Assembly: GCA_963711835.1 (NCBI GenBank)
Contig: CAVQFQ010000009.1
Location: 18,601 to 82,600, forward strand
Length of the DNA stretch: 64,000 nt
Reading direction: 5' to 3'
Source: an uncultured delta proteobacterium
GTDB taxonomy: Bacteria; Desulfobacterota; RBG-13-43-22
Shown: in pieces, positions 1 to 64,000 of the stretch
Numbering within the stretch: the stretch's first letter is position 1
Layout: each line of letters begins with the position of its first letter
Made by a program: the position numbers and the translations under genes
Notes under the pieces: model-generated
Databases searched by the model: none
Told to the model about the DNA's origin: nothing
The model's input: only the letters and a program-made list of their open reading frames with translations

Positions 1-2
1 TC

Positions 3-596
3 TGGCTTTCTATTGTCTGTTCCCCACTGTTTAATGAAACCGGTCAGGTCACCGGAGTGGCCCATGTCGTCCGCGATGTCACCGATCGCAAGAGAGAGGA
101 GGAAGAACTGCGGGCCCTCTCCCTGATTGATGAACTCACCGGCCTGAATAACCGCCGGGGATTTATCACCCTGGCCGACCACGCCTTAAAAACCGCCCGC
201 CGGATGAAAAGGAACATGTGGCTGCTCTTTGCCGACCTGGACGGACTCAAGAAAATCAACGATGAATTCGGTCATCTGGAAGGGGATCGGGTCCTCATGG
301 AAACAGCGGCTATTTTTAATAAGACCTTCCGGGAGTCGGATATTTTAGGCCGATTCGGAGGAGATGAATTTGTGGTCTTAGGCATGGGAACGGTCGAGGC
401 CACCTCGGAAATGATTACCAATCGGTTACGCCAGGTCTTAAAGGATCATAATGCCCGGAAGGATCACCCTTATGCCCTTTCCCTCAGCCTGGGCTTTTCC
501 CTGTTCGATCCCAAATTTCCCGTATCGGTCGAAGACCTCCTCTCCCAGGCCGATCATCAGATGTATCAGGACAAACGCAAAAAAGCCCTGGCTTAA
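3..596 (+). CDS. PAS/PAC-GGDEF diguanylate cyclase, 5' end outside the window
   Basis: Frame is open from base 3 (PAC-like WLSIVCSPLFNETGQVTGVAHVVRD), followed by DELTGLNNRR, an RESD I-site and GGDEF. Confidence 0.92.
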   Translation, partial: WLSIVCSPLFNETGQVTGVAHVVRDVTDRKREEEELRALSLIDELTGLNNRRGFITLADHALKTARRMKRNMWLLFADLDGLKKINDEFGHLEGDRVLMETAAIFNKTFRESDILGRFGGDEFVVLGMGTVEATSEMITNRLRQVLKDHNARKDHPYALSLSLGFSLFDPKFPVSVEDLLSQADHQMYQDKRKKALA

Positions 597-617
597 ACTC
601 CAACCGAAGGAGAAAAA

Positions 618-2849
618 ATGGAGGATGAACGAAAAACCAAGGCTCCGCTTATTAAAGAATTACCGAAAGCCCGGCAAAAGATCCCCTCTTTAAAAAAACC
701 CGGTCGGCAGGAGACCAAAAAAGGTCTGACCCGGGAACAGCAATTACTGCTCCGCATCACCAAAACCAGCCCGGTCGGCATCACGGTGGTGAACCGGAAG
801 GGGCAGATCACCTTCGCTAATCCCCGGGCCGAAAAGGTCCTGGGATTGACGAGAAAAGAGATCACCCGACGCACCTATAACGCCCCGGCCTGGTCCATCA
901 CCGATTATGACGGGCGGCCCTTTCCCGACGAGCAGTTGTCCTTTCGAAAGATTATGGCTACCGGGAAACCGGTTGATAATATTCGTCATGCTGTTCAGTG
1001 GCCTGATGGACGGAGAGTCTTGCTTTTGGTCAACGCTTCCCCTCTTTTTGACAGCAGCGGACAATTGGATGGTATGGTGGCTACCATCGAGGATGTCAGC
1101 CAGCAGGTAAAATTGGAGCAGGAACTCAGGTCCAGCGAGGAAAGGTTTCGGCAGATCTTTGATCATATGAGCAGTTGTGTGGCGGTGTATCAGGCCGTTA
1201 ACGAAGGAGAGGATTTCATCTTCAAGGACTTTAACCGAGCCGCTTCGGAGATAGAAAAAATAAAAAAAGAAGATCTCCTCGGAAAATCCGTATGTGAGGT
1301 TTTTCCGGGAGTTAAACCATTTGGGTTGTTTGAGGTTTTTCAAAGGGTTTGGAGGACGGGTCGGCCCCAGCATCATCCCGTTGGCCTTTATAAGGACAAC
1401 CGCGTTTACGGCTGGAAGGAAAATTATGTCTTCAGGCTCCCCTCCGGAGATATTGTTGCGGTTTACGATGACATCACGGAAAGCAAGCAGGCTGAAGAGG
1501 CCCTTCGGGAAAGTGAAGAACGCTACCGCCTTCTCTTTCACCGGACCCCGATCGGCATCTTTCACTATGACGGGGAATTGAAAATCACGCTCTGTAACGA
1601 TCGACTCGTCACTATCCTGCAATCCAGCCGGGACCGTCTGATCGGGCTGGACATGAAAACCTTAAAGAATCAGAGCGTCCTTCCCGCCTTAGTCAAGGCC
1701 CTGGAAGGGGAAGAAGGCCTCTATGAAGGCTTTTATCAGGCGACCACCGGCACGGCTACTATCTGGGTTTCCCTGCATACCGCGCCCCTTTTTGACCGGC
1801 AGGGGCAGGTCAAAGGAGGAGTCGGGATTGTGGAAGATACGACCGACCGCCGGGAAGCCCGGGCGGCCCTGGAAAGAAGCGAGGCCAGATACCGGAACCT
1901 GGCCGACAGCCTGCCGCAGGTGGTTTTCGAAGTGGATGAAAAAGGGGTAGTCATTTTCGCCAATGCCCAGGCCTTTGCGACCTTTGGATATAGCCCGGAG
2001 GATTTTGAAAAAGGGCTGGGGGCCATGGAAATGTTAATCGAGGAAGACCGGGAAAGGGCCTGGGAAATCGTCACCCAGGAGCTGGCTTCAGGTAAAGAAA
2101 GGTCAGGCGATCACTACACGGCCCTGAGGAAAGACGGGACTCATTTTCCAGTGATGATCTATGCCACTCCGATCTTTCAGGATCAAAAATTCTCGGGCTT
2201 CCGGGGGATCCTGATCGACATGACCGATATTAAAGGCATGGAAAGAGAGCTCCAAAACAGTCTGGATAAATTACGGGGGACCATCGAATCCGTGGTCCAG
2301 GCCATGGCCTTGACCGTGGAAGCCAAGGATCCCTATACCGCCGGTCATCAAAGAAAAGTAGCCGCCCTGGCCCAAGCCATAGCCCGGGAAATGGATCTCC
2401 CTTTGGACCGGGTGGAAGGCCTCCGCATGGCCGGGATGATTCATGACCTGGGAAAAATCTCCGTCCCTTCCGAGATATTGAGCAAACCCAACCGGCTTAC
2501 CGACCTGGAATACCAATTGATCAAAGTTCACTCCCAAGCCGGGTATGATATTTTAAAGGAAATAGATTTTCCCTGGCCTATCGCTCAAATGGTTCTTCAG
2601 CATCACGAACGCCTGGACGGATCAGGCTATCCGACCGGTCTTAAGGCTCAGGACATCCTGCTCGAAGTCCGGATCCTCATGGTGGCCGACGTGGTCGAAG
2701 CTATGGCTTCCCACCGGCCTTACCGCCCGGCCGAAGGGATCGAGAAGGCCCTGGAGGAAATTTCCCAAGGTCAAGGAAGACTATACGATTCCGAGGTGGT
2801 GGAGGCCTGTGTGAGGCTGTTCAGGGAAAAGGGATTTACTTTTAATTAG
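618..2849 (+). CDS. Multi-PAS HD-GYP phosphodiesterase
   Basis: Four PAS-like repeats, then KDPYTAGH, HDLGK and HHERLDGSGYP motifs; RBS aaggag. Confidence 0.93.
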   Translation: MEDERKTKAPLIKELPKARQKIPSLKKPGRQETKKGLTREQQLLLRITKTSPVGITVVNRKGQITFANPRAEKVLGLTRKEITRRTYNAPAWSITDYDGRPFPDEQLSFRKIMATGKPVDNIRHAVQWPDGRRVLLLVNASPLFDSSGQLDGMVATIEDVSQQVKLEQELRSSEERFRQIFDHMSSCVAVYQAVNEGEDFIFKDFNRAASEIEKIKKEDLLGKSVCEVFPGVKPFGLFEVFQRVWRTGRPQHHPVGLYKDNRVYGWKENYVFRLPSGDIVAVYDDITESKQAEEALRESEERYRLLFHRTPIGIFHYDGELKITLCNDRLVTILQSSRDRLIGLDMKTLKNQSVLPALVKALEGEEGLYEGFYQATTGTATIWVSLHTAPLFDRQGQVKGGVGIVEDTTDRREARAALERSEARYRNLADSLPQVVFEVDEKGVVIFANAQAFATFGYSPEDFEKGLGAMEMLIEEDRERAWEIVTQELASGKERSGDHYTALRKDGTHFPVMIYATPIFQDQKFSGFRGILIDMTDIKGMERELQNSLDKLRGTIESVVQAMALTVEAKDPYTAGHQRKVAALAQAIAREMDLPLDRVEGLRMAGMIHDLGKISVPSEILSKPNRLTDLEYQLIKVHSQAGYDILKEIDFPWPIAQMVLQHHERLDGSGYPTGLKAQDILLEVRILMVADVVEAMASHRPYRPAEGIEKALEEISQGQGRLYDSEVVEACVRLFREKGFTFN

Positions 2850-3712
2850 TTCGGAGTTGAGAGTTCAAGTTTTAAGGGAGAAACTGCCTGCTGCCTAGGG
2901 CCGATTTTTATTTCAAAGAGCTTCGGCCAGAGCTTGCCGGTGACAAAGAGGCGGCCGGCCCCGGCGTCGTAGGCGATGCCGTTGAGCACATCCACCGGCC
3001 GGTGGGCATCCTGAGGCGACAGCAGCCCTTTACAATCGATCCAGCCCGTCACCCGGCCGGATTTCGGAGAGATGCGTGCAATCCGGTCGGTCATAAAAAC
3101 ATTGGCCAAGACCTCGCCGTTGACAAATTCCAATTCGTTCAAATTTTGGATGAGTCGGCCGTCATCGTGCACCTCCAGGCGCTTGCTCTCCCGGAAGGTA
3201 TCCGGATCTAAAAAATACAGCCTCGCCGATCCGTCGCTCATGATCAGATGCCGGCCGTCCTGGGTGAGTCCCCAGCCTTCGCTGGCATAGGCGAATTTTT
3301 TCAGCAAACGAAAAGTTTCCCGTTCATATACCAGGCCCGTCCCGGACTTCCAGGTCAGTTGAATCAGCCGGTCTTTCCAATGCGTCAGGCCTTCCCCGAA
3401 AAAATGGGCAGGCAGGCCGTAGTGCTTCAATACCTTCCCTGACTCCAGCTCGACTTGGCGAAGACTCGATCTGCCCTGAAGGCCGGTGCTTTCATACAAA
3501 AATCCATTAAGGAAGATCAGGCCCTGAGTAAAGGCCTGCGGGTCGTGGGGATAGGCTTTGACCAGGACATAGTTGAAGACCGGTGTCTTTTTTGCCGGAC
3601 CCTGGGCCTTCGGCATCGACGAAGAGAAAAGGGTAACCCAGAAGAAGGCCGCCATTCCAAGGTGGACCGATATGACCTTGAGGTGAAGTTGCCTAATTTT
3701 TGAGGATTGCAT
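2846..3712 (-). CDS. Glutaminyl-peptide cyclotransferase (plant/bacterial QC type), exported
   Basis: PHDPQAFTQGL, YESTG, FGEG, EGWGLT, LNELE and VLNGIA motifs; hydrophobic N-terminus. Confidence 0.9.
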   Translation of the reverse strand: MQSSKIRQLHLKVISVHLGMAAFFWVTLFSSSMPKAQGPAKKTPVFNYVLVKAYPHDPQAFTQGLIFLNGFLYESTGLQGRSSLRQVELESGKVLKHYGLPAHFFGEGLTHWKDRLIQLTWKSGTGLVYERETFRLLKKFAYASEGWGLTQDGRHLIMSDGSARLYFLDPDTFRESKRLEVHDDGRLIQNLNELEFVNGEVLANVFMTDRIARISPKSGRVTGWIDCKGLLSPQDAHRPVDVLNGIAYDAGAGRLFVTGKLWPKLFEIKIGPRQQAVSPLKLELSTPN

Positions 3713-3743
3713 TAATACCCCTTCAATAATAAGGGACCGTCCC

Positions 3744-4958
3744 CTATTTTGCTTTTTCTTCGGAAAATCGCAGATGCCGGATCAAAGGCATGCAAACCAG
3801 GGTGACCCCGCCCACCAGGATAAAACCCAGGGAGAAAGATACCCGTTCCCCGGCCAGACCGATCAGGGCCGGGACCACCCCGCCGCCCAATAGAAACCCT
3901 AACGGCACGGCAAAAGATACTGCCACATTGCGGCTTTTGGCCGGTCCGATTTGGTTGATGGCGGTAAAGGCCGCCGGGAAAAAACAGACCGCCGTCATGG
4001 GTTGGAGAAAAACGAAGAGAAGAAACCAGGAACTGTGGGGGATCCCCAGGAGGATAGTCAATGCTCCGGTTATGATTAGAAAACTAAAGAGGCTTTTTTT
4101 TACCCCCAGGCGATCCACAAACCAGCCGGCGATTAAGGCCACAAAGATCCCGGAAATCCGTGAAAGGGCTACCAGACTGTTGGCCCAGCCTCGACTCAGA
4201 CCCCGTTCCATAATTAGATAAAGGGGCAGCATGGTATAGACGCCGAAACTGGTGCCGATACCCAGGCTGAATAAGACGATCATGATCCAGAAAGAAGGTT
4301 TTTTTAACAAATCACCAACCACCCGGGGTGTGGGCGCCTCCCCGTAAAAATGGCCGCCCCGGCCGAAAAAGGCATATCCGATCCCTAAAAGGAGGGATAA
4401 GGCACCCAGCAGGGCCATGAGCCCTCGCCAGGTCCCCCAGCGCAGGAAGGCCTCGGCTAAAAAAGGGGCGGCCACAAACCCGATATTGGGGGCCAATTCG
4501 TGAACCGCCATGGCCTTTCCCCAATCCCGGGGTCGAATCAGGGCGGTCAGGGCGGCCATACCGGAAGGAAGGTAAATCCCGGCCGTCAGGCCTAAGAGCA
4601 GCAGCCAGATCCGGAGGCCCCAAACCGTTTGGCTTAAAGAGAGCACCAGCAGAACGACACCCATACTCAAGGCTGAACAAAGGATGGTTTTCCGGTGCCA
4701 AATACGCGAAGAGAGGTATCCGGAGCCCAGGAGGGCCAGACTGTACCCCCCCGAAATCAAAAGGAAAAGGCCGCCGGCTTCTTTATGGCCCAGATGGAGG
4801 TCCCGCTCGATCATAATCAGCAGGGGAGCCAGGACAATCCGAGATAAAAAATTTAAGAAAAAAATTCCGGCCAAAAAGAAAAGAGGTCCCAGATTGGATC
4901 GCAGGTCCCCTCGAGGCAGATTCAAAGAGGATTTTTCTGGCAGGGAAGATCTTGACAT
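3744..4958 (-). CDS. MFS transporter
   Basis: 404 aa with about 12 hydrophobic segments and a GWFVDRLGVK motif-A-like loop. Confidence 0.88.
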   Translation of the reverse strand: MSRSSLPEKSSLNLPRGDLRSNLGPLFFLAGIFFLNFLSRIVLAPLLIMIERDLHLGHKEAGGLFLLISGGYSLALLGSGYLSSRIWHRKTILCSALSMGVVLLVLSLSQTVWGLRIWLLLLGLTAGIYLPSGMAALTALIRPRDWGKAMAVHELAPNIGFVAAPFLAEAFLRWGTWRGLMALLGALSLLLGIGYAFFGRGGHFYGEAPTPRVVGDLLKKPSFWIMIVLFSLGIGTSFGVYTMLPLYLIMERGLSRGWANSLVALSRISGIFVALIAGWFVDRLGVKKSLFSFLIITGALTILLGIPHSSWFLLFVFLQPMTAVCFFPAAFTAINQIGPAKSRNVAVSFAVPLGFLLGGGVVPALIGLAGERVSFSLGFILVGGVTLVCMPLIRHLRFSEEKAK

Positions 4959-5036
4959 AGGCTATCCAACATATTATTTTTTCTATCACAAAGCAAGATG
5001 AAGGTGGGAATGCCTAAAAAGAAAAAAGGAGGGACC

Positions 5037-5615
5037 ATGGCTTACACGGCAAAGGATTACGGAAAATTGATCGGCCTCGAGGGCTTCAGCGAAACGCTGC
5101 TGAAGAATCATTTTACCTTGTACCAGGGCTATGTAACCAATACCAATAAAGTACTGGATACCCTGAAGCAGATGCTGGCCGAGGGAAAAACCGCAGCGCC
5201 TGAATATGCCGAGTTGAAACGGCGCTTAGGCTGGGAATTCAACGGCATGCGACTCCACGAATATTATTTCGAAAACCTGGGAGGAACCAGGCCCTTGGAT
5301 AAGAGCGGGCCGTTGGCGAAAAAGTTGGCCGCAGATTTCGGAAGCTACGAAGCCTGGGAAAAGGACTTTAAAGCAACCGCGGCCATGCGCGGCATCGGTT
5401 GGGTGATTTTATACCAGGATCCGGCAACAGGCGGTTTGATTAATTTCTGGATTAATGAGCATGATGTGGCCCATCCGGCCGGAGGCAATCCCCTCCTGAT
5501 CCTGGACTGCTTCGAACACGCCTATATGGTTGATTACGGACTGAAACGGGCTGATTATATAGAGGCTTTTTTTAAGCAGATCACATGGGCCGCGGTGGAA
5601 GGGCGGCTGAAATAA
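5037..5615 (+). CDS. Fe/Mn superoxide dismutase family protein (ChrC-like subgroup)
   Basis: NHFTLYQGY, LHEYYFENL and DCFEHAY metal-ligand motifs; ATG at 5037 follows RBS aaggagg. Confidence 0.88.
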   Translation: MAYTAKDYGKLIGLEGFSETLLKNHFTLYQGYVTNTNKVLDTLKQMLAEGKTAAPEYAELKRRLGWEFNGMRLHEYYFENLGGTRPLDKSGPLAKKLAADFGSYEAWEKDFKATAAMRGIGWVILYQDPATGGLINFWINEHDVAHPAGGNPLLILDCFEHAYMVDYGLKRADYIEAFFKQITWAAVEGRLK

Positions 5616-5681
5616 ATTCTCTCAACCTCTAACCTCGCCGCCGGAACAAAAAGAAGCGACGACTCTTATTTTTTTTGGTTT

Positions 5682-6001
5682 GTCCCAACGTTACGTGATT
5701 CTTAAGCGTATCCATTTGTCGAGGGCTTCGGGGGTCTTGGTTTCAAGGTTGTCCGAAAGGTAATCCGTAGCCCCAACCCGGCCCGAATTTCTAAGTGGGT
5801 TCAGAGACGGGCATTCACCAAGAGGATAATTTGCCTTGGTGTTGGCCTGTTTCTAAACCCACTTATAAACTTCCTGCCCGGGTTCAGGCTGCCGGCGTTT
5901 TGGCGGACAATCCTTGAAACCAAGACCCCTGAAGCCCTTTGGGGTGATTTAATATTTTAAGAGGCTACCCCTTCGGGTTGAGAATCACGCAACGTTGGGA
6001 C
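5682..6001. repeat. 320-bp nested palindromic (fold-back, MITE-like) element
   Basis: Terminal IR gtcccaacgttacgtgattct / agaatcacgcaacgttgggac (1 mismatch); inner arms 5722-5755 and 5904-5938 pair; further arms close on a loop near 5823-5834. Confidence 0.85.
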
Positions 6002-6006
6002 CACCC

Positions 6007-7344
6007 CTATTTTTTGCTGCCATTGGGCGGCTGGATCGTCCCCCTGACCCAATCCAAATTCACCAGGGCCACCTGATAATCCCTCTTGGCCCGGGTCATA
6101 TTGCCTTTGGCCTGGAGTAGATTAAGCTGCGCGTCATCTACCTCCAGACGGGTTTTGACGCCGAATTCAAACCCTTTTTCGGCCATCGAAAGCAGCTTTT
6201 CGGCCTGTTCCACGGTCCCGGTAAGGGCCTGGACGATTTCAGCGGCCTCGATCACCCCGTTGACGGCCTCGCGGGCCTGGAGCAGGATGGCATCCATCAA
6301 CTTGGCCTCTTCTATCATCAGCGTGGCTTTTTCACTCTTGGCCTGGGCCACTTTTCCCTGGGTCCGCAGGCCGTCAAAGAAGGGGAAGGTCAGGTATAAA
6401 CCGGCGGTCCAGGTGGGGCCGTCGGCCCGGCTGCTTGAAAAATCCAGCTCCTGCCAGCCGTATCCGGCCTGGAGGTTTATCTTGGGCAGGATCCCGGTCT
6501 TGGCGATAGTGACCAGCTCTTCGGCTATCCCGATGCGGTGTTTAAAATTGGACAGCTCCGGTCGGTTATCCCAGGCGGTTTTGAGGGCCTCCTCCAGTTG
6601 GGGATAATCCCGGATCGGTTTTTCCAGCCGGCCCTGGACATCCACTTCCTTTCCTTCCAGGCCCAATAAAAAACGGAGTCTTTCCCGGGTCAGGGTGATC
6701 TGGTTCTCCGCTCTTATAACCGCCGGCCGGGCATTGTCCCTATCCACCCTCCCGGCCAGTACGTCATAATCCGTGGCCACTCCGGCCGCATATTTTTTTT
6801 GGGCCTCTTCCAAATGGCGGATTTTTTGCTCCAGGTTCTGCCGGGCGATGCCATGCAGCTCTTTGGCCAAGAGGACATCATAGAAGGCCGCCGAAACATC
6901 CCTCAAGGCCGCCTGCTGATAGAGACGCAGTTGGTCATCAGCAGTGGCCAGGCCAATCTTGGCCGCCCGGATAGCCGCTTCCACGGTCCCGAAGGAATAG
7001 ACAAGCTGGTTGACCCCGATGCCGACAGTGCGGGTGTCCCGTTCCACCGGGAAGAGCTGGCCGTAGGCCGTCTGGCTTTCGTCCCGGGCCCGGGAAATGC
7101 CGGCCTGGATCTGAAATTGCGGCAAGGCGGCGGCCCGTTCCTCCAGGTAGCGGCCCTCCACCTGGCGGCGATATTCCTTGGCCTTTTGGATGTCCTTGTT
7201 TTTCTCCAGGGCCGTCTGCAGGGCCTGGTCCAGGGTCAAGACGGTCAGGCTCTTTTCTTCCGCCGAGGCAGCGGGTGAAAAAAGAAGGCCCAGAGAAAGA
7301 ACTAAGAACAGAGGGAGAAAATTTTTCAGGGGTAAGCGGTTCAT
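6007..7344 (-). CDS. TolC-family outer membrane efflux protein
   Basis: Signal peptide and two OEP-like repeats; ATGA overlap with the upstream RND gene stop. Confidence 0.9.
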   Translation of the reverse strand: MNRLPLKNFLPLFLVLSLGLLFSPAASAEEKSLTVLTLDQALQTALEKNKDIQKAKEYRRQVEGRYLEERAAALPQFQIQAGISRARDESQTAYGQLFPVERDTRTVGIGVNQLVYSFGTVEAAIRAAKIGLATADDQLRLYQQAALRDVSAAFYDVLLAKELHGIARQNLEQKIRHLEEAQKKYAAGVATDYDVLAGRVDRDNARPAVIRAENQITLTRERLRFLLGLEGKEVDVQGRLEKPIRDYPQLEEALKTAWDNRPELSNFKHRIGIAEELVTIAKTGILPKINLQAGYGWQELDFSSSRADGPTWTAGLYLTFPFFDGLRTQGKVAQAKSEKATLMIEEAKLMDAILLQAREAVNGVIEAAEIVQALTGTVEQAEKLLSMAEKGFEFGVKTRLEVDDAQLNLLQAKGNMTRAKRDYQVALVNLDWVRGTIQPPNGSKK

Positions 7345-10300
7345 GCAGCAGCCTCCTTCCTGCGCTCCCGGCGCCGGCGAAACCATTGACTTAGATCATC
7401 CAGCAGGGAATAGACAACCGGCACCACCAACAAGGTTAGAAAAGTCGAGGTGATCATCCCGCCGATAACGGCCCGGGCCATGGGGGCCCGCATCTCGGCT
7501 CCGGTCCCTAAAGCCAGGGCCAGGGGCAGCATCCCGAAGATCATGGCCAGGGTGGTCATCAGGATCGGCCGCAAGCGGGTTCGGCCGGCCGTGATCAGCG
7601 CTTCCCGGCGGGGCAGGCCCCGGGAGCGAAGCACCTTGGTATAATCGACCAGAAGAATGGCATTCTTGGTGACCAGCCCCATGAGCATGATCAGGCCGAT
7701 CAAGGACATGATATTGACCGTGTCCCGGGTCAGAAAAAGCAGGCCGGCCATCCCGACCAGGGAAAGGGGCAGAGAAAGCATAATGGCCAGGGGATCGATA
7801 AAGGATTCAAACTGGGCGGCCAGGATCAGGTAAACAAAAAGCACGGCCAGGATGAGGGCCTCGGCCATGTATCCGAAGGATTCCATCATGTCTTCCCCCT
7901 CTCCGGAAAAGACCACCTGATAGCCCGGGGCCATTTTCAGGTCTTTAACCACCTCTTTGACCCGGCTCATGGCCGTCCCCAGGGGAAGCCCGTCCAGGTT
8001 GGCGGAAATCACCACCTCCCGGGAAAGGTCCTGGCGGTTGATCTCCGAAGGGGAAGTGCTCATCGCGTAGGTGACCAATTCCCCCAAAGGCACCAAGGCC
8101 GGGGCCTGGCCCGGCCTTGGAACAGTTAAGCGCAGTTGCTCCACCTGGCCGGGGTCCTGGCGCAGGTCCAGGGGCAGCCGGACCCTGAGGTTTACGGCAT
8201 CGCCGTCCTCATCCTCATAGGTTGAAACCTCTTTCCCGCCTACCAGAGCGCCTACGGTGCGGGCGATCTGGGCGCTCATCACGCCCGTATCCACGGCCCG
8301 CTGGCGATCCACGATCAGACGGTATTCCGGGATATCCTGTTCCAGGGTGACCTCCAGATCAACGATCCCCGAAATCCGGACTATCTTTTCCTTTAACTGG
8401 GCGGCATATTTTTTTAAGAGGGCGATGTCGTCGCCCCGGATATTGACCAGCAGCGGTTTCCGGTTATCCATCCGCCCGGCCTCCAGGATGGAGGGCAGGA
8501 TCCCGGGAACGTTCAGGAGCCGGCGCCGGACTTCCGCCTGAATTTCTTTCTGCTCCCGGAGCCGCTCCTTTTTCTCCGATCAATTTTATGTAGATCCCCA
8601 CATCCCGCACCGTGCCGGTCTCCCCGGCGCCGATGGTGGCGTAGGTGTGCTTTATTTCCGGAAGTTGTTTGAGTTCGCTCAGGACGGCCCGCACCCGCCC
8701 CAGGGATTCATCGATTGAGGCCCCGGGAGCGGTTTTTAAGTTAAGCTGAAATTCCCCGGCATCGAAGGCGGGGAAAAAGGAGGTTTGCAGGCTGAAGAAC
8801 AGGATCATCCCGCCGAAAAAAGCCAGGGTGGTAACGACAAAGACCGTTTTGCGGTGATCCAAGGCCCAGGCGATGACCAGGCGATAGCGATCGGCCGTCC
8901 GGTCGAACCAGGTATTGAAATGATCCAGGCCGCGGGCGATGAAATGGCGTTTTCCTTTGCGCTGGATGTCCGGGTCGACCCAGCGTGAGGAGAGCATCGG
9001 GTCCAGGGTAAAGGAAACAAAAAGGGAGACCATGACCGCGAAGGTGACCGTGATCCCGAACTGAAAAAAGAACCGGCCCACGATCCCCTTCATAAAGGCC
9101 ACCGGAACGAAGACGGCCACAATGGAGAAGGTGGTGGCCAAGACCGCCAGCCCGATCTCACTGGTCCCCTCCCGGGCGGCCTGGAAATGATCTTCCCCTT
9201 TTTCCAGATGCCGGACGATATTTTCCCGGACCACAATGGCGTCGTCTATCAGCAGCCCGATGGCCAGGGAGAGGGCCATTAAGGTCATGACGTTTATGGT
9301 CATGCCTAAAAAATTCATGATAATAAAAGAGGAAATGACGGAAATAGGCAGGGTCAGGCCGGTAATGACCGTAGAACGCCAGGAATTGAGAAAGCAAAAG
9401 ACAATCAGGATGGTCAGGATCCCACCCAGGATCATGGTTTCCTGAACGTCCCGGACCGAATCGCGGATGACGATGGAGGCATCACGGACCACTTCGATTT
9501 TGGTTCCGGAAGGCAATTCAGGCTGAAGTTTCCGGATGGTTTTTTTGACCTGCTCCACCACCTCGACCGTATTGGCCCCCGATTGTTTTAAGATATCCAG
9601 GGCCACGGCCGGGATGCCGTTAATCAGGGCCAGGGAACGCTGCTCCTCTATCCCGTCCCGGACCTGGGCCACCTCTCCTAAGGGAACGGGGCGGCCGTTG
9701 CGCTGGCCGATGACCATGGCCTTGAATTGCTCCACCTCCTGAGGCTTCCCGGAAAGGCGCAGGGTAAATTCCGAATTGTTGCGGTTCAATCTCCCTAAGG
9801 GGGTATTCACATTTTCGGATTGCAGGCCGGCTATCACCTCATCCACCCCGAAGTTCAGGGACTCCAGGCGAACCGGGTCCACCAAGACATTGACTTCCCT
9901 TTTGGAGGACCCGACCAGTTCCACCTTGCCCACGCCGGAGATGTTTTCAAAACGCCGTTTGACCTTTTTATCGACCAGGGTGGTCAGATCGCGGGGGTTG
10001 AGCGTTTCGGATCGCACCGCCAGGGAGACGATGGGCATGGAGGAGATGTCCAGTTTCTGGATGATCGGTTCCTCAATATCCTGGGGCAGGTCTCCCCGGA
10101 CGGTATTGATCTTGGCCCGGGCCTCCTGAGAGGCCTCGTTGATCTTGACATTCAATTGAAACTCGACCACCACCTGGGAGAGGCTCTCCCTGGAGATGGA
10201 AATGACATGCTTGGCCCCGGGAATGCGGTTGACCACCTCTTCGATCCGCTTGGTTACCTCCCGCTCCAGGGTCTCCGGGGAGGCCCCGGGGAACTTGGTG

Positions 10301-10443
10301 ACAATGGACAGGACCGGGATTTCTACATCGGGATACATGTCTACGGCCAGTCTCCGGTAGGAAAAAATCCCCAAGGTGACCAGAGTCAGCATCATCATGG
10401 TGGCGAAAATCGGTCTTTTAATGGAAAGATTGGACAGAAACAT
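7341..10443 (-). CDS. AcrB/AcrD/AcrF-family RND permease, split by one frameshift near 8570
   Basis: ORFs 8464-10443 and 7341-8471 join into about 1030 aa; [21 protein letters not shown] and RLRPILMT motifs. Confidence 0.9.
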
Positions 10444-10448
10444 GGTGG

Positions 10449-11615
10449 TTACTTTTCCCCGTTGACCTGGAACACCTTGACCGGGTCGCCCTCTTTGACA
10501 TTAAATCCCCCCCGGGTAATGACCTGTTCTCCCGGCCTCAGCCCGCCGGCAATTTCAACCCAGTCCCCCTCCAGGCTGCCGGTCCGGACGGACCGGCGCC
10601 GGACTTTTCCCTGATCCAGCACAAAGACCTCCCCGGTCTTTTCCTTTACCTCCCAGGACAATAGGGCCTGGCGCGGGATTTGAGGCACGGCCTTTCTCTC
10701 TCCGGTAATGATGCGGCCTTTGATAAAGAGCCCGGCTTTGAGAACCTCGGGATCATTCCGGACCTCGGCCATGACCTTGACCGACCGATCGGCCTCATTG
10801 ACCGCCGGGTTGATAAAGGTGACCCGGCCGGAAAAGGTTTTCCCGGGAAAGGCGTCGCTTGAAAAGGTCAGGGGTTGGCCCGTTTTCAATTTACCCATCT
10901 CGTTTGAGGGCACGGTTACCGTCAAATCGAGCAGACGGTTATCCACGATTTGAAACATGATCTTGGGCGAACCCATTTCACCCACCAGGTCGCCCAGGTT
11001 GACATTTCGTTGCGAGACCACCCCGTCCATGGGGGAAGTGATGACGGCCTTGGAAAACCGGGTCTGGGCCTGGCGAAGGTCTTTTTCGGCGGCGGCCCTT
11101 TGGGCCTGAGCAGCTGCAATCCGGGCGGCGGCGGCCAACTTTTCCGTCTGGGCATCCTCCAGGTTCTGCTGGGTGATCAATCCCGCTTCTTTGAGTTTTT
11201 GAGCCCGCTCCCACTCCCGCGCGGCCCGGTTGGCCGCCACCTCGGCCTGAAGGAGGTTGGCCCGGGCCATTTCCAGCGCGGCTTGGGCCTTCTGTGAAAT
11301 GGCTTCTATTTCCCTGGTATCCAATTTGGCCAGGGGGGTTCCTTTTTTCACCCGAACCCACTCGTTTACAAAAACCTGGGTGACCAGGCCGGCATATTCG
11401 GACTTGACCTTGGCCTCAAACTTGGGGGAAAGAGACCCGACCACCTCAATCCCCTCGACCATATCTCTGGCTTGTACCGCCGAAGTTTCCACGGCCACCG
11501 GGGGTCGGACTCCCTTTTCTTCAAGGGATTTTTGTCCTTCGGTGGCTTTCGAGCAACTTGAAGCAGCCAGCCAGAGCAAGGCCACGGCCGCTGCCCCCCA
11601 AACCCTTGCCTTCAT
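10449..11615 (-). CDS. RND periplasmic adaptor (MFP), probable lipoprotein
   Basis: Lipobox-like LAASSC, lipoyl half-motifs (VKKGTPLAKLD, ITSPMDGVV) and a coiled-coil hairpin. Confidence 0.9.
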   Translation of the reverse strand: MKARVWGAAAVALLWLAASSCSKATEGQKSLEEKGVRPPVAVETSAVQARDMVEGIEVVGSLSPKFEAKVKSEYAGLVTQVFVNEWVRVKKGTPLAKLDTREIEAISQKAQAALEMARANLLQAEVAANRAAREWERAQKLKEAGLITQQNLEDAQTEKLAAAARIAAAQAQRAAAEKDLRQAQTRFSKAVITSPMDGVVSQRNVNLGDLVGEMGSPKIMFQIVDNRLLDLTVTVPSNEMGKLKTGQPLTFSSDAFPGKTFSGRVTFINPAVNEADRSVKVMAEVRNDPEVLKAGLFIKGRIITGERKAVPQIPRQALLSWEVKEKTGEVFVLDQGKVRRRSVRTGSLEGDWVEIAGGLRPGEQVITRGGFNVKEGDPVKVFQVNGEK

Positions 11616-12247
11616 CCTTTTTTCCCCCTTATCATTTCTTTTTCCTGGGCCAGCCCTTCAAAGAGCAGGTGCAGAACACGCCGCAGCCCCTTTTTCCCCA
11701 ATTGAAGTTCCGGGTGGCCGAGTTTAAGTTCCATGGCGACAATAATAACCCCCAGGAGGGCTATGGTGATGTCCGACACATTTTTCTTTTTTATCTCCCG
11801 GTTGCCTATCCCTTCTTCCACCAAAGTCATGAGGACCTGCCGGAATTTAAGGTGCAGGGCATCAAAATCAAAAAAGGGCGCCCCCTGGGAAGGGCCGAAA
11901 TAAATGGAGTAAGCCAGCCGGGCCACCTCAATCTGTTCCATAAAAAGGCCGAAGATCCGCTCGGCCAGACGGATGATCCGTTCACGAACGCTTCCCTGAT
12001 ACTGCCGGCTCTCTTCCAGGAGGGCCTCGAAACGGGTCAGGGCCGCCCGCATCAGCTCCAAATAGAGCCCTTCTTTACTCTTGAAATAATAATAGAGGAC
12101 CGGTTTGCTGACTCCGGCCTCCTGGACGATTTCCCGGACCGTGGCCGCGGCATAGCCTTTACGGGCGAATAACCGGGAAGCGCTGGTCAAGAGCCTTTCC
12201 CGGGCCCGGCGGTCGAAGGGCTTTTTCTTCGTCAGGGCTGTAATCAT
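11612..12247 (-). CDS. TetR/AcrR-family regulator heading the efflux operon
   Basis: HTH TVREIVQEAGVSKPVLYYYFKSKEGL. Confidence 0.92.
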   Translation of the reverse strand: MITALTKKKPFDRRARERLLTSASRLFARKGYAAATVREIVQEAGVSKPVLYYYFKSKEGLYLELMRAALTRFEALLEESRQYQGSVRERIIRLAERIFGLFMEQIEVARLAYSIYFGPSQGAPFFDFDALHLKFRQVLMTLVEEGIGNREIKKKNVSDITIALLGVIIVAMELKLGHPELQLGKKGLRRVLHLLFEGLAQEKEMIRGKKG

Positions 12248-12273
12248 CGGCGTTTAATGGGAATCTGTTTTTC

Positions 12274-12312
12274 TACCGACCGGTAAGTAAACCTTTTGCC
12301 GATCCTTGTCAA
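12274..12312 (-). promoter_or_regulatory. Putative TetR operator with a -35 box
   Basis: Imperfect palindrome TACCGACCGGTAAGTA (12274-12289); TTGACA on the minus strand at 12307-12312. Confidence 0.45.
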
Positions 12313-12437
12313 GGAAAAAATATCCCCGGGGTCCCTTTTTCCTAAATAAAATTGATAAAAGGAAGAAGTTGTGCTTTAGTTAACAAAAAAGGGTCTAACG
12401 CTCTCCTGCAATCTATTTTACCCCCAAGGGTGACTAA

Positions 12438-14165
12438 ATGGCCGATGCCCAACAGACGACGAAATCGATGCCGGAGGGTGAAGCCCTTCAACGGCGGCTT
12501 TCTGAATTGGAATCGAAAATCCGGACCCTGCAACAGGATCAGGCGGTCCTTTCCGAATCCGAAGAAAAATTTCGGTCGGTCCTGGAAAATATTAGCGAAG
12601 GCTATTACGAGGTTGACCTGGCGGGGAATTTTACCTTTTGTAATGAGGCCTTCTCCCGCTTTCTGGGGATGTCCCCGGAGCGGCTGATCGGGACCCATTT
12701 CAAAAGCTATGCGGAGGCCGAGACTACTCAAGACGTTTACCGGGCCTTTTCCGCCGTCTACCAATCGGGGATCTCCGGTAAGATCTTCGATATCCAGGTC
12801 ATTCGACAGGACGGAAGCCGACGCAGCCTCGAATTTTCGATCTCCCTCCTAAAGGACAAGGCCGACCGGCCGCTGGGATTTTGCGGCATTGCCCGGGACA
12901 GTACCGAACGGTATCAGGCCGAGGAGGCCCTTAAGGAATCCGAAGTAAAATACCGCACCCTGGTTGAAAATGCCAACGAAGCCATTTTTGTCGCCCAGGA
13001 CGGTTATCTGAAATTCTTTAATTCCAAGACCGTGGACGTTATCGGTTATCCTCAGGAGGAAATCGGCAGCCTGCCCTTTATCCAATTTATCCATCCCGAG
13101 GACCGGGCCCTGGTCGTGGAGCGCCATCAGAAACGGGTTCGGGGCGAGGAACTGCCCCGGATCTATCCCTTCCGGATTCTAACCGGATCGGGGCAGCCCC
13201 GTTGGGTCCGGATCAATTCCGTTTTAATCGAATGGGAAAGGCGGCCGGCCACCCTGAACTTTCTAATAGACATCAGCGATCAGAGGGAAATTGAAGCGGC
13301 CCTCCAGGACTCGGAAAACCGCTACCGGACCATTTTTGAAAACACCGGCACCACCATGGCCATGATCGAGGAAGATACCACCATCTCTCTGGTCAATTCC
13401 CAATTTGAAAAACTGACCGGATACGCCAAAGAAGAGATTGAAGGTAAAAGAAGCTGGACCGACTTCACCCTCTACGATGACCTGGAAAAGATGAAGGCCT
13501 ACCACCGCCAGCGGCGGGAAGAACCGCAGGCACCGCCCGGCCAGTACGAATTCAGGCTCATTACCAAACAAAACCAGATCCGCCATGTGGCTTTGACCAT
13601 TGCCCTCCTTCCGGACGGCAAAAGGAGCGTGGCCTCCCTTCAGGACATCAGCGAACTGAAAGCCGTGGAAGAGAAACTGCGGGAGTTGAGCCTGTTGGAT
13701 GAATTGACCGGTCTATTCAACCGCCGCGGGTTTTTTACCCTGGCCGAACAGGAAGTCAAGGTCGCCAACCGTATGAACAAGGGGGTTTTTCTCATTTTTG
13801 TCGATCTGGACGACCTGAAAGGCATCAACGACAGCTTCGGTCATCAGCAAGGCGATCAGGCCCTGATCGCGGTGGCCCGGATCCTGAAATCCACCTTCCG
13901 GGATCTGGACATCCTGGCCCGGGTCGGCGGCGACGAATTCGTCATCCTGGCCTTGGACGGGGTTTCGGATCAGAGTGAAGAAATCCTGATGGAACGACTG
14001 TCCCGCAGTGTGACGGCCCATAATAACCTGAAGCTCCTCCCTTTTCCGGTTTTGCTCAGCACCGGTGTGGCCTTCCATGCCCCCGGGACCCCGCCCTCGG
14101 TGGATACCCTTCTGACCGAGGCCGACCAGAAGATGTATGATCAAAAACGGAAAAAGACCCGTTAG
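12438..14165 (+). CDS. PAS-GGDEF diguanylate cyclase
   Basis: Three PAS repeats, RDLD I-site, GGDEF. Confidence 0.93.
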   Translation: MADAQQTTKSMPEGEALQRRLSELESKIRTLQQDQAVLSESEEKFRSVLENISEGYYEVDLAGNFTFCNEAFSRFLGMSPERLIGTHFKSYAEAETTQDVYRAFSAVYQSGISGKIFDIQVIRQDGSRRSLEFSISLLKDKADRPLGFCGIARDSTERYQAEEALKESEVKYRTLVENANEAIFVAQDGYLKFFNSKTVDVIGYPQEEIGSLPFIQFIHPEDRALVVERHQKRVRGEELPRIYPFRILTGSGQPRWVRINSVLIEWERRPATLNFLIDISDQREIEAALQDSENRYRTIFENTGTTMAMIEEDTTISLVNSQFEKLTGYAKEEIEGKRSWTDFTLYDDLEKMKAYHRQRREEPQAPPGQYEFRLITKQNQIRHVALTIALLPDGKRSVASLQDISELKAVEEKLRELSLLDELTGLFNRRGFFTLAEQEVKVANRMNKGVFLIFVDLDDLKGINDSFGHQQGDQALIAVARILKSTFRDLDILARVGGDEFVILALDGVSDQSEEILMERLSRSVTAHNNLKLLPFPVLLSTGVAFHAPGTPPSVDTLLTEADQKMYDQKRKKTR

Positions 14166-14167
14166 AC

Positions 14168-16327
14168 ATGGATGATAGCCATAAGCCCAAAACCGACCTG
14201 GTTCAAGAACTGACCGATCTCCGCTCCCGCCACCACGAACTTCAGAGACGTTTCACGCAATTACAAGGGAAAGAAAAATCACTGCGCTTAAGTGAAGAAT
14301 CCTACCGGACCCTGTTTGAGGCGGTGCCGGATGTTATCTATACCCTATCCCTGGAGGGAGGTAAAATTATCTCCCTCAACGAGGCCTTTGAGGGCATCAC
14401 CGGATGGACCCGCGCCGAATGGCTGGGGCGCCCCTTCATGGGTTTACTGCATCCCGAAGACTTACCCCCGGCTGTCGAAAGCGTCCAACAAGCCTTTCGA
14501 GGAGAGACCCCTCCTCCTCAGGAGCTGCGCATCCTGTCCAAATCAGGAAAATATCTGGTTGGAGAATTTACCATCCGGTCTCGCGTGCATAAAGGGAACG
14601 TGGTCGGAGCCCTGGGCATCGCCCGGGATATCTCGGAACGGAAAAAGATGGAAGGTTCCCTGGTTTCCGAACAGGAGCGGTTCCAGACCCTGATCGAACA
14701 GGCCCCCTTCGGTTTGGTGATCATTGACCCGGCCAGCCATTTTCAGTATCTCAATTCAAAATTTACCGAGATCACCGGCTATGAATTAAAAGACCTCCCC
14801 AGCGGCCGGGATTGGTTTAAAAAGGCTTATCCCGATCCGGAACTTCGGCACCAGGCCGTGGCCGCCTGGAAAGAAGACCTTGAGCAGTTTAAAGAGGGTG
14901 AAAAGAGGCCCCGCATCTTTACCGTTCACTGTAAAGACGGGCGTCGAAAGATGATCAAGTTTATTCCCGTGCAACTCCGGACAGGTGAAAACCTGATGAG
15001 CTGCGAAGACATTACAGAAATAACCCTGACGCATGAAGGGCTGCGGGAAAGCGAGGAAAGATACCGGACCATCCTGGCCGCCATCGAAGACGGGTATTAT
15101 GAGGTGGACTTGTCCGGAAACATTGTTTTTTTCAATGAGGTCTATCCTAAAATTATGGGGCATCCCCGGGAGGAACTGCCCGGCAAGAACTACCGGGAAT
15201 ATGTGGATCCCGATAATGCGGCCAAGATGTTCGCGATTTTTAATTCCGTCTACCGGACCGGAGAACCTTCCCGAGGATTCGATTGGGAGTTAATCCGAAA
15301 GGATGGAAGCCGGGGAATAATCGACTGTTCGGTTTCTCTGATCAAGGATAAGCAGGGAAAGGCGATCGGCTTTCGAGGCATCCTGAGAGATAGAACCGAG
15401 CAACGGCAGGCTGAGGCAACCATTCGTGAAAGTGAACGCCGTTTGCGTGAGATGCTCGAGAATGTGGAACTGGTGGTCGTGGAACTGAATAGCGCCGGAG
15501 AAGCGCTTTACGTCAACCCCTTTTTCCTGAAAATCACGGGCTTTTCCGCCGAAGCGGTGACCGGGAAAAACTACTTCAGGCAATTCCTTTCCGAAGATCA
15601 AGGCCGGATCCGAACGGTTTTTCAGGAGTTGCTGGAAAAAGGTATTCACAGCCATGTGGAGTATCCCATTACCACCCGCCTGGGAGAGGAACGGTTGATC
15701 TCCTGGAACAGCACCGTCCTGCGAGATGAGCGCGGGAAAGCGATCGGAACCCTGAACCTGGGCAAGGACATTACCGAACAGAAGCGGGCTGAGGCGATTC
15801 TTCAGCAACTCTCGACCCTGGATGGATTGACCGAAATCCCCAACCGCCGTCATTTTGATGAAGTCCTGGAACAGGAGTGGAAGCGGGCGGTTCGGGAGCA
15901 AGTCCCGATCTCCCTGATCATGTGCGACCTGGATTTTTTCAAGGCCTTCAATGACACCTATGGCCATCAGATGGGAGACTATTGTCTGAAGCGGGTGGCC
16001 AAGGCCCTTAGTGAGGCTTTAAAGCGTCCGGGCGATCTGGTGGCCCGATATGGGGGCGAGGAATTTGCCGTCATCCTGCCGGGTACGGATGGTAAGGGCG
16101 CTGAAAGGGTGGCCCAGTCCTTGCGGGCGGTAATTGAGGGAATGGGCCTGCCTCATGACAGTTCAACGGTCAAAAAAATCGTCACCATCAGCCTGGGGGT
16201 AGCCGTTACCCATCCCACCCAGGGCTCCGATCAGGCCGATCTGATCAATGCCTCGGATCAAGCCCTTTATCAGGCCAAGAGGCAGGGGCGCAACCGGGTG
16301 GTAACGGCCGGGGAAGAGGCAGGCTGA
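14168..16327 (+). CDS. PAS-GGDEF diguanylate cyclase
   Basis: Four PAS repeats, RPGD I-site, GGEEF. Confidence 0.93.
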   Translation: MDDSHKPKTDLVQELTDLRSRHHELQRRFTQLQGKEKSLRLSEESYRTLFEAVPDVIYTLSLEGGKIISLNEAFEGITGWTRAEWLGRPFMGLLHPEDLPPAVESVQQAFRGETPPPQELRILSKSGKYLVGEFTIRSRVHKGNVVGALGIARDISERKKMEGSLVSEQERFQTLIEQAPFGLVIIDPASHFQYLNSKFTEITGYELKDLPSGRDWFKKAYPDPELRHQAVAAWKEDLEQFKEGEKRPRIFTVHCKDGRRKMIKFIPVQLRTGENLMSCEDITEITLTHEGLRESEERYRTILAAIEDGYYEVDLSGNIVFFNEVYPKIMGHPREELPGKNYREYVDPDNAAKMFAIFNSVYRTGEPSRGFDWELIRKDGSRGIIDCSVSLIKDKQGKAIGFRGILRDRTEQRQAEATIRESERRLREMLENVELVVVELNSAGEALYVNPFFLKITGFSAEAVTGKNYFRQFLSEDQGRIRTVFQELLEKGIHSHVEYPITTRLGEERLISWNSTVLRDERGKAIGTLNLGKDITEQKRAEAILQQLSTLDGLTEIPNRRHFDEVLEQEWKRAVREQVPISLIMCDLDFFKAFNDTYGHQMGDYCLKRVAKALSEALKRPGDLVARYGGEEFAVILPGTDGKGAERVAQSLRAVIEGMGLPHDSSTVKKIVTISLGVAVTHPTQGSDQADLINASDQALYQAKRQGRNRVVTAGEEAG

Positions 16328-16348
16328 TCACCTTCCCCTGACCGGAAA

Positions 16349-17746
16349 TTAGGCCGCCGGGCTTGTCCCCCTTCTTTCCTTGAGTTTTAAATAGACCCAC
16401 AACGGCCCCTTGAGCCCTAATTTGTGCATCCTCTCAGCCTGTAGCGGATCCAAATCAATGCCCAAGCCGGGGAAGACCCAGTTGGGGTGATCTCGGGAAA
16501 AATCCTTCAGGACCTGCTGTAAGCTGTCCTCCACCGCCCGGGAAAGATAAAACGTCGGCTGGAGCGGATCCCAATCCCTTGTGATCAGCCCCTCCTGCCG
16601 GGCCAGGCCGGCCAGTCGGGTCCCTGGAAAAATCCGGATTCCCGTCATGCAGATGACCGCCGTGGGCTCCAGGGCCGTAACCTGCTCCAGCGTTTCCCGG
16701 ACCGTGTCCAAGGTTTCTCCGGGTCCGCCAAGCAACAGGCTGAAACAAAAAGGCAGGTCGCCTTGCCGGCAGATCCGGGCCGCATCCCGGATGGCCTCCA
16801 AGGTGAAATTCTTGCCCAGGGCCTCCAATTGCCGGGGACTGGCGCTATCAATCCCCAACTCAAGCCCCCGGCATCCGGAGGCCTTCATGTCCTCGACCAG
16901 TGCTTCGCTGATAAAACCGGGGTTGACATAAGCCGTCCAGCGTAAGGACAGCCTTCGGGACCGAATCTCCCGGCATATACCCTGGGCCTGCTCCGGGGGA
17001 TAATTAAAATTGTTGTCCACGAAAAAGAGGTGATCCAGGCCTCTTGAAACCATAGTTTCTATTTCATCGGCCACGGCTCCGGGTGCCCGAAGCCGGATTT
17101 TCTTTCCTTCAATCAGAGGGTAGGTGCAGTAAATACATTGGAAAGGGCAGCCCCTTTTGGTCTGAAGATTCCCCATGGCGCCGCGGCTGAGGTAGGCCTT
17201 CAAATCAAAGAGGTCCCGGTCCGGCCGGCTTAACCGGTCCAAAGAATGGATGGCTTCTCTTTCCTCTACGGACTGCCCCGAATGATCCGGTATCGATCCG
17301 ATAAGTCTCTCAACCGGAACACGGCCCGAAAGCCTCTCCAACAACAACACCAGACTCTTTTCACCCTCCCCGACGATCCCATAGTCGGCCTTAAGATAAT
17401 TCAGGATCAGGGCAGGCATCAGGGTAAAGCCCGAGCCGCCCAGGATAATCGGTGCGGCCGAGGCCTCCCGGCAGACCCGGAGGACCTCTTTTATGAAAGG
17501 AAGATAGGAAACCGTGGCCGGGAAAGTGACGTTATCCACATTGCGGATGGAAAGACCGATATAATCCGGATTAAAAGACCGGAGGTCCTGGAGGAGGCTC
17601 TCTTTCCAGTCCGGACTGAAACAGAGATCGCTTATCCGGACCGGCCAGCCCCGGGCCTTGATGGCCGCCGCCAGGTATCCCAGGCCCAGGGGAAAAACAG
17701 GGTCCGGTCTTTTTTCCTGGTTGGGGGAGATTAAAAGGATCCGCAC
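16349..17746 (-). CDS. B12-binding radical SAM protein
   Basis: N-terminal cobalamin-binding-like domain (FPLGLGYL, IGLSIRN, IILGGSG) and CPFQCIYC (CxxxCxxC). Confidence 0.88.
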   Translation of the reverse strand: MRILLISPNQEKRPDPVFPLGLGYLAAAIKARGWPVRISDLCFSPDWKESLLQDLRSFNPDYIGLSIRNVDNVTFPATVSYLPFIKEVLRVCREASAAPIILGGSGFTLMPALILNYLKADYGIVGEGEKSLVLLLERLSGRVPVERLIGSIPDHSGQSVEEREAIHSLDRLSRPDRDLFDLKAYLSRGAMGNLQTKRGCPFQCIYCTYPLIEGKKIRLRAPGAVADEIETMVSRGLDHLFFVDNNFNYPPEQAQGICREIRSRRLSLRWTAYVNPGFISEALVEDMKASGCRGLELGIDSASPRQLEALGKNFTLEAIRDAARICRQGDLPFCFSLLLGGPGETLDTVRETLEQVTALEPTAVICMTGIRIFPGTRLAGLARQEGLITRDWDPLQPTFYLSRAVEDSLQQVLKDFSRDHPNWVFPGLGIDLDPLQAERMHKLGLKGPLWVYLKLKERRGTSPAA

Positions 17747-17752
17747 GGAAGT

Positions 17753-18064
17753 CTAAGGTACTTTCGGAGATACATCAACTACGGTTACCGGTCCGGAGGG
17801 TACCGACCAGGAATGAAAAATCCCGGCCGGGATAAAATAGCCTTCCCCCGGGCCCAAAGAGCGGCTTTCTTCAGCGATAGTCAGGAGAAAGGATCCCTTG
17901 AGGATGATCCCGCACTGGTCAAAGGGATGAACATGGCCCGGATCTTTCAAGCCCGCTTCCAGGGTCATGACCGCCAGGAGAAGGTGCTCGCCGATTTGAA
18001 CGGCGCTTTTGATCCCGGGCCGGAAATCCTCCAGGGGCATCCGGGAAAAATCTAAAAATGGCAT
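17753..18064 (-). CDS. Cupin domain protein
   Basis: HVHPFDQ and GEGYFIPAGIFHS cupin motifs; RBS ggagg before ATG 18064. Confidence 0.82.
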   Translation of the reverse strand: MPFLDFSRMPLEDFRPGIKSAVQIGEHLLLAVMTLEAGLKDPGHVHPFDQCGIILKGSFLLTIAEESRSLGPGEGYFIPAGIFHSWSVPSGPVTVVDVSPKVP

Positions 18065-18112
18065 AAGGACCTCCAAAATAAAAATACCGGCTCAGATAAG
18101 GAACCGGCTGAA

Positions 18113-18172
18113 TTAATCCAAACAGCCCTTCCGGAACATTTGGTCTAAATAGAGCCTATACCCATCAGGCAT
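18113..18172 (-). pseudogene. Stub of a DUF5615 PIN-like toxin
   Basis: MPDGYRLYLDQMFR overlaps the DUF433 stop and resembles the start of its usual partner toxin; stops after 19 codons. Confidence 0.5.
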
Positions 18173-18398
18173 TGACGGCCCTTACCTCCGAATGATCGAG
18201 CGCCCCCCTGGCGTAATAGAGGACAGCCTGAATATCTTCTTTTTTTAATTCCGGATAGCCGGAAAGAATCTTTTCCCAAGATTCATCTTCGGCTATTTGT
18301 TCTAAAATAACCGAAATCGGGATGCGGGTCCCTTTAATTACCGGCCTGCCGTTACAGACCTTCGGATTTATCTCAATTCGTTCAATTAGGCTAAACAT
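18165..18398 (-). CDS. DUF433 antitoxin-like protein
   Basis: INPKVCNGRPVIKGTRIPI...YPELKKEDIQA. Confidence 0.9.
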   Translation of the reverse strand: MFSLIERIEINPKVCNGRPVIKGTRIPISVILEQIAEDESWEKILSGYPELKKEDIQAVLYYARGALDHSEVRAVNA

Positions 18399-18511
18399 AT
18401 CTTTGCCTCCAATGTCATTTCCTCTCTTCCATCACCAGGATCCAGGTTAATACCTTTTCTTCCTATCCGCAAGTCTTACAATTTCAAACCTTATTTCAAA
18501 GCAGTTCTTGA

Positions 18512-18548
18512 GTCGCAATCCCTTCTGAATCAGGTCATCCTTTCATGT
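18512..18548 (-). CRISPR. Orphan CRISPR-like repeat R2 (5' end degenerate)
   Basis: Minus strand reads acatgaaaGGATGACCTGATTCAGAAGGGATTGCGAC; matches the 20373 copy apart from one indel over the last 29 nt. Confidence 0.6.
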
Positions 18549-18748
18549 CCAATCAGCCTTTGCGCATAAATCAGGCAAGCTTGGATATCCTCGGGTTCAA
18601 GCCATGGGTAACCGGTTAATAGGGTTTCCGGCGTATCTCCGGCAGCCAACATCCCCAGAATGTGTTCCACGGCCAGACGATGACCGCGAATAATGGGCTT
18701 TCCCCCGAATATTTTGGGGTCGATGGTGATGCGATTTAATTCTCCCAT
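18530..18748 (-). CDS. DUF433 antitoxin-like protein ending inside the CRISPR-like repeat
   Basis: IDPKIFGGKPIIRGHRLAV...YPWLEPEDIQA; the stop codon lies within the repeat. Confidence 0.88.
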   Translation of the reverse strand: MGELNRITIDPKIFGGKPIIRGHRLAVEHILGMLAAGDTPETLLTGYPWLEPEDIQACLIYAQRLIGHERMT

Positions 18749-18771
18749 AAAAGTTTTCCTTTCAAACAACA

Positions 18772-18820
18772 ATACTCTTGACAAAATAGTATACAGATAA
18801 TATTCTCAGGTTAAGAGTAT
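18772..18820 (+). promoter_or_regulatory. Sigma70-like promoter with flanking inverted repeat for TA operon 1
   Basis: TTGACA (18778)-17 bp-TATTCT (18801); IR atactctt / aagagtat. Confidence 0.6.
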
Positions 18821-18838
18821 AATCTCGGGAACAGACAA

Positions 18839-19099
18839 ATGCCTAAATACGCAAAAAAAATCCAAATGTTGGTAACCGAAGACCAGTACCGGGAATTGGA
18901 GGAGATCGCCTCCAAGAAACATAAAAAGCTCGGCACCTTGGTCCGCGAAGCCGTTGTAGAATACCATTTAAAACAAAACAAGAAACGCCGAATCGCTGAA
19001 GCGGTGGACCGGCTCCTTTCCTTGCCGGAGGTTGAGGCCCCTCAAGATTACCAGGAGTGGGAAGCGGCCTATCTTCGGGAAAAATATTCCTGCCCATGA
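18839..19099 (+). CDS. RHH/CopG-like antitoxin (VapB-like)
   Basis: Strand-helix-helix N-terminus (KIQMLVTEDQYRELEE...TLVREAV); ATGA overlap with a PIN gene. Confidence 0.78.
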   Translation: MPKYAKKIQMLVTEDQYRELEEIASKKHKKLGTLVREAVVEYHLKQNKKRRIAEAVDRLLSLPEVEAPQDYQEWEAAYLREKYSCP

Positions 19100-19521
19100 C
19101 CGGTTCAACCTTCCAGTTCATAGATGCCAATCTGATTATGTATGCCTTAGGAGGTCCCCACCCTCTTCAAGACCCCTGCAAGAAGGTTTTTAAGCAGATC
19201 AAACAGGGGGTGGTCTTCGGGGTCATTACCAATACCGAAGTTCTTCAAGAACTCCTCTACCGTTACTTTTCCATCAGGAAACAGACCCTTGGTGAATTGG
19301 CCTATTCCTCTATGATTGATCTTTGCCAGGAAATTCTTCCGGTAACTGTCCAGGATACCGATCGGGCCTTGGAATTACTGAAAGAATATCCCATGATCAC
19401 TTCAAGAGACGCCATCCACGCCGCCACCATGTTAAACAACGGTATTAAGGAAATCCTCTCCACCGACCCTCATTTTGACCTCATCTCCGGCATCCGGCGA
19501 ATCAACCCGGCTAAGAATTAA
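19096..19521 (+). CDS. vapC: VapC PIN-domain toxin
   Basis: FIDAN, VLQE, RDAIHAA and STDPHFD acidic PIN motifs. Confidence 0.9.
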   Translation: MTGSTFQFIDANLIMYALGGPHPLQDPCKKVFKQIKQGVVFGVITNTEVLQELLYRYFSIRKQTLGELAYSSMIDLCQEILPVTVQDTDRALELLKEYPMITSRDAIHAATMLNNGIKEILSTDPHFDLISGIRRINPAKN

Positions 19522-19560
19522 ATTATGATAGACCAGACCAGGCACCCTCCTTGTTAACAC

Positions 19561-19606
19561 TTGATTGTTAATTACAACTATTATAAGATAAATTATAATT
19601 TAATCA
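19561..19606 (+). promoter_or_regulatory. Promoter/operator of TA operon 2
   Basis: TTGATT-17 bp-TAAGAT inside an AT-rich imperfect palindrome (ttgatt...aatcaa). Confidence 0.45.
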
Positions 19607-19613
19607 ATAAAGG

Positions 19614-19874
19614 ATGACTATTATGGCATTAGTTCAAATTTCTCCTAAGGGGCAGATTCTAATTCCAAAAAAGATCCGAAACAAATATGGTGTGATTCAG
19701 GGTGGGAAAGTTCAACTCATAGAGGGACCTGATGGAATATTGGTTAAACCGGCGCCCACGGACCCTATCGAGGCCGCCTGCGGATCCATCGAAGGGGATT
19801 TTTCCCTGACCGACGATCTACTGGATGAACGCCGTAAGGACAAAAAACATGAATCCCCCGATTATCCTCGATAG
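19614..19874 (+). CDS. AbrB/MazE/SpoVT-family antitoxin
   Basis: ISPKGQILIPKKIRNKYG swapped-hairpin motif. Confidence 0.88.
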   Translation: MTIMALVQISPKGQILIPKKIRNKYGVIQGGKVQLIEGPDGILVKPAPTDPIEAACGSIEGDFSLTDDLLDERRKDKKHESPDYPR

Positions 19875-20265
19875 TTTTGCCCTGCTGTGCTTCTTCCACA
19901 AGGAACCCGGTTGGGAAAAAGTTAAAACACTTTTGAACGATCTCTCCCGGAGGGGCGAGAAGGCCCTCCTTTCCCGGATCAACTGGGGTGAATTTTACTA
20001 TATCCTCCAAAGACGGGTTGGTCGGGATAAAACCCAGGAGGCCCTGTCCCTGCTGGATCAACTCCCGATTGACATTATTTCGGTGGATGATCCCCTCGTC
20101 CGCGAAGCTGCCGAAATCAAGGCCGAGCACCCTATCGCTTACGCCGACGCCTTCTGCGCGGCCCTGGCCCGACGCCATCAGGGGCGGGTCCTAACCGGGG
20201 ACCCTGAATTTAAGGCTGTAGAAAAATTGGTTCCCGTGCAATGGATAACCGGCCGGAAAAAATAA
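19849..20265 (+). CDS. vapC: VapC PIN-domain toxin
   Basis: ILDSFA, NWGE, YADAFCAA and LTGDPEF motifs. Confidence 0.9.
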   Translation: MNPPIILDSFALLCFFHKEPGWEKVKTLLNDLSRRGEKALLSRINWGEFYYILQRRVGRDKTQEALSLLDQLPIDIISVDDPLVREAAEIKAEHPIAYADAFCAALARRHQGRVLTGDPEFKAVEKLVPVQWITGRKK

Positions 20266-20372
20266 TCCGAGTTTTTGCCACCCTTGTCGATTATGACAAA
20301 TTCATGGCAAGGAAACATTAAACGGCAGGCTTATTTCTTATGGATTTGCTGAAGAATTACAAATATAGAAAA

Positions 20373-20408
20373 GTCGCAATCCCTTCTGATCAGGTCATCC
20401 ATTCCAAT
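20373..20408 (-). CRISPR. Orphan CRISPR-like repeat R1 with leader-like flank (about 20409-20600) and spacer-like segment (about 20335-20372)
   Basis: Minus strand reads ATTGGAATGGATGACCTGATCAGAAGGGATTGCGAC (36 nt), with an ATTGCGAC 3' end resembling type III repeats; non-coding AT-rich flank upstream; no cas genes in the window. Confidence 0.6.
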
Positions 20409-20607
20409 CGTGGGTCCGTTTTTTGAAAAATTATTTGGTACTTACGTACCATTTTTCGCCAACTCCCGCTAATACTATGCTCTTTCATTTGTGCCCCCTC
20501 CTTTCCGCACCAATAGCGCTTCAAGCAATCCAATACCGCCTCCAACGTTTTTCCCCTTTATATCTGAATTCCCTCCTTATCCTTATTTAAACCTAAACGG
20601 ATGGCTT

Positions 20608-20841
20608 TTATAAAGGGGTATTACTTCGAACAACAAACGGGTTCGGGTAGGCAGTATAATACGGCAGGTCGGAAAGTGCCGGAATGTCCTCGTCCGGGCC
20701 GATGGGGAATCCCTCGATCTTGCCGAAATTGGGGTCCTTCAACTTCTCGTGCAGCTTCTCCAGGAAGTGCTTCCGCCGCTCCTCGTCATTTGGGAAAGTC
20801 ATACCGAGACATTCAACCGGCTGGTTTTTCTTGGTTTTCAT
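20608..20841 (-). pseudogene. N-terminal fragment of a BREX-associated DNA methyltransferase
   Basis: VECLGMTFPNDEERRKHFLEKL...IEGFPIG.DEDI.ALSD.PYYTA.PNPF, then a premature stop. Confidence 0.7.
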
Positions 20842-21051
20842 CTCTTCTTCGAGGGATTTATCAAATAACTCCCCCTGCCCCGAAGGGTCCCGGAACAATC
20901 GCCGAGTATTAACATCTCTGCTTCTTCTACCGGCCATAGGGAAAGCCACTTAACCATTTTAATTAATTATGAAAACTGTTAATGCTCAACATGCCAATCA
21001 TGAGCATTTGCCTTGGTATTTGTTCGAAGCTAATGCGATTTTAATGCTCGC

Positions 21052-21099
21052 GCGCATAGAATTGCGCATAAAATAGTTTCTATGAGTAATTCTATGCGC
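21052..21099. terminator. Long hairpin directly after the AlbA_2 gene stop
   Basis: gcgcatagaattgcgcataaaa / ttctatgagtaattctatgcgc pair at 19 of 22 positions. Confidence 0.5.
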
Positions 21100-22814
21100 T
21101 ATCTTATAGAATACACATAGCGAGCCCAGCGCCTCTTTCCATTTATCCTGATTTGAGCATTCTCCCCCATGAGTTCATGCATTAATCTTCTGATTTGATT
21201 TCGATCATAATGAACAATTTGGCGGATATCGGCATTTGAAAGCCCCGGATCACCTCGCTTGGCCCGTTCCATCAGAATGCTTAGAACCCTGGTCTTGGCT
21301 GCCTCCCAATCGATTCGTCGGTCTCGCTCGGGGTGTCCTGGTCCGGCGAGACGACGATAGGTATCCGGCCGGAAGGACCAGTAGGTTCCCTTGCCTGTCC
21401 CCCCTCGTTCGAGATAAGACATCTGCTGTTCCATATCGGTTAATATATCTCTAACCTGGACTTCTGGGCGCTGGCAGAGGCGGGAAGCAGTTATGGTGTC
21501 AATCTCGGGGTGAGTCATTAGTTGCTGGAAAATCAAGAGATGGTCCACAGAAAATGAGCGTCCGCGCTGGTTTTCCTCAGCTACAAAAATTCGAAAAGCC
21601 GGGGAAAAATCACGTCGGTTAAACGTCACAGTAACCGACTCTCCGCTTTCATGGATCAGGGGTGGTTCCTTACCTTCGATCAAAAGGGCCTCGAACATCC
21701 GACCGATACCGAGGTTACTCCGATTTACCAAGCGCAATTTGGCTAAGGCATTAACCAGGAGGAGATTTCGAGCCGCCGGTTGATGGTGGAGAATGTTTTC
21801 GGGTGTAATGCCGGCAATAAACCCGCCGGGATTGCTTATCTCTAACTTCCCTTGGAACTGCTTGACGAGAACCGGACCCGAAAGTCGGTAATCTGCATGA
21901 CAAAGGGCGTTAAGGAGCACTTCTCGCAGGGCGATTTCGGGATAGGTCCGATACTCAAAGTGGAACATCCCCTGTTTCAAGGTTGTAATAGGATTGTCGG
22001 CATTGATCCGGTCCAACAACCGAAAAAGGGCAATAGCCAGGGCATCCGTCCCGTCGGCCCGATCGGAGTAGCGTGTATCAGTATCCATCCGCAAATGGGT
22101 CCAAACATATCCGGGAAACCAACGTCGAATAGCTGTTTCAGTTCCTGCCAGCAAGATGCCGGCCCGAGAAAGACGACCCGAACGCATCACTCCAATCTGA
22201 GCCAGTAGATCCTGGTCGGTCATCTGCAGCAATTCTTCAGGAGCCCGTTCCCGCCGGGCGGCGTCTCGAAGACGCTCCATGGCCGAGGCTGAAATAAAAT
22301 CTTGGGGTCGACCGTCTACATTTTCAGCGGTGAAATCGGTTTCACCCGTTTCAACCATGATTCGTCGGCGTAGCGTACCGGTTAAAGGTTGGCAATCCCT
22401 TCCAATACGGACCTTTCCCCCGCCTGAGGTGTCGGTGTATGGAGGGATTCCTGGGTAAACCTGCATGACCAAAATACGTCCTGTGCCTTCTGGAACCAAA
22501 AGTTCCTCGAAAACCGGCGTCAACTTAGGGTCCGTGGAATCATAGACAGTCTTTTTTAGGCGGTTCACATCAATTTCCGGGGGAACGCCAAGAATAGCCT
22601 TTCCCCTACCAATCGCCTTGTCGTTGACTCCAAATACTACCGTCCCCCCGCCACCGTTTGCCATACAGATTGCCATTTCGAGAACTTGAGACACGGCATC
22701 CTTTAGACTGCGGGATTTCCATTCTTTGAATTCGAGGTCTTGATCCTCAAGATCATCCGCCGAACGGATTTCGATTTCTGCAAGAAGTTTCTGGATATCG
22801 TCTCTACTGCGCAT
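21099..22814 (-). CDS. AlbA_2 (Schlafen-like) domain + HATPase_c_4/RecG-C-like + HTH protein
   Basis: EDQDLEFKE, MANGGGGTVVFGVND, LREVLLNALCHADY, ISNPGG and NLGIGRM motifs. Confidence 0.85.
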   Translation of the reverse strand: MRSRDDIQKLLAEIEIRSADDLEDQDLEFKEWKSRSLKDAVSQVLEMAICMANGGGGTVVFGVNDKAIGRGKAILGVPPEIDVNRLKKTVYDSTDPKLTPVFEELLVPEGTGRILVMQVYPGIPPYTDTSGGGKVRIGRDCQPLTGTLRRRIMVETGETDFTAENVDGRPQDFISASAMERLRDAARRERAPEELLQMTDQDLLAQIGVMRSGRLSRAGILLAGTETAIRRWFPGYVWTHLRMDTDTRYSDRADGTDALAIALFRLLDRINADNPITTLKQGMFHFEYRTYPEIALREVLLNALCHADYRLSGPVLVKQFQGKLEISNPGGFIAGITPENILHHQPAARNLLLVNALAKLRLVNRSNLGIGRMFEALLIEGKEPPLIHESGESVTVTFNRRDFSPAFRIFVAEENQRGRSFSVDHLLIFQQLMTHPEIDTITASRLCQRPEVQVRDILTDMEQQMSYLERGGTGKGTYWSFRPDTYRRLAGPGHPERDRRIDWEAAKTRVLSILMERAKRGDPGLSNADIRQIVHYDRNQIRRLMHELMGENAQIRINGKRRWARYVYSIR

Positions 22815-22816
22815 AA

Positions 22817-22903
22817 CTATTCCAACACGATCCGCACGTTGCCGGGCTCCTTGCCCTTGGTGAGTTGGTCCAGGTATTCCTCGAACCGTTTCCTCATCTC
22901 CGC
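22817..22903 (-). pseudogene. C-terminal fragment of a DUF6079-type (BREX-3 BrxC-like) ATPase
   Basis: Minus strand translates to [28 protein letters not shown], ending 2 bp before the AlbA_2 start. Confidence 0.6.
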
Positions 22904-23193
22904 TTCCTTTATAATGCTGCCGTGTAAAAAAGGCCCAAATCCTGATTATAGGAAAAGGGCCTTTTCATGTTCAACCAATCCTCCCCAAGTTAAGGTTAAA
23001 GGGAAAAAGAAAAGAAAAATTAGTAAGATAGAAAGGAAATAGCACAGCCATTCGGCTTTGTCAATGCCGGATAACATCCTAAATGCACCCCCTAATTTTC
23101 GACATAGGCTGTTTTTTATCGGTGTTTGTCGGTGGATTATGAATTGTTCACTTTGTTGATTCTATTCTTGATTTATACTATGGTAACTCAATT

Positions 23194-24816
23194 ATGGGGA
23201 AGAACGATGGGAACAATGGCTCCTGGCTCACTCTGGAGGATTTATCTCAACTCAAGGCCTTGGGCATCTCAGAAAGCAAGGTGCGAGAGCAAATTGCCCT
23301 CTGTCAAAACCCCCCTGCCTGTCTTACGATCGACCGTCCCTGCACCCTGGGAGACGGGATCGAACGGATCCCTCCCGAACAGATAACACGCTGTCTCCGC
23401 GAACAGGAAAAGGCCGCTCACCAGGGCCGCTTTCTGAAATTTGTCCCGGCCTCCGGTGCGGCCAGCCGCATGTTCCAGACTTTGCTGCAGGGCTATTATG
23501 ATCTACCGGCCTTGGGACTGAAGGACCTCGGCCGACGAGCGGAAAAGGGGGATCGGCCGGCCGGGGAGGTGCATCATTTTTTCCAGTCTCTTGACCGGTT
23601 TGCTTTTTATGAGGATCTGGGCAAACGGTTGGCCCGGGACGGGTATGCCCTGGAGGAGTTAAGACGGCAGGGGAAGTGGCAGCTCATCCTGGAAACCCTT
23701 TTATTCCAGCCGGGATTAAACTACAGCCAGCTGCCCAAGGGTTTGTTAAAATTTCACCTTTATCCCCAGCGCAGCCGAACCGCTTTTGAAGAACATCTGG
23801 TTGAGGCCGCGGAAACCATTAAAAACGACCGGGGGATCTGCCGGCTTCATCTGACCGTGGCCCCGGGATTTGAAGAAGCTTTTATCCGGCTTTTTGAAGA
23901 AGTAAGGCCCTTCTACGAGGGCCAGTGGGGGTATCGCTTCGAAGTCTCCTGGTCCAGTCAAAATCCGGCCACCGATACGCCGGCCGTTGACCTGAATCTG
24001 CGGCCATTCCGGGAAAAAGACGGGCGGCTTCACTTCCGGCCCGGAGGCCACGGCGCGCTCCTGGCCAATCTCAACGATCTCAACGGCGATCTGGTCTATC
24101 TCAAAAACATTGACAACGTCCTGCCGGATCGATTAAAAGGCCCGACCATCCTCTGGAAAAAAATCCTGGGGGGATACCTGGTTCAGATTCAGCAGGAGGT
24201 TCACACCTATCTGGAACGATTGACCGCCGAGGAGAATAATCCCGATTTGCTGAAGGAAGTCCGGGAATTTTATTTCGAAAAGTTAAAACTCCCCGGACCG
24301 ATCCTCTTCAATCAATGGGAGCTAAAGGAACAAAAAGGCTTCTTAATAAGAAAATTAAACCGCCCCATCCGGGTCTGCGGGATGGTTAAAAATGAGGGAG
24401 AACCCGGCGGCGGGCCATTCTGGGTCGTTGATAAGGAAGGCTTTTTGACCCTTCAGATCGTTGAAATGGCCCAGGTGGATTCTCTTTCCCCGGAACAACA
24501 GGCCCTGTGGGCTGCGGCGACTCATTTTAATCCCGTGGACCTGGTTTGCGCCCTGCGCGATTTTCAGGGCCGGCCCTTCGAGCTGCAGCGGCACGTCGAT
24601 CCGGAAGCGGTTTTTATAACCCGAAAATCGCAAGAAGGCAGGACCCTTAAGGCCCTGGAACTGCCCGGACTCTGGAACGGGAGCATGTCCGACTGGATGA
24701 CTTTCTTTATTGAAGTACCCGGCAGCACCTTTTCTCCGGTCAAAACCATCCTGGACCTTCTCAAACCCGAGCATCGGAGAGATCCCCTTTATATCCCTTC
24801 CCCGTCCGAAAGCTGA
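23194..24816 (+). CDS. DUF4301 family protein
   Basis: KFVPASGAASRMF, LPKGLLKFH, FRPGGHGALL, GEPGGGPFW, THFNPVD and LELPGLWNG motifs. Confidence 0.9.
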   Translation: MGKNDGNNGSWLTLEDLSQLKALGISESKVREQIALCQNPPACLTIDRPCTLGDGIERIPPEQITRCLREQEKAAHQGRFLKFVPASGAASRMFQTLLQGYYDLPALGLKDLGRRAEKGDRPAGEVHHFFQSLDRFAFYEDLGKRLARDGYALEELRRQGKWQLILETLLFQPGLNYSQLPKGLLKFHLYPQRSRTAFEEHLVEAAETIKNDRGICRLHLTVAPGFEEAFIRLFEEVRPFYEGQWGYRFEVSWSSQNPATDTPAVDLNLRPFREKDGRLHFRPGGHGALLANLNDLNGDLVYLKNIDNVLPDRLKGPTILWKKILGGYLVQIQQEVHTYLERLTAEENNPDLLKEVREFYFEKLKLPGPILFNQWELKEQKGFLIRKLNRPIRVCGMVKNEGEPGGGPFWVVDKEGFLTLQIVEMAQVDSLSPEQQALWAAATHFNPVDLVCALRDFQGRPFELQRHVDPEAVFITRKSQEGRTLKALELPGLWNGSMSDWMTFFIEVPGSTFSPVKTILDLLKPEHRRDPLYIPSPSES

Positions 24817-25010
24817 CCAAAGCAATTTGAAATTTTCTCCTCGGAGGGAACTCCTCCGGAAATGATTTTTTGGTCAATTGTGACCCATTTCTCCTCGGGG
24901 AGGGAAGTCCGCCGCGGCGGATTTAGCGGTCCAATGAAAGAGTAAGAGAACCATTCTCAGATTAGGGAGGTAACAATCTAAGCGGTCTAATTTATTTATA
25001 GAAATAAAGT

Positions 25011-25039
25011 TTGACATCGGAAATTAAAGAAGTTATTAT
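25011..25039 (+). promoter_or_regulatory. Sigma70 promoter of the tRNA-Gly/rimP unit
   Basis: TTGACA-17 bp-TATTAT with an AT-rich upstream region. Confidence 0.75.
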
Positions 25040-25054
25040 TATCCGTTTAGGAAA

Positions 25055-25130
25055 GCGGGCATAGCTCAGTTGGTAGAGTACAAGCTTCCCAAGCTTGGTG
25101 TCGCGGGTTCGAATCCCGTTGCCCGCTCCA
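25055..25130 (+). tRNA. tRNA-Gly (CCC)
   Basis: 76-nt cloverleaf; anticodon arm caagc-ttCCCaa-gcttg, T-loop GTTCGAATC, encoded CCA. Confidence 0.96.
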
Positions 25131-25285
25131 TTTTTGATTTGTTTTCAGGTAGTTCCCTTTTTGAGGTAGGTCTTCGTTTCCGGAGGGTTAGTCCCGGGGA
25201 GGCAGACCATCACTTCGAAGAGCGGATGAGTTGATAGGCTTCAGTATTTTTGGATAGACCATATCAATTTGTTTCTGCTTTTGGA

Positions 25286-25310
25286 AGTGGGCCTCGGCCC
25301 ATTTTTTTTT
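25286..25310 (+). terminator. Terminator-like hairpin in the rimP leader
   Basis: gtgggc-ctcg-gcccat followed by a T-run, upstream of rimP. Confidence 0.6.
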
Positions 25311-25472
25311 CTTCGGGCCGGAAAAGGTCTAACCAAAGATCTTTGAAATTTTCACTAAAGTCCCAAAGAAATGGTGTAAGGATCCGGCCTGACCCCTTAC
25401 ACCTGATAAAAGTTAGAGATAAATTCCCAGAATTAAGAAGGATAGAATCAAAGGAATCAGCCGGGTAAGCCC

Positions 25473-25943
25473 ATGACGGTTCACTTAAAAACGGATCCGG
25501 ATAGAATCGCTGAAGTGGTCGAAGCCCTGCTCCGGTCCGAGGGGCTGGAGCTGGTGGATTGGCAGTTCAGAAAGGAAGGCCGCTCCTGGGTTCTCAGGAT
25601 CTTTATCGATAAACCCGGGGGGGTAACCCTCGATGATTGTGCGGACCTAAGCCGGGAGCTGGGAGATCAGATCGAAGTCAATAAACTGATCCCCCATGCC
25701 TATATCCTGGAAGTTTCTTCCCCCGGTTTAGACCGCCCCCTTAAGAAAGAAAAAGATTATTTAGGCAGTATTGGAAAATTGATTCAATTAACCATCCGCC
25801 CCCCTATCGAAGGACAGAGTTTTTTTAAAGGCATCCTGCTGGACTATACTCCCTCCGGGGGTTTGGTCTTGAGAGAAGGGGAAAAAACAAGGGAGATCCC
25901 TGTTTCTCAAATCAACAAAGCCCGCCTGGTCTTTGAAGGTTAG
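25473..25943 (+). CDS. rimP: Ribosome maturation factor RimP
   Basis: LRIFIDKPGGVTLDDC and YILEVSSPGLDRPL motifs; operon position. Confidence 0.95.
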   Translation: MTVHLKTDPDRIAEVVEALLRSEGLELVDWQFRKEGRSWVLRIFIDKPGGVTLDDCADLSRELGDQIEVNKLIPHAYILEVSSPGLDRPLKKEKDYLGSIGKLIQLTIRPPIEGQSFFKGILLDYTPSGGLVLREGEKTREIPVSQINKARLVFEG

Positions 25944-26009
25944 TCAACCTCTGTGTTGAACGAACCGTTTACGGGGATGTCATAAAAACCATTGGAGGAG
26001 TAATAGGTT

Positions 26010-27395
26010 ATGGGCCTCATTCAAAAAAAAGAAAAGGAACCGGCCGGTATCCCCCCCCTTGAACTCAAAAGGGTAATCGACCAGATCAGTCGGGACAAGG
26101 GGATTGATAAAAACGTACTGATTTCGACACTGGTCGAGGCCATTCGATCGGCCGCTAAAAAGAAATTGGGTTTAAAGAGGGAAATCGAGGTCACTTATAA
26201 TGAAGGATTGGGGGAGATCGAGGTCTTTGAATTCAAGGAAGTGGCGGAGAAGGTCAAAGATCCCCAGGCCCAAATTTCCCTGGAAGAAGGAAAAAAATTA
26301 GATCCCGAGTGCGAACTGGGAGATAGTTTGGGCGTTAAAATGGACACCGGCTCTTTTGGCCGCATTGCCGCCCAATCGGCTAAGCAGGTCATTATTCAAC
26401 GGATGAAGGACGCGGAACGGGATATTATTTATGACGACTTTAAAGACCGAAGAGGAGAAGTGATCAACGGTATTGTTCAACGATTTGACAAGGGGACGGT
26501 CATTGTCAACCTGGGAAGAACCGAGGCCATCCTGCCCATAACGGAGCAAATCCCCAGCGAGAACTATAAGCAGGGAGATCGTATCCGGGCTTATGTGCTG
26601 GATGTAAAAAAAATAAGCAAAGGGCCTCAGATCCTTCTCTCTCGAACCCACCCCCAATTCCTGGCCGCCCTTTTTGAAATGGAAGTCCCGGAGGTTGCCG
26701 AGAAAATCGTTCGTGTGGTCAATGTCGTCAGGGAACCGGGCAGCCGCTCAAAGATGGCCGTATCTAGCGAAGACAAGGATGTGGACCCCGTAGGGGCCTG
26801 TGTGGGCATGAAGGGAAACCGGGTGCAGAACGTGGTTCAAGAACTCCGCGGGGAAAAGATCGACATTATTCCCTGGAGTCCGGACCAGGCTAAATATATT
26901 TGTAAGGCCCTGGCCCCGGCTGAAGTCATCCGGGTCATCATTGATGAGGTAAATCGCTCTATGGAAGTCGTAGTTCCCGACGAGCAGTTGTCGCTGGCCA
27001 TCGGTAAAAAAGGACAAAACGTCCGCTTGGCCTCACGCCTGACCGGCTGGAAGATCGATGTCAAAAGCGAATCCAAATATACCAAGTCCATGCGCGATGG
27101 GTACCAATCCCTGCTCCAGATCGTCGGGGTGGGAGAAGCCACCGCCGATGCTTTGTATAAGGGGGGCTTTGAGTCGGCTAAGGAAGTAGCCGAAGCCCAG
27201 GCAGAGGAGTTGATCCAGATCACCGGTATCACCCCCAAGAAGGCTGAAAAATTAATGGAGGCCGCCAAGGAGTTCCTGCAGCTTACCCAGCCCAAGGAGA
27301 CTTCCGAGGATTCCGAGGAGCCCGGACCGGAGACGCCTGGTTCCCGGGAAGGGTCCGAGGAGGAATCTCCCGAAACGGAGGAGCAGTCTTCCTAA
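26010..27395 (+). CDS. nusA: Transcription termination factor NusA
   Basis: [12 protein letters not shown]1 and KH domains, [24 protein letters not shown]. Confidence 0.97.
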
Positions 27396-27402
27396 AGCGA
27401 GT

Positions 27403-27681
27403 ATGCTTGGTGTGGAACGGACCTGTCGCGCCTGTCGAAAAAAAAAGAATAAAAACGAATTGCTTCGATTCGTCATCGTTGACAACAAGGTACTGAAAGC
27501 GGATCCCAAAAAAATATTGCCGGGCCGCGGCTGGTACCTATGCCCTGAACCTTCTTGCCTGTCTCTATTGGGGATCCCCAATAGGTCCCGCCGGGCCTTC
27601 GGGCGCCCGGTAGAGATCGGCCCTGAGTTAAAAGAACAACTAACGATTCCGCCGCCGGGGGGAGAGCATGGCCAAAATTAG
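27403..27681 (+). CDS. ylxR: YlxR (DUF448) RNA-binding protein
   Basis: RTCRACR...LLRFV...PGRGWYLC; lies between nusA and infB. Confidence 0.85.
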   Translation: MLGVERTCRACRKKKNKNELLRFVIVDNKVLKADPKKILPGRGWYLCPEPSCLSLLGIPNRSRRAFGRPVEIGPELKEQLTIPPPGGEHGQN

Positions 27682-30326
27682 AGTTTATGAATTAGCCAAA
27701 GAACTTCAGATGGAGAATAAGGCACTGGTCGATCTGGTTCGAGAAATGGGGATTGAAGTGAAAAGTCATTCTTCGTCCCTGACCGAGGAGGAAGTTTCCC
27801 TGATAAAGGGACATATACAAGGAACAAAATCCCTGGTCGTGGAAGAACAACGGATCCAATCAGGGGTTATCCGGCGCAGGAAAAAAATTGTCGAGGTCCA
27901 GCCCCCGCCCGAAGCAGCCCAGCCGGTCCGGGAACCATTGCCCGTGGAAGAGACACCGCCGTCAAAACCTGAGCCGGGTGTTCCTTCGGCCTTTGAACCT
28001 CAGGCGGTGCAGGAAGCCGGAGTGGTTCCGGAGCAGCCGGTCGAAGCCCTTCCGAAGGTTCCCCCCCAACCGGTTTCCGAGAAGAAGGCGGTCCATAAGA
28101 AAATTGATGAAAAAGAAGGCCTTCTGCCGACAGCCGGGGAGGTCAAGGTCAAACCGGTCAAGCCCCTCAAACCACCCAAAGAAGCGGCTGCCCGGGTGGT
28201 TCGGCCGGCCGAAAGTCCGGCCAAGATAATCCGGCCGGCGGAAACAATCACCAAGGCCGGCCGCCCCGGAGAGGGTCCGGCCAGGGGTCCCCAGTCTGCC
28301 AAGACCGCGGCTCCCCCGGCCAAAGGGGAAGAGAAAAAGACCGAGAAAGAGGCCTTAAAGGAAAAAATAATCCCCAAGAGAAAAGGAAAGACCGTCAAGG
28401 GAGCCGAGGAGGACGCTACCAAGGCCAAGGTCTTTAAAAGGAAGAAAGAAGTCCTGGAGCGGGAAGATTTATACGAGGGACCGGGTAAGGAAGGCCGGGC
28501 TTACCGGGCGATTAAAGGCGGGAAATTAACGGCCAAGAAGTTTAAAAAAACCGAAATTACCACCCCCAAGGCGATCAAGCGGCGCCTAAAAATTGCCGAA
28601 GCCATTAATGTCAATGAATTGGCCAGGCGCCTGGGCATTAAGGGGTACCGATCTGATGAAAAAATTAATTGCCCTGGGGTTGATGGTGACTTTGAACCAA
28701 TCCATTGATTACGAGGCCGCCGCCCTGGTGGCCGGTGAATTCGGTTACGAGGTGGAAAAGGTTTCCTTTGAAGAAGAACAGCTCATCAAACTTCATGCCG
28801 ATCTCCCGGAAGAATTAAGACCGCGCCCACCGGTAGTCACCATTATGGGTCACGTGGATCACGGAAAAACCTCCCTGCTGGATATGGTGCGCAAAACCAA
28901 TGTAACGGGTGGGGAAGCAGGAGGTATTACCCAGCATATCGGCGCCTACCATGTCAAGTTGGACCGGGGAGAGATCGTTTTCTTAGACACCCCGGGCCAT
29001 GAAGCCTTTACCGCCATGCGGGCTCGGGGGGCCCAAGTAACGGATATCGTGGTCTTGGTAGTGGCGGCCGATGACGGCATGATGCAGCAGACCAAAGAGG
29101 CGATTGACCATGCCCGGGCCGCCGGAGTACCTATTATTGTGGCCGTCAATAAAATCGACAAACCCAATGCCAATCCGGACCGGGTCAAAAGGCAACTGGC
29201 CGAATACGGACTGACGCCGGAAGACTGGGGTGGAGAAACCATCTTCGCCGAGGTTTCGGCTAAGACCGGCCAGGGCGTCGAAACTCTTCTGGAATTAATT
29301 CTCCTGCAGGCCGAGGTTTTGGAACTCAAGGCCAATCCCAACAAATTGGCTCTCGGCCATATCATCGAAGCCAAATTGGACAAAGGCCGGGGGCCGGTGG
29401 CGACCGTCCTGATCCAGGGAGGCACCTTGCGAACCGGTGACCCCTTTATCTGCGGGATCCACTTTGGGAAGGTGCGGGCCCTTTACAACGAATTGGGACA
29501 CAGGGTCGACCAGGCCCCGCCCTCCATACCGGTGGAGGTCCATGGTTTTAGCGGTGTTCCCCCGGCCGGGGAAGAATTTGTCGCCTGCGAGGATGAGCGC
29601 AAGGCCAAACAGCTCAGCCTGTCCCGTCTCCAGAAGAAACGGGAAGCCGAACTGTCCAAAACCAGCAAAATCACCTTGGAAAAACTCTATGAACAGATCC
29701 AGGAGGGGGAGGTCAAGGAACTCAATATCATCCTCAAGGCCGATGTCCAGGGGTCCTTGGAGGCCATTGGGGATGCCCTCCATAAATTAAGCACCCCGGC
29801 CATTAAGGTGAATCTGCTCCACAACTCTCCCGGGGCCATAACCGAGACCGATGTCATGCTGGCCTCGGCTTCCAAGGCCATCATCATCGGTTTTAACGTC
29901 CGGCCCAATTACAAAGTACAGGAATTGGGTGAGCAGGAACAGGTGGATATCCGTTACTACGATATTATCTATCAACTGGTTTCCGAGGTCAAGGATGCCA
30001 TGGTGGGGATGCTGGACCCGGTGCACAAGGTAGTCGTTCAGGGCCATGCCGAAATCCGGGAACTCTTTCATGTCCCCAAGATAGGCGGCATCGCCGGTAG
30101 TTTTGTTACCGACGGAAAAATGGAAAGAAACGCCAAGGCCCGCTTGCTCAGGGAAAACGTGGTCATTTACGACGGCCGGATCTCTTCCCTGAGAAGGATC
30201 AAGGATGATGTCAAAGAGGTGGCGGCCGGATACGAATGCGGGATCAAATTAGAGGATTACAACGATATCAAGGTGGGCGATATCATTGAGTCGTACCTGG
30301 TCGAGGAGATCAAACCGGAACTGTAA
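27668..30326 (+). CDS. infB: Translation initiation factor IF-2, one frameshift in a G-run near 28640
   Basis: [14 protein letters not shown]-terminus; [13 protein letters not shown] and NKID GTPase motifs; removing one G from aaggggtacc joins the two ORFs. Confidence 0.95.
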
Positions 30327-30392
30327 GGCGCGGGCGGAGGCCTTTAACGGCCTTGCCCCACGATTATCTTCAACCCTGACAGAGAACCGTCT

Positions 30393-30680
30393 ATGATCAT
30401 CGGCATTTTAGAACTGGTGCTCCGGCTGCCCGATTCCCATTCCCTAAAGGCCAAGCGCCAGGTGATCAAGAGCATTAAAGACAAGGTCCGGAACCGTTTT
30501 AACGTCTCCATGGCCGAGGTGGGGGACCACGATCTCTGGCAGACAGCCCGGTTGGGGGTCTGCACCCTGGGTAACGATCGGGCCCATCTCAATGCCCGAT
30601 TGGATCAGGTCCTTAATTTTATCGAGGGCCTTCACCTGGCCAGCGACCTGGAGTTCCAACTGGATTTTTTGGATTATTGA
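30393..30680 (+). CDS. ylxP: DUF503 (YlxP) protein
   Basis: SHSLKAKRQVIKSI...FNVSMAEVGDHDLWQ. Confidence 0.88.
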   Translation: MIIGILELVLRLPDSHSLKAKRQVIKSIKDKVRNRFNVSMAEVGDHDLWQTARLGVCTLGNDRAHLNARLDQVLNFIEGLHLASDLEFQLDFLDY

Positions 30681-30861
30681 GACCGCGTCGTAACTCGTAT
30701 CCATCTGGAAATCGGGAGGTTCCGGATGGGACGTTCGGCCGTCAGCTCTAGACTTTTATTTGTTAGGTTTTTTGCTGAAAGCTGATCGCTGATAGCTTTG
30801 ATCCGGAAAGCATCTTGTCCGGATGAACACACACTTACTTCGAAAGACGACAGGCATCACT

Positions 30862-31224
30862 GTGGCTAAGCCCAAGCGAACCGTCCAGGTGGGCGGTTTG
30901 ATCCAAAAAGAGATTTCGGAAATATTGGTACGAAAGGTCAAGGATCCCCGGACGGAAATGGTCACCATCACCGGGGTGGAAGTCTCTCCGGACCTGAAGT
31001 TGGCCAAGATCTATTTTAATCGCCATGGGGGTCCCGAGGATATTCAGCGCAGTTTGGAGGGCCTCCAGGGAGCCTCCGGTTTTATCAAAAGAGAACTGGG
31101 AGCCCGTCTAAAATTGCGCCATGTCCCGGACCTTATGTTTATCCATGATAAGTCGTTTGAATACGGAGACCGCATCGAGTCCTTGTTAAAGGATCTTTTT
31201 CCGAAAAAGGAAGCGGAGGAATAA
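30862..31224 (+). CDS. rbfA: Ribosome-binding factor A
   Basis: KDPR...VTITGVEVSPDLKLAK...LRHVPDLMFIHD; GTG start inferred. Confidence 0.93.
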   Translation: MAKPKRTVQVGGLIQKEISEILVRKVKDPRTEMVTITGVEVSPDLKLAKIYFNRHGGPEDIQRSLEGLQGASGFIKRELGARLKLRHVPDLMFIHDKSFEYGDRIESLLKDLFPKKEAEE

Positions 31225-32180
31225 TGGAAGCCGTGACCGGGCGAAGAGCCGGGACCCTATCGTTAAAACGCTCCCCTTGGGAAGGGATCTTCCTGATCGA
31301 TAAACCTTTTGGATTATCCTCCAACAAGGTCCTTCAGATCCTGAGAAAGACGATCGGCTTTCAGAAAATGGGCCATTTGGGAACCCTGGATCCCATCGCC
31401 ACCGGCGTCCTGCCGGTCTTTATCGGCTGGACCACAAAAATCATCCCCTTCGTTTCCGACAGTCCTAAAGGCTATCAGGGGACGTTGATCCTGGGGAAGA
31501 AAACCGACACGCAGGACGTGTCGGGGGAAATTATTTTTGATTCCCCGGGGCCTATCCCCTCGGAGGAGGCCATCAAGGAGGTCATGGCCCGTTTTCTGGG
31601 AAATCAACAGCAGATTCCCCCATCCTTTTCTGCTTTAAAATATAAAGGCAAACCCCTTTACCGCTGGGCGCGCCAGGGAATTCAGATCAGCAAGCCTCCC
31701 AGGCAGATTTCTATTGAGGCCCTTAAGGTCCTGGCCATAGACGGGGACCAGGTGGCCTTTGAAGTGCTTTGTTCTCCCGGGACCTATATCCGGACCCTGT
31801 GCATGGATATCGGAGATCGTTTGGGGTGCGGCGCCTACCTGAAGAGTCTTAAGCGAACCCGAAACGGGGCCTTTGATATCTCCCAGGCCTCTCCCCTGGA
31901 GAAAATCCTTAAGGCCTCCAGCCCTGCCGATATCGAGGCCCTTAAAATTCCGGCCGAAAGGCTGCTCCAGGGCCTCCCGGTCCTCAGAATGGACGGGCGT
32001 TGGCGGGAAAAAGTCAAGCTGGGCTGCTTGTTGAAGGAAGGCTCCGGCCTTTCTTTTCCTTTTCCGGTCCAAGCGGGCAAGCCGATTTGCGTTAAAAGTT
32101 TTTCAGAAGAATTATGGGCCATTTACGAATGGACCGGACCTGGAGGGAAAAGTTTTAAGCCCCTGCGGGTGTTAATTTAA
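31224..32180 (+). CDS. truB: tRNA pseudouridine(55) synthase
   Basis: [24 protein letters not shown] and [10 protein letters not shown] motifs. Confidence 0.95.
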
Positions 32181-32206
32181 TTTATTTTTATATAAGGAGG
32201 ACTATC

Positions 32207-32476
32207 GTGGGATTATCTTTAGACCAGAAAAAAGGAATCTTAGGGAAATTTGGCGTCCACCCGACCGATACCGGGTCTCCGGAAGTGCAAATCGCCCTAT
32301 TAAGTGAGCGGATTAAATATCTTACGGAACACTTTAAAACCCATGCCAAGGATCACCATTCCCGGAGGGGTTTGCTGAAACTGGTAGGACAGCGGAGACG
32401 CCTGTTGAATTATTTGAAGAACAAAAATGCCGACCGATATCGAAGCCTCATTCAGGAACTGGGTATCAGGAAATAG
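32207..32476 (+). CDS. rpsO: 30S ribosomal protein S15
   Basis: [12 protein letters not shown]...[20 protein letters not shown]. Confidence 0.98.
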
Positions 32477-32512
32477 CGGCGATAGCGACCAAATCAAAAG
32501 GAGCGTAACAAA

Positions 32513-34612
32513 ATGGTTCAAGTTCTGACTACAGAAATCAGCGGACGAACTCTCAGTATTGAGACCGGCCGTATGGCCAAGCAGGCCAGTGGAGCGGTTT
32601 TGGTTCAATACGGGGAGACCATCGTTCTGGTAACAGCGGTGTCTACCAGCACCATTCGGGAAGGGATCGATTTTTTACCTTTGACCGTGGATTATCAGGA
32701 AATGTCCTATGCCGCCGGGCGGATCCCGGGCAGCTTTTTCCGCCGGGAGATTGGAAGGCCCAGTGAAAAGGAAACCCTGACCTCCCGGTTAATCGACCGG
32801 CCCCTCAGGCCCCTTTTCCCCAAGGGGTATTTCTACGAAACCCAAATTATTGCCACGGTCCTTTCGGTGGATCAGGAGAACGATCCGGACGTTCTGGCCC
32901 TGATCGGGGCCTCTACCGCCCTGGAGGTATCCGATATCCCCTTTAACGGGCCCATCGCCGGCCTGCGGGTCGGCCGCCTCAACGGCGAGCTTATCTTAAA
33001 CCCCACCAATTCTCAGCTCCAGGAAAGCGACCTTAATCTGATTGTGGCCGGCAACCGGGAAGCGGTGGTTATGGTGGAAGGAGGGGCCAAGGAAGTCTCT
33101 GAAGAAGACCTGGTCGAGGCTATTTATTTCGGCCATCAGGGAATTCAGAGTATTCTGGATCTCCAAAAACAACTGCGGCAGGCGGTGGGCAACAGCAAGC
33201 GGGAATTCCCTCCTCCGGCGGTGAATGAGGAATTAAAAGCCAAGGTTACCGAGCTGGCCCTGACCCCTCTCACGGAAGCCCTGACCCTCTTCGGGAAGAA
33301 AGAACGCCAGGACCGCATTAAAGCTATCTTCCAGGATCTTTACGAAGAGCTGAACGGGAGTTTTCCCGAGAGCCGGGGAGCGATTCAAAAATTTGTTGAA
33401 GAACTCGAGCGCCGGATCCTCCGGGAAAGGATACTGAAAGAGAGGATCCGTATCGGAGAACGGAAATTGAACGAGGTGCGCCCCATTTCCTGTGAAGTGG
33501 CCGTACTGCCCAGGACCCATGGGTCGGCCCTTTTTACCCGGGGAGAAACCCAAGCCATGGCCGTCACCACCCTGGGCACTTCATCCGACGAGCAAAGGAT
33601 AGACTCTTTAAACGGGGAAACCTTTAAGTCCTTTATGCTTCATTACAATTTCCCTCCCTTTTCCGTGGGAGAGGCCCGGATGTTGCGGGGCCCGGGAAGG
33701 CGGGAAATAGGACACGGAGCCTTGGCCGAGAGGTCCCTGGCCCCGGTATTGCCTTCCGGCGACGAATTTCCCTATACCATTCGGATTGTTTCCGAAATAC
33801 TGGAATCCAATGGATCTTCCTCCATGGCGACGGTCTGCGGCGCCAGTCTTTCCCTGATGGATGCCGGGGTTCCCATCCGTTCCCATGTGGCCGGAGTCGC
33901 TATGGGACTGATCCTGGAGCAGGGGGAGGTAGCCATCCTGACCGATATTCTCGGAGATGAAGACCACTGCGGCGACATGGACTTCAAGGTGACCGGGACG
34001 GAACAGGGGGTAACGGGCCTGCAGATGGATATCAAGATTCAGGGGGTCACCCGGCAGATCATGGGCCAGGCCTTGCAGCAGGCCAAGGAAGGCCGTCTCT
34101 CCATCCTCAGTTTAATGAACAAAACCATCCACCAGCCGCGGACCAGCATTTCCGATTATGCCCCCAAGATCACTACCATTGAGATCAACCCCGAGAAAAT
34201 CCGGGAAGTCATCGGCCCGGGAGGAAAGGTCATTCGTTCCATAGTCGCGGAAACCGGGGCCAAGATTGAAGTGGAGGATTCCGGAAAGATCATCATCGCT
34301 TCGCCGGACAGCAAAAGTGTGGACCGGGCCATTGCCCTGATCAAGGAAATCGTTCAGGAAGTGGAAGTGGGCCAGCTCTATATGGGCAAGGTCAAAAAGA
34401 TCATGGATTTTGGGGCCTTTGTGGAAGTCCTGCCCGGTACCGAGGGCTTAATTCATATCTCCCAATTGGATCATCACCATGTCAAAAAGGTGACCGATGT
34501 CCTCAAAGAAGGGGACGAGGTGCTGGTGAAGGTCTTGGAAGTGGATAAACAAGGCAAGATCCGCTTGAGCCGTAAGGCCGCCTTAGGCCAAACCCGGGAG
34601 GAGAATAACTAA
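32513..34612 (+). CDS. pnp: Polynucleotide phosphorylase
   Basis: [27 protein letters not shown] and GDMDFK motifs; KH and S1 domains. Confidence 0.97.
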
Positions 34613-34615
34613 GCC

Positions 34616-35875
34616 ATGATCCGGAAAACCGTTCTGGATAACGGCCTGCGCATTATCACCGAGGCCATCCCCCATCTCTATTCAGTCTCGGTCGGGATCT
34701 GGGTGGATAACGGCTCCCGAGATGAAGGGGCCAAGGAGAACGGCCTCTCCCATTTCATCGAACATATGATCTTCAAGGGTACTCGAAACCGGAGTGCCCT
34801 TCAGATTGCCAAGGAGCTGGATGCCATCGGCGGCCTGTCCAACGCCTTTACCTCCAAAGAACAAACCTGCTTCCATGCCAAGGTGCTGGATACCCACCTC
34901 GGTCAGGCGCTGGAGATCCTTCTGGACATTTTTCTCCATTCCCTCTTCGATCCCGAGGAGCTGGAGCGGGAACGGCAGGTCGTGCTTCAGGAAATCTGCA
35001 TGGTGGAAGATACGCCGGACGAATATGTCCATGTCCTCTTCAGCCAACTGGTCCATCAGGGCAACGCCCTGGCCCAACCCATCCTGGGAACACCGGAAAC
35101 CGTTCAATCCTTCACCCAGGGAAAAATCATCGATTACCTGAAGGAGGCTTACGGTTCGAGCAAGATTATCATGGCGGCTGCCGGCAACGTAGATCACCAG
35201 ACCTTTGTCGACCTGGTGGCTCCCGAACTGAAGGGGCGATCTGCAGATGGCCAACCCAATAACCGTCAGGAACCCGGCCTGACCTCTAAGTCATGGGTGG
35301 TGTCCAAGGACCTGGAACAGGTCCACCTGGCCCTGGGCACCTGGGCCCCTTCCGTTTCCGATCCCAGGCGCTATGCCGGCAACCTGCTGAATGTCATCTT
35401 AGGCGGAAACATGAGTTCCCGTCTCTTTCAGGAGGTCCGGGAAAAAAGAGGGCTGGCCTATTCCATCTATTCTTTTCTGGCTCCCTATCAAAATACCGGG
35501 CTCTGGGGAATTTACACCGCCATAGCCAAAGAGACCCTGAACGAAACCCTGGAGGTGATCGGACAGGAGCTGACCAAGATAAAAAAAGGAAACCTGCCAA
35601 CAGCCGAATTGGAGGCGGCCAAAGAATTTCTTAAAGGCGGGCTCCTCTTAAGCGCTGAAAGTACGGATAACCGGATGTCCCGGCTGGCCAAAAACGAATT
35701 CGACTTCGGACGTCACCTCTCTTTCGAGGAAATCCTGGAGAGTGTCAACCGGATTACCGTTTCGGAGGTAATTGATCTGGCCCAGGAGATTCTCCAGCCC
35801 GGTCTTCTTTCCCTGACCGCCTTAGGACCCCTGACCGAGACTGATCTTCCTTCGCCTTTCCTCCCTCTCGAATGA
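34616..35875 (+). CDS. M16-family zinc peptidase
   Basis: HFIEH inverted zinc motif, [24 protein letters not shown]. Confidence 0.92.
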
Positions 35876-36327
35876 AGAGGCTTACCCTGCAAATCAGCCG
35901 CCTTTACCCCGAGAGGGATCGGGACCTTCCCCTGCCTCAATACATGAGTTCAGGGGCCTCCGGACTTGATCTGGTTGCCGCCGTTGAAGAAGAGGTGACC
36001 TTGAATCCGGGGGAAATTCGCATGATCCCCACCGGTCTGGCCGTGGCCATCCCCTCAGGTTATGAAGGCCAGATCCGCCCCCGGAGCGGCCTGGCCTTAA
36101 AGCAGGGCATCGGCCTGATCAACAGTCCCGGGACCATCGATTCGGATTATCGGGGTGAAATCGGGCTGGCTATCATTAATCTGGGCCCGAATCCCTTTAC
36201 GGTCCGCAGGGGGGACCGCCTGGCCCAGTTGGTCATCAATAGGGTCTATCAGGCAGAGATTCAACTGGTAGACCGCTTGGACGATACCTCACGGGGTGAA
36301 GGGGGCTTCGGTCACACCGGGGTGTAA
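35872..36327 (+). CDS. dut: dUTP diphosphatase
   Basis: [17 protein letters not shown] and [10 protein letters not shown] motifs. Confidence 0.96.
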
Positions 36328-36420
36328 GGCCTGTCTAACGGGCCAACGATCATTGGTCCGAACCCGCCTATTCGCAGAATTGCTTCTGTCGTTTTCCACT
36401 CCATTCCACTATTAGAGTTT

Positions 36421-36575
36421 GTCCCAACATTACGTGATTTTTAAGCTACCTATTCATAGAGGGCTTCAGGGGTCTTGATTTCAAGGATTGCCCACCCGGC
36501 TAACCTGGTCCCCGGGCAGGAAGTCTTACTGGATTTGAAACGGCAACACCAAAGCGATTTAATTTTTTGATGCCC
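36421..36575. repeat. Degenerate half-copy of the 5682-6001 palindromic element
   Basis: gtcccaacattacgtgatt...agggcttcaggggtcttgatttcaaggattg...cccgggcaggaagt...aacaccaa aligns collinearly with one arm of the 5.7-kb element. Confidence 0.8.
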
Positions 36576-36581
36576 GGAACC

Positions 36582-37868
36582 CTATGATCCATGCCGAATG
36601 GAACTCGAAGAGAGATCATCCTGCCTTGTTGAGACTCGGCTGTCCGGCACCAGCAGATAAAGGACCCCGGCCACCGTCAGACCGGCGCTGCAGAGAACCC
36701 AGGCCGCTTGAAAACTTTCAGGGCCTATAGAGCCCGGGGCCTTATCTTCAACCAAGGCCCCTATCGATTGGGTGATCATGGCCGCACCCAACATGGTAAA
36801 CAAATTGATGCCGGATAAGGCCGTGCCGGTGGCCTGGGCTGGAACCAGTTCTTTGATGTGGGGATACATGAGTTGCCCGGGGGCTGAAGCCAGGCCGAGA
36901 GCCATGAAAACCAGATAAACCCAGGCCAGATTAAAATTTTTAGGCCAATAGGCCAAAGATAAGATCAGCAGGGCCATACCCCATAGGGAAGGATAAATCA
37001 ATTTCTTGCGCGAGCCCAGCCAATGATCGCTTATCCGGCCGAACAAAGGCAGCCCAATCATATAGCCGAGACCCATCATGAACAGGGCATTTCCGGTTTG
37101 CAGGGTACTCAAGCCGATAGCCTTGACCAGGTAGGGTCCGGCCCAGAGTCCCTGCAGGGCGGTAAAACAACCGTAACGGAAAAAGGTGGCCAGGCTGATA
37201 ATCCAATAGGCCGGAAATTTGAAAACCCGAATTAAGTCTTTGAGGGAACTTTTTTCCAGCGGTTGAAATTGGATGCGCCCGGACGGCCTGTCCTGAATAA
37301 ACCCTAAAAAAAGCAAGACATACCCCAAATTGATTAAGGCCAGGAGCAGAAAACTTCCCCGCCAGCCTAAGGCCCTGTTCATCACGACCAGCGGGGTGGC
37401 TGCCAAAAGGCCGCCCACCGTACCTAAGCCGACGGCCGACCCCATGAGGGTGGCAAAGCGATTGGCCGGGAACCAGGCTGCCAATAGAACCAATAAGCCC
37501 ATAAGATTGCAGCTCATGCCGATCCCCATCAACATGCGGCCCCATAAGGCCTGCCCGAAGGTCTGAGCCAGTGCAAAAAGCAGGGTTCCCGGAACCCCCA
37601 ACAAACTTAAAAAGAAAAACACCCTGCGGACTCCAAAACGATCCAGAGCCAGGCCGGCCGGGATCTGGCTGAAGGCAAAGGCATAGAAGAAGGAGGCCGA
37701 CAAATGGCCCAATTGGGTTGTATTCAGGTGAAGATCGTGGGAGAGTTCCAAGCTGGTGACGGTGATGGAGACCCGATAGAAATTGGAGATCAGGAATCCT
37801 AAGGTGCCTACCCCGAAGATAATCCAGCCGCGATGCCTCGTTCCAAGCCATTCTGAAAAATTCATCAT
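36582..37868 (-). CDS. MFS transporter
   Basis: GLALDRFGVRR and GRISDHWLGSRK motifs; about 12 TM segments. Confidence 0.9.
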   Translation of the reverse strand: MMNFSEWLGTRHRGWIIFGVGTLGFLISNFYRVSITVTSLELSHDLHLNTTQLGHLSASFFYAFAFSQIPAGLALDRFGVRRVFFFLSLLGVPGTLLFALAQTFGQALWGRMLMGIGMSCNLMGLLVLLAAWFPANRFATLMGSAVGLGTVGGLLAATPLVVMNRALGWRGSFLLLALINLGYVLLFLGFIQDRPSGRIQFQPLEKSSLKDLIRVFKFPAYWIISLATFFRYGCFTALQGLWAGPYLVKAIGLSTLQTGNALFMMGLGYMIGLPLFGRISDHWLGSRKKLIYPSLWGMALLILSLAYWPKNFNLAWVYLVFMALGLASAPGQLMYPHIKELVPAQATGTALSGINLFTMLGAAMITQSIGALVEDKAPGSIGPESFQAAWVLCSAGLTVAGVLYLLVPDSRVSTRQDDLSSSSIRHGS

Positions 37869-37927
37869 GTAATCTTCGGCTTTTCTGGATAGGTAATGTG
37901 TCCCCAAACAACTATCCGGTTAAGCGG

Positions 37928-38791
37928 TTAACACTTCAAAAGGTCCTGAAGGTTTTGGCCGGCTATTTTTTCAAAATCGGCGCAGGGGAGATTCAGATTC
38001 AGGAAGCGCTGCCAGGACTGGGCCGGGACCCGCCAGGGGGCGTCGGACCCGTAAAGGACACGGTCAGGGCCTTTACGGGTGATCACTTTTTTCATTTCCA
38101 TTGGGGTCAGGATCTCAAGGGCATAGGACAAATCAAAGTAAACGTTTTCCAAATCGTAGAGGAGCTCCAGTTGATCCCAGCCATAGAGGCAGCCCAGATG
38201 AGCTGCGATGAAGGTGATTCCGGAAAAAGTCTTAGCCAGTTTGGCGATCTGGATCGGCCCGGTTTCAAAGGGCTTCCAGTAATCGAGGAGGGGTGCCATA
38301 TGAGGCTTGTATCGTCGAACCCCGGTCAAGTTCATGGAATCCATCAAAATGGGCAGCCCGGCAGGCTGGAGCATCTCCATCCACTCAAGGGTCTTGGGGT
38401 CAAGGAGGTTGATGCGCTGGAGAAAGGAATGGATCTTCAGTCCTTTCAGGCCCAGGGCCAGGGCCTCTTTCAGATCAGCCTCGGGGGTGGTAGACAGGGG
38501 GGTCAAAGAGGCAAAGGGAATAATCTGCGGGAAAGCCCTGGCTTTTTTGGCCACCCAGCGGTTTACTCGGGAGGAGCCGTTCGGACGGCCTGAAACCGGC
38601 AGGAGCACAAAGCCGTCCAGGCCGGCCTTTTTTTCTTCCTCTACCAGGGATTCCACGCTGCCGTCATTAAAGATAGCCCATTTGTAAGGGCTGTCCGGCG
38701 GCAGGTGGCCGTCAAGTTCTGTTGTTCTCTCCACCACCAGGGCCCGATCCTGTTTGGGGTAGGCATGGGTGTGGACGTCGTAACAAGCCAT
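37928..38791 (-). CDS. Amidohydrolase-2 family metallo-hydrolase
   Basis: DVHTH, GLKIH, IAAHLG and LYGSDAP motifs. Confidence 0.85.
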   Translation of the reverse strand: MACYDVHTHAYPKQDRALVVERTTELDGHLPPDSPYKWAIFNDGSVESLVEEEKKAGLDGFVLLPVSGRPNGSSRVNRWVAKKARAFPQIIPFASLTPLSTTPEADLKEALALGLKGLKIHSFLQRINLLDPKTLEWMEMLQPAGLPILMDSMNLTGVRRYKPHMAPLLDYWKPFETGPIQIAKLAKTFSGITFIAAHLGCLYGWDQLELLYDLENVYFDLSYALEILTPMEMKKVITRKGPDRVLYGSDAPWRVPAQSWQRFLNLNLPCADFEKIAGQNLQDLLKC

Positions 38792-38801
38792 TAAATACTA
38801 A

Positions 38802-39293
38802 TCAGCCTATTGGATTTTTCAGGGCAAAGTAGCGATTGGCCTGCCAGGCCAGAGGGGTTAATTTTTCATCGGATTGATAAGCCACCACTTCGGCCAGGTA
38901 AAGGGTGTAGTGGCCAAGAGGAAAGGAAGTAATGACTTGGCATTCCACCTGAGCATAAGCGCCTTTGATAAGAGGGGCCCCGACTTTCCTGGCTTTTTCG
39001 GTGGGAATACTGAATTTTTTGAACTTATCCACCTTGCTGCCGTGGGTGGAACCCAGGGCTCTGGCTATTTTTACCTGAGTCGTGGCTGCCACATTCAGGA
39101 CCAGCTCCCCTGATTCCTCAATGAGCTGATGGGTCAGGATATGTTTGGCGACGCTGATTACGAAGAGGGGAGGATCTTCGGAGACGAACATGCAGGTGGC
39201 TGTCATGGCATCCTTTTTATTCTTTGAAGCAGCGCTGAGCAGGATGACCGAACAGGGCATCAGGTGGGTAATGCTTTGAAAATCGTTCTTCAT
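38802..39293 (-). CDS. Flavin reductase-like (flavoredoxin) protein
   Basis: VSEDPPLFVISV, VDKFKKF and ECQV...GHYTLYLAEVV motifs. Confidence 0.82.
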   Translation of the reverse strand: MKNDFQSITHLMPCSVILLSAASKNKKDAMTATCMFVSEDPPLFVISVAKHILTHQLIEESGELVLNVAATTQVKIARALGSTHGSKVDKFKKFSIPTEKARKVGAPLIKGAYAQVECQVITSFPLGHYTLYLAEVVAYQSDEKLTPLAWQANRYFALKNPIG

Positions 39294-39322
39294 GGCTGAC
39301 CTCTCATAGTGTGATAAAAGAT

Positions 39323-40273
39323 TTATACATGATTGCGCAATTTCAATTCCAGGGGATGAGGGTTCAGATAATATTGTTCCTTCAAATAAGCCTGGTTATA
39401 TTTTTGTACGTAATGGATGAAAAGGGTAATCGGAACAACCAAGGGGATAAGTTCCTGTTGGTAGTGATTGATAATTGTGAGCAGTTCCTGTTTTTCATCC
39501 GCTGTAAGCTCTTTCTTAAAATAGCCCAGCATATGCATGAGGATGTTGGTGTGCTTTTTGTTGGAGGCCTTGATGCCCAGGGCTTCCAGAAGCAGGATCT
39601 GGTAGCGGCCCAGCCGCTCTTGAAAGTCCAGAGACTCTGATTGGGCCACCAGGGGCCCCATTTTCCGGTAGTGTTTGGGACTATGCGATAAGACCAACAG
39701 CTTATGCCGGGTATGGAAATCCACCAGATCCTTCATCCGGGGCTTATGGTCCAGAACCTCCCGCCAGCGCTTCAAGGCAAAAATACGCTCAATAAAATTT
39801 TCCCTCAGAACCGGATCATGGAGGCGCCCCTCTTCCTCCACCGGCAGGAGGGGAAACCGGGTCATGAATTCTCTGGCAAAGATCCCGACCCCCTGTTTTA
39901 CCGGAACACCCTTCTCATTATAGACCTTGACCCGTTCCATACCGCTGCTGGGGGAGTCGCTTTTAAAGATGAAGCCGCAGAGGTCTTCTTTTTTTAATTC
40001 GGCAATGCGCCTTCGGGCCCACTGGATCATCCGGTCGGTATGATCCCATTTAGTATGAATGGTTACCAGGCGTGGATTTTCAAGATCACCGACCAGACGC
40101 ATGGCCTCCCGAGGGACCCCCAGCCCGCATTCCATCTCCGGGCAGACCGGGACAAAGGCTACGTATTTTCCCAAGGTGTCGGTCAGGAAGCGGTCCCATT
40201 TGTGGCCGCCGTCATAGCGGACCGGTTCGCCCAGCAAACACATGCTGATGCCTAATTTAATCGTGGCTTCCAT
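39323..40273 (-). CDS. YbgA-family protein (DUF523 + DUF1722)
   Basis: SMCLLGEPVRYDGGH, VCPE, SPSSG, EEEGRLHDP.LRENF and HMLGYFK motifs. Confidence 0.9.
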   Translation of the reverse strand: MEATIKLGISMCLLGEPVRYDGGHKWDRFLTDTLGKYVAFVPVCPEMECGLGVPREAMRLVGDLENPRLVTIHTKWDHTDRMIQWARRRIAELKKEDLCGFIFKSDSPSSGMERVKVYNEKGVPVKQGVGIFAREFMTRFPLLPVEEEGRLHDPVLRENFIERIFALKRWREVLDHKPRMKDLVDFHTRHKLLVLSHSPKHYRKMGPLVAQSESLDFQERLGRYQILLLEALGIKASNKKHTNILMHMLGYFKKELTADEKQELLTIINHYQQELIPLVVPITLFIHYVQKYNQAYLKEQYYLNPHPLELKLRNHV

Positions 40274-40364
40274 ATTTGAGATCAGGGGCCAAGGATTCCA
40301 GGGTTCGAGGGTTCAAGCGATATTTCTAACCTATCGGCCCGGAATTATTGGCCCTCCTTTTATA

Positions 40365-40683
40365 TTATAATAGGTTTTTTGCTATATAGGTATCAACATC
40401 AAATTTTGAACGGGAACCTTTATAGCTCATGGTGCGGATTTTGCCGAAGACCGGCCTCTCTCCCCAGGCCCGGTCGTGGACGCCGCCGATGCTCCAGGCG
40501 ATACCAGTATAGCCGTTCGGGTCCCGGCCGTCCAGTTCATAGCGGTCGTTCAAATAGCCATTTGCTGGGCGTACCAAAGGGCCCAGTTGTCCCGGCTGCG
40601 CTGGTCGCGGCTCATCCAGTAGAGATTACCGGCCCGGGACCTGTTTTTACCTGGTTCAAGGTGCGGAGGCGGTCAGGATGCAT
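40365..40683 (-). pseudogene. phrB: Class II CPD photolyase with a large internal deletion
   Basis: N-terminus [10 protein letters not shown]...[19 protein letters not shown] abuts C-terminus [40 protein letters not shown]. Confidence 0.85.
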
Positions 40684-40684
40684 T

Positions 40685-42217
40685 TCATTTATTCCGGCTG
40701 GGGGTTGTTTTTCTGGCTACCATCAGTTCCGGCCCTTTGACAATGGGTTTTCCGGTAGCCCGGGCGATGGCCTTGAGCATATTCGGGTACAACAAACGGT
40801 GAAAAGGATCGAGGCCGTACCAGTATAACAGGCCTCCGAGACCCCTGGGTAAAAAACGGGAAAGCTGCTGAAGTTCCGTAACTCCCTCATTGAGAGGTTT
40901 GACCCGGAATTCCAACAGGGCTTCCCCGGGCAGCTTCATTTCCGCCAGCAGGAGCAGATGCACTGGGGGATCCACTTCCAGGACGCGCCAGAAATCCAGG
41001 GCATCTCCAGGACGCAATTCGGAGGGATGACGCCTCCCGGCCCGAAAGCCGATCCCTCCGATGAGGCGGTCGAACCAGCCCCGTATTTTCCAGAGGGCGG
41101 TGCCGAAATACCATCCGGTCCGACCGCCGATCTTGATTACCGACCCCCAGACCTCTTCCGGGGTGGCCTGGATCTGGATCAGGTAACCCAGCTCCAAGGA
41201 AGTCCCTCCGGCATAAGGGGTATCGCCGCAGTAAATCCACTCCCGGGGAACGGTAGCGGCGGCTGAAGCGTCCATCCAGCAGGTGTCGACCTGCTGCTGT
41301 TTGATCCGTTCCAGGGCCAGGCGGATGGTCTGGCGGCAGTCCAGAAGCTCCTGGGGTATGACATCGCGGATGCGATTGTCCCGGCAGATGACGGCGTTGC
41401 GCAGCCCTTCGGCCAGAGGCCGGGCGATGGAAGACGGGATTGGTGTGATCAGGTGGATCCAGTAGGAACTCAAGCGGGGGGTGAAGAAAGGCACCGTGAT
41501 GATGAGACGCTTCGGCAGGCGGGCTTCTTCGGCATAGATTTGAAACAGCCGGCGATAGGTAACCACCTCCGGACCCCCGATATCAAAGGTCTGGCCCAAA
41601 GCCTGGTCATGCTCCAGACAGCCCTGGAGATAATTGAGGACATTGCGAATCCCGATGGGTTGCACCTGGCTGTCTACCCAGGCCGGAGTTATCATGATGG
41701 GCAGCCGTTCCACCAGGTAGCGTAAAATTTCAAAGGAGACGCTTCCAGCGCCCAGGATCATGGCCGCCCGGAGAAAGGTCGTCGGCACCGGTCCGGATTG
41801 AAGGATGCGGGCCACTTCAAGGCGTGAGCGCAGGTGCTCACTGAGCCTGGGATCATCCTGGCGGCCCAAGCCTCCCAGATAGATCATGCGGTTCAACCCG
41901 GCCTGAGCAGCGGCTTCGACCATGTGTTGGGCTGCCCGGCGATCCGTCTCCGTATAGCCCTTCGGATCGGCGTTCATGGAATGGACCAGATAAAAGGCGG
42001 CCCAACAGCCTTGGCCGGCTTTAACGAGAGACTCTTTGTCCAGCACATCGCCGGCGGTCAGTTCGACCAGCGGGTGGCCGCCCCAGGGGCGTCCTTTTAA
42101 TTTGGATATTGACCTGCCCAAGGCCCGGACGCGGTAGCCGGCCTGGAGAAGCTGGGGAACCAGGCGGCCGCCCACATAGCCAGTGGCTCCGGTTACTAAG
42201 ATTTTTTTCTCATTCAT
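40685..42217 (-). CDS. YbjT-like atypical SDR with DUF2867-like C-terminus
   Basis: TGATGYVG Rossmann motif, YLVHSM, GDALDFWRV and AEMKLPGEA. Confidence 0.88.
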   Translation of the reverse strand: MNEKKILVTGATGYVGGRLVPQLLQAGYRVRALGRSISKLKGRPWGGHPLVELTAGDVLDKESLVKAGQGCWAAFYLVHSMNADPKGYTETDRRAAQHMVEAAAQAGLNRMIYLGGLGRQDDPRLSEHLRSRLEVARILQSGPVPTTFLRAAMILGAGSVSFEILRYLVERLPIMITPAWVDSQVQPIGIRNVLNYLQGCLEHDQALGQTFDIGGPEVVTYRRLFQIYAEEARLPKRLIITVPFFTPRLSSYWIHLITPIPSSIARPLAEGLRNAVICRDNRIRDVIPQELLDCRQTIRLALERIKQQQVDTCWMDASAAATVPREWIYCGDTPYAGGTSLELGYLIQIQATPEEVWGSVIKIGGRTGWYFGTALWKIRGWFDRLIGGIGFRAGRRHPSELRPGDALDFWRVLEVDPPVHLLLLAEMKLPGEALLEFRVKPLNEGVTELQQLSRFLPRGLGGLLYWYGLDPFHRLLYPNMLKAIARATGKPIVKGPELMVARKTTPSRNK

Positions 42218-42405
42218 CCGGGCATCCTTTTAGTAAAACACGGCAGATCAAATCAAAATAATAAGGCCTGATTCAGCTTTCGTCAAAGAGAAATCGGTGC
42301 CTCCCCATTGACCCTCTGCCTGGGCTGCTTTATATTTAAAATGTTTTAGGAAAATCGGTATATGCCTCTTCCATGGGAGAGGAAAACCAAAGTAAGGAGA
42401 AGACC

Positions 42406-42789
42406 ATGTCGCTACAAGACTATTTTGAACAAACCAAGGGTCTCGGAGTATTGGCAACGGCAGATTCCCGGGGCAAGGTCGGCATTGCCGTGTATGCCCG
42501 TCCCCATGTCCTGGAAGACGGTTCCCTGGCCTTCATTATGTCCGATCGGTTGACCCATCTCAATCTTACTTCCAACCCGCAGGCAGCCTATCTCTTTAAA
42601 GAAGAGGGCGCCGGCTACAAAGGAAAACGCCTGTACCTGAGCAAGATCCGGGAAGAGGAAAACAGCGAATTGCTAAATACCTTGCGCCGCCGCATCTATA
42701 CCACAGAAAAGGAAGGTCCGGCGGAGTCTAAATTCTTGGTCATCTTTCGGATCGATAAGGAACTCCCCTTAGTGGGAACCGGCAAGTAG
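42406..42789 (+). CDS. Pyridoxamine 5'-phosphate oxidase-like FMN-binding protein
   Basis: GVLATAD..G.V..AVYARPH...LTHLNL..NPQAAYLF; RBS aaggag. Confidence 0.8.
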   Translation: MSLQDYFEQTKGLGVLATADSRGKVGIAVYARPHVLEDGSLAFIMSDRLTHLNLTSNPQAAYLFKEEGAGYKGKRLYLSKIREEENSELLNTLRRRIYTTEKEGPAESKFLVIFRIDKELPLVGTGK

Positions 42790-42856
42790 GCTGTCTTTCC
42801 CGTGAATAACAATCCCTAAGGACAGGTCCACCTTCGAGGCATTAACTTTAGGGCAC

Positions 42857-43060
42857 CTATAATTCTTTTACCACTTGGAAACGGGAAACCAGGAGGTATC
42901 TTTCCACCGTCACCTTGAAAAGGGCACAGGTCGGGGAGGAGACAAAATCAAGCAGATGGGGATGGCGGTCCAGGTAAAGCTGCTCATAATGCTCCCGGTC
43001 TCCTCCTCCCAATTCCAGGGCTTTTCCCAGGATGGTCACCGCCCTGGCCTCGGAAAGCAA
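42857..43060 (-). pseudogene. C-terminal fragment of a PNPOx-like protein
   Basis: AVTILGKA...YLDRHPHLLDFVSSPTCALFKV.VERYLLVSRFQ; no N-terminal half. Confidence 0.6.
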
Positions 43061-43077
43061 CCTCTTATCAAAGCCTG

Positions 43078-43460
43078 CTATGGTCGTCGAGAAATTCGGG
43101 TTCCGTCTTTGATCTGGTTGCTGGGATGAGGGATGACCTCTTCCCCTTCTTTCAATCCTTTTATAATCTCCGCTTCAAAAGCCCCACGCCGGCCCACCCC
43201 GCCCTCACGCCGCCGGGCCCGCCCGCCCTGATTGACAAAAACCGCCCATCCCCGGCCCAGTCGAAAGAGGGCGCTGGAAGGAATCTTCAAGACCCCTTTC
43301 CCCTTCCAGACGATGATCCGGGCCTCGACCCGGAAGCCGTCGCCCAAAGGACTAGGAGGATCCACAAAGTCGCAAATGACATTGACCCGCTTTTCCTCCA
43401 CGCCCAGGGCCGAGACCTTGGTGAAGCCCCAGGGCTCCACCAGTCGCACCCTGGCCTGAT
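43078..43460 (-). pseudogene. C-terminal fragment of an efflux periplasmic adaptor
   Basis: RVRLVEPWGFTKVSALGVEEKRVNV...LGDGFRVEARI...IPSSALF...GLKEGEEVI; 5' part absent. Confidence 0.7.
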
Positions 43461-43506
43461 GGGAGGGTGACTTTTTTAGGTTTAGCCTCTATCGTTTTTT
43501 TGTCAC

Positions 43507-45828
43507 CTACACATTTTCCAAAGCGAATATTATTTCCCCCGGTTGCCCGTCCGGGGTGACAGGGAAACGCCAATTTTTTATCTGTTCCCTGAGACACTTC
43601 TGGAGTGCCGGTAACGGGTTCGAGTCGAAGATGACTTCTTTTACGGTGCCGTCCGGATTAATCCTTAGTTTGATAATTATTTTGCCTTTGTGTTTGCCTT
43701 TCTGAAAACACTTCTCAATCTCCTGGATATTCTTTTGCAGTACCTTAGCAACCTCTTCTTTGATCCGGTTGCCAGATACTTGTATATCCGAAAAGGATAC
43801 GAAGTCCCGCTTATCCTTCTCTTCTTTTTCCCTGGCGGTATTCTTTTGGTAGAGGGCATCGGCGGCTTGGGCCGGCGTCAGGGCGCTGACCGAGCCGGCC
43901 GGGGCCGACAGGGCTAATTTCCTGGCTTCGCCGACGGCATAATCGGAAACCCCCTGGGGAAGAGGAAGGGGCTGTTTGACCGTTGTGGGGGACCCGTTTT
44001 TATTGCGTATCTCGGTGTCTACCGCCACAAAGGAAGTGTAGGCCGTCAACAGGTTATATTTTAGCGCAAGTTCCGTGACTTCCCGGGTGCGGCGGTCTTC
44101 AGGCCGGAGTTTGTTGAAATCCGAGAGCAGGGTAATTTTGTGCCGGGCCCAGAGGTAGCGAAGCCCCTGATCGGTCTTTAAGGGTTTTGTGCCACCTACC
44201 TCAATGGCCTCCTGAAAAGGACCTTCCCCCGAAAGACCACTTAACAAGATTTTTCCTTTCGGCCGGCCGCGCCATTTTCCAAAAATAACAATAGGGCGAT
44301 CCGCAAATAAGTCCGGGATGCCGGCCGGCTCCACATCGTAAACGGAGAAGCCCTCAAAGCCGATCTTAATTTTGGTCAGGACCGGGGACTCGATCATCTG
44401 CCGAAACCGTTCGGCCTGGGCCGGGGCCTCATGGGGATCGGTGATGACAAAGGATTCGCCCATTCCCACATGGGCCAGGCCTTCGATGATGTGGCGGTTG
44501 ACGCTGCTGCCGATCCCGAAGGCGAACATATTGGCTTGACCGAGATTTTTCCGGATCAGCTCAAAGACCTCTCCTTCCACAGTTACATAGCCGTCCGTAG
44601 CGATGACGATGGTCCGTGAATAACCGTCAGCCTTCTCAAGATCCAAGGCCCGTTTCAGGGCCGGCAGCAGCTCGGTGCCCCCGCCTCCCCGCTGGCGGTC
44701 GACGAGTTGAAGGGCCCGGTCGATATTCTCGCGATTGACCGGGAGAGATTGGTTGGACAAGAGCGACGATCCGCCGGAGAAAAGAAGGACATTGAACCGA
44801 TCGGTAGATCGGAGACGGCCGATCAGATCTTTCAATAAATGTTTTGAGATCTCCAAAGGAAAGCCGTGCATGGATCCGGAGACATCGACAATAAAAATAT
44901 ATTCACGGCCCGGGATCTGTTCCCTGGCTACTCGTTTGGGAGGCTGCATCTGAAGCAGAAAGAAATTCTCTTTTTCTCCTTCAACCAAAAGAAGCCCGGA
45001 CTGAATTTGCCGGCCGTTGAGGCGGTAGCGCAAAATAAAGTCCCGGTTGCCGCCCTGTTTCTCTAAAGGATCCAGCACAACCTTGGCCTCGGAAGGACCG
45101 GCAAAGCTGGTTTGGACCTTGTGGGAGGGACAGAAGAGATCCTGGATGGGCAGACCGGCTGCCAAGGAGAGACTCAATTCAAAGGTATAGGTCGGCCTCT
45201 CAGCCTGGTGAAGATAGGGGTTTTGCACCCAATGCTCTTTGGCGGGGGCCGATGCCGCGCCTTGATTGGAGTAACGGGGCCCGACTACCGTGGGATAAAC
45301 GAATTCGTAGACGCGATCCGTGGGCACCAGCAACTCGGTATATTTCAGCTCCACCTTGATCTCGTCGCCGGGCATGATATTGGCCACATTCATCTGGAAG
45401 ACATTGGGCCTCTGCTGCTCCAGGAGGGAAGCGGTCTTGCCCTGGTTTAGGGCCTGTTCGTAGGTGCGGCGCGCCTCCTCTCTTTTTTGAATTTTGGCCT
45501 CGATCATCCGCTTACCCAGGGTTATTTTCATGCCGTAAACAGCCGCCCGGGTTGATGCCGGAAAGATGTAAATGGCCTCCAGGGGGTGTCGGCCTTCATT
45601 CTTGTAGACCTGGGTCACCAGGACATCGGCAATAACCCCGGAGATGTTCACTTGCGCCGTGGTGGTTTTTAAAGGAAGCTGGTCCGGACCGGGTTGGTCG
45701 CTCTTGACGAAAAAGAAGGGAGACAGGGTCCGGTCTTCGGATTCGACAGGCCTCGGGTGCCCCGATGCCGGATAAAAAATGATCAGGAACAGGGTTACTA
45801 TCATAAGGATGGGCATTAGCCGTTTCAT
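43507..45828 (-). CDS. Exported VIT-vWA protein with TonB-C/AgmX-like C-terminal domain
   Basis: Signal peptide, VIT domain (LEAIYIFP), MIDAS DVSGS, GGGT and TDG; C-terminal INPDGTV...CL...NWRFP. Confidence 0.88.
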   Translation of the reverse strand: MKRLMPILMIVTLFLIIFYPASGHPRPVESEDRTLSPFFFVKSDQPGPDQLPLKTTTAQVNISGVIADVLVTQVYKNEGRHPLEAIYIFPASTRAAVYGMKITLGKRMIEAKIQKREEARRTYEQALNQGKTASLLEQQRPNVFQMNVANIMPGDEIKVELKYTELLVPTDRVYEFVYPTVVGPRYSNQGAASAPAKEHWVQNPYLHQAERPTYTFELSLSLAAGLPIQDLFCPSHKVQTSFAGPSEAKVVLDPLEKQGGNRDFILRYRLNGRQIQSGLLLVEGEKENFFLLQMQPPKRVAREQIPGREYIFIVDVSGSMHGFPLEISKHLLKDLIGRLRSTDRFNVLLFSGGSSLLSNQSLPVNRENIDRALQLVDRQRGGGGTELLPALKRALDLEKADGYSRTIVIATDGYVTVEGEVFELIRKNLGQANMFAFGIGSSVNRHIIEGLAHVGMGESFVITDPHEAPAQAERFRQMIESPVLTKIKIGFEGFSVYDVEPAGIPDLFADRPIVIFGKWRGRPKGKILLSGLSGEGPFQEAIEVGGTKPLKTDQGLRYLWARHKITLLSDFNKLRPEDRRTREVTELALKYNLLTAYTSFVAVDTEIRNKNGSPTTVKQPLPLPQGVSDYAVGEARKLALSAPAGSVSALTPAQAADALYQKNTAREKEEKDKRDFVSFSDIQVSGNRIKEEVAKVLQKNIQEIEKCFQKGKHKGKIIIKLRINPDGTVKEVIFDSNPLPALQKCLREQIKNWRFPVTPDGQPGEIIFALENV

Positions 45829-45872
45829 GGGATACCTCCTTGAAAAAGGGATTGATGAACTTCTTTTCAGGT

Positions 45873-45900
45873 TTAGACAGAGGAGGTTTTAAAAAGTTCC
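45873..45900 (-). promoter_or_regulatory. ECF (sigmaE/W-type) promoter of the VIT-vWA gene
   Basis: GGAACT-16 bp-GTCTAA on the minus strand. Confidence 0.72.
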
Positions 45901-46025
45901 CAGCTTTAAAAAAGTGAGGGGTGAGGAGTAACGAGAAAACCGTTGAAATTATGGTTGGAAAAAATAGAGGTGGGGAAGGAAGGAACTACTTTTTCCGGAT
46001 GATTTCTATTCTGACAGGGACAAGG

Positions 46026-47054
46026 TCATCCTGCCGGGATGAGGAGATCATCGCTTTCGCTTATCCCCCCCATCTTTTTCAGGGTGTCGAAAAGGCCCGG
46101 TAATTTTTTTAAATTGACCACTCCTGAAATAATTTCCATCTCATCCTGGGATTCCCTGAGAATATTCCGAGCCTCGGCCTGGTGAAGGGCTTCCAGGGCT
46201 TCCTGGCTTGCTTTGCCGAGGTCGCTGACCTTGAATAAGAACCCCACCGGCCTTGATTTAAGCCGGGCCTTTTCCCTGACCGCAACCCTGTCCTGGTCGG
46301 TTTTTTCTTTTGGTTTGACAGTTCCTAACTCATCGGCCATCCTTCTGTCTTTTTCCAAGGAGGAGGCTGCCGGAGCCGTCAGAGGAGCCGGGGCCATGGG
46401 GGAGGAAGCCAATCTTCCTGATGAAACCGCTCCAACCGGTTTTTCTTCGCGGCGGTCTTCGGGAATTCCTTTTTTCTCCCCCATCAGAGGAGGTTCCGGT
46501 GCCCTTGACAGGGCCACCACTTGGTCTTCCTGCTCCTTGTCCGCCGGACGGCCTGCCCCAATGGGGATCTTGACCTCCTCTTTCTCTTTCTGAGGGGCCT
46601 TCCCTGTCCCTGGTTTGCCCGTGGGGAGCTTGTCCGTCTCTTGAAGGGAATATTTTTCTGTTATGACCGGTAATGAACCAAGCGGGGCCTGAAAGGCCGC
46701 CCTTTCCGGCTCGCCGGCCTGGTAAACCTGCCAGGCCAGGAAGGCGATTAAAAGAGAGGCCACGGCTTCGATCGGGATCTTGATGTGGAGGGGGAAGAAC
46801 AATTTCTCAAGCCAGCTTTTTTTCTTCTCCCCTTCTTCCTCAATCCGGGCCATGATCTTTTGGGTGAACCAGGGAGGGGGTTCCACCTCGGTCAGGTTTC
46901 TTAAAAGATAACCGGATTTTTCAAGATCCCGGCAGACCTTCCGGCATGGATCGCAGGAATCAAAGTGCTTTCGAAGTTCTTCGGCTTCCAACTCCGAAAC
47001 ATCCCCTTCCAGAAAAGCCGGGAGTCTTTTTCCCACCTCTTTACAATCCATCAT
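46026..47054 (-). CDS. Zinc-finger anti-sigma factor (zf-HC2, DUF2275-like)
   Basis: C..V...L...HFDSCDPC, one TM segment after KIPIEA; ATGA overlap with the sigma gene. Confidence 0.85.
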   Translation of the reverse strand: MMDCKEVGKRLPAFLEGDVSELEAEELRKHFDSCDPCRKVCRDLEKSGYLLRNLTEVEPPPWFTQKIMARIEEEGEKKKSWLEKLFFPLHIKIPIEAVASLLIAFLAWQVYQAGEPERAAFQAPLGSLPVITEKYSLQETDKLPTGKPGTGKAPQKEKEEVKIPIGAGRPADKEQEDQVVALSRAPEPPLMGEKKGIPEDRREEKPVGAVSSGRLASSPMAPAPLTAPAASSLEKDRRMADELGTVKPKEKTDQDRVAVREKARLKSRPVGFLFKVSDLGKASQEALEALHQAEARNILRESQDEMEIISGVVNLKKLPGLFDTLKKMGGISESDDLLIPAG

Positions 47055-47650
47055 AAATCACCCACTACCTTTTCAAGCCCCTTTTTCAGGGCCTCTCTTG
47101 CCCGGTAAAGGCGGGATTTGACCGTCCCTTGAGGCAGTCCGAGAATCTGCTGAATTTCTTCATAGGAATGACCCTGGATATCCCGAAGAATAAGCACTTC
47201 CCGCTGCTCGGTCTCAAGCAGGTTGATGCAATCCTGGACCTTCGCTTCGATTTCCTTTTTCTCCAGTTGTTCCAAGGCTGAGGCCTCCGGAGAAGGCGGA
47301 TCAAGAACCTTTCCCCGTGATTCACCCTCGGGGGGATCGTCCGGGGATAGCGACCGAAACCGGGCCTGGCCGGCCATTTGCCGCAGCCGGGTCCTGGCCT
47401 GATTGAGGACGATACCATAGAGCCAGCTCGAGAACTTAGCCTCTCCCCTGAATTTCTTGATGGCCCGGTAGGCGGAAAGAAAGGCCTCCTGGACGGCATC
47501 GCAGGCCTCCTCATAATCCCCGATCAGGCGAAAAGCCAGATTCAGCATGCCTTTCTGGTGCTTTTCTACGAGCGCTTCAAAGGCCTTAAGGTCTCCTTTC
47601 TGGGATCGGAGCACCAGATTATGATCTTCATCAGCAACTACAGGATTCAT
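47051..47650 (-). CDS. ECF RNA polymerase sigma factor
   Basis: DAVQEAFLSAY, FSSWLYGI and SYEEI...GTVKSRLYRAR motifs; ATG 47650 with RBS agaggg. Confidence 0.92.
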   Translation of the reverse strand: MNPVVADEDHNLVLRSQKGDLKAFEALVEKHQKGMLNLAFRLIGDYEEACDAVQEAFLSAYRAIKKFRGEAKFSSWLYGIVLNQARTRLRQMAGQARFRSLSPDDPPEGESRGKVLDPPSPEASALEQLEKKEIEAKVQDCINLLETEQREVLILRDIQGHSYEEIQQILGLPQGTVKSRLYRAREALKKGLEKVVGDL

Positions 47651-47660
47651 TCCCTCTATG

Positions 47661-47689
47661 TTAGATATAAAAACCGGTGGATTTGTTCC
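47661..47689 (-). promoter_or_regulatory. Autoregulatory ECF promoter
   Basis: GGAACA-17 bp-ATCTAA just upstream of the sigma start codon. Confidence 0.62.
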
Positions 47690-47866
47690 GTTACTTTTTA
47701 GTCCAAGAACAACCGAGATAAGGGGACTTGTCAAGTAAAAGATTATCCCAACTTTTTGGGAGAAGAATCAATTTTTTTGGGGGATGTCCTTCAGGTTCTT
47801 TTTTGGGGAAAATTTTTCCCTTTTTCAGGGTCTTTTTGTCGTCTTATAAAACATGAAACATAATAA

Positions 47867-47901
47867 TAACAAGTAGTTGTCTTTATGGCACCTATATTGC
47901 T
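47867..47901 (+). promoter_or_regulatory. Sigma54 promoter with IHF-like site
   Basis: TGGCAC-N5-TTGCT at 47886-47901; TAACAAGTAGTTG upstream is one mismatch from the IHF consensus. Confidence 0.75.
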
Positions 47902-47949
47902 TATTATTCAAATAAAAAAACCTATTTCGTAGCGATTTTAGGAGGCCAT

Positions 47950-48657
47950 ATGCGAAAAATTCTCTTGGGGGTTTTAATTCTTTTTAGTTGTCTTTGTTTT
48001 ATCTGGGCGGGGAACGCCGCAGCCGTTCCGGTCACCTTTTCTTTTACCGGGGACAATCTGGTCCAGGGTTGGTATATAGTTGACGGCAATGTGACGCCTA
48101 TCTTGACGGCTGATGGGGACGGCTCTTTTAGCAATTGGCGGACTGCAGACACCCGGACAATCGAATTGGAGCCTAACCATGGCTATCAAATCATCTGGCA
48201 GATCGTCAATGACGACAATGATGCCGGTTTTCGTCCTCCCGGCCCAACCAATCCGGGCGGCTTTTTGGCCCAGGTTTTACCTGATAATGATTTTTGGCCC
48301 AATGGCCTGGTAACGGGTTCGTCCTGGGAAGTGGCCGTGCTTTATGATACCACGGGCGTGCCTAATTTTGGGGCTCTGTCCTGGAATGCCGCCACCCCTT
48401 ACGGATACAACGGGGCCCCCAATATCTGGTCTCAAGCTTTGGGAGGAGGGGTAAGTGTGGCCGGGATCAGCCCGGACGCCCAGTGGATTTGGACGGACCG
48501 GAACTATGGAGATCAAGGTGCCCCCGGCCGGGATGACAGCGTTTTCTTTCGGCTCACCCTGGACCCCACACCGGTTCCGGAGCCTGCTTCCCTGCTGCTC
48601 CTCGGAAGCGGCTTGATCGGCCTGGCGGCTGTGGGGAGAAAAAAGTTTTCGAAGTAA
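47950..48657 (+). CDS. PEP-CTERM sorting-domain surface protein
   Basis: Signal peptide; C-terminal VPEPASLLLLGSGLIGLAAVGRKK. Confidence 0.93.
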   Translation: MRKILLGVLILFSCLCFIWAGNAAAVPVTFSFTGDNLVQGWYIVDGNVTPILTADGDGSFSNWRTADTRTIELEPNHGYQIIWQIVNDDNDAGFRPPGPTNPGGFLAQVLPDNDFWPNGLVTGSSWEVAVLYDTTGVPNFGALSWNAATPYGYNGAPNIWSQALGGGVSVAGISPDAQWIWTDRNYGDQGAPGRDDSVFFRLTLDPTPVPEPASLLLLGSGLIGLAAVGRKKFSK

Positions 48658-48678
48658 ACTTATCTCAATTCCATACTT

Positions 48679-48713
48679 AAAAGGCAGGGTCGTAATGGAT
48701 CCTGCCTTTTTTT
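48679..48713 (+). terminator. Intrinsic terminator, probably bidirectional
   Basis: aaaaggcagggtc / gatcctgcctttt hairpin plus T-run between convergent genes. Confidence 0.8.
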
Positions 48714-48728
48714 CCTGTAGCCGCTCCC

Positions 48729-50480
48729 CTATTTCGGCCTCGCCGCCCTCTCGGCCAAGGCCTCCTTTTTCAATTCCCTCTTTAAAACCTTTCCCGCCAG
48801 GCTCACGGGCAGTTCATTTCTGAAGACCACTTCCCGGATCTTTTCGTAGCCGGCGACCTGCGGATTTACGTCATTCATGATCTCTTCTGCCGTGGCCGTT
48901 TCCCCTTCTCTCAAGACCACGTAGGCCCGGGGATACTCGGTGACGGCCGGGTCAGGGATCCCGATGACCGCGGCTTCTTTTATCTTGGGATGCTGGTAGA
49001 GGATCTCCTCCAGGTTCCTGGGGAAGACATTATAACCCTTGTACTTGATCATGTCTTTAATCCGGTCCACTATGAAGAGATAGCCGTCCTCATCCAGCTT
49101 GCCGATATCGCCCGAATGAAGCCAACCGCCTTTCAGGGTCCTGGCCGTTTCCTCGGGATTGTTCCAGTAGCCTTTCATGACCTGAGGACCTTTCTGGAGG
49201 ATCTCGCCCTCTTCGCCGATGGCCATCTCTTTGGTGTCGTCCATCAGGTCGGCGATCTTGACTTCGGAATCGAAAATCGGTATGCCGACCGAACCCGGTT
49301 TGCGGACCGCCGCCTCCGGGGTCGGATTAAGACAAACAGCCATGGTGCATTCGGTCATCCCATAGCCCTCGATAAAGACCCCTCCAATCACTTCCTTCAT
49401 CCGATTCAGGTATTCAACGGGTAAGGGCCCGGCGCCGCTGGCGGCAACCTTGACTTTCTTGAATTGGGGGGCATATTTCGAAAAATCCGAATGATTAAGC
49501 AGGGCGGTATAAATAGGAGGAGCCCCGCCCATGGCGTCAATCGGGTAATTTTCGAGAACCTTCAAGTATTCACCAGGATCGAATTTCGGAAGCACCACTG
49601 TGGTGGTTCCGACGAAAATAGGATAATTCAGGTAAGCGATGGTGCCCATGGCGTGAAACCAGGGCACCACATTGACGGCCGTAAAGTGCGAGCCTTGGAG
49701 ATTGCAGTTTTCCGGTGACAGATCTTTTACGATCTGATTTCCAAAGGCTGGGGCATTCCAGTTGGCCACTTGGGCGACATTGACGATGGTATTGTAATGG
49801 GTGATCATGGCCCCCTTGGGGAGTCCGGTGGTCCCGCCGGTATAGGCCAGGACGGCGATATCCTCCTTGCCGTTGATGGTTACGAGGGGAGGGTTGGGAG
49901 GATATTTCAACAGGAGGTCTTTGAAAAAGTAAATGCCGGCAGCCGGATCGCTTTTAATGGAGGCGATATTCTTTCTTTTTAGAAGCAGGAAACCGTATTT
50001 CTTAACCGCCGGAAGGGCTTCCTCCAGACCGGAGACGATGACCCGTTTGAGGCCGGTCTGATCCTTCACCTTGAGCAGCTTGTCCATCAGGAGATTAAGC
50101 TTGAGGGTGATGACGGTTTCGGCCCCGGAGTCATTAATCTGGTATTTGAGCTCGGCTTCGCTGTTAAGGGGCGAGCACATGGTCAGGATGGCTCCGATCT
50201 TAAGGACCGCGTAGTAGGAAACGGCGAACTGGGGGCAGTTGGGCATGAACAGGGCCACCCGGTCTCCCTTTTTCACCCCCAGGTCGGCCAGGGCGGTGGC
50301 CAAGCGCAGGGATTGGTCGTGGAGTTCCCCGAAGCTCATGGGTTTTCCCATGAAGATCAAAGCCGCCCGTTCAGGAAAGCGTCTGGCGCTGGCCTCCATG
50401 AAATCCCAAATGCTGCCTTCATAGTAGGTCAACGACTTCGGATACACATCGGGCCACAGCTTGTACCAGGGTTTGTCCAT
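48729..50480 (-). CDS. Long-chain fatty acid-CoA ligase
   Basis: YTGGTTGLPKG, EGYGMTE, LHSGD, IVDRIKDMIK and LAGKVLKR motifs. Confidence 0.92.
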   Translation of the reverse strand: MDKPWYKLWPDVYPKSLTYYEGSIWDFMEASARRFPERAALIFMGKPMSFGELHDQSLRLATALADLGVKKGDRVALFMPNCPQFAVSYYAVLKIGAILTMCSPLNSEAELKYQINDSGAETVITLKLNLLMDKLLKVKDQTGLKRVIVSGLEEALPAVKKYGFLLLKRKNIASIKSDPAAGIYFFKDLLLKYPPNPPLVTINGKEDIAVLAYTGGTTGLPKGAMITHYNTIVNVAQVANWNAPAFGNQIVKDLSPENCNLQGSHFTAVNVVPWFHAMGTIAYLNYPIFVGTTTVVLPKFDPGEYLKVLENYPIDAMGGAPPIYTALLNHSDFSKYAPQFKKVKVAASGAGPLPVEYLNRMKEVIGGVFIEGYGMTECTMAVCLNPTPEAAVRKPGSVGIPIFDSEVKIADLMDDTKEMAIGEEGEILQKGPQVMKGYWNNPEETARTLKGGWLHSGDIGKLDEDGYLFIVDRIKDMIKYKGYNVFPRNLEEILYQHPKIKEAAVIGIPDPAVTEYPRAYVVLREGETATAEEIMNDVNPQVAGYEKIREVVFRNELPVSLAGKVLKRELKKEALAERAARPK

Positions 50481-50603
50481 AGCCACCTCCACTTTTGGGG
50501 TTGTTCCATACTTCGTCATCCCGGCCAAGGCCCGCGGCAGCGGGACGCGAGCCGGGATCCAGGGACCTTTTGATTTAATTTCGGTATAGGCAGTAAACTC
50601 TCA

Positions 50604-51746
50604 TTACCCGCTGTAATTAGGAACCGCTTCTCCTTTGGCCCTTAGTTCAGCTATCCTGGCCCGGTTGCGTTTCTTTTTGGCCTTGATATTGAACCGGTCA
50701 ATCTGTTCCGCCATTTCCTGCAGGTAGGCGATCGGTTCAAACTCTGTCAGCCGGCCGTCCTTGAGGGCGCTGATTTACCAGGTCCTCGCCGGCCTGCGTC
50801 CTGGCCGTTACGTGGGACCCGCCGAAGGAGATGTCGGCGAATTCGGCTGAATAATCGGTGCAGAGGCTGCATCGGCGCCACTTCGGATAACTCGTGATGA
50901 CCGGAAAAAGTTCGATAAGGTTTAGACGTTTCTCGGTCTTTCCGCCGTCTTTCATGAGAATCTGGAAGAGGACATCGAATTCCGTTGATACCCTTCGGAA
51001 GTCGATGCTTTGGCGATCGTCTCCGGGGTAACCCCGCACAGCTTCGAAACATAGTCCATGAAGTCCTGGTGTTGGACTATGGGGGAACCGCAATAGAGTC
51101 CGAAGACGTACTTCACCTTTCGGGTCAACCCCGCGAAGCTGTCTCCGATCAGTTGGAGCTTGCGGAAACCCTGGACATGGCAGCCGAGGCCCACCAGGGC
51201 TATCGAACGCAGGTCGTTTCGCTGGGCCACCTCCTCCAGGGCCATGAGTACCGGGCTGAAGACATACTTGCTGCCCGCTCCTTCGATGATCTGTTCCCGG
51301 GTGGCGGCGATGACCGGCCAGGAAAACCAGGGATAGGGGGAGGCCTGGCCCCAGCGTGAGATGATGGCGCCGTCGATTTCTCCTTTTTCCAGAAGATAGG
51401 TCAGGAGCGAGGTGACCTTCCCGCCCGAGTAACCGATTCGGGCCAGGTCGTGATCACTGCTGATCAGGTTGCGATCGGAAAGATGGATTCCAAAACCGCC
51501 GGAATCCTCATTTTCATTTCTAACTCGTCCGAAAAGCCGCCGGTCCAGCTCGTCGTGTGGCGCGCCTGATCCGGAGCAGGCCTGTACACAAAGGCCACAA
51601 CTGGTGCACTCCTCCACCAACTCCGGGCCATCCCCTTTAAAGGAGATACAGCTAACCGGACAGACGGCTACGCAAGCCCCGCAGGAGATGCAGAGACGGG
51701 TGTCAATGACCTTTCGTTTCAGATTTTCAAAGGAAATTTCTTCCAT
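50604..51746 (-). CDS. FrhB/FdhB-family (F420-dependent beta-subunit-like) Fe-S flavoprotein, two frameshifts
   Basis: CISCGACVAVCP and CTSCGLC ferredoxin motifs, SGGKVT, GSKY, VGLGC, GLYC, CSLCTD.SAEFADISFG; frames join near 51010 and 50775. Confidence 0.75.
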
Positions 51747-51815
51747 TAATTCTCCTATCTTTGGTGACAGCCAAATTTCGATGACCGGCACCTTTTATGT
51801 CTCCGGTATCGTGCT

Positions 51816-53251
51816 TCAAGATATTTCCGGCCTTCGCTGGGCCCAGGGACGGGCCTGCTCCAATTGGGCTGCCAGACGGAAGAGGGTGGCTTCATCGCCG
51901 AAACGAGCCATAAAATGGACGCCTATGGGGAGGCCGTCGGCATTCCAGTAAAGGGGCAGGGACATGGCCGGGCTGGCCGGTAAAGTTGGCGATCGGGGTG
52001 ATGGGGACAAAGTCCTCCGCCCGCTTCAGTCCCAGTAGGGGATTGTCCGGGGGAGGATCAAAGCTTCCCAAAAGGGGAGGCGGTTCAGCGACCGTAGGCG
52101 CCAGCCAGAGATCATAGCGGAGGAAGAATCGGGCGATCTCGCGGGCGATCCGTTGGAGCAGAGTCAGGTAAAACAGATAAGTGGAAGCGCTTTGGGTTTT
52201 CCCCATCTCATAAAGAGCCCAGGTGAGAGGTTCAAATTGATCTGTTGTGGCGGCCTGGCCGGTTACCATGGCCATACCGTCGATAGTCCAGGCACACCCG
52301 GAAGACCAGAGGACCATGAAGGCTTGGCTGATCAGGTCGCGGTTAAGGGGTGGGATCCGCTTCCTCCACCTTGTGGCCCAAGGCAGCGCAAAGCGAGGCG
52401 GCGTCCCGTACGGCCTGGAGGCAGTCGGCATGGATGGTTGCCCCGGAGAAATTGGAAGCGGTAAAGGCAATGCGCAGTTTCCCCGGGTCGGCGCCGACCT
52501 CCTGGAGGAAAGGGCGGGCCGGAGGAGGCGCCCAGTAGGGATCACCCACATCCGGGCCGGAGGTCGCATCCAGCAGGGCAGCGCTGTCACGCACCGACCG
52601 GGTCACGGCATGTTCGGAGATCAGTCCGCTGAACAAATCACCAAAGTCCGGCCCCAGGGGAGTTCGGGCCCGGGTCGGTTTCAGACCGAAAAGCCCGCAG
52701 CAGGAGGCGGGGATGCGAATCGAACCGCCGCCGTCATTGGCATGGGCCATGGGCACCATCCCGGCAGCCACGGCCGTGGCCGAGCCGCCGCTCGAACCTC
52801 CCGGCGACCGCCCCGGGTTCCAGGGATTTCGGGTGGGCCCGAATAGACGGGGCTCCGTGGTGGGAAGAATGCCCAACTCAGGCAGGTTGGTCTTCCCAAC
52901 CATGATCAGGCCGGGCTCGCTTCAGGCGAAGAACCAGTTCATTGTCATGGTCCGGTACGAAATTCTTAAGTAAAGCCGTGCCCAGGCACATCCTGACGCC
53001 TTTAACCATGGCCCCGATATCCTTAATGAGAAATGGGACGCCGGAGAAAGGGCCCTGGGGCAGGTCCGTTTTGGCCAGGGCCAGGGCCTGGTCAAACATA
53101 GGCGAGAAATGACTGCGTTGAGGGAGGGATTCAGGCGCTCGATTCGCTCTATGGCCGCCTCCACCAGTTCAAGAGGGATAACTTCCTTCCTTCGGACCAA
53201 TTCCGCCAGTCCTATGGCGTCGAACGAGGCATATTCTTTAAATTTAGCCAT
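51816..53251 (-). CDS. Amidase-signature family amidase, about four frameshifts
   Basis: [32 protein letters not shown] and GLPIGVHF pieces in consecutive frames. Confidence 0.85.
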
Positions 53252-53338
53252 TGGTAATTCTCCTTCGGGTAAGTCCCCGACTTTGCCGGGAGGGATTTAA
53301 AAAGCATTTGTTTTCCAACCCGAAAAATTCGGAAAAGA

Positions 53339-53516
53339 TTTTTGCCACAGACAACTGCAGGATCCCGCTTCCAGCGGGACGGCGACCTGCCGCTACCCTA
53401 ACCGTCCGCCCTTCGGGCACTAAAAAGACTTGGGCCAACAAGCAATATCCATCTAACGAGCTTTTCTGTTCGCGCCAGTCCCGCCTGGCGGGATCCGCCT
53501 TTGTCTGTGGCAAAAA
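53339..53516. repeat. 178-bp element with perfect 16-bp terminal inverted repeats and internal REP-like hairpins
   Basis: TTTTTGCCACAGACAA (53339-53354) / TTGTCTGTGGCAAAAA (53501-53516); gatcccgc..gcgggac and gtcccgc..gcgggatc inside. Confidence 0.7.
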
Positions 53517-53619
53517 AATTTGAACAGCCATTCATTTGTCGCAAATCCTTAGCTGATGAGGAGTTGCGGGTATGCAAGAAACTTTCTTTGCCAAATAAAA
53601 CAAAAAAATTCCAAAGGCA

Positions 53620-54390
53620 CTAAAGACCAGTTTGATCCAAAAATTCAATGATGGCTCGGTTGAGTTCAGCCGGTTTTTCCACCGGCAGCAGGTGGCCGGC
53701 AGCCAGGATGTGGACTCGTTGGGCCCCTTTGATTTTGTCGGCCAGGAACTCTCCGAACTTAGGCGGCGTGAGCAGGTCATCCTCACCGGTAACCACCAGG
53801 ACCCTGGCTCTGATTTCAGGTAGCCGTTCCCGAACATCAAACCGGTCGCAGGCCTGATAATCGCCGTAAACCACGGATGGTAGGCATTTCAGGTTGTCAT
53901 CCAGTATGGGTTGGATAATGGCCGGGTCGGTTTTTGGGGATATGGCGAACTGTTTAAATGATTCAACGAAGGCCGGGTAATTTTTTTCTATGGGCTCAAA
54001 GATTACCGGCGCAACCTTCATTTTGGCACCGGTACAGATAAGCACCCCGGCTAAAAAGTTTTTGGGATAATCCAGAAGCAATTGCAGGGTGATGGCCCCG
54101 CCCAGGCTCAAGCCGGCTGGAATGGGTCGTGGAGGATTCAATCGACTAATAAAATCCATGACCGCATGGGTATATTCCGGTATGGTTTGGTACCCCCCAC
54201 CAAGGCTCCGCCCATGCCCGGGAAGATCCAGGGCAATTGCATTGATCCGACCGCCAAGGCCCTTTAATTGGTTATCCCATATAATGCTCGAGAATCCAGA
54301 GGCATGGATAAAGACCAGTGTTGGTTTTCGGGAATCCAGCGGCCAGGTGTTGGCCTTAAAAGCTAAGCCCGCTTCAAAAAGCTCTTTCAT
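53620..54390 (-). CDS. Alpha/beta hydrolase
   Basis: LDLPGHGRS, GLSLGG nucleophile elbow, GEDD and AGHL motifs. Confidence 0.9.
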   Translation of the reverse strand: MKELFEAGLAFKANTWPLDSRKPTLVFIHASGFSSIIWDNQLKGLGGRINAIALDLPGHGRSLGGGYQTIPEYTHAVMDFISRLNPPRPIPAGLSLGGAITLQLLLDYPKNFLAGVLICTGAKMKVAPVIFEPIEKNYPAFVESFKQFAISPKTDPAIIQPILDDNLKCLPSVVYGDYQACDRFDVRERLPEIRARVLVVTGEDDLLTPPKFGEFLADKIKGAQRVHILAAGHLLPVEKPAELNRAIIEFLDQTGL

Positions 54391-54458
54391 GTCCTACCTT
54401 CCGGGGATAATTAACCTAAACGTTAAAAAAATTTTCGATTAGCCGATGCGTGAGCAAA

Positions 54459-54549
54459 ATCCCCCCTCGATCCCCCCTTTGGCAAAGGGGGGAAGGGAGA
54501 CTGTCCGACAAATCCCTCTCCCTTGATGGGAGAGGGTTGGGTGAGGGTG
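54459..54549. repeat. Two REP-like hairpins
   Basis: cccccctttggcaaagggggg and ccctctcccttgatgggagaggg...gggtgaggg. Confidence 0.65.
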
Positions 54550-54592
54550 TAACTATTTAGATGGATTGCCCAAATTTAATGCAACTGTTGGA

Positions 54593-56366
54593 TTAATCCT
54601 CGATTAGAATAAATTTTCTCTCAAAATTCTTAGCGCTGGGGAGAACTTTCATCCAGAAGGCCTTGTTTTCGGGATCCCCGGGATTAAAGAGGTGATCGTA
54701 TTTGATCCGGTCATCACCTGCCGGCATGCGCTCGACACCCCGGACGGCAAACTCGTGCAACTGGCGGGCATTCAACAGATGCGGGCTGAGGGCAATATAA
54801 AAGAGCCCCAATTTTTCCACTTCCCGCACAACCCGGCCCACCTCCAACCCGGCCTGCCTGAATTGGGCCAGGGCAACCAGAAGGCGGTCTCCAAGGCTCA
54901 TGGCGGCAATGGTATGTTCATTTTCAGATGGAATGCGGGACAACAGGTCCGATCCCTTGGGACGGGACGCGATGCGCTCTTTCATCTCGAACAAATTCGC
55001 TCCGGAGCTTCCCGCCAATACAAACACGAACTTGCCGGCTTTTTTAACGGCTGTATCCAAATAGGGCAGGAGAAGCTCATAGGGCCAGGGTTCCTTTGGT
55101 TTGGCATCCGCCTCATCGATCAAGGAAAGGCAGGGCTGTTCCGAGTTGAGTATTTCGGAAAGGCACGATCGAAATTCGGGTTCATCCATTTTTGCCATAT
55201 TGATTTCCTGGTATTGAACCGATGGAGCGATTGAGGCGGCTATCTGTTGAACGAAATACGTCTTCCCGGTCCCGGGCGGGGCCCAGATCAGGTGGTTTTC
55301 CCGTTTTGGGGTCGAGTGGCCGAAGCCGGATATGATTTTCTGCTTAATATCCTTTAAGGTATTTCGGACTTCCTCCTCATATCTGTTATATTCGCCGATG
55401 ATACGGTATTGCGACAAGGCAACCTTATCCAGGCTATCAATGAAGACTTGGGCTTTTAAAGCTGCCGGATCTTCCATCACCGGAGTCGTTTCAGTTTTGG
55501 TTGGTGTTTCAGCCTTTTTTGAGGGAAGAATTTCAACCGGATCTCCAAGGAATTCAGCGGTGGCTCGAAGTATGGCGTTGGCATCTCCAAAAAACGGGAT
55601 ATGGATATTCCCCTCCAGGGGAACAAAACGGGCCTTTGGGATCATGGCCGCCAATTCCCTGCCGCAATGGAATGGCATAGCTTTATCTTCGCGGCGGTGA
55701 ATCACCAGGGTAGGAACTTTTATTTTAGGCAGGAGGTCAATGACATCAAATGAATAAACCGCCCCCAATAACTTTGAGGCCAAGTCGGCGGTTGTCGATA
55801 ATCTTTGTAACCGGGTGAACCACTCAATAATCGAGGGTTCCCCCCCAGGCAAAAAAATATCAGCCAAGGTTTTAGAACCGATTCCCCAAGCCGCTTTGAT
55901 CATTGATATAAAGGAGGCTTTAAATTCATCGGGGGCCAATGCGCTTCCACAGGAGTAGGTAGCATAAAGAATAAGATGCGTAATCCGTTTGGGATGCTTG
56001 ATGGAATAGGCTATGGCAACAGGTCCGGCTTGAGAAAAGCCGAACAGGGCGAAACGTTTTAACTTGAGATGATCGACCACCGCTTCCAGAGACCTTACTT
56101 CCGACTCAAGGGAAAAGTCGGTCCGGCTTCGTTCAGAGAGGCCGCAGCCCTGTTTGTCATAGGTCACAAAGGTATGGTTCTGTGTCCCTTTCTCCAAATA
56201 ATCTCTGGCTGCCGGATGATCCCAGGCTAGTTGTAAATGGCTGACCCACCCTGGAGGGATAACGAGAAAGGATCCTTGGCCCACTGTCCCATAGGCGATG
56301 CGGGACCTTGTCGGAGGTAACACAAAACCCTATCTTAAACTCTATTTCTTGTTTTACCGGCTCCAT
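54593..56366 (-). CDS. Alpha/beta hydrolase-fold domain fused to an AAA+ ATPase; one frameshift near 56303
   Basis: VTSDKV/RIAYGTVGQG, YDKQGCGLS and GFSQAG, then WAPPGTGKT Walker A and LIDEAD Walker B. Confidence 0.78.
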
Positions 56367-56649
56367 AAATGACCCTCCAGTCACGAAGACTTTACCAAGA
56401 TTGAAACCCCCCCATCCCTTAAAGCGGAATGCATTTAAATTGGCGGGTACCTCCCCGCCAACTTAAAATTTTATTTTCTGAGTTCTCTGTGCCTCCGTGG
56501 TGAAAAATCTTTGTTAAACAAGAAGTTAAAATAGTAACAAACTTACCCAAAGAAGTCAAAATCGGGAACTACTCGGTGCGAGACCCTCGAATAAATTCGT
56601 CTCAGTAGATCCATCCTAAAGCGTATGATGGCCGTAGGCCTGAGGTCCT

Positions 56650-56679
56650 AAGGAGAATCACGCAAGGCGGATTCTCCTT
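56650..56679 (-). terminator. Hairpin after the second amidase
   Basis: aaggagaatc / gattctcctt inverted repeat next to the stop codon. Confidence 0.6.
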
Positions 56680-56681
56680 TC

Positions 56682-58167
56682 TCAATCTTTTGTCATGCTG
56701 CAATGTATTGGCGGTGTTCTCCGGGACCAGGGTCTGGCCTGCTCCAACTGGCCTGCCAGCCGGAAGAGAGTGGCTTCGTCGCCGAAGCGGCCGGCAAATT
56801 GAACACCGATAGGCACATTCTCTTTATTCCAGAAAAGGGGCATCGACATGGCCGGCTGGCCAGTCATGTTCTGAACCCGGGTGAAGGCAACGAAGGCATT
56901 GGTTACCTCAAGCCATTTTCTGGGAGACTCCGGGTCCCATTGAAAGGCCCCAATCTGGGTAGGCGGTATCCTCATGGTCGGGGAAAGGAGCAGATCATAA
57001 TCGTCGTCGTGATACCATTGGGCCATCTTTCGCGAGAAACGCTGGATTCCTTCCAAGGCAACCAGGTAATCGGCCCCGGTGCGTTTTAAACCGGCCCGGT
57101 AAACCGCCCAGGTGATTGGCTCCAGCTCTTCCTGGGTGATCTTCCTGGCCAGTTCTTTTTCCCAATAGGCCACAAAATACCCTGCCAGGCAGGAGAAAAC
57201 GCTGCCGAAGGTTACGGCGATATTCGAATAAGCGAACAGGTCTGCACGGACTTCTTCAACTCTATGCCCCAGGTTTTCGCAAAGCCGGGCGGCATCCGTT
57301 ACCGCCTCCAGGCAGTCCGAGTGGAGATGGGCTTCAAGATCCCATCCTTCCGGGACAGAGGCCAGAAACCCGATCTTCAGGCTTCCCGGATCGCGCCCGA
57401 CCTCCTCAAGGAAAGGGCGCTCCTTCGCCGGAGAGGCAAAGGCATCCCCCAGGTCCGGTCCGGAGGTCAAATCCAGAAGGGCGGCCGAGTCTCTCACTGT
57501 CCGGGTTAGCCCATGTTCATGCGTGAGTCCACTCCCCAGGTCACCGAAGAGAGGTCCCAAGGGATTCCGTCCTCTGGTGGGCTTTAGACCGAAGAGCCCG
57601 CAGCAGGAAGCCGGGATCCGGATGGATCCCCCGCCATCGTTTCCATGGGCCATGGGTACGATCCCGGTCGCCACGGCCGCGGCCGACCCGCCGCTGGAAC
57701 CCCCCGGGGTTAAGGCCGGATTCCAGGGGTTTCGTGTGGGCCCATAAAGGATCGGCTCGGTGGTGGGCAGGAGCCCGAACTCCGGGGTGTTCGTCTTGCC
57801 GAGGATGATCAATCCCCCGGCCCGCTGGCGTCTAACCAGTTCGCTGTCGAGTTTGGAGACATAGCCTTTGGCCGCACGAGATCCCTCGTCAAAAGGCGTC
57901 CCTTCATATTCGGCCAGAAGGTTCTTCAACAGGAAGGGGACACCGGCGAAGACAGCTCGGTTCGTTTTTTGTTTTTAATCTTTTCCGACCACTGCTTTGC
58001 CTCTGCGCGGGCCTGGTCGTAGAGTTTGTGGATCACGGCATTGAGCCTGGGATTCACCCGCTCGATCCGCTCGATGGTGATCTCCAGAAGCTCCGTGGAG
58101 TAATCTCGCCCTTCCGGATCAGGTTTCCCAACTCGATAGCATCATAGCCAATCAGTTCATCAGTCAT
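56682..58167 (-). CDS. Amidase-signature family amidase, frameshifts in the 5' part
   Basis: [14 protein letters not shown]..., [22 protein letters not shown] and [10 protein letters not shown]. Confidence 0.85.
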
Positions 58168-58292
58168 AACGGTATTTTTCCTCCAAACCCGGAAAATCAA
58201 AAAGAACAATTTTTTGCCAAAGACAAAACAGGAAAGAGTGGCGGCGACCTGCCTCTCAGTTGAGTTAACCGAAGGCCGACCCTTCTTTGTTT

Positions 58293-58813
58293 CTACCTGA
58301 AGTAAGTGGTTATCCAGATCATCAGCAAGAACCCTATGAATTGGGACAAATGCCCCACCAGGCAATCCGGTAGTTGAAATACTTTTTCCTGGTGATCACC
58401 CCGATTTCATATATTTGATAGGTTAGGTCCCGGAAGATGTCTTCTTCGGAGGCCTTGGAAAAATCCTTATAATATTCCTTGGCCTCTTTTCGTTTGGCGA
58501 TGTGACCGAAAAAAATTAACTGAGGAACCGATTCCTTCGTTTTTACCCCGGACCGGGCCAGCAGGGCCTGCAAAGCAAAAATCATGAAAAAGATCAACGC
58601 CAGCAGGTAGTATAAAAGGATAGCATAGGATATCCAATCCCTGTGCAGGGTCCCCAGCTTTGTAAAAACTATCGTGGCCATGACCCCGCTGAATGCCAGG
58701 AGCATATAAACTTTCTGGTCGGCCATTTTGATCATGTTTTGAAGATTGAGATAGATCCGCCAGGCCGGATCATTCTTTGCCATAAGATATTCTACCAGGT
58801 CGTATTCATCCAT
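58293..58813 (-). CDS. Pycsar effector-like membrane protein (DUF5706/PycTM-like); frameshift near 58345 hides the last TM helix
   Basis: IKMADQKVYMLL, two TM helices, LIFFGHIA and QIYEIG.I..KKY; an adjacent frame continues QFIGFLLMIWITTYFR* to 58293. Confidence 0.8.
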
Positions 58814-58834
58814 TCTTGTTCCTTTCAGGATATT

Positions 58835-61800
58835 TCAGCCAGTTTCCTTTCCGTCTTTCTCCACCCAGCCGTCGGCGCCGCATTCTTTGAAGATTTCTAT
58901 GGCTTTGCCGAGATTCTCCTGGGCTTTTAATCTATCGCCTTTTCGTTTGAACAACTCTGCATAAAGGGCATAATCTTTTCCCAGGTGGAACATCATTCGG
59001 TTCCTTTGATCGGCTTCGATGGCCTTCTGAATCCAATGTTCTGCCTCAGATATGTGTTGATCATCAATATTGAGCAGAATCTCTCCTATATATCTTTGAA
59101 TCCAGCCTTCGACTACTTTTACCTTATTATTTCGTGAATGGGCATACAAAGATTCTAAATTCACATCTTTCTCTTTATTCATCACCTTTGATCTTGCTAA
59201 ACCTACTTTTCCAACATTCGCCCAGGAAGGCCATAATCGATTATTCTCTAAAACCCAACTCGCTTTTTCGTAATGTTCTTTGGATCTTTCGAAATCTCCC
59301 ATTTCAAAATAGGTCTCTCCCAAGGTTAAATCGTGCAACCGCATTCCAGGAATGGAAATTGATCTTTTCACAAAATTCGAGTCCCTTCAAAAGATATTTT
59401 TCTGCCTCTTCCAGTAATCTTTTTCCATAACAGGAAACTCCATGGCTTATATACGCAATCGCTTTGGAATAAATATCCCCGCTTTCTTCGGCAATGCGGA
59501 GAGCCTCCTGGTAGTTTGGAATTGCAAATTTATTTTTCCATTGTAGTAATAAGAAAAATAGGCCAGATTGCTCTTTATTACTGCAATCCCCCAAAGATTT
59601 TTTACTGCCACATTAATATCAAGAGCTCTTTGGAAATAGTTTGTTGATCTTTCAAATTCACAGTTCCAACCTAAAGCACATCCAAACCAGAAGCTTGCCA
59701 AAACTGAAGTGACAATGTCTTTTACTTCTTCCGATATCTTTAAAGCCTCTTCCAAAGCCTTAAATGCCTCTGGATAATTTTCTTCCACAAAAAAATGGTA
59801 TGTGCCAAAGATGGTGTATATCTGGCAAAGCCTCTTCTTATAATTGTGTTTTATGGCCAAATCAATAATCGGGTCGATGGCTTCTTTTGCCTCAACATGA
59901 TAGTTCATTTGAGCCATATAGAGCCCAAGGGCCGTCCTGGCATCAATAATTTGTTTTTCTACATCATCTGTCTGGGGTAATCGTTCAAGAGATGTTACTC
60001 TTTTCTTTGCATGGGCAATCGCATCATTTAACGAAGCTGTCTTTTCAGCCTTCCTGCTTGCCAACCTTGAATACTCAGCACTCTTTAAATAATTCTCACT
60101 TAAAAAATAGTGCTCGGCTAAAACTTCGTAATGTCTCACTTAAATTATCTTTATATAATTCCTCGATAGCGTTCCCGATCTCTTCATGAAGTTTCTTCTT
60201 TCTCTTGGCCAATATCGAGTCATAAACTACTTCACGGGTCAGGGCATGTTTAAAGATATAATTCGATTGAGGGTATATGCCTCTCTCATAGAGAAGTTCT
60301 GAATCCTTTAAGATGGAAAGATAGGAGAGCAATTCTTTTTCTGGGAGACCTGTTACCTGATTTATCAATGGATAGCTGAACTCCCTCTCGATGACAGACC
60401 CGGTCTGAAGCACTTCTTTTGCCCCTTCAGGCAGCGAGTCAACTCTTGCCATGATCACATCCTGGATTGTTGACGGAATGGTCATCTGCTGGATATCTTT
60501 TGAAAGACCGTATACGTTTCCTCTTTTTTCTATGATTTTTAGGTCTTTAAGGGATTTTATAAACTCCTCAAGAAAAATGGGACACCTTCTGTCTTCTCAA
60601 GAATCAATTCCTCCAGGGTCTTTTCAATTTCCTTTGTGCCCAAAAGGTAGGAGTCACCATCTCAAGGCTTTCTCGGTTGGAAAGCCGATGCAAAGTTAAC
60701 TGATTGTGATAGGACTTGCCGCCCCAGGTGGAATAAATTCAGGCCGATAGGTGAATATCAACAAAACCCTTGACCCTGGTATGCTCTCCAAATAGTTTTT
60801 TACTACATCCTCTGAACTCTTATCCATCCAGTGCAGGTCCTCAAAGGCGATGATCAGGGGCCGTATCTCAGAACCCTTAAGAACAATCCGCTTGAATGCC
60901 TCACTAATCCTATCTTTCTTTGCCTCAGGACTCAGGGAGATCTGATCAATACCACTATCTTTGACCGATAGAAGCTCAAGAAGATAGGGGAGGGTGGAGC
61001 TTCATCGATCCACCGATCAGTTCCAGGCCCTCTTTTGACCTTTTCTCTGATTTCCTGATCTCCTTCTCCCTTCCTGGATATCGAAGTTTGACTTCAGGAT
61101 GTCTATGAATGGATGATAGGGGATACCCCTGCCGTAAGAGAGGCACTTCCCTTCCAGAAAGGTAACATCCTCGTTGGCAACAGCCTTTCTGAATTCATAC
61201 AAGAGCCTGGATTTGCCCACCCCGGCTTCGGATATGATGGAAAAGGCCTGACCCTTTCCTGCCTTGGCTCGCTCAAAGCCATCCAGCAAAAGCTCAAGCT
61301 CCCGCTCCCTTCCAACAAAAGGAGTTAGACCCCGCTCGGCACTGACATCAAATCTGGTCCTCCTGGTGCTGGGGGCAATCACCTGATAGACCTTGACCGG
61401 CGTCTTCCTTGCCTTTAACCTGCTTTTCCCCCAGGCCTTCAAACCGGAAGAAACCCTTCGGTCAGTTTGAAGGTATCTTCGGTCACATAGGTGGTCCCAG
61501 GTTCTGCCAGGCCTTCCATCCGGGAGGCCAGATTTACCGTATCCCCGATGACCTTGAACTCCACGCGCAGGTCATTGCCGATAGTACCCACGACCACCGG
61601 ACCGGTGTGGATCCCGATCCGCATCCGGATGGCCGGTCCTCTGGCCTCTTCCTGGATCCGGTGGCTGAATTTGGTCACCTCCTGGTGGATGGCCAGGGCC
61701 GCGCTGATGGCCCGCTGGGCGGCGTTTTCCAAGGCAATCGGAGCGCCGAAAAGGGCCATGATGCCGTCCCCCCGGAATTCCTGGACCGTCCCTTCGTACT

Positions 61801-62195
61801 TGTGGACCTGCTGGGTCAGGATTCCGAAGATCTCATCGATCAGGGCAAAGGCCTTTTCATCCCCGAGCTTTTCGGTCAGGGCCGTGGAGCCCTCCAGGTC
61901 GCAGAACATGACCGTGACCTGCCGGCGTTCCCCTTCGATCCGGCCTTTCTGGGCCAGGATCTTCTCGGTCAGTTCCTTCGGGCAGCGGGGATGGGGCCGG
62001 CCGTTTTTCTGGAAGGGATTTTTGAGGAGGTGTTTCCGAAGGTGCAGCCAAGGCCTGACCGCATTGATTGCAGAATTTGCTTTCCGGCGGATTGACTTCA
62101 CTGCACCGGGGGCAGGCCAGTTCAATTTTGGCCGCGCATTCGTTACAAAACTTGGCGCCCTCCGGATTCTCATGACCGCAGGCAGGGCATCTCAT
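58835..62195 (-). CDS. Double zinc ribbon / class III nucleotide cyclase / STAND-type ATPase / TPR protein, many frameshifts
   Basis: Four CxxC pairs; TVMFCDLEGST, QEFRGDGIMALFG and IGDTVNLASRME; VGRERE, EAGVGKS and FEDLHW (about 60830); FKHALTREVVY; TPR-like helical repeats, in collinear ORF pieces. Confidence 0.85.
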
Positions 62196-62272
62196 TTTAT
62201 TTTCTCCCATGTTCGACTTGGTACTACCATCCAAAGACCTTATGAAAGAGATGATCGGAATTGACCGGGCGA

Positions 62273-63434
62273 TCAGGCAATAATAACTCCATCCCAGAGC
62301 ATCGAAAGAAAATCGCGCCAGGGCACGATATGGATATCATCGTGAATCCGTCGGTTACGTTCATTGCAGACGAGGTAGGCGCTCCTTGGATGGTATTCCT
62401 GGATGAAGGCCTTTAGGGGACGGAGGTCTGCGCTATCGACACGACTGGTGCCCTTTACTTCAACGGCGATCTTCCCCACGGCCCAAAATAAAATCAACTT
62501 CCAGACCCGTTTTGGTTCTCCAGAAATTGACCTCATAATCCAGCTCGCTGTAGGAACGGTGGGCCATGATCTCCATGAGGATAAAATGTTCGAAGGCCCT
62601 TCCGAACTGCTCTCCCTTTTGTTCGGGAATAAGACGCCCGGTGAGACCGCCGGCAATCCCGACATCGAACAGGTAAAACTTTCCAGCCTTGGTGATTACC
62701 TGACGTTCCTGTCGTTTTTTGTATGGCTCGATCATGGTGCCGAGCAGGGTGTCAACCAGGATTTGATAATATTCTTTGACGGTTTTAGCATCCACGCCGC
62801 ATTCCCGGGCGATGTTGGCATAGTTGGTCAGTTCCCCATGGGAATATCCCATGGCCTCAAAAAAGCGTGAAAAGGCGGGAATGTTCCGGGTCAGACCTTC
62901 ATCAAACACTTCCTCCTTGAGATAATCCCGGACATAAGCCCGAAGCGATTTACGGTATTCTTCTTCCAAATAGTGCGCGGGTATCATGCCTCTATTTAAC
63001 ACCTTGAGGAGATCCAGGTTTTCCACTTCTCTGGAGACCAGCGGGTGCATTTCATAACGCCAGGCCCGACCTCCAAGCAAATTGGCTTTGCCTCGTTTCA
63101 GTTTCCTGGCGCTGGAACCGCATAAAAGGAAACGAAGACCCTTGTTCTCGATCAGCCAGTGGACTTCGTCAAGCAATTGCGGGACCTTTTGGACTTCATC
63201 AATGATTATCGGTTCCTTTAATTGCCGTGGGGTGGATGCCAGGAGCTGTTCCCGCAACAGATAGGGACGCTTGGTGAAATCCAGGAAAAGATCGGTTTGC
63301 AACATATCGTACATCAGGCTGTTCGGGAAAGCCTCCTTAAGGTAGGTTGTTTTTCCTGTTTTTCTTGGTCCCCAAAGAAAAGCCGACTTTCCCTTCGGCA
63401 GGTTAATCCGGATTATTCGTTTGATGTTAACCAT
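62273..63434 (-). CDS. AAA_14 + DUF4143 ATPase, frameshift near 62480
   Basis: GPRKTGKT, IIIDEVQ, CGSS, KFYLFDVG, FWRTKTGLEVDF and AVEVK motifs. Confidence 0.88.
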
Positions 63435-63633
63435 TAAGGATATAACTCCTTTTTAGTAAAACTAAAATGGAATATATTCTTCGGAAATTACCTGTCAACA
63501 AAAAGCATTCCTTGTCATATTTCTCCATCTACCCATCCGCGCCGCATTCCCCGCAGAACTTCACCCCTTCAGGATTTTCCGTTTGGCAAATTGGACACTG
63601 CATGGTTCCCTCCTATAAAATAGGAAGCCGAAC

Positions 63634-64000
63634 TTAATCCAATACGTTCCACCAGGAGATTGCTTTAAGGCCTTTAAAGGTAAAGGGTTGATCAATGTTG
63701 GCAACAATGACGCCGCCATCGGCGGATCCACTTGCCAATTCCTTCCATTTAAGCAGCGACTCAGCATGACCGGGAAGCAGCGTTGCGGTAGCCTTGATCT
63801 CCAGGGGGTACAAGTGGCCGTTGCGATCAATAAGCAGATCCACCTCCAACCCGGTCTTTGACCGCCAATAATAAAGTTCAGGGTGCTCGCCCCGATGGCA
63901 AAAGGCCTTGACCGACTCCGAAACCACCAACGTCTCGAAGAGAGGCCCCATCATCGGTCCCCTCTTTAACGGTTCCTCTGAATGGAGTCCCATCAAATAG
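63634..64000 (-). CDS. DUF4143 ATPase, C-terminal part (5' end outside the window)
   Basis: GPLFETLV, YYWRSKTGLEVDLL and PLEIK motifs. Confidence 0.85.
   Translation of the reverse strand, partial: YLMGLHSEEPLKRGPMMGPLFETLVVSESVKAFCHRGEHPELYYWRSKTGLEVDLLIDRNGHLYPLEIKATATLLPGHAESLLKWKELASGSADGGVIVANIDQPFTFKGLKAISWWNVLD

Follow-up and report, generated by a model that had tools for sequence, protein, structure and literature searches.

Two isolated CRISPR repeats around vapBC genes in a bacterial defence island: the probable remains of a type III array

What are two solitary copies of a CRISPR-like repeat doing on either side of a block of toxin–antitoxin genes? The question arises from a window of 64,000 nucleotides (GCA_963711835.1, CAVQFQ010000009.1:18601-82600), the whole stretch of DNA analysed here, in the genome of an uncultured delta proteobacterium. 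The first-pass annotation had offered two answers: either toxin–antitoxin modules invaded and stabilised a decaying array, or the repeats yield crRNA-like or antisense RNAs that tie control of the toxins to Cas proteins encoded elsewhere. The observation from which both answers start is sound. The copies lie on the minus strand, at 20373-20400 and 18512-18540, with a single T as their sole difference, and their alignment has 29 identities in 30 bases (E 2e-5 in a search of the entire assembly). They stand 1861 nt apart, and the assembly (3.9 Mb in 28 contigs) holds no third copy, the next best site having 7 mismatches in 29; a regular succession of repeats at spacer length is absent from the genome.

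It is in other genomes that the nature of this sequence becomes apparent. A common core of 24-25 nt finds two arrays in the genome collection (L001 and L002, with 4 and 10 repeats and spacers of 32-41 nt), which adjoin cas1 and cmr6 (Cmr6 in L002), while in metagenomes it finds 12 stretches, corresponding to 10 arrays, some of them overlapping, to a close relative of the present locus (L035) and to one chance match. The candidate locus L038 was rejected as a chance match within a coding gene. When relaxed, the motif occurs in 17 of 401 genomes of the phylum, and its reversed control in none. Ten cognate loci were fetched and 75 of their 141 ORFs scanned: Cas10 is present in five, four have cas1, cas2 or cas6 only, and one showed no cas gene; Csm2-5 were recognised in one of the genomes (G014). 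Rfam proposes no family at gathering score, its best CRISPR match being DR35 (18.6 bits vs 35, E 4.3). Judged by this kinship of sequence, both copies are genuine type III CRISPR repeats. The likeness to type III that had been pointed out at first is now supported by cognate arrays with linked type III cas genes, and the converse prospect, a sequence matching no CRISPR repeat family, is answered by regular arrays with unique spacers.

The two copies are not equivalent. Repeat 1 (20373..20409, minus strand), which had been said to extend to a 36-nt unit, is indeed a full-length, leader-proximal repeat of 36-37 nt, the length found across the family, with 29-32 identities over 36-37 columns to the repeats of five cognate arrays. 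The non-coding flank that had looked like a leader proves to be a real one (20410..20632, minus strand, far boundary approximate), with a motif at -50 and an A-tract near -17 that are common to cognate leaders. On a matrix made from 13 cognate leaders it scores 22.3 bits (leave-one-out range -9.2 to 20.6), a value that none of 3000 AT-matched genome sites and none of 3000 shuffles attain. This leader, very well preserved, belongs to repeat 1 only, and its distal end abuts a fragment of a methylase gene. Repeat 2 (18512..18540, minus strand) is genuine but incomplete: it is just the 3' 29 nt of the repeat, the 5' end being replaced by codons of a DUF433 gene, and the sequence upstream of it, without a leader, scores -8.6 bits on the same matrix. 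Since its 5' end is missing and the DUF433 frame, on entering it, comes to an early stop, repeat 2 marks a rearrangement junction. Both copies nevertheless retain the whole conserved 3' part of the repeat, including the 8-nt 3' end that, in type III systems, forms the 5' handle of the crRNA, and this part is likely what a Cas6 would read; the predicted folding of each is about -3 kcal/mol. Near 20274-20310 a stretch bears a weak resemblance to the repeat, with p 0.04 in one of two tests, and is given no weight as evidence; no degenerate terminal repeat was found 3' of the segment that follows repeat 2, where 53% of shuffles score as high.

The sequences that follow the repeats are less telling. 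The AT-rich, spacer-sized segment noticed after repeat 1 (20336..20372, minus strand) is present, but may be mostly flank of the neighbouring toxin gene vapC2. A contig of the related sequencing run X1 matches 19788-20362, with 6 differences among the rows listed, and then diverges over its last 9 letters, so that just the 10 nt or so at 20363-20372 may be a spacer remnant, a limit based on a single contig end. By its position, the segment after repeat 2 (18475..18511, minus strand, its length of 37 nt being assumed) is a possible last spacer or trailer. Comparison of the two segments with phage and self sequence, which had been suggested at the outset, gave no target above chance. For the 37 nt that follow each repeat, similarity to the locus and to the genome is at shuffle level, the best local matches being attained by 53% and 45% of 200 shuffles; seeds anchored at a TTN PAM reach a best run of 12 nt, which 13 of 30 shuffles of either segment also attain; a phage collection gave no target for either (best E 0.9 and 3), and viral contigs contain neither an exact match to the repeat nor any match to the second segment. 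A 23-nt exact match of the first segment in four near-identical viral contigs does not extend (25-26 of 37) and was taken as chance.

Between the repeats, and antisense to them, lie two vapBC pairs, as had been described, with one reservation. The gene vapC2 (19849..20265, plus strand) encodes a PIN-domain toxin in an intact frame (Pfam PIN, E 3e-19) and follows vapB2 (19614..19874, plus strand), which encodes an antitoxin of AbrB/MazE type (Pfam MazE_antitoxin, E 6e-6; TIGR01439); vapC1 (19096..19521, plus strand), also an intact PIN-domain toxin gene (E 2e-14), follows vapB1 (18839..19099, plus strand). While Pfam accounts for both PIN proteins and for the AbrB/MazE protein, vapB1 is a predicted antitoxin gene solely by its position and its 4-nt overlap with vapC1, its product having no match in Pfam, NCBIfam or PDB; homologs of vapB1 precede homologs of vapC1 at most loci. 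Acidic residues are present in both VapC translations at what we take to be the PIN-motif positions. With a PIN toxin gene behind a small overlapping antitoxin gene, both pairs are predicted to be type II vapBC modules. The stop codon of DUF433 gene a (18530..18748, minus strand, 72 aa, identified by Pfam) does fall inside repeat 2, as had been claimed, and comparison with homologs shows the gene to be truncated there: its GHER motif is followed by 2 residues, and by at least 8 in 115 of the 118 homologs listed. A second, full-length DUF433 gene (gene b, 18165..18398, minus strand; Pfam DUF433, E 1e-22), absent from the earlier description, lies just outside the block.

No cas gene was matched in 18001-21200, in agreement with the earlier statement that the window has none, and the proposed search for a cognate array or cas6 elsewhere in the genome found neither in an assembly that is 89% complete. 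Models for RAMP, Cas6 (two) and Cas10 gave nothing over cut-off; Cas10 palm matches that fell short of the cut-off, G000 C11 among them, were not taken for Cas10. A tblastn search with 20 proteins of cognate loci returned only type I-C cas1 and cas2, a weak match to the N-terminal part of a primase-polymerase, and ATPase paralogs. Indeed, the sole array of the assembly is of type I-C: it lies on another contig, has an unrelated repeat with a strong hairpin (-15.1 kcal/mol), and adjoins cas2, a frameshifted cas1, and cas7 at the contig end. This operon runs off the contig, and Cas5d was not found in the assembly. With 89% completeness and Cas5d missed, a type III operon may likewise have escaped assembly, and its absence is unproven.

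The repeats sit in a stretch of 5 kb (18.1-23.1 kb) between a cupin gene and a DUF4301 gene, and we regard this stretch as an island because the two genes are close together in relatives. Among eight loci of relatives, the cupin gene is within 0.6 kb of the DUF4301 gene in four and 2.2 kb away in a fifth; it is missing in one of the others and elsewhere in two, while the repeats occur in 0 of the 8. Comparison with relatives lacking the toxin–antitoxin block, another of the original suggestions, thus finds island and repeats absent at the syntenic site. Beyond the leader, DUF433 gene b marking the left end, the island contains the 5' fragment of a BREX PglXI methylase gene (20632..20880, minus strand; residues 3-88 of 946, 64% by tblastn to a protein of G008 that PADLOC identifies as PglXI), an intact gene for a Schlafen/AlbA protein with a RecG C-terminal part (21099..22814, minus strand; Pfam; 77% over 570 aa to G008) and the last 34 codons of brxC (22820..22921, minus strand; 74% by tblastn to a G008 protein, BrxC by PADLOC). 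All three match one and the same BREX island in G008. Two defence systems, CRISPR and BREX, are reduced to scars in this island, among the ORFs of which there is no integrase, transposase or recombinase.

Comparison of strains bears on how such a structure may travel. The junction of repeat 2 is found, identical and at the same site, in two other lineages, L035 and X1, and the density of differences changes next to it. Sequencing runs X2-X6 and X8 yielded short pieces only. In L035, 19 of 315 positions differ to the left of 18511 and 7 of 916 to the right (p 4e-7); in X1, for which 40 of 43 rows were listed, the counts are 19 of 382 and 6 of 916 (p 2e-6), or 17 of 1194 among the rows listed when a dense patch at 19428-19458 is included on the right (p 2e-4), the breakpoint having been chosen post hoc, after the data had been seen. 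Identity across strains is about 99% in the block, against a divergence of 5-6% in the flank, which suggests that transfer of the toxin–antitoxin side between lineages, probably through homologous recombination, postdates the divergence of the flank. In L035 repeat 2 has no change, and in X1 no difference occurs in it among the rows listed; this constancy is no sign of selection, since the identity of about 99% extends over the entire block. At 19514 the sequence of L035 departs from that of the window, and vapBC2 is missing from it there, hence the block is not a fixed unit.

Relatives of the two vapBC pairs are found at CRISPR loci in other genomes. In G010 both pairs, their order kept, stand beside csx20, Card1, a primase-polymerase gene, cas1, two cas2 genes and a cognate array of 87 repeats, where the trailer-end repeat has an extra T with respect to the leader-end repeat, as in the copies studied here; the spacers of that array have only short matches, of at most 22 nt, to the present genome. 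In G014 both pairs lie behind a csm operon and an array of 3 repeats. The order in G347 is array, antisense vapBC1, one gene and a solitary repeat, and that in G392 is array, a different vapBC family co-oriented with the array, an ATPase gene and, standing alone, a second copy of the last repeat, so that the repeat and some 60 nt of trailer are duplicated around the vapBC block. An array or a cas gene lies within 1.5 kb at 3 of 12 vapB1 loci and 4 of 11 vapC2 loci, jointly 6 of 22 with G010 counted once, and at 0 of 17 loci of a randomly drawn control PIN family (Fisher p 0.027), a test that involves one control family, related and hence non-independent genomes, and some loci cut by contig ends. 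At the other 16 of the 22 there is no CRISPR feature within 1.5 kb. Where the trailer side is concerned, the pair, or a fragment, is antisense to the array in five of five other cases (G014, G058, G302, a fragment in G325, and G347), while in G010, G135 and G174 the pairs are by cas genes and not behind the array. Passive decay does not explain this antisense siting of the vapBC1 and vapBC2 families behind arrays.

We may now return to the question with which we began. Our preferred answer, which we consider quite probable, is that the two repeats are what is left of the leader end and the trailer end of an array on whose distal side vapBC and DUF433 genes had settled before its cas genes and inner repeats disappeared. 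A type III locus and a BREX system would have entered together, in a defence island, between the cupin and DUF4301 genes; mobile type II toxin–antitoxin pairs would have gathered behind or within the distal array, splitting off the terminal repeat, as in G347 and G392; deletions would have stripped the cas genes, the body of the array and most of BREX, one of them likely via a plausible microhomology, the 8 nt over which the expected DUF433 codons nearly match the repeat. Genes likely to be costly to lose, the two vapBC pairs and possibly that of the Schlafen protein, would have stayed intact, the collapsed allele would likely have spread between lineages through homologous recombination, and the repeats would have been left as inert scars. 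An ancestral intact array at this very site was found in no genome, and the ancestral state is consequently reconstructed from other sites; a single array with an insertion and two separately collapsed arrays are indistinguishable. Of the first proposal of the annotation, invasion and decay are supported by the layouts of G347 and G392, but stabilisation is not supported: cas genes and all internal repeats are gone, and the toxin–antitoxin genes preserved, at most, themselves and their nearest flanks.

Other explanations would give the remnants something to do. A transcript driven by the leader might run antisense through both vapBC operons, lower their mRNA and release VapC without any Cas protein, an improbable scenario in our opinion even if the intact leader, the antisense orientation of all five other trailer-side cases and the proximity of the families to arrays or cas genes speak for it: no sigma-70-like promoter was found on the minus strand of the leader (a scan of the region gives 7 sites vs 4.7 expected, not above chance), most of the homolog loci have no CRISPR feature nearby, three of the genomes have the pairs adjoining cas genes instead, the G392 family is co-oriented, and the proximity test is subject to the limits given above. 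It is doubtful, too, that the two vapBC families are hitch-hikers of CRISPR loci, sited antisense behind arrays so that their mRNA level depends on read-through from the leader, which can thereby free the toxin, the present cas-free remnant having kept this switch and spread with the last repeat and spacer as a recombination anchor. Guidance by RNA, the second proposal of the annotation, appears very improbable and finds no support here. The toxins would be controlled by a Cas effector encoded elsewhere, under the guidance of crRNA-like RNAs (of CreA, CreR or crlRNA type) from the repeats, and indeed the 8-nt 3' end is kept in both copies, the assembly is incomplete and the genome has a type I-C locus. 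Yet Cas6, RAMP and Cas10 were not found in the 89% that is assembled, segment matches and the 12-nt PAM-anchored seed are at shuffle level, and the I-C repeat is strongly folded where the present ones are not. Moreover, in the available parts of the literature the known cases are mostly of type I: CreTA, CrePA and crlRNA systems (10.1101/2024.12.27.630466; 10.1101/2024.01.05.574328) share with our locus a solitary repeat, a spacer-sized segment and adjacent toxin genes, but they are in or beside type I cas operons and rely on promoter pairing and a PAM, crlRNAs being defined by promoter pairing next to a PAM in type I-C loci (10.1101/2024.12.27.630466), whereas our locus has a type III repeat, for which a cognate effector was not found, and shows no promoter match above chance.

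The remaining explanations concern the way in which the block arrived. The two copies could be the att-like ends of a mobile toxin–antitoxin cassette that uses the CRISPR repeat as a site of integration or recombination. Such a cassette would account for the jump of identity near repeat 2 in L035 and X1, for the divergence of X1 at 10 nt from repeat 1, and for the duplication around the vapBC block of G392. We find it distinctly improbable all the same, given an island without integrase or transposase, unequal copies, one of them cut inside the repeat, flanks that are not duplicated, a content that varies (L035 lacks vapBC2), a breakpoint chosen post hoc and an empty site that, in relatives, carries no repeat. 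The simple att site or target duplication that the annotation had named as the reading opposed to its own fares no better, for the same unequal copies, repeat-free empty site and want of a recombinase. The order leader, repeat, insert, repeat might finally evoke a gene-sized spacer of 1.8 kb, integrated by Cas1 or RT-Cas1 at the leader–repeat junction. Integration by Cas1 duplicates an entire repeat, but repeat 2 is without its 5' end, and the bases found there are explained by DUF433 codons; the cognate Cas1 proteins of G010, G393 and G063 show Cas1 families only and no RT family; and the insert, with genes on both strands, is not a copy of one mRNA. This last explanation is largely refuted and scarcely credible.

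As the probable remains of a collapsed array, the locus has counterparts in the available parts of several published studies. Sequences resembling repeats, as well as mini-arrays, that flank type III loci and show neither targets nor conservation have been judged probably degraded and non-functional, and a Francisella site that lost its locus keeps a degenerate repeat and a single unit, a possible target of recombination (10.1101/2023.03.03.530964). From what is accessible of that study, the likeness lies in repeats that stand alone and for which neither a target nor a cognate cas gene was detected; the difference is that here a leader survives, toxin–antitoxin genes lie between repeats 1.86 kb apart, and repeat 2 is fused to a truncated gene. 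The units of phage Racr RNAs (PMC10651486, in its accessible portion) resemble ours as isolated repeats that are in principle substrates of Cas6; unlike them, the present copies belong to a chromosomal defence island and have no exact counterpart among viral contigs, and no cognate system was found that they could inhibit. In Sulfolobales, vapBC pairs interspersed in cas cassettes were proposed to help maintain the system (PMC4390879, as far as its available text goes). Both situations combine several vapBC pairs with type III CRISPR loci, in regions that vary, but here the lineage is bacterial and the pairs outlast the cas genes, which counts against a role in maintenance in this case. The accessible part of PMC12737573 makes no mention of vapBC, and a link between array transcription and toxin release that is independent of Cas was not found in the available parts of the open-access papers.

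What we witness is then most likely the ordinary decay of an immune locus, where CRISPR and BREX were reduced to scars while toxin–antitoxin pairs remained intact, and as such the locus speaks, at least here, against a protective effect of neighbouring vapBC pairs on CRISPR loci. Should read-through from leaders nevertheless regulate these vapBC families, it would provide a tie, independent of Cas, between the transcription of arrays and toxin release or dormancy. Two leads can be tested: the antisense placement of the vapBC families, and the recent spread of the block.

Elsewhere in the source assembly stands an orphan copy of the final vapC2 codons with about 40 nt of flank (G000:C4:347636-347748), which stops near a weak repeat-like stretch of the window (20274-20310). 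This copy is 96-98% identical and suggests that the vapBC2 module has moved recently. The neighbouring vapC1 contains a patch (window 19428-19458) where run X1, from a related strain that shares the repeat 2 junction, displays 10 differences in 31 nt, as against about 0.7% around it; this patch is likely to have recombined. In a relative, G392, a duplicated last repeat, with some 60 nt of trailer, brackets a vapBC pair together with an ATPase of the AAA/DUF4143 type (L076:6700-9130, contig C55); as a candidate for repeat-mediated integration this locus is cleaner than the one in the window.

A clear Cas10 was found in 4 of 20 relatives, and three of the four that bear vapB1 (G008, G010 and G014) fall among them; all three belong to one genus, so that they do not make independent cases of the association. 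Several bases differ between the leader-end and trailer-end repeats of the cognate array of G010 (L041), within which lies an insertion sequence of two genes, a transposase and an ATPase (L041:5196-7815, contig C276), presumably IS21-like by its motifs. At this and other cognate loci (L036, L079, L080, L084) a gene coding for TPR and primase-polymerase domains recurs, usually immediately before cas1, and AAA/DUF4143 ATPases are likewise recurrent at the edges of such loci.

The source assembly itself carries a type I-C array with cas2, a frameshifted cas1, a cas4-like gene and a cas7 interrupted by the contig end (G000:C4:490321-495606); no cas5 was found elsewhere in the assembly.

Exactly at the right edge of the island, window 22925-23070 is a member of a family of intergenic elements of about 120 nt with an inverted repeat, present at at least seven other sites in the genome. 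A long inverted repeat with 22-nt arms (window 21052-21099), overlapping the Schlafen-RecG stop, is possibly a terminator.

Follow-up and report, generated by a model that had tools for sequence, protein, structure and literature searches.

Gene Organization of the Locus

The window, i.e., the whole stretch of 64,000 nucleotides analyzed here, belongs to contig C9 of the source genome (G000); a paralogous copy of the locus was found on contig C11. Two co-oriented genes were particularly analyzed: a large gene combining a double zinc ribbon, a class III cyclase, a STAND ATPase, and TPR repeats, and a small gene encoding a PycTM membrane protein (Table 1). Both DUF4143 ATPase genes placed upstream by the initial annotation were found, one of them truncated. 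DUF4143 was considered as a marker of a defense island and rejected as a weak one, with 12 matches in the source genome. Toxin–antitoxin genes occur near the locus in relatives.

The gene content of the locus is variable: the C11 copy encodes a cyclase and no PycTM, and the window retains the scar of a deleted cyclase gene, formed between motifs that are repeated at both gene ends. Identity to the related locus L004 rises from 55–67% to 89–96% exactly at the 3′ end of the cyclase gene. Recombination appears to have exchanged the sensors preceding the effector; the cassettes of the locus form a recombining array, in which adjacency can persist passively.

Table 1. Features of the cyclase–PycTM locus and its surroundings (positions within the window).
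Feature	Position	Strand	Evidence or remark
DZR/class III cyclase/STAND ATPase (AAA_16)/TPR gene	58825..62195	-	~1120 aa read against intact homologues
N-terminal double zinc ribbon	62020..62195	-	PF12773, 50.1 bits
Class III cyclase domain	61451..61978	-	Guanylate_cyc PF00211; metal-binding Asp (FCD, GDG), Asn, Arg; Glu 61780-78 and Lys 61555-53
Walker A (EAGVGKS), STAND ATPase	61209..61229	-	motif and PF13191
Walker B (LIIAFEDLHW), STAND ATPase	60828..60857	-	motif
TPR repeat region, predicted sensor	58830..60130	-	TPR family matches
Spacer with AAGGA, likely ribosome-binding site	58814..58824	-	11 nt, directly after homologue-guided stop
PycTM (PF18967/DUF5706) membrane protein gene	58293..58813	-	173 aa in intact relative; base missing near 58349
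Amidase, conserved flank downstream of the cassette array	56682..58160	-	also in L004 and C11; frameshifted
AAA_14 + DUF4143 ATPase (PADLOC PDC-S01-like), upstream cassette	62273..63434	-	frameshifted near 3′ end
Scar of deleted cyclase–STAND–TPR gene	63505..63603	-	zinc-ribbon start fused to the C-terminal motif of the family
Second DUF4143 ATPase, 3′ part	63634..64000	-	cut by contig end; 95% identical to C11 copy

The Cyclase–STAND–TPR Gene

The domain make-up proposed in the initial annotation was confirmed by matches to DZR (PF12773), Guanylate_cyc (PF00211, 91.6 bits), AAA_16 (PF13191), and several TPR families. The proposed order of domains in a single large gene also held; its reading frame is broken by 11 single-base frameshifts relative to intact homologues. 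A probable twelfth, close to the 3′ end, leads to a stop codon at 58825-27; no in-frame stops were detected in the homologue-guided reading. Neither the catalytic nor the Walker motifs are disrupted, and the segment coding for the cyclase domain (61451–61978) is a single open frame. The residue set of an active class III cyclase is complete (two metal-binding Asp and the Asn/Arg transition-state pair), and the STAND ATPase with Walker A/B motifs is followed by the C-terminal TPR region. Both the large gene and the PycTM gene are under purifying selection (dN/dS 0.13–0.17).

The large gene is a mosaic, with a resemblance to the Glu/Gln paralogue of C11 over its first ~200 codons and to a Glu/Lys-type homologue over the remainder. 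Chimeric assembly of the two genes (C9 and C11) is an unlikely source of this pattern, the shared 5′ part being 89–93% identical rather than ~100%. A single-sequence fold prediction of the intact homologue P0105 was discarded (pLDDT 38). The family is very large, the cyclase domain having no fewer than 7436 homologues (E ≤ 1e-30); the best NCBIfam match was a TOMM kinase/cyclase fusion, under the cut-off. The suggested affinity to Avs-type STAND proteins was not borne out: no Avs model of PADLOC 2.0 (2023), a release preceding the newer Avs families, matched proteins P0054 and P0015 or the L004 protein.

The PycTM Gene and Its Product

Assignment of the small protein to DUF5706/PycTM was verified by HMM search: PF18967 scored 41.9 bits (cut-off 27.2), and the best PADLOC PycTM model scored 85.5 bits. 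The PycTM-like motifs ADQK, LIFFGHI, and QIY..KK are all present. Its single frameshift was reproduced as one missing base relative to the intact L004 relative, to which the protein is 92% identical and against which dN/dS is 0.13. A likely ribosome-binding site of its own (AAGGA) was likewise located within the 11 nt ahead of the ATG. The two genes are indeed co-oriented and tightly spaced, but the reported gap of 21 bp reflected the raw reading frame; with the probable twelfth frameshift, it shrinks to 11 bp, close to the 12 bp of L004. As for the three transmembrane helices, three long helices were present in the AlphaFold model (pLDDT 89.9), whereas hydropathy analysis of the intact relative gave two segments above 1.6. 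Two such segments were found in the lineage of the window PycTM (lineage A) and three in a second lineage (lineage B), described below.

Searches of the PDB with the PycTM, by sequence and by fold, gave no match; the genome collection searched with the single PycTM sequence gave no relative, nor did the viral collection for either lineage. Neither lineage clustered with PycC-linked PycTMs in a quick tree with long branches.

Predicted Cyclase Specificity and Phylogenetic Position

We failed to find a PycC-like gene in the window or elsewhere in the source genome (89% complete), in agreement with the initial annotation for the window. Apart from the two STAND cyclases, no class III cyclase was found in this genome, nor was a CYTH cyclase.

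In the cyclase, a Glu lies four residues ahead of the second Asp, and the second base-selecting residue is Lys, the pattern of E118/K195 in PfPucC (with D122 as the Asp), compared by position as written in the preprint rather than by alignment. This pair has been proposed to read guanine in the Pucsar cyclase, which makes cGMP. The best PDB match was Cya2, with the Glu aligned to E488; the E488K variant of Cya2 is an adenylate cyclase. The nearest PDB matches of the domain are purine cyclases. By analogy with published enzymes, this guanine-type Glu/Lys pair predicts a preference for GTP and the production of cGMP instead of a pyrimidine product, and the pocket is predicted to be purine-type, not pyrimidine-selective.

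Of 120 close homologues, 84 had Glu/Lys, more than any other state, and the pair was present in three of the four readable PycTM-adjacent cyclase domains. As a marker of PycTM partners, it was rejected, given this frequency and the Gln/Thr pair of the partner cyclase in genome G454; the latter is degenerate, with His replacing the catalytic Asn.

In a quick tree with long branches, which left out characterized PycC and PucC sequences, 12 PycC-like cyclases were separated from a 26-sequence group containing the window cyclase (SH-aLRT 99). Within the scope of this tree, the window cyclase grouped with STAND-fused and ordinary cyclases, apart from the PycC-like ones, which speaks indirectly against membership of the Pucsar subclade, the sister of Pycsar-1. 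The cyclase domains had short branches compared with PycC. Because the cyclase groups outside the PycC-like cyclases, its Glu/Lys pair would be convergent.

Recurrence of the Gene Pair

The survey of genomes gave a divided answer: the pairing is not limited to this locus, but most homologous cyclases have unrelated neighbors. PycTM was present in only 2 of 32 regions chosen by cyclase similarity, where the neighbors were mostly metabolic genes, other cyclases, and radical-SAM clusters. Among 21 genomes of the family, PycTM was encoded in three, each time directly after a STAND–TPR gene. Lineage A adjoins a STAND gene in both of its contexts (2/2). L004 keeps this context though its STAND partner is a different paralogue, with 66% (ATPase) and 44% (TPR) identity to the window gene and 78–84% to that of C11.

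Lineages A and B share about 20% identity (E 1.8), and B formed a separate clade in the quick tree. Lineage B adjoins STAND genes, differing from the partners of lineage A, in four of five genomes from three families, and the STAND neighbor is kept over two families and two gene orders. In two genomes, a gene of a class II phosphodiesterase-like protein follows the lineage B PycTM; in G013, a stand-alone gene for a cNMP-binding protein was found as well. Lineage B is 55–80% conserved in most of 82 proteins; counted as protein clusters, it numbers 82 and lineage A four. The occurrence of PycTM is patchy (3/21 and 2/17 genomes); in G452, it has an internal deletion and is encoded upstream of the cyclase, and in G414, it stands alone. 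The chance of two of four to six non-PycC lineages lying beside such a gene was estimated at 0.002–0.05, a rough value from island models with assumed rates.

Other PycTM genes had different surroundings. The genome collection, searched with the narrower PycTM alignment A2, gave 35 loci with distant relatives of the window PycTM (25–39% identity), and none of them had a STAND neighbor; among the 16 loci inspected, the Burkholderiales copies mostly followed an aldo-keto reductase gene. No cyclase was encoded within 1.5 kb of 8 of the 14 other PycTM matches in the phylum sample. No further loci emerged when the PycTM search was widened to the classes to which G454 and G259 belong and to another phylum sample.

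Proposed Function and Alternative Explanations

We tentatively propose that the two genes constitute a cGMP-coupled, sensor-gated second-messenger module, predicted to serve in defense, probably against phages or other mobile elements. Following the general behavior of STAND proteins, a ligand bound at the TPR repeats would cause ADP/ATP exchange and oligomerization and thereby pair the cyclase domains as an active head-to-tail dimer producing cGMP, as predicted above. By analogy with Pycsar and Pucsar, the cyclic nucleotide would then open an oligomeric PycTM channel with three transmembrane helices per chain and arrest growth; the PycTM would thus answer cGMP with membrane damage. A broader reading, which we put forward still more cautiously, is that an NLR-like receptor signals by cGMP to a separate Pycsar-type pore, the STAND/TPR sensor taking the place of PycC/PucC. 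The pairing would then have arisen at least twice with different PycTM lineages, combining swappable TPR sensors and switching base-selecting residues with one membrane effector.

It is almost as likely that the genes are passive neighbors, the PycTM being an independent accessory gene inserted into a recombining array rich in STAND cyclases, where swaps keep it behind a cyclase with no signaling link. Cyclases of this type reach 11 copies per genome, often in tandem, and stand-alone PycTMs are common, as the phylum sample and the Burkholderiales relatives indicate. The PycTM-free C11 copy and the deletion scar between repeated motifs fit such an array, as does the jump in identity to L004: with recombination at a conserved 3′ gene end, adjacency would persist without selection. 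This explanation accounts less readily for the adjacency shared by two unrelated PycTM lineages, for the STAND neighbor of lineage B retained across families and gene orders, and for the phosphodiesterase-like gene traveling with it. Moreover, purifying selection acts on the PycTM, and no other class III cyclase was found in its genome. Coupling of a purely physiological kind seems rather unlikely: the PycTM would be one of several cNMP receivers, the TPR region would sense a metabolite or a peptide, and the membrane protein would tune transport or the envelope without killing. Neighboring genes for cNMP-binding proteins, LipJ-like hydrolase-cyclases, other cyclases, and the phosphodiesterase-like protein, a possible off-switch, agree with such a role, as do the TOMM kinase/cyclase match, the short branches of the cyclase domains, and the conservation of lineage B. 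On the other hand, the PycTM is patchy and is present in one copy of the locus but absent from the other, the TPR sensors are mosaics that diverge fast, and the characterized PycTM/PucTM proteins are abortive-infection effectors.

That the frameshifts are real and the window copy is a functionless relic, whatever its relatives do, is very improbable. The 11–12 frameshifts in the large gene and the one in PycTM would suit a relic, the more so as rpoB, rpoC, and valS of the same genome are intact. However, the large gene has no in-frame stop, dN/dS is low, intact relatives exist in L004 and G454, and single-base indels also occur in the neighboring amidases and in the C11 copy, a pattern compatible with errors in the consensus of a duplicated region. 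Contigs of four sequencing runs had compensating indels at about five of the frameshift sites, but they derive from relatives and cannot separate error from lesion; no listed contig piece from these runs spanned the stretch from TPR to PycTM. Genome matches were found in 24 sequencing runs, none of RNA among those listed, with a share of ≤0.12 in each.

If the proposed module is real, it would join STAND pattern receptors and cyclic-mononucleotide signaling, two separately studied branches of immunity, in one two-gene system. The sensor being legible in the sequence, the trigger of a cNMP defense cyclase would become directly testable. The module would also give a first output to a very large and mostly unexplained cyclase–STAND–TPR family, and the STAND-linked immune cyclases, so far only predicted by the Pucsar preprint, would gain a first experimental example. 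The physiological reading, too, would reveal PycTM as a receiver of purine cNMPs outside Pycsar.

Comparison with Known Systems

Soluble adenylyl cyclase is a member of the SWACOS group, whose cyclase–STAND–TPR proteins have the same architecture as the window gene. SWACOS appears as a clade name in PMC8195603. In the literature searched, we found no SWACOS-type family linked to a PycTM effector.

Like the window gene, Avs proteins combine an N-terminal effector domain, a STAND ATPase, and a TPR sensor in one chain; the killing domain is carried by the Avs protein itself (PMC13581612), whereas the N-terminal domain in the window is a predicted messenger synthase. The same text describes defense and non-defense STAND clades as interspersed (PMC13581612).

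With Pycsar (PycC + PycTM), the window shares matches to PycTM models, the two-gene co-oriented layout, and the class III catalytic Asp (PMC11224242). PycC makes cUMP or cCMP and lacks a STAND–TPR part (PMC11224242), unlike the window cyclase with its predicted purine-type pocket; the window PycTM also stayed apart from PycC-linked PycTMs in the quick tree. PucsarTM (EcPucC + EcPucTM) likewise has a class III cyclase beside a PycTM-family gene, whose product has three transmembrane helices in that system (bioRxiv 10.64898/2026.08.12.744502); cGMP is the product predicted for the window pair. PucC is the sister group of the stand-alone Pycsar-1 cyclases, whereas the window cyclase forms one protein with a zinc ribbon, a STAND ATPase, and TPR repeats. 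In the same preprint text, STAND-fused cyclases (NACHT, AP-ATPase) form a separate predicted immune clade, and effectors with three transmembrane helices are described for the Pycsar clade (bioRxiv 10.64898/2026.08.12.744502).

Architecture and integrity of the gene pair

The domains assigned to the large gene in the initial annotation were recovered by profile matches (see the table of features), but the gene is not one ORF: frameshift-aware alignment with the intact homologues P0105 and P0052 required 11 single-base shifts and encountered no in-frame stops. A twelfth frameshift is probable near its 3' end, placing the stop 11 bp ahead of the PycTM ATG; the 21-bp gap described earlier was a raw ORF reading. 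The corresponding gap in L004, a relative's locus with an orthologous PycTM gene, is 12 bp. The large gene is a mosaic: its first ~200 codons have 89–93% DNA identity to a paralogue on contig C11 of the same genome (G000) with Glu/Gln at the base-selecting positions, and the rest has mostly 69–96% protein identity to a Glu/Lys type. Judging by the organisms named for its homologues, the host is probably of Desulfobacterota type.

Features of the locus and related sequences (window positions unless a contig is named)
Feature	Location	Strand	Basis
Scar: zinc-ribbon start fused to the family's C-terminal motif	63603-63505	minus	
Double zinc ribbon, class III cyclase, AAA_16 ATPase, TPR repeats	62195 to ~58825	minus	profile matches
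PycTM gene	58813-58293	minus	profile search
Alpha/beta hydrolase and AAA domain fusion; hydrolase part resembles LipJ-like hydrolase-cyclases	56323-54593	minus	
Segment of ~10 kb duplicated at C11:36377-46507 (L007), 91–99.8% identity	48689-58244		
Element of ~330 bp, copies at 73–91% identity on at least 12 other G000 contigs	~5650-6010		
Unlinked 35% homologue of the phosphodiesterase-like gene of G013 and G007	C8:25821-26570		

The small gene had been rightly called DUF5706/PycTM, scoring 41.9 bits against a cut-off of 27.2, and the single frameshift suspected in it corresponds to one base missing near 58349 relative to the intact, 92% identical 173-aa copy of L004. Its predicted structure consisted of three long helices (pLDDT 89.9); structure and sequence comparison found no PDB match.

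The rpoB, rpoC and valS genes of G000 had no frame breaks; consensus errors are therefore not uniform across the genome. We infer that most breaks in the pair are consensus errors, since similar single-base indels occur in neighbouring amidases and in the C11 copy of the region, nonsense codons are absent, and dN/dS is low (0.13 for PycTM, 0.14 for the cyclase domain). A search for sequencing runs of the same strain found none; contigs of relatives had compensating indels at ~5 frameshift sites.

Cyclase domain and predicted product

The cyclase domain retains both Asp residues, the Asn and the Arg, with Glu and Lys at the base-selecting positions. For the cGMP-making Pucsar cyclase PfPucC, guanine reading has been modelled via E118 and K195, which were matched to K497/D566 in an adenylyl cyclase obtained by engineering; D122 is the second Asp (10.64898/2026.08.12.744502). 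The best PDB match was Cya2, with the Glu aligned; Cya2 is described as a guanylate cyclase, and its E488K variant as an adenylate cyclase (PMC5995499). The predicted product is cGMP, because Glu/Lys is shared with PfPucC and the Glu is aligned in Cya2.

Among the 120 best homologues listed, the pairs were Glu/Lys (84), Glu/Gln (34), Asp/Gln (1) and Gln/Lys (1); in a quick tree, near relatives joined by short branches carry Lys/Thr, Gln/Thr or Glu/Thr instead. Close paralogous cyclases within one genome also differ, again across short branches (Glu/Lys, Lys/Thr, Gln/Thr, Glu/Thr, Glu/Gln; L135, L136 and L137 of G259, L039 and L046 of G015), and these residues suggest repeated cGMP/cAMP switching among them.

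A quick tree separated the window cyclase, together with STAND-fused and ordinary cyclases, from 12 PycC-like sequences; hence it appears not to be a PycC/PucC. Two class III cyclases, both of the STAND-fused kind, and one PycTM were encoded in G000 (89% complete), where no CYTH cyclase was matched. No Avs model of PADLOC 2.0 (2023) matched the STAND-TPR proteins; the top NCBIfam match was a TOMM kinase/cyclase fusion, under its cut-off.

Longer cyclase-STAND genes were found in L042 (11397-13821), L043 (10549-13106) and L143 (1426-3829), followed by a conserved ~330-aa gene, another gene, presumably radical-SAM-like, and a small ORF; the downstream genes may be a peptide-modification cluster.

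Recurrence of the pairing and the cassette array

The pairing is not confined to the window and recurs in relatives including L004, G013, G007 and G454. L004 has the order STAND-TPR, PycTM, amidase seen in the window, but its STAND gene is another paralogue, whose cyclase domain falls off the contig; identity to the window's gene is 66% (ATPase) and 44% (TPR), and to that of C11 78–84%. In the window's family, cyclase homologues were found in 18 of 21 genomes and PycTM in three, each time directly behind a STAND-TPR gene. The PycTM of G013 and G007 belongs to lineage B, a separate clade in the tree (82 database proteins), ~20% identical to lineage A of the window, and both genomes have a class II phosphodiesterase-like gene after it. 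In G013, moreover, two Glu/Lys cyclases flank a cNMP-binding gene of the stand-alone kind.

In another family, PycTM was present in 2 of 17 genomes, both times of lineage B and adjoining a STAND cyclase: G454 has an intact 1122-aa cyclase gene, PycTM and a LipJ-like hydrolase-cyclase in succession, and in G452 a PycTM with an internal deletion precedes a Glu/Lys cyclase. A fifth B-like PycTM, in G414, stands alone. The chance of two lineages adjoining such genes was 0.002–0.05 in a rough binomial under island models, with guessed rates and non-independent kin.

The C11 copy has the order cyclase, DUF4143, amidase, without PycTM, and, given the 6.4% contamination of G000, may represent a second strain; a PIN/AbrB-like pair lies ahead of its cyclase. 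The scar is the remnant of a whole cyclase-STAND-TPR gene, deleted between short motifs that resemble each other, one at either end of the gene. At the cyclase 3' end and through PycTM, identity to L004 rises abruptly to 89–96%. The locus is a variable cassette array ahead of the amidase, compatible with an accessory conflict module.

Functional interpretation

The architecture, motifs and recurrence of the pair are direct observations, and functional coupling of cyclase and PycTM, defensive or physiological taken together, appears somewhat probable. Our leading, still tentative reading is that the STAND-TPR cyclase makes cGMP on ligand sensing and PycTM then damages the membrane. A ligand, possibly from phage, would bind the TPR repeats, the ATPase would switch and oligomerise, cyclase dimers would make the putative cGMP, and this would activate PycTM. 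EcPucTM is a hexameric channel required for abortive defence (10.64898/2026.08.12.744502).

That the two genes are passive neighbours with no signalling link is a doubtful but serious alternative, for which the cassette array offers a neutral route to maintained adjacency. Counting against coupling, PycTM was present in 2 of 32 regions chosen for having a similar cyclase (13 from the family, 17 from the phylum and 2 from G000, several cut by contig ends), the other neighbours being varied. PycTM was matched in 15 of 401 genomes of the phylum sample; 14 matches, leaving out G000 and G007, comprised 4 by PycC-like cyclases, 8 without a cyclase within 1.5 kb, 1 at a contig end and 1 below cut-off. 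Distant relatives of the lineage-A PycTM occupy 35 genome loci, none with a STAND neighbour; among the 16 inspected, Burkholderiales copies lie mostly behind an aldo-keto reductase, 3 adjoin PycC-like cyclases and 1 a weak cyclase match. The partner cyclase of G454 is Gln/Thr, with His replacing the catalytic Asn. A coupled physiological circuit is unlikely, and a dead relic in the window, to which the frame breaks might point and the low dN/dS does not, is very improbable.

A conserved stand-alone PycTM-family gene of Burkholderiales (L068-L092), directly behind aldo-keto reductase and PAS-GGDEF-EAL genes with no STAND cyclase nearby, is a candidate for housekeeping use. In L093 (6408-10021), two tandem broken lineage-A PycTM relatives precede a gene with a weak cyclase domain, and a transposase-like gene lies next to them.

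Comparison with known systems

We failed to find a description of the STAND-cyclase and PycTM pair in the accessible passages of the literature on Pycsar, DUF5706 and STAND/SWACOS cyclases (including PMC13069673, PMC11224242, PMC8195603 and PMC13581612). STAND-linked immune cyclases have been predicted, with no 3TM partner named in the available text (10.64898/2026.08.12.744502). The row of PycC-like cyclase, ~198-aa gene and PycTM in L127 and L128 (G428, G429) may correspond to what that source calls the E2-linked Pycsar-like-4 type. The window pair falls outside both Pycsar and Pucsar by its cyclase clade, and its STAND-TPR protein outside Avs by model matching; in its proposed working, it would resemble PucsarTM with an Avs-like sensor added.
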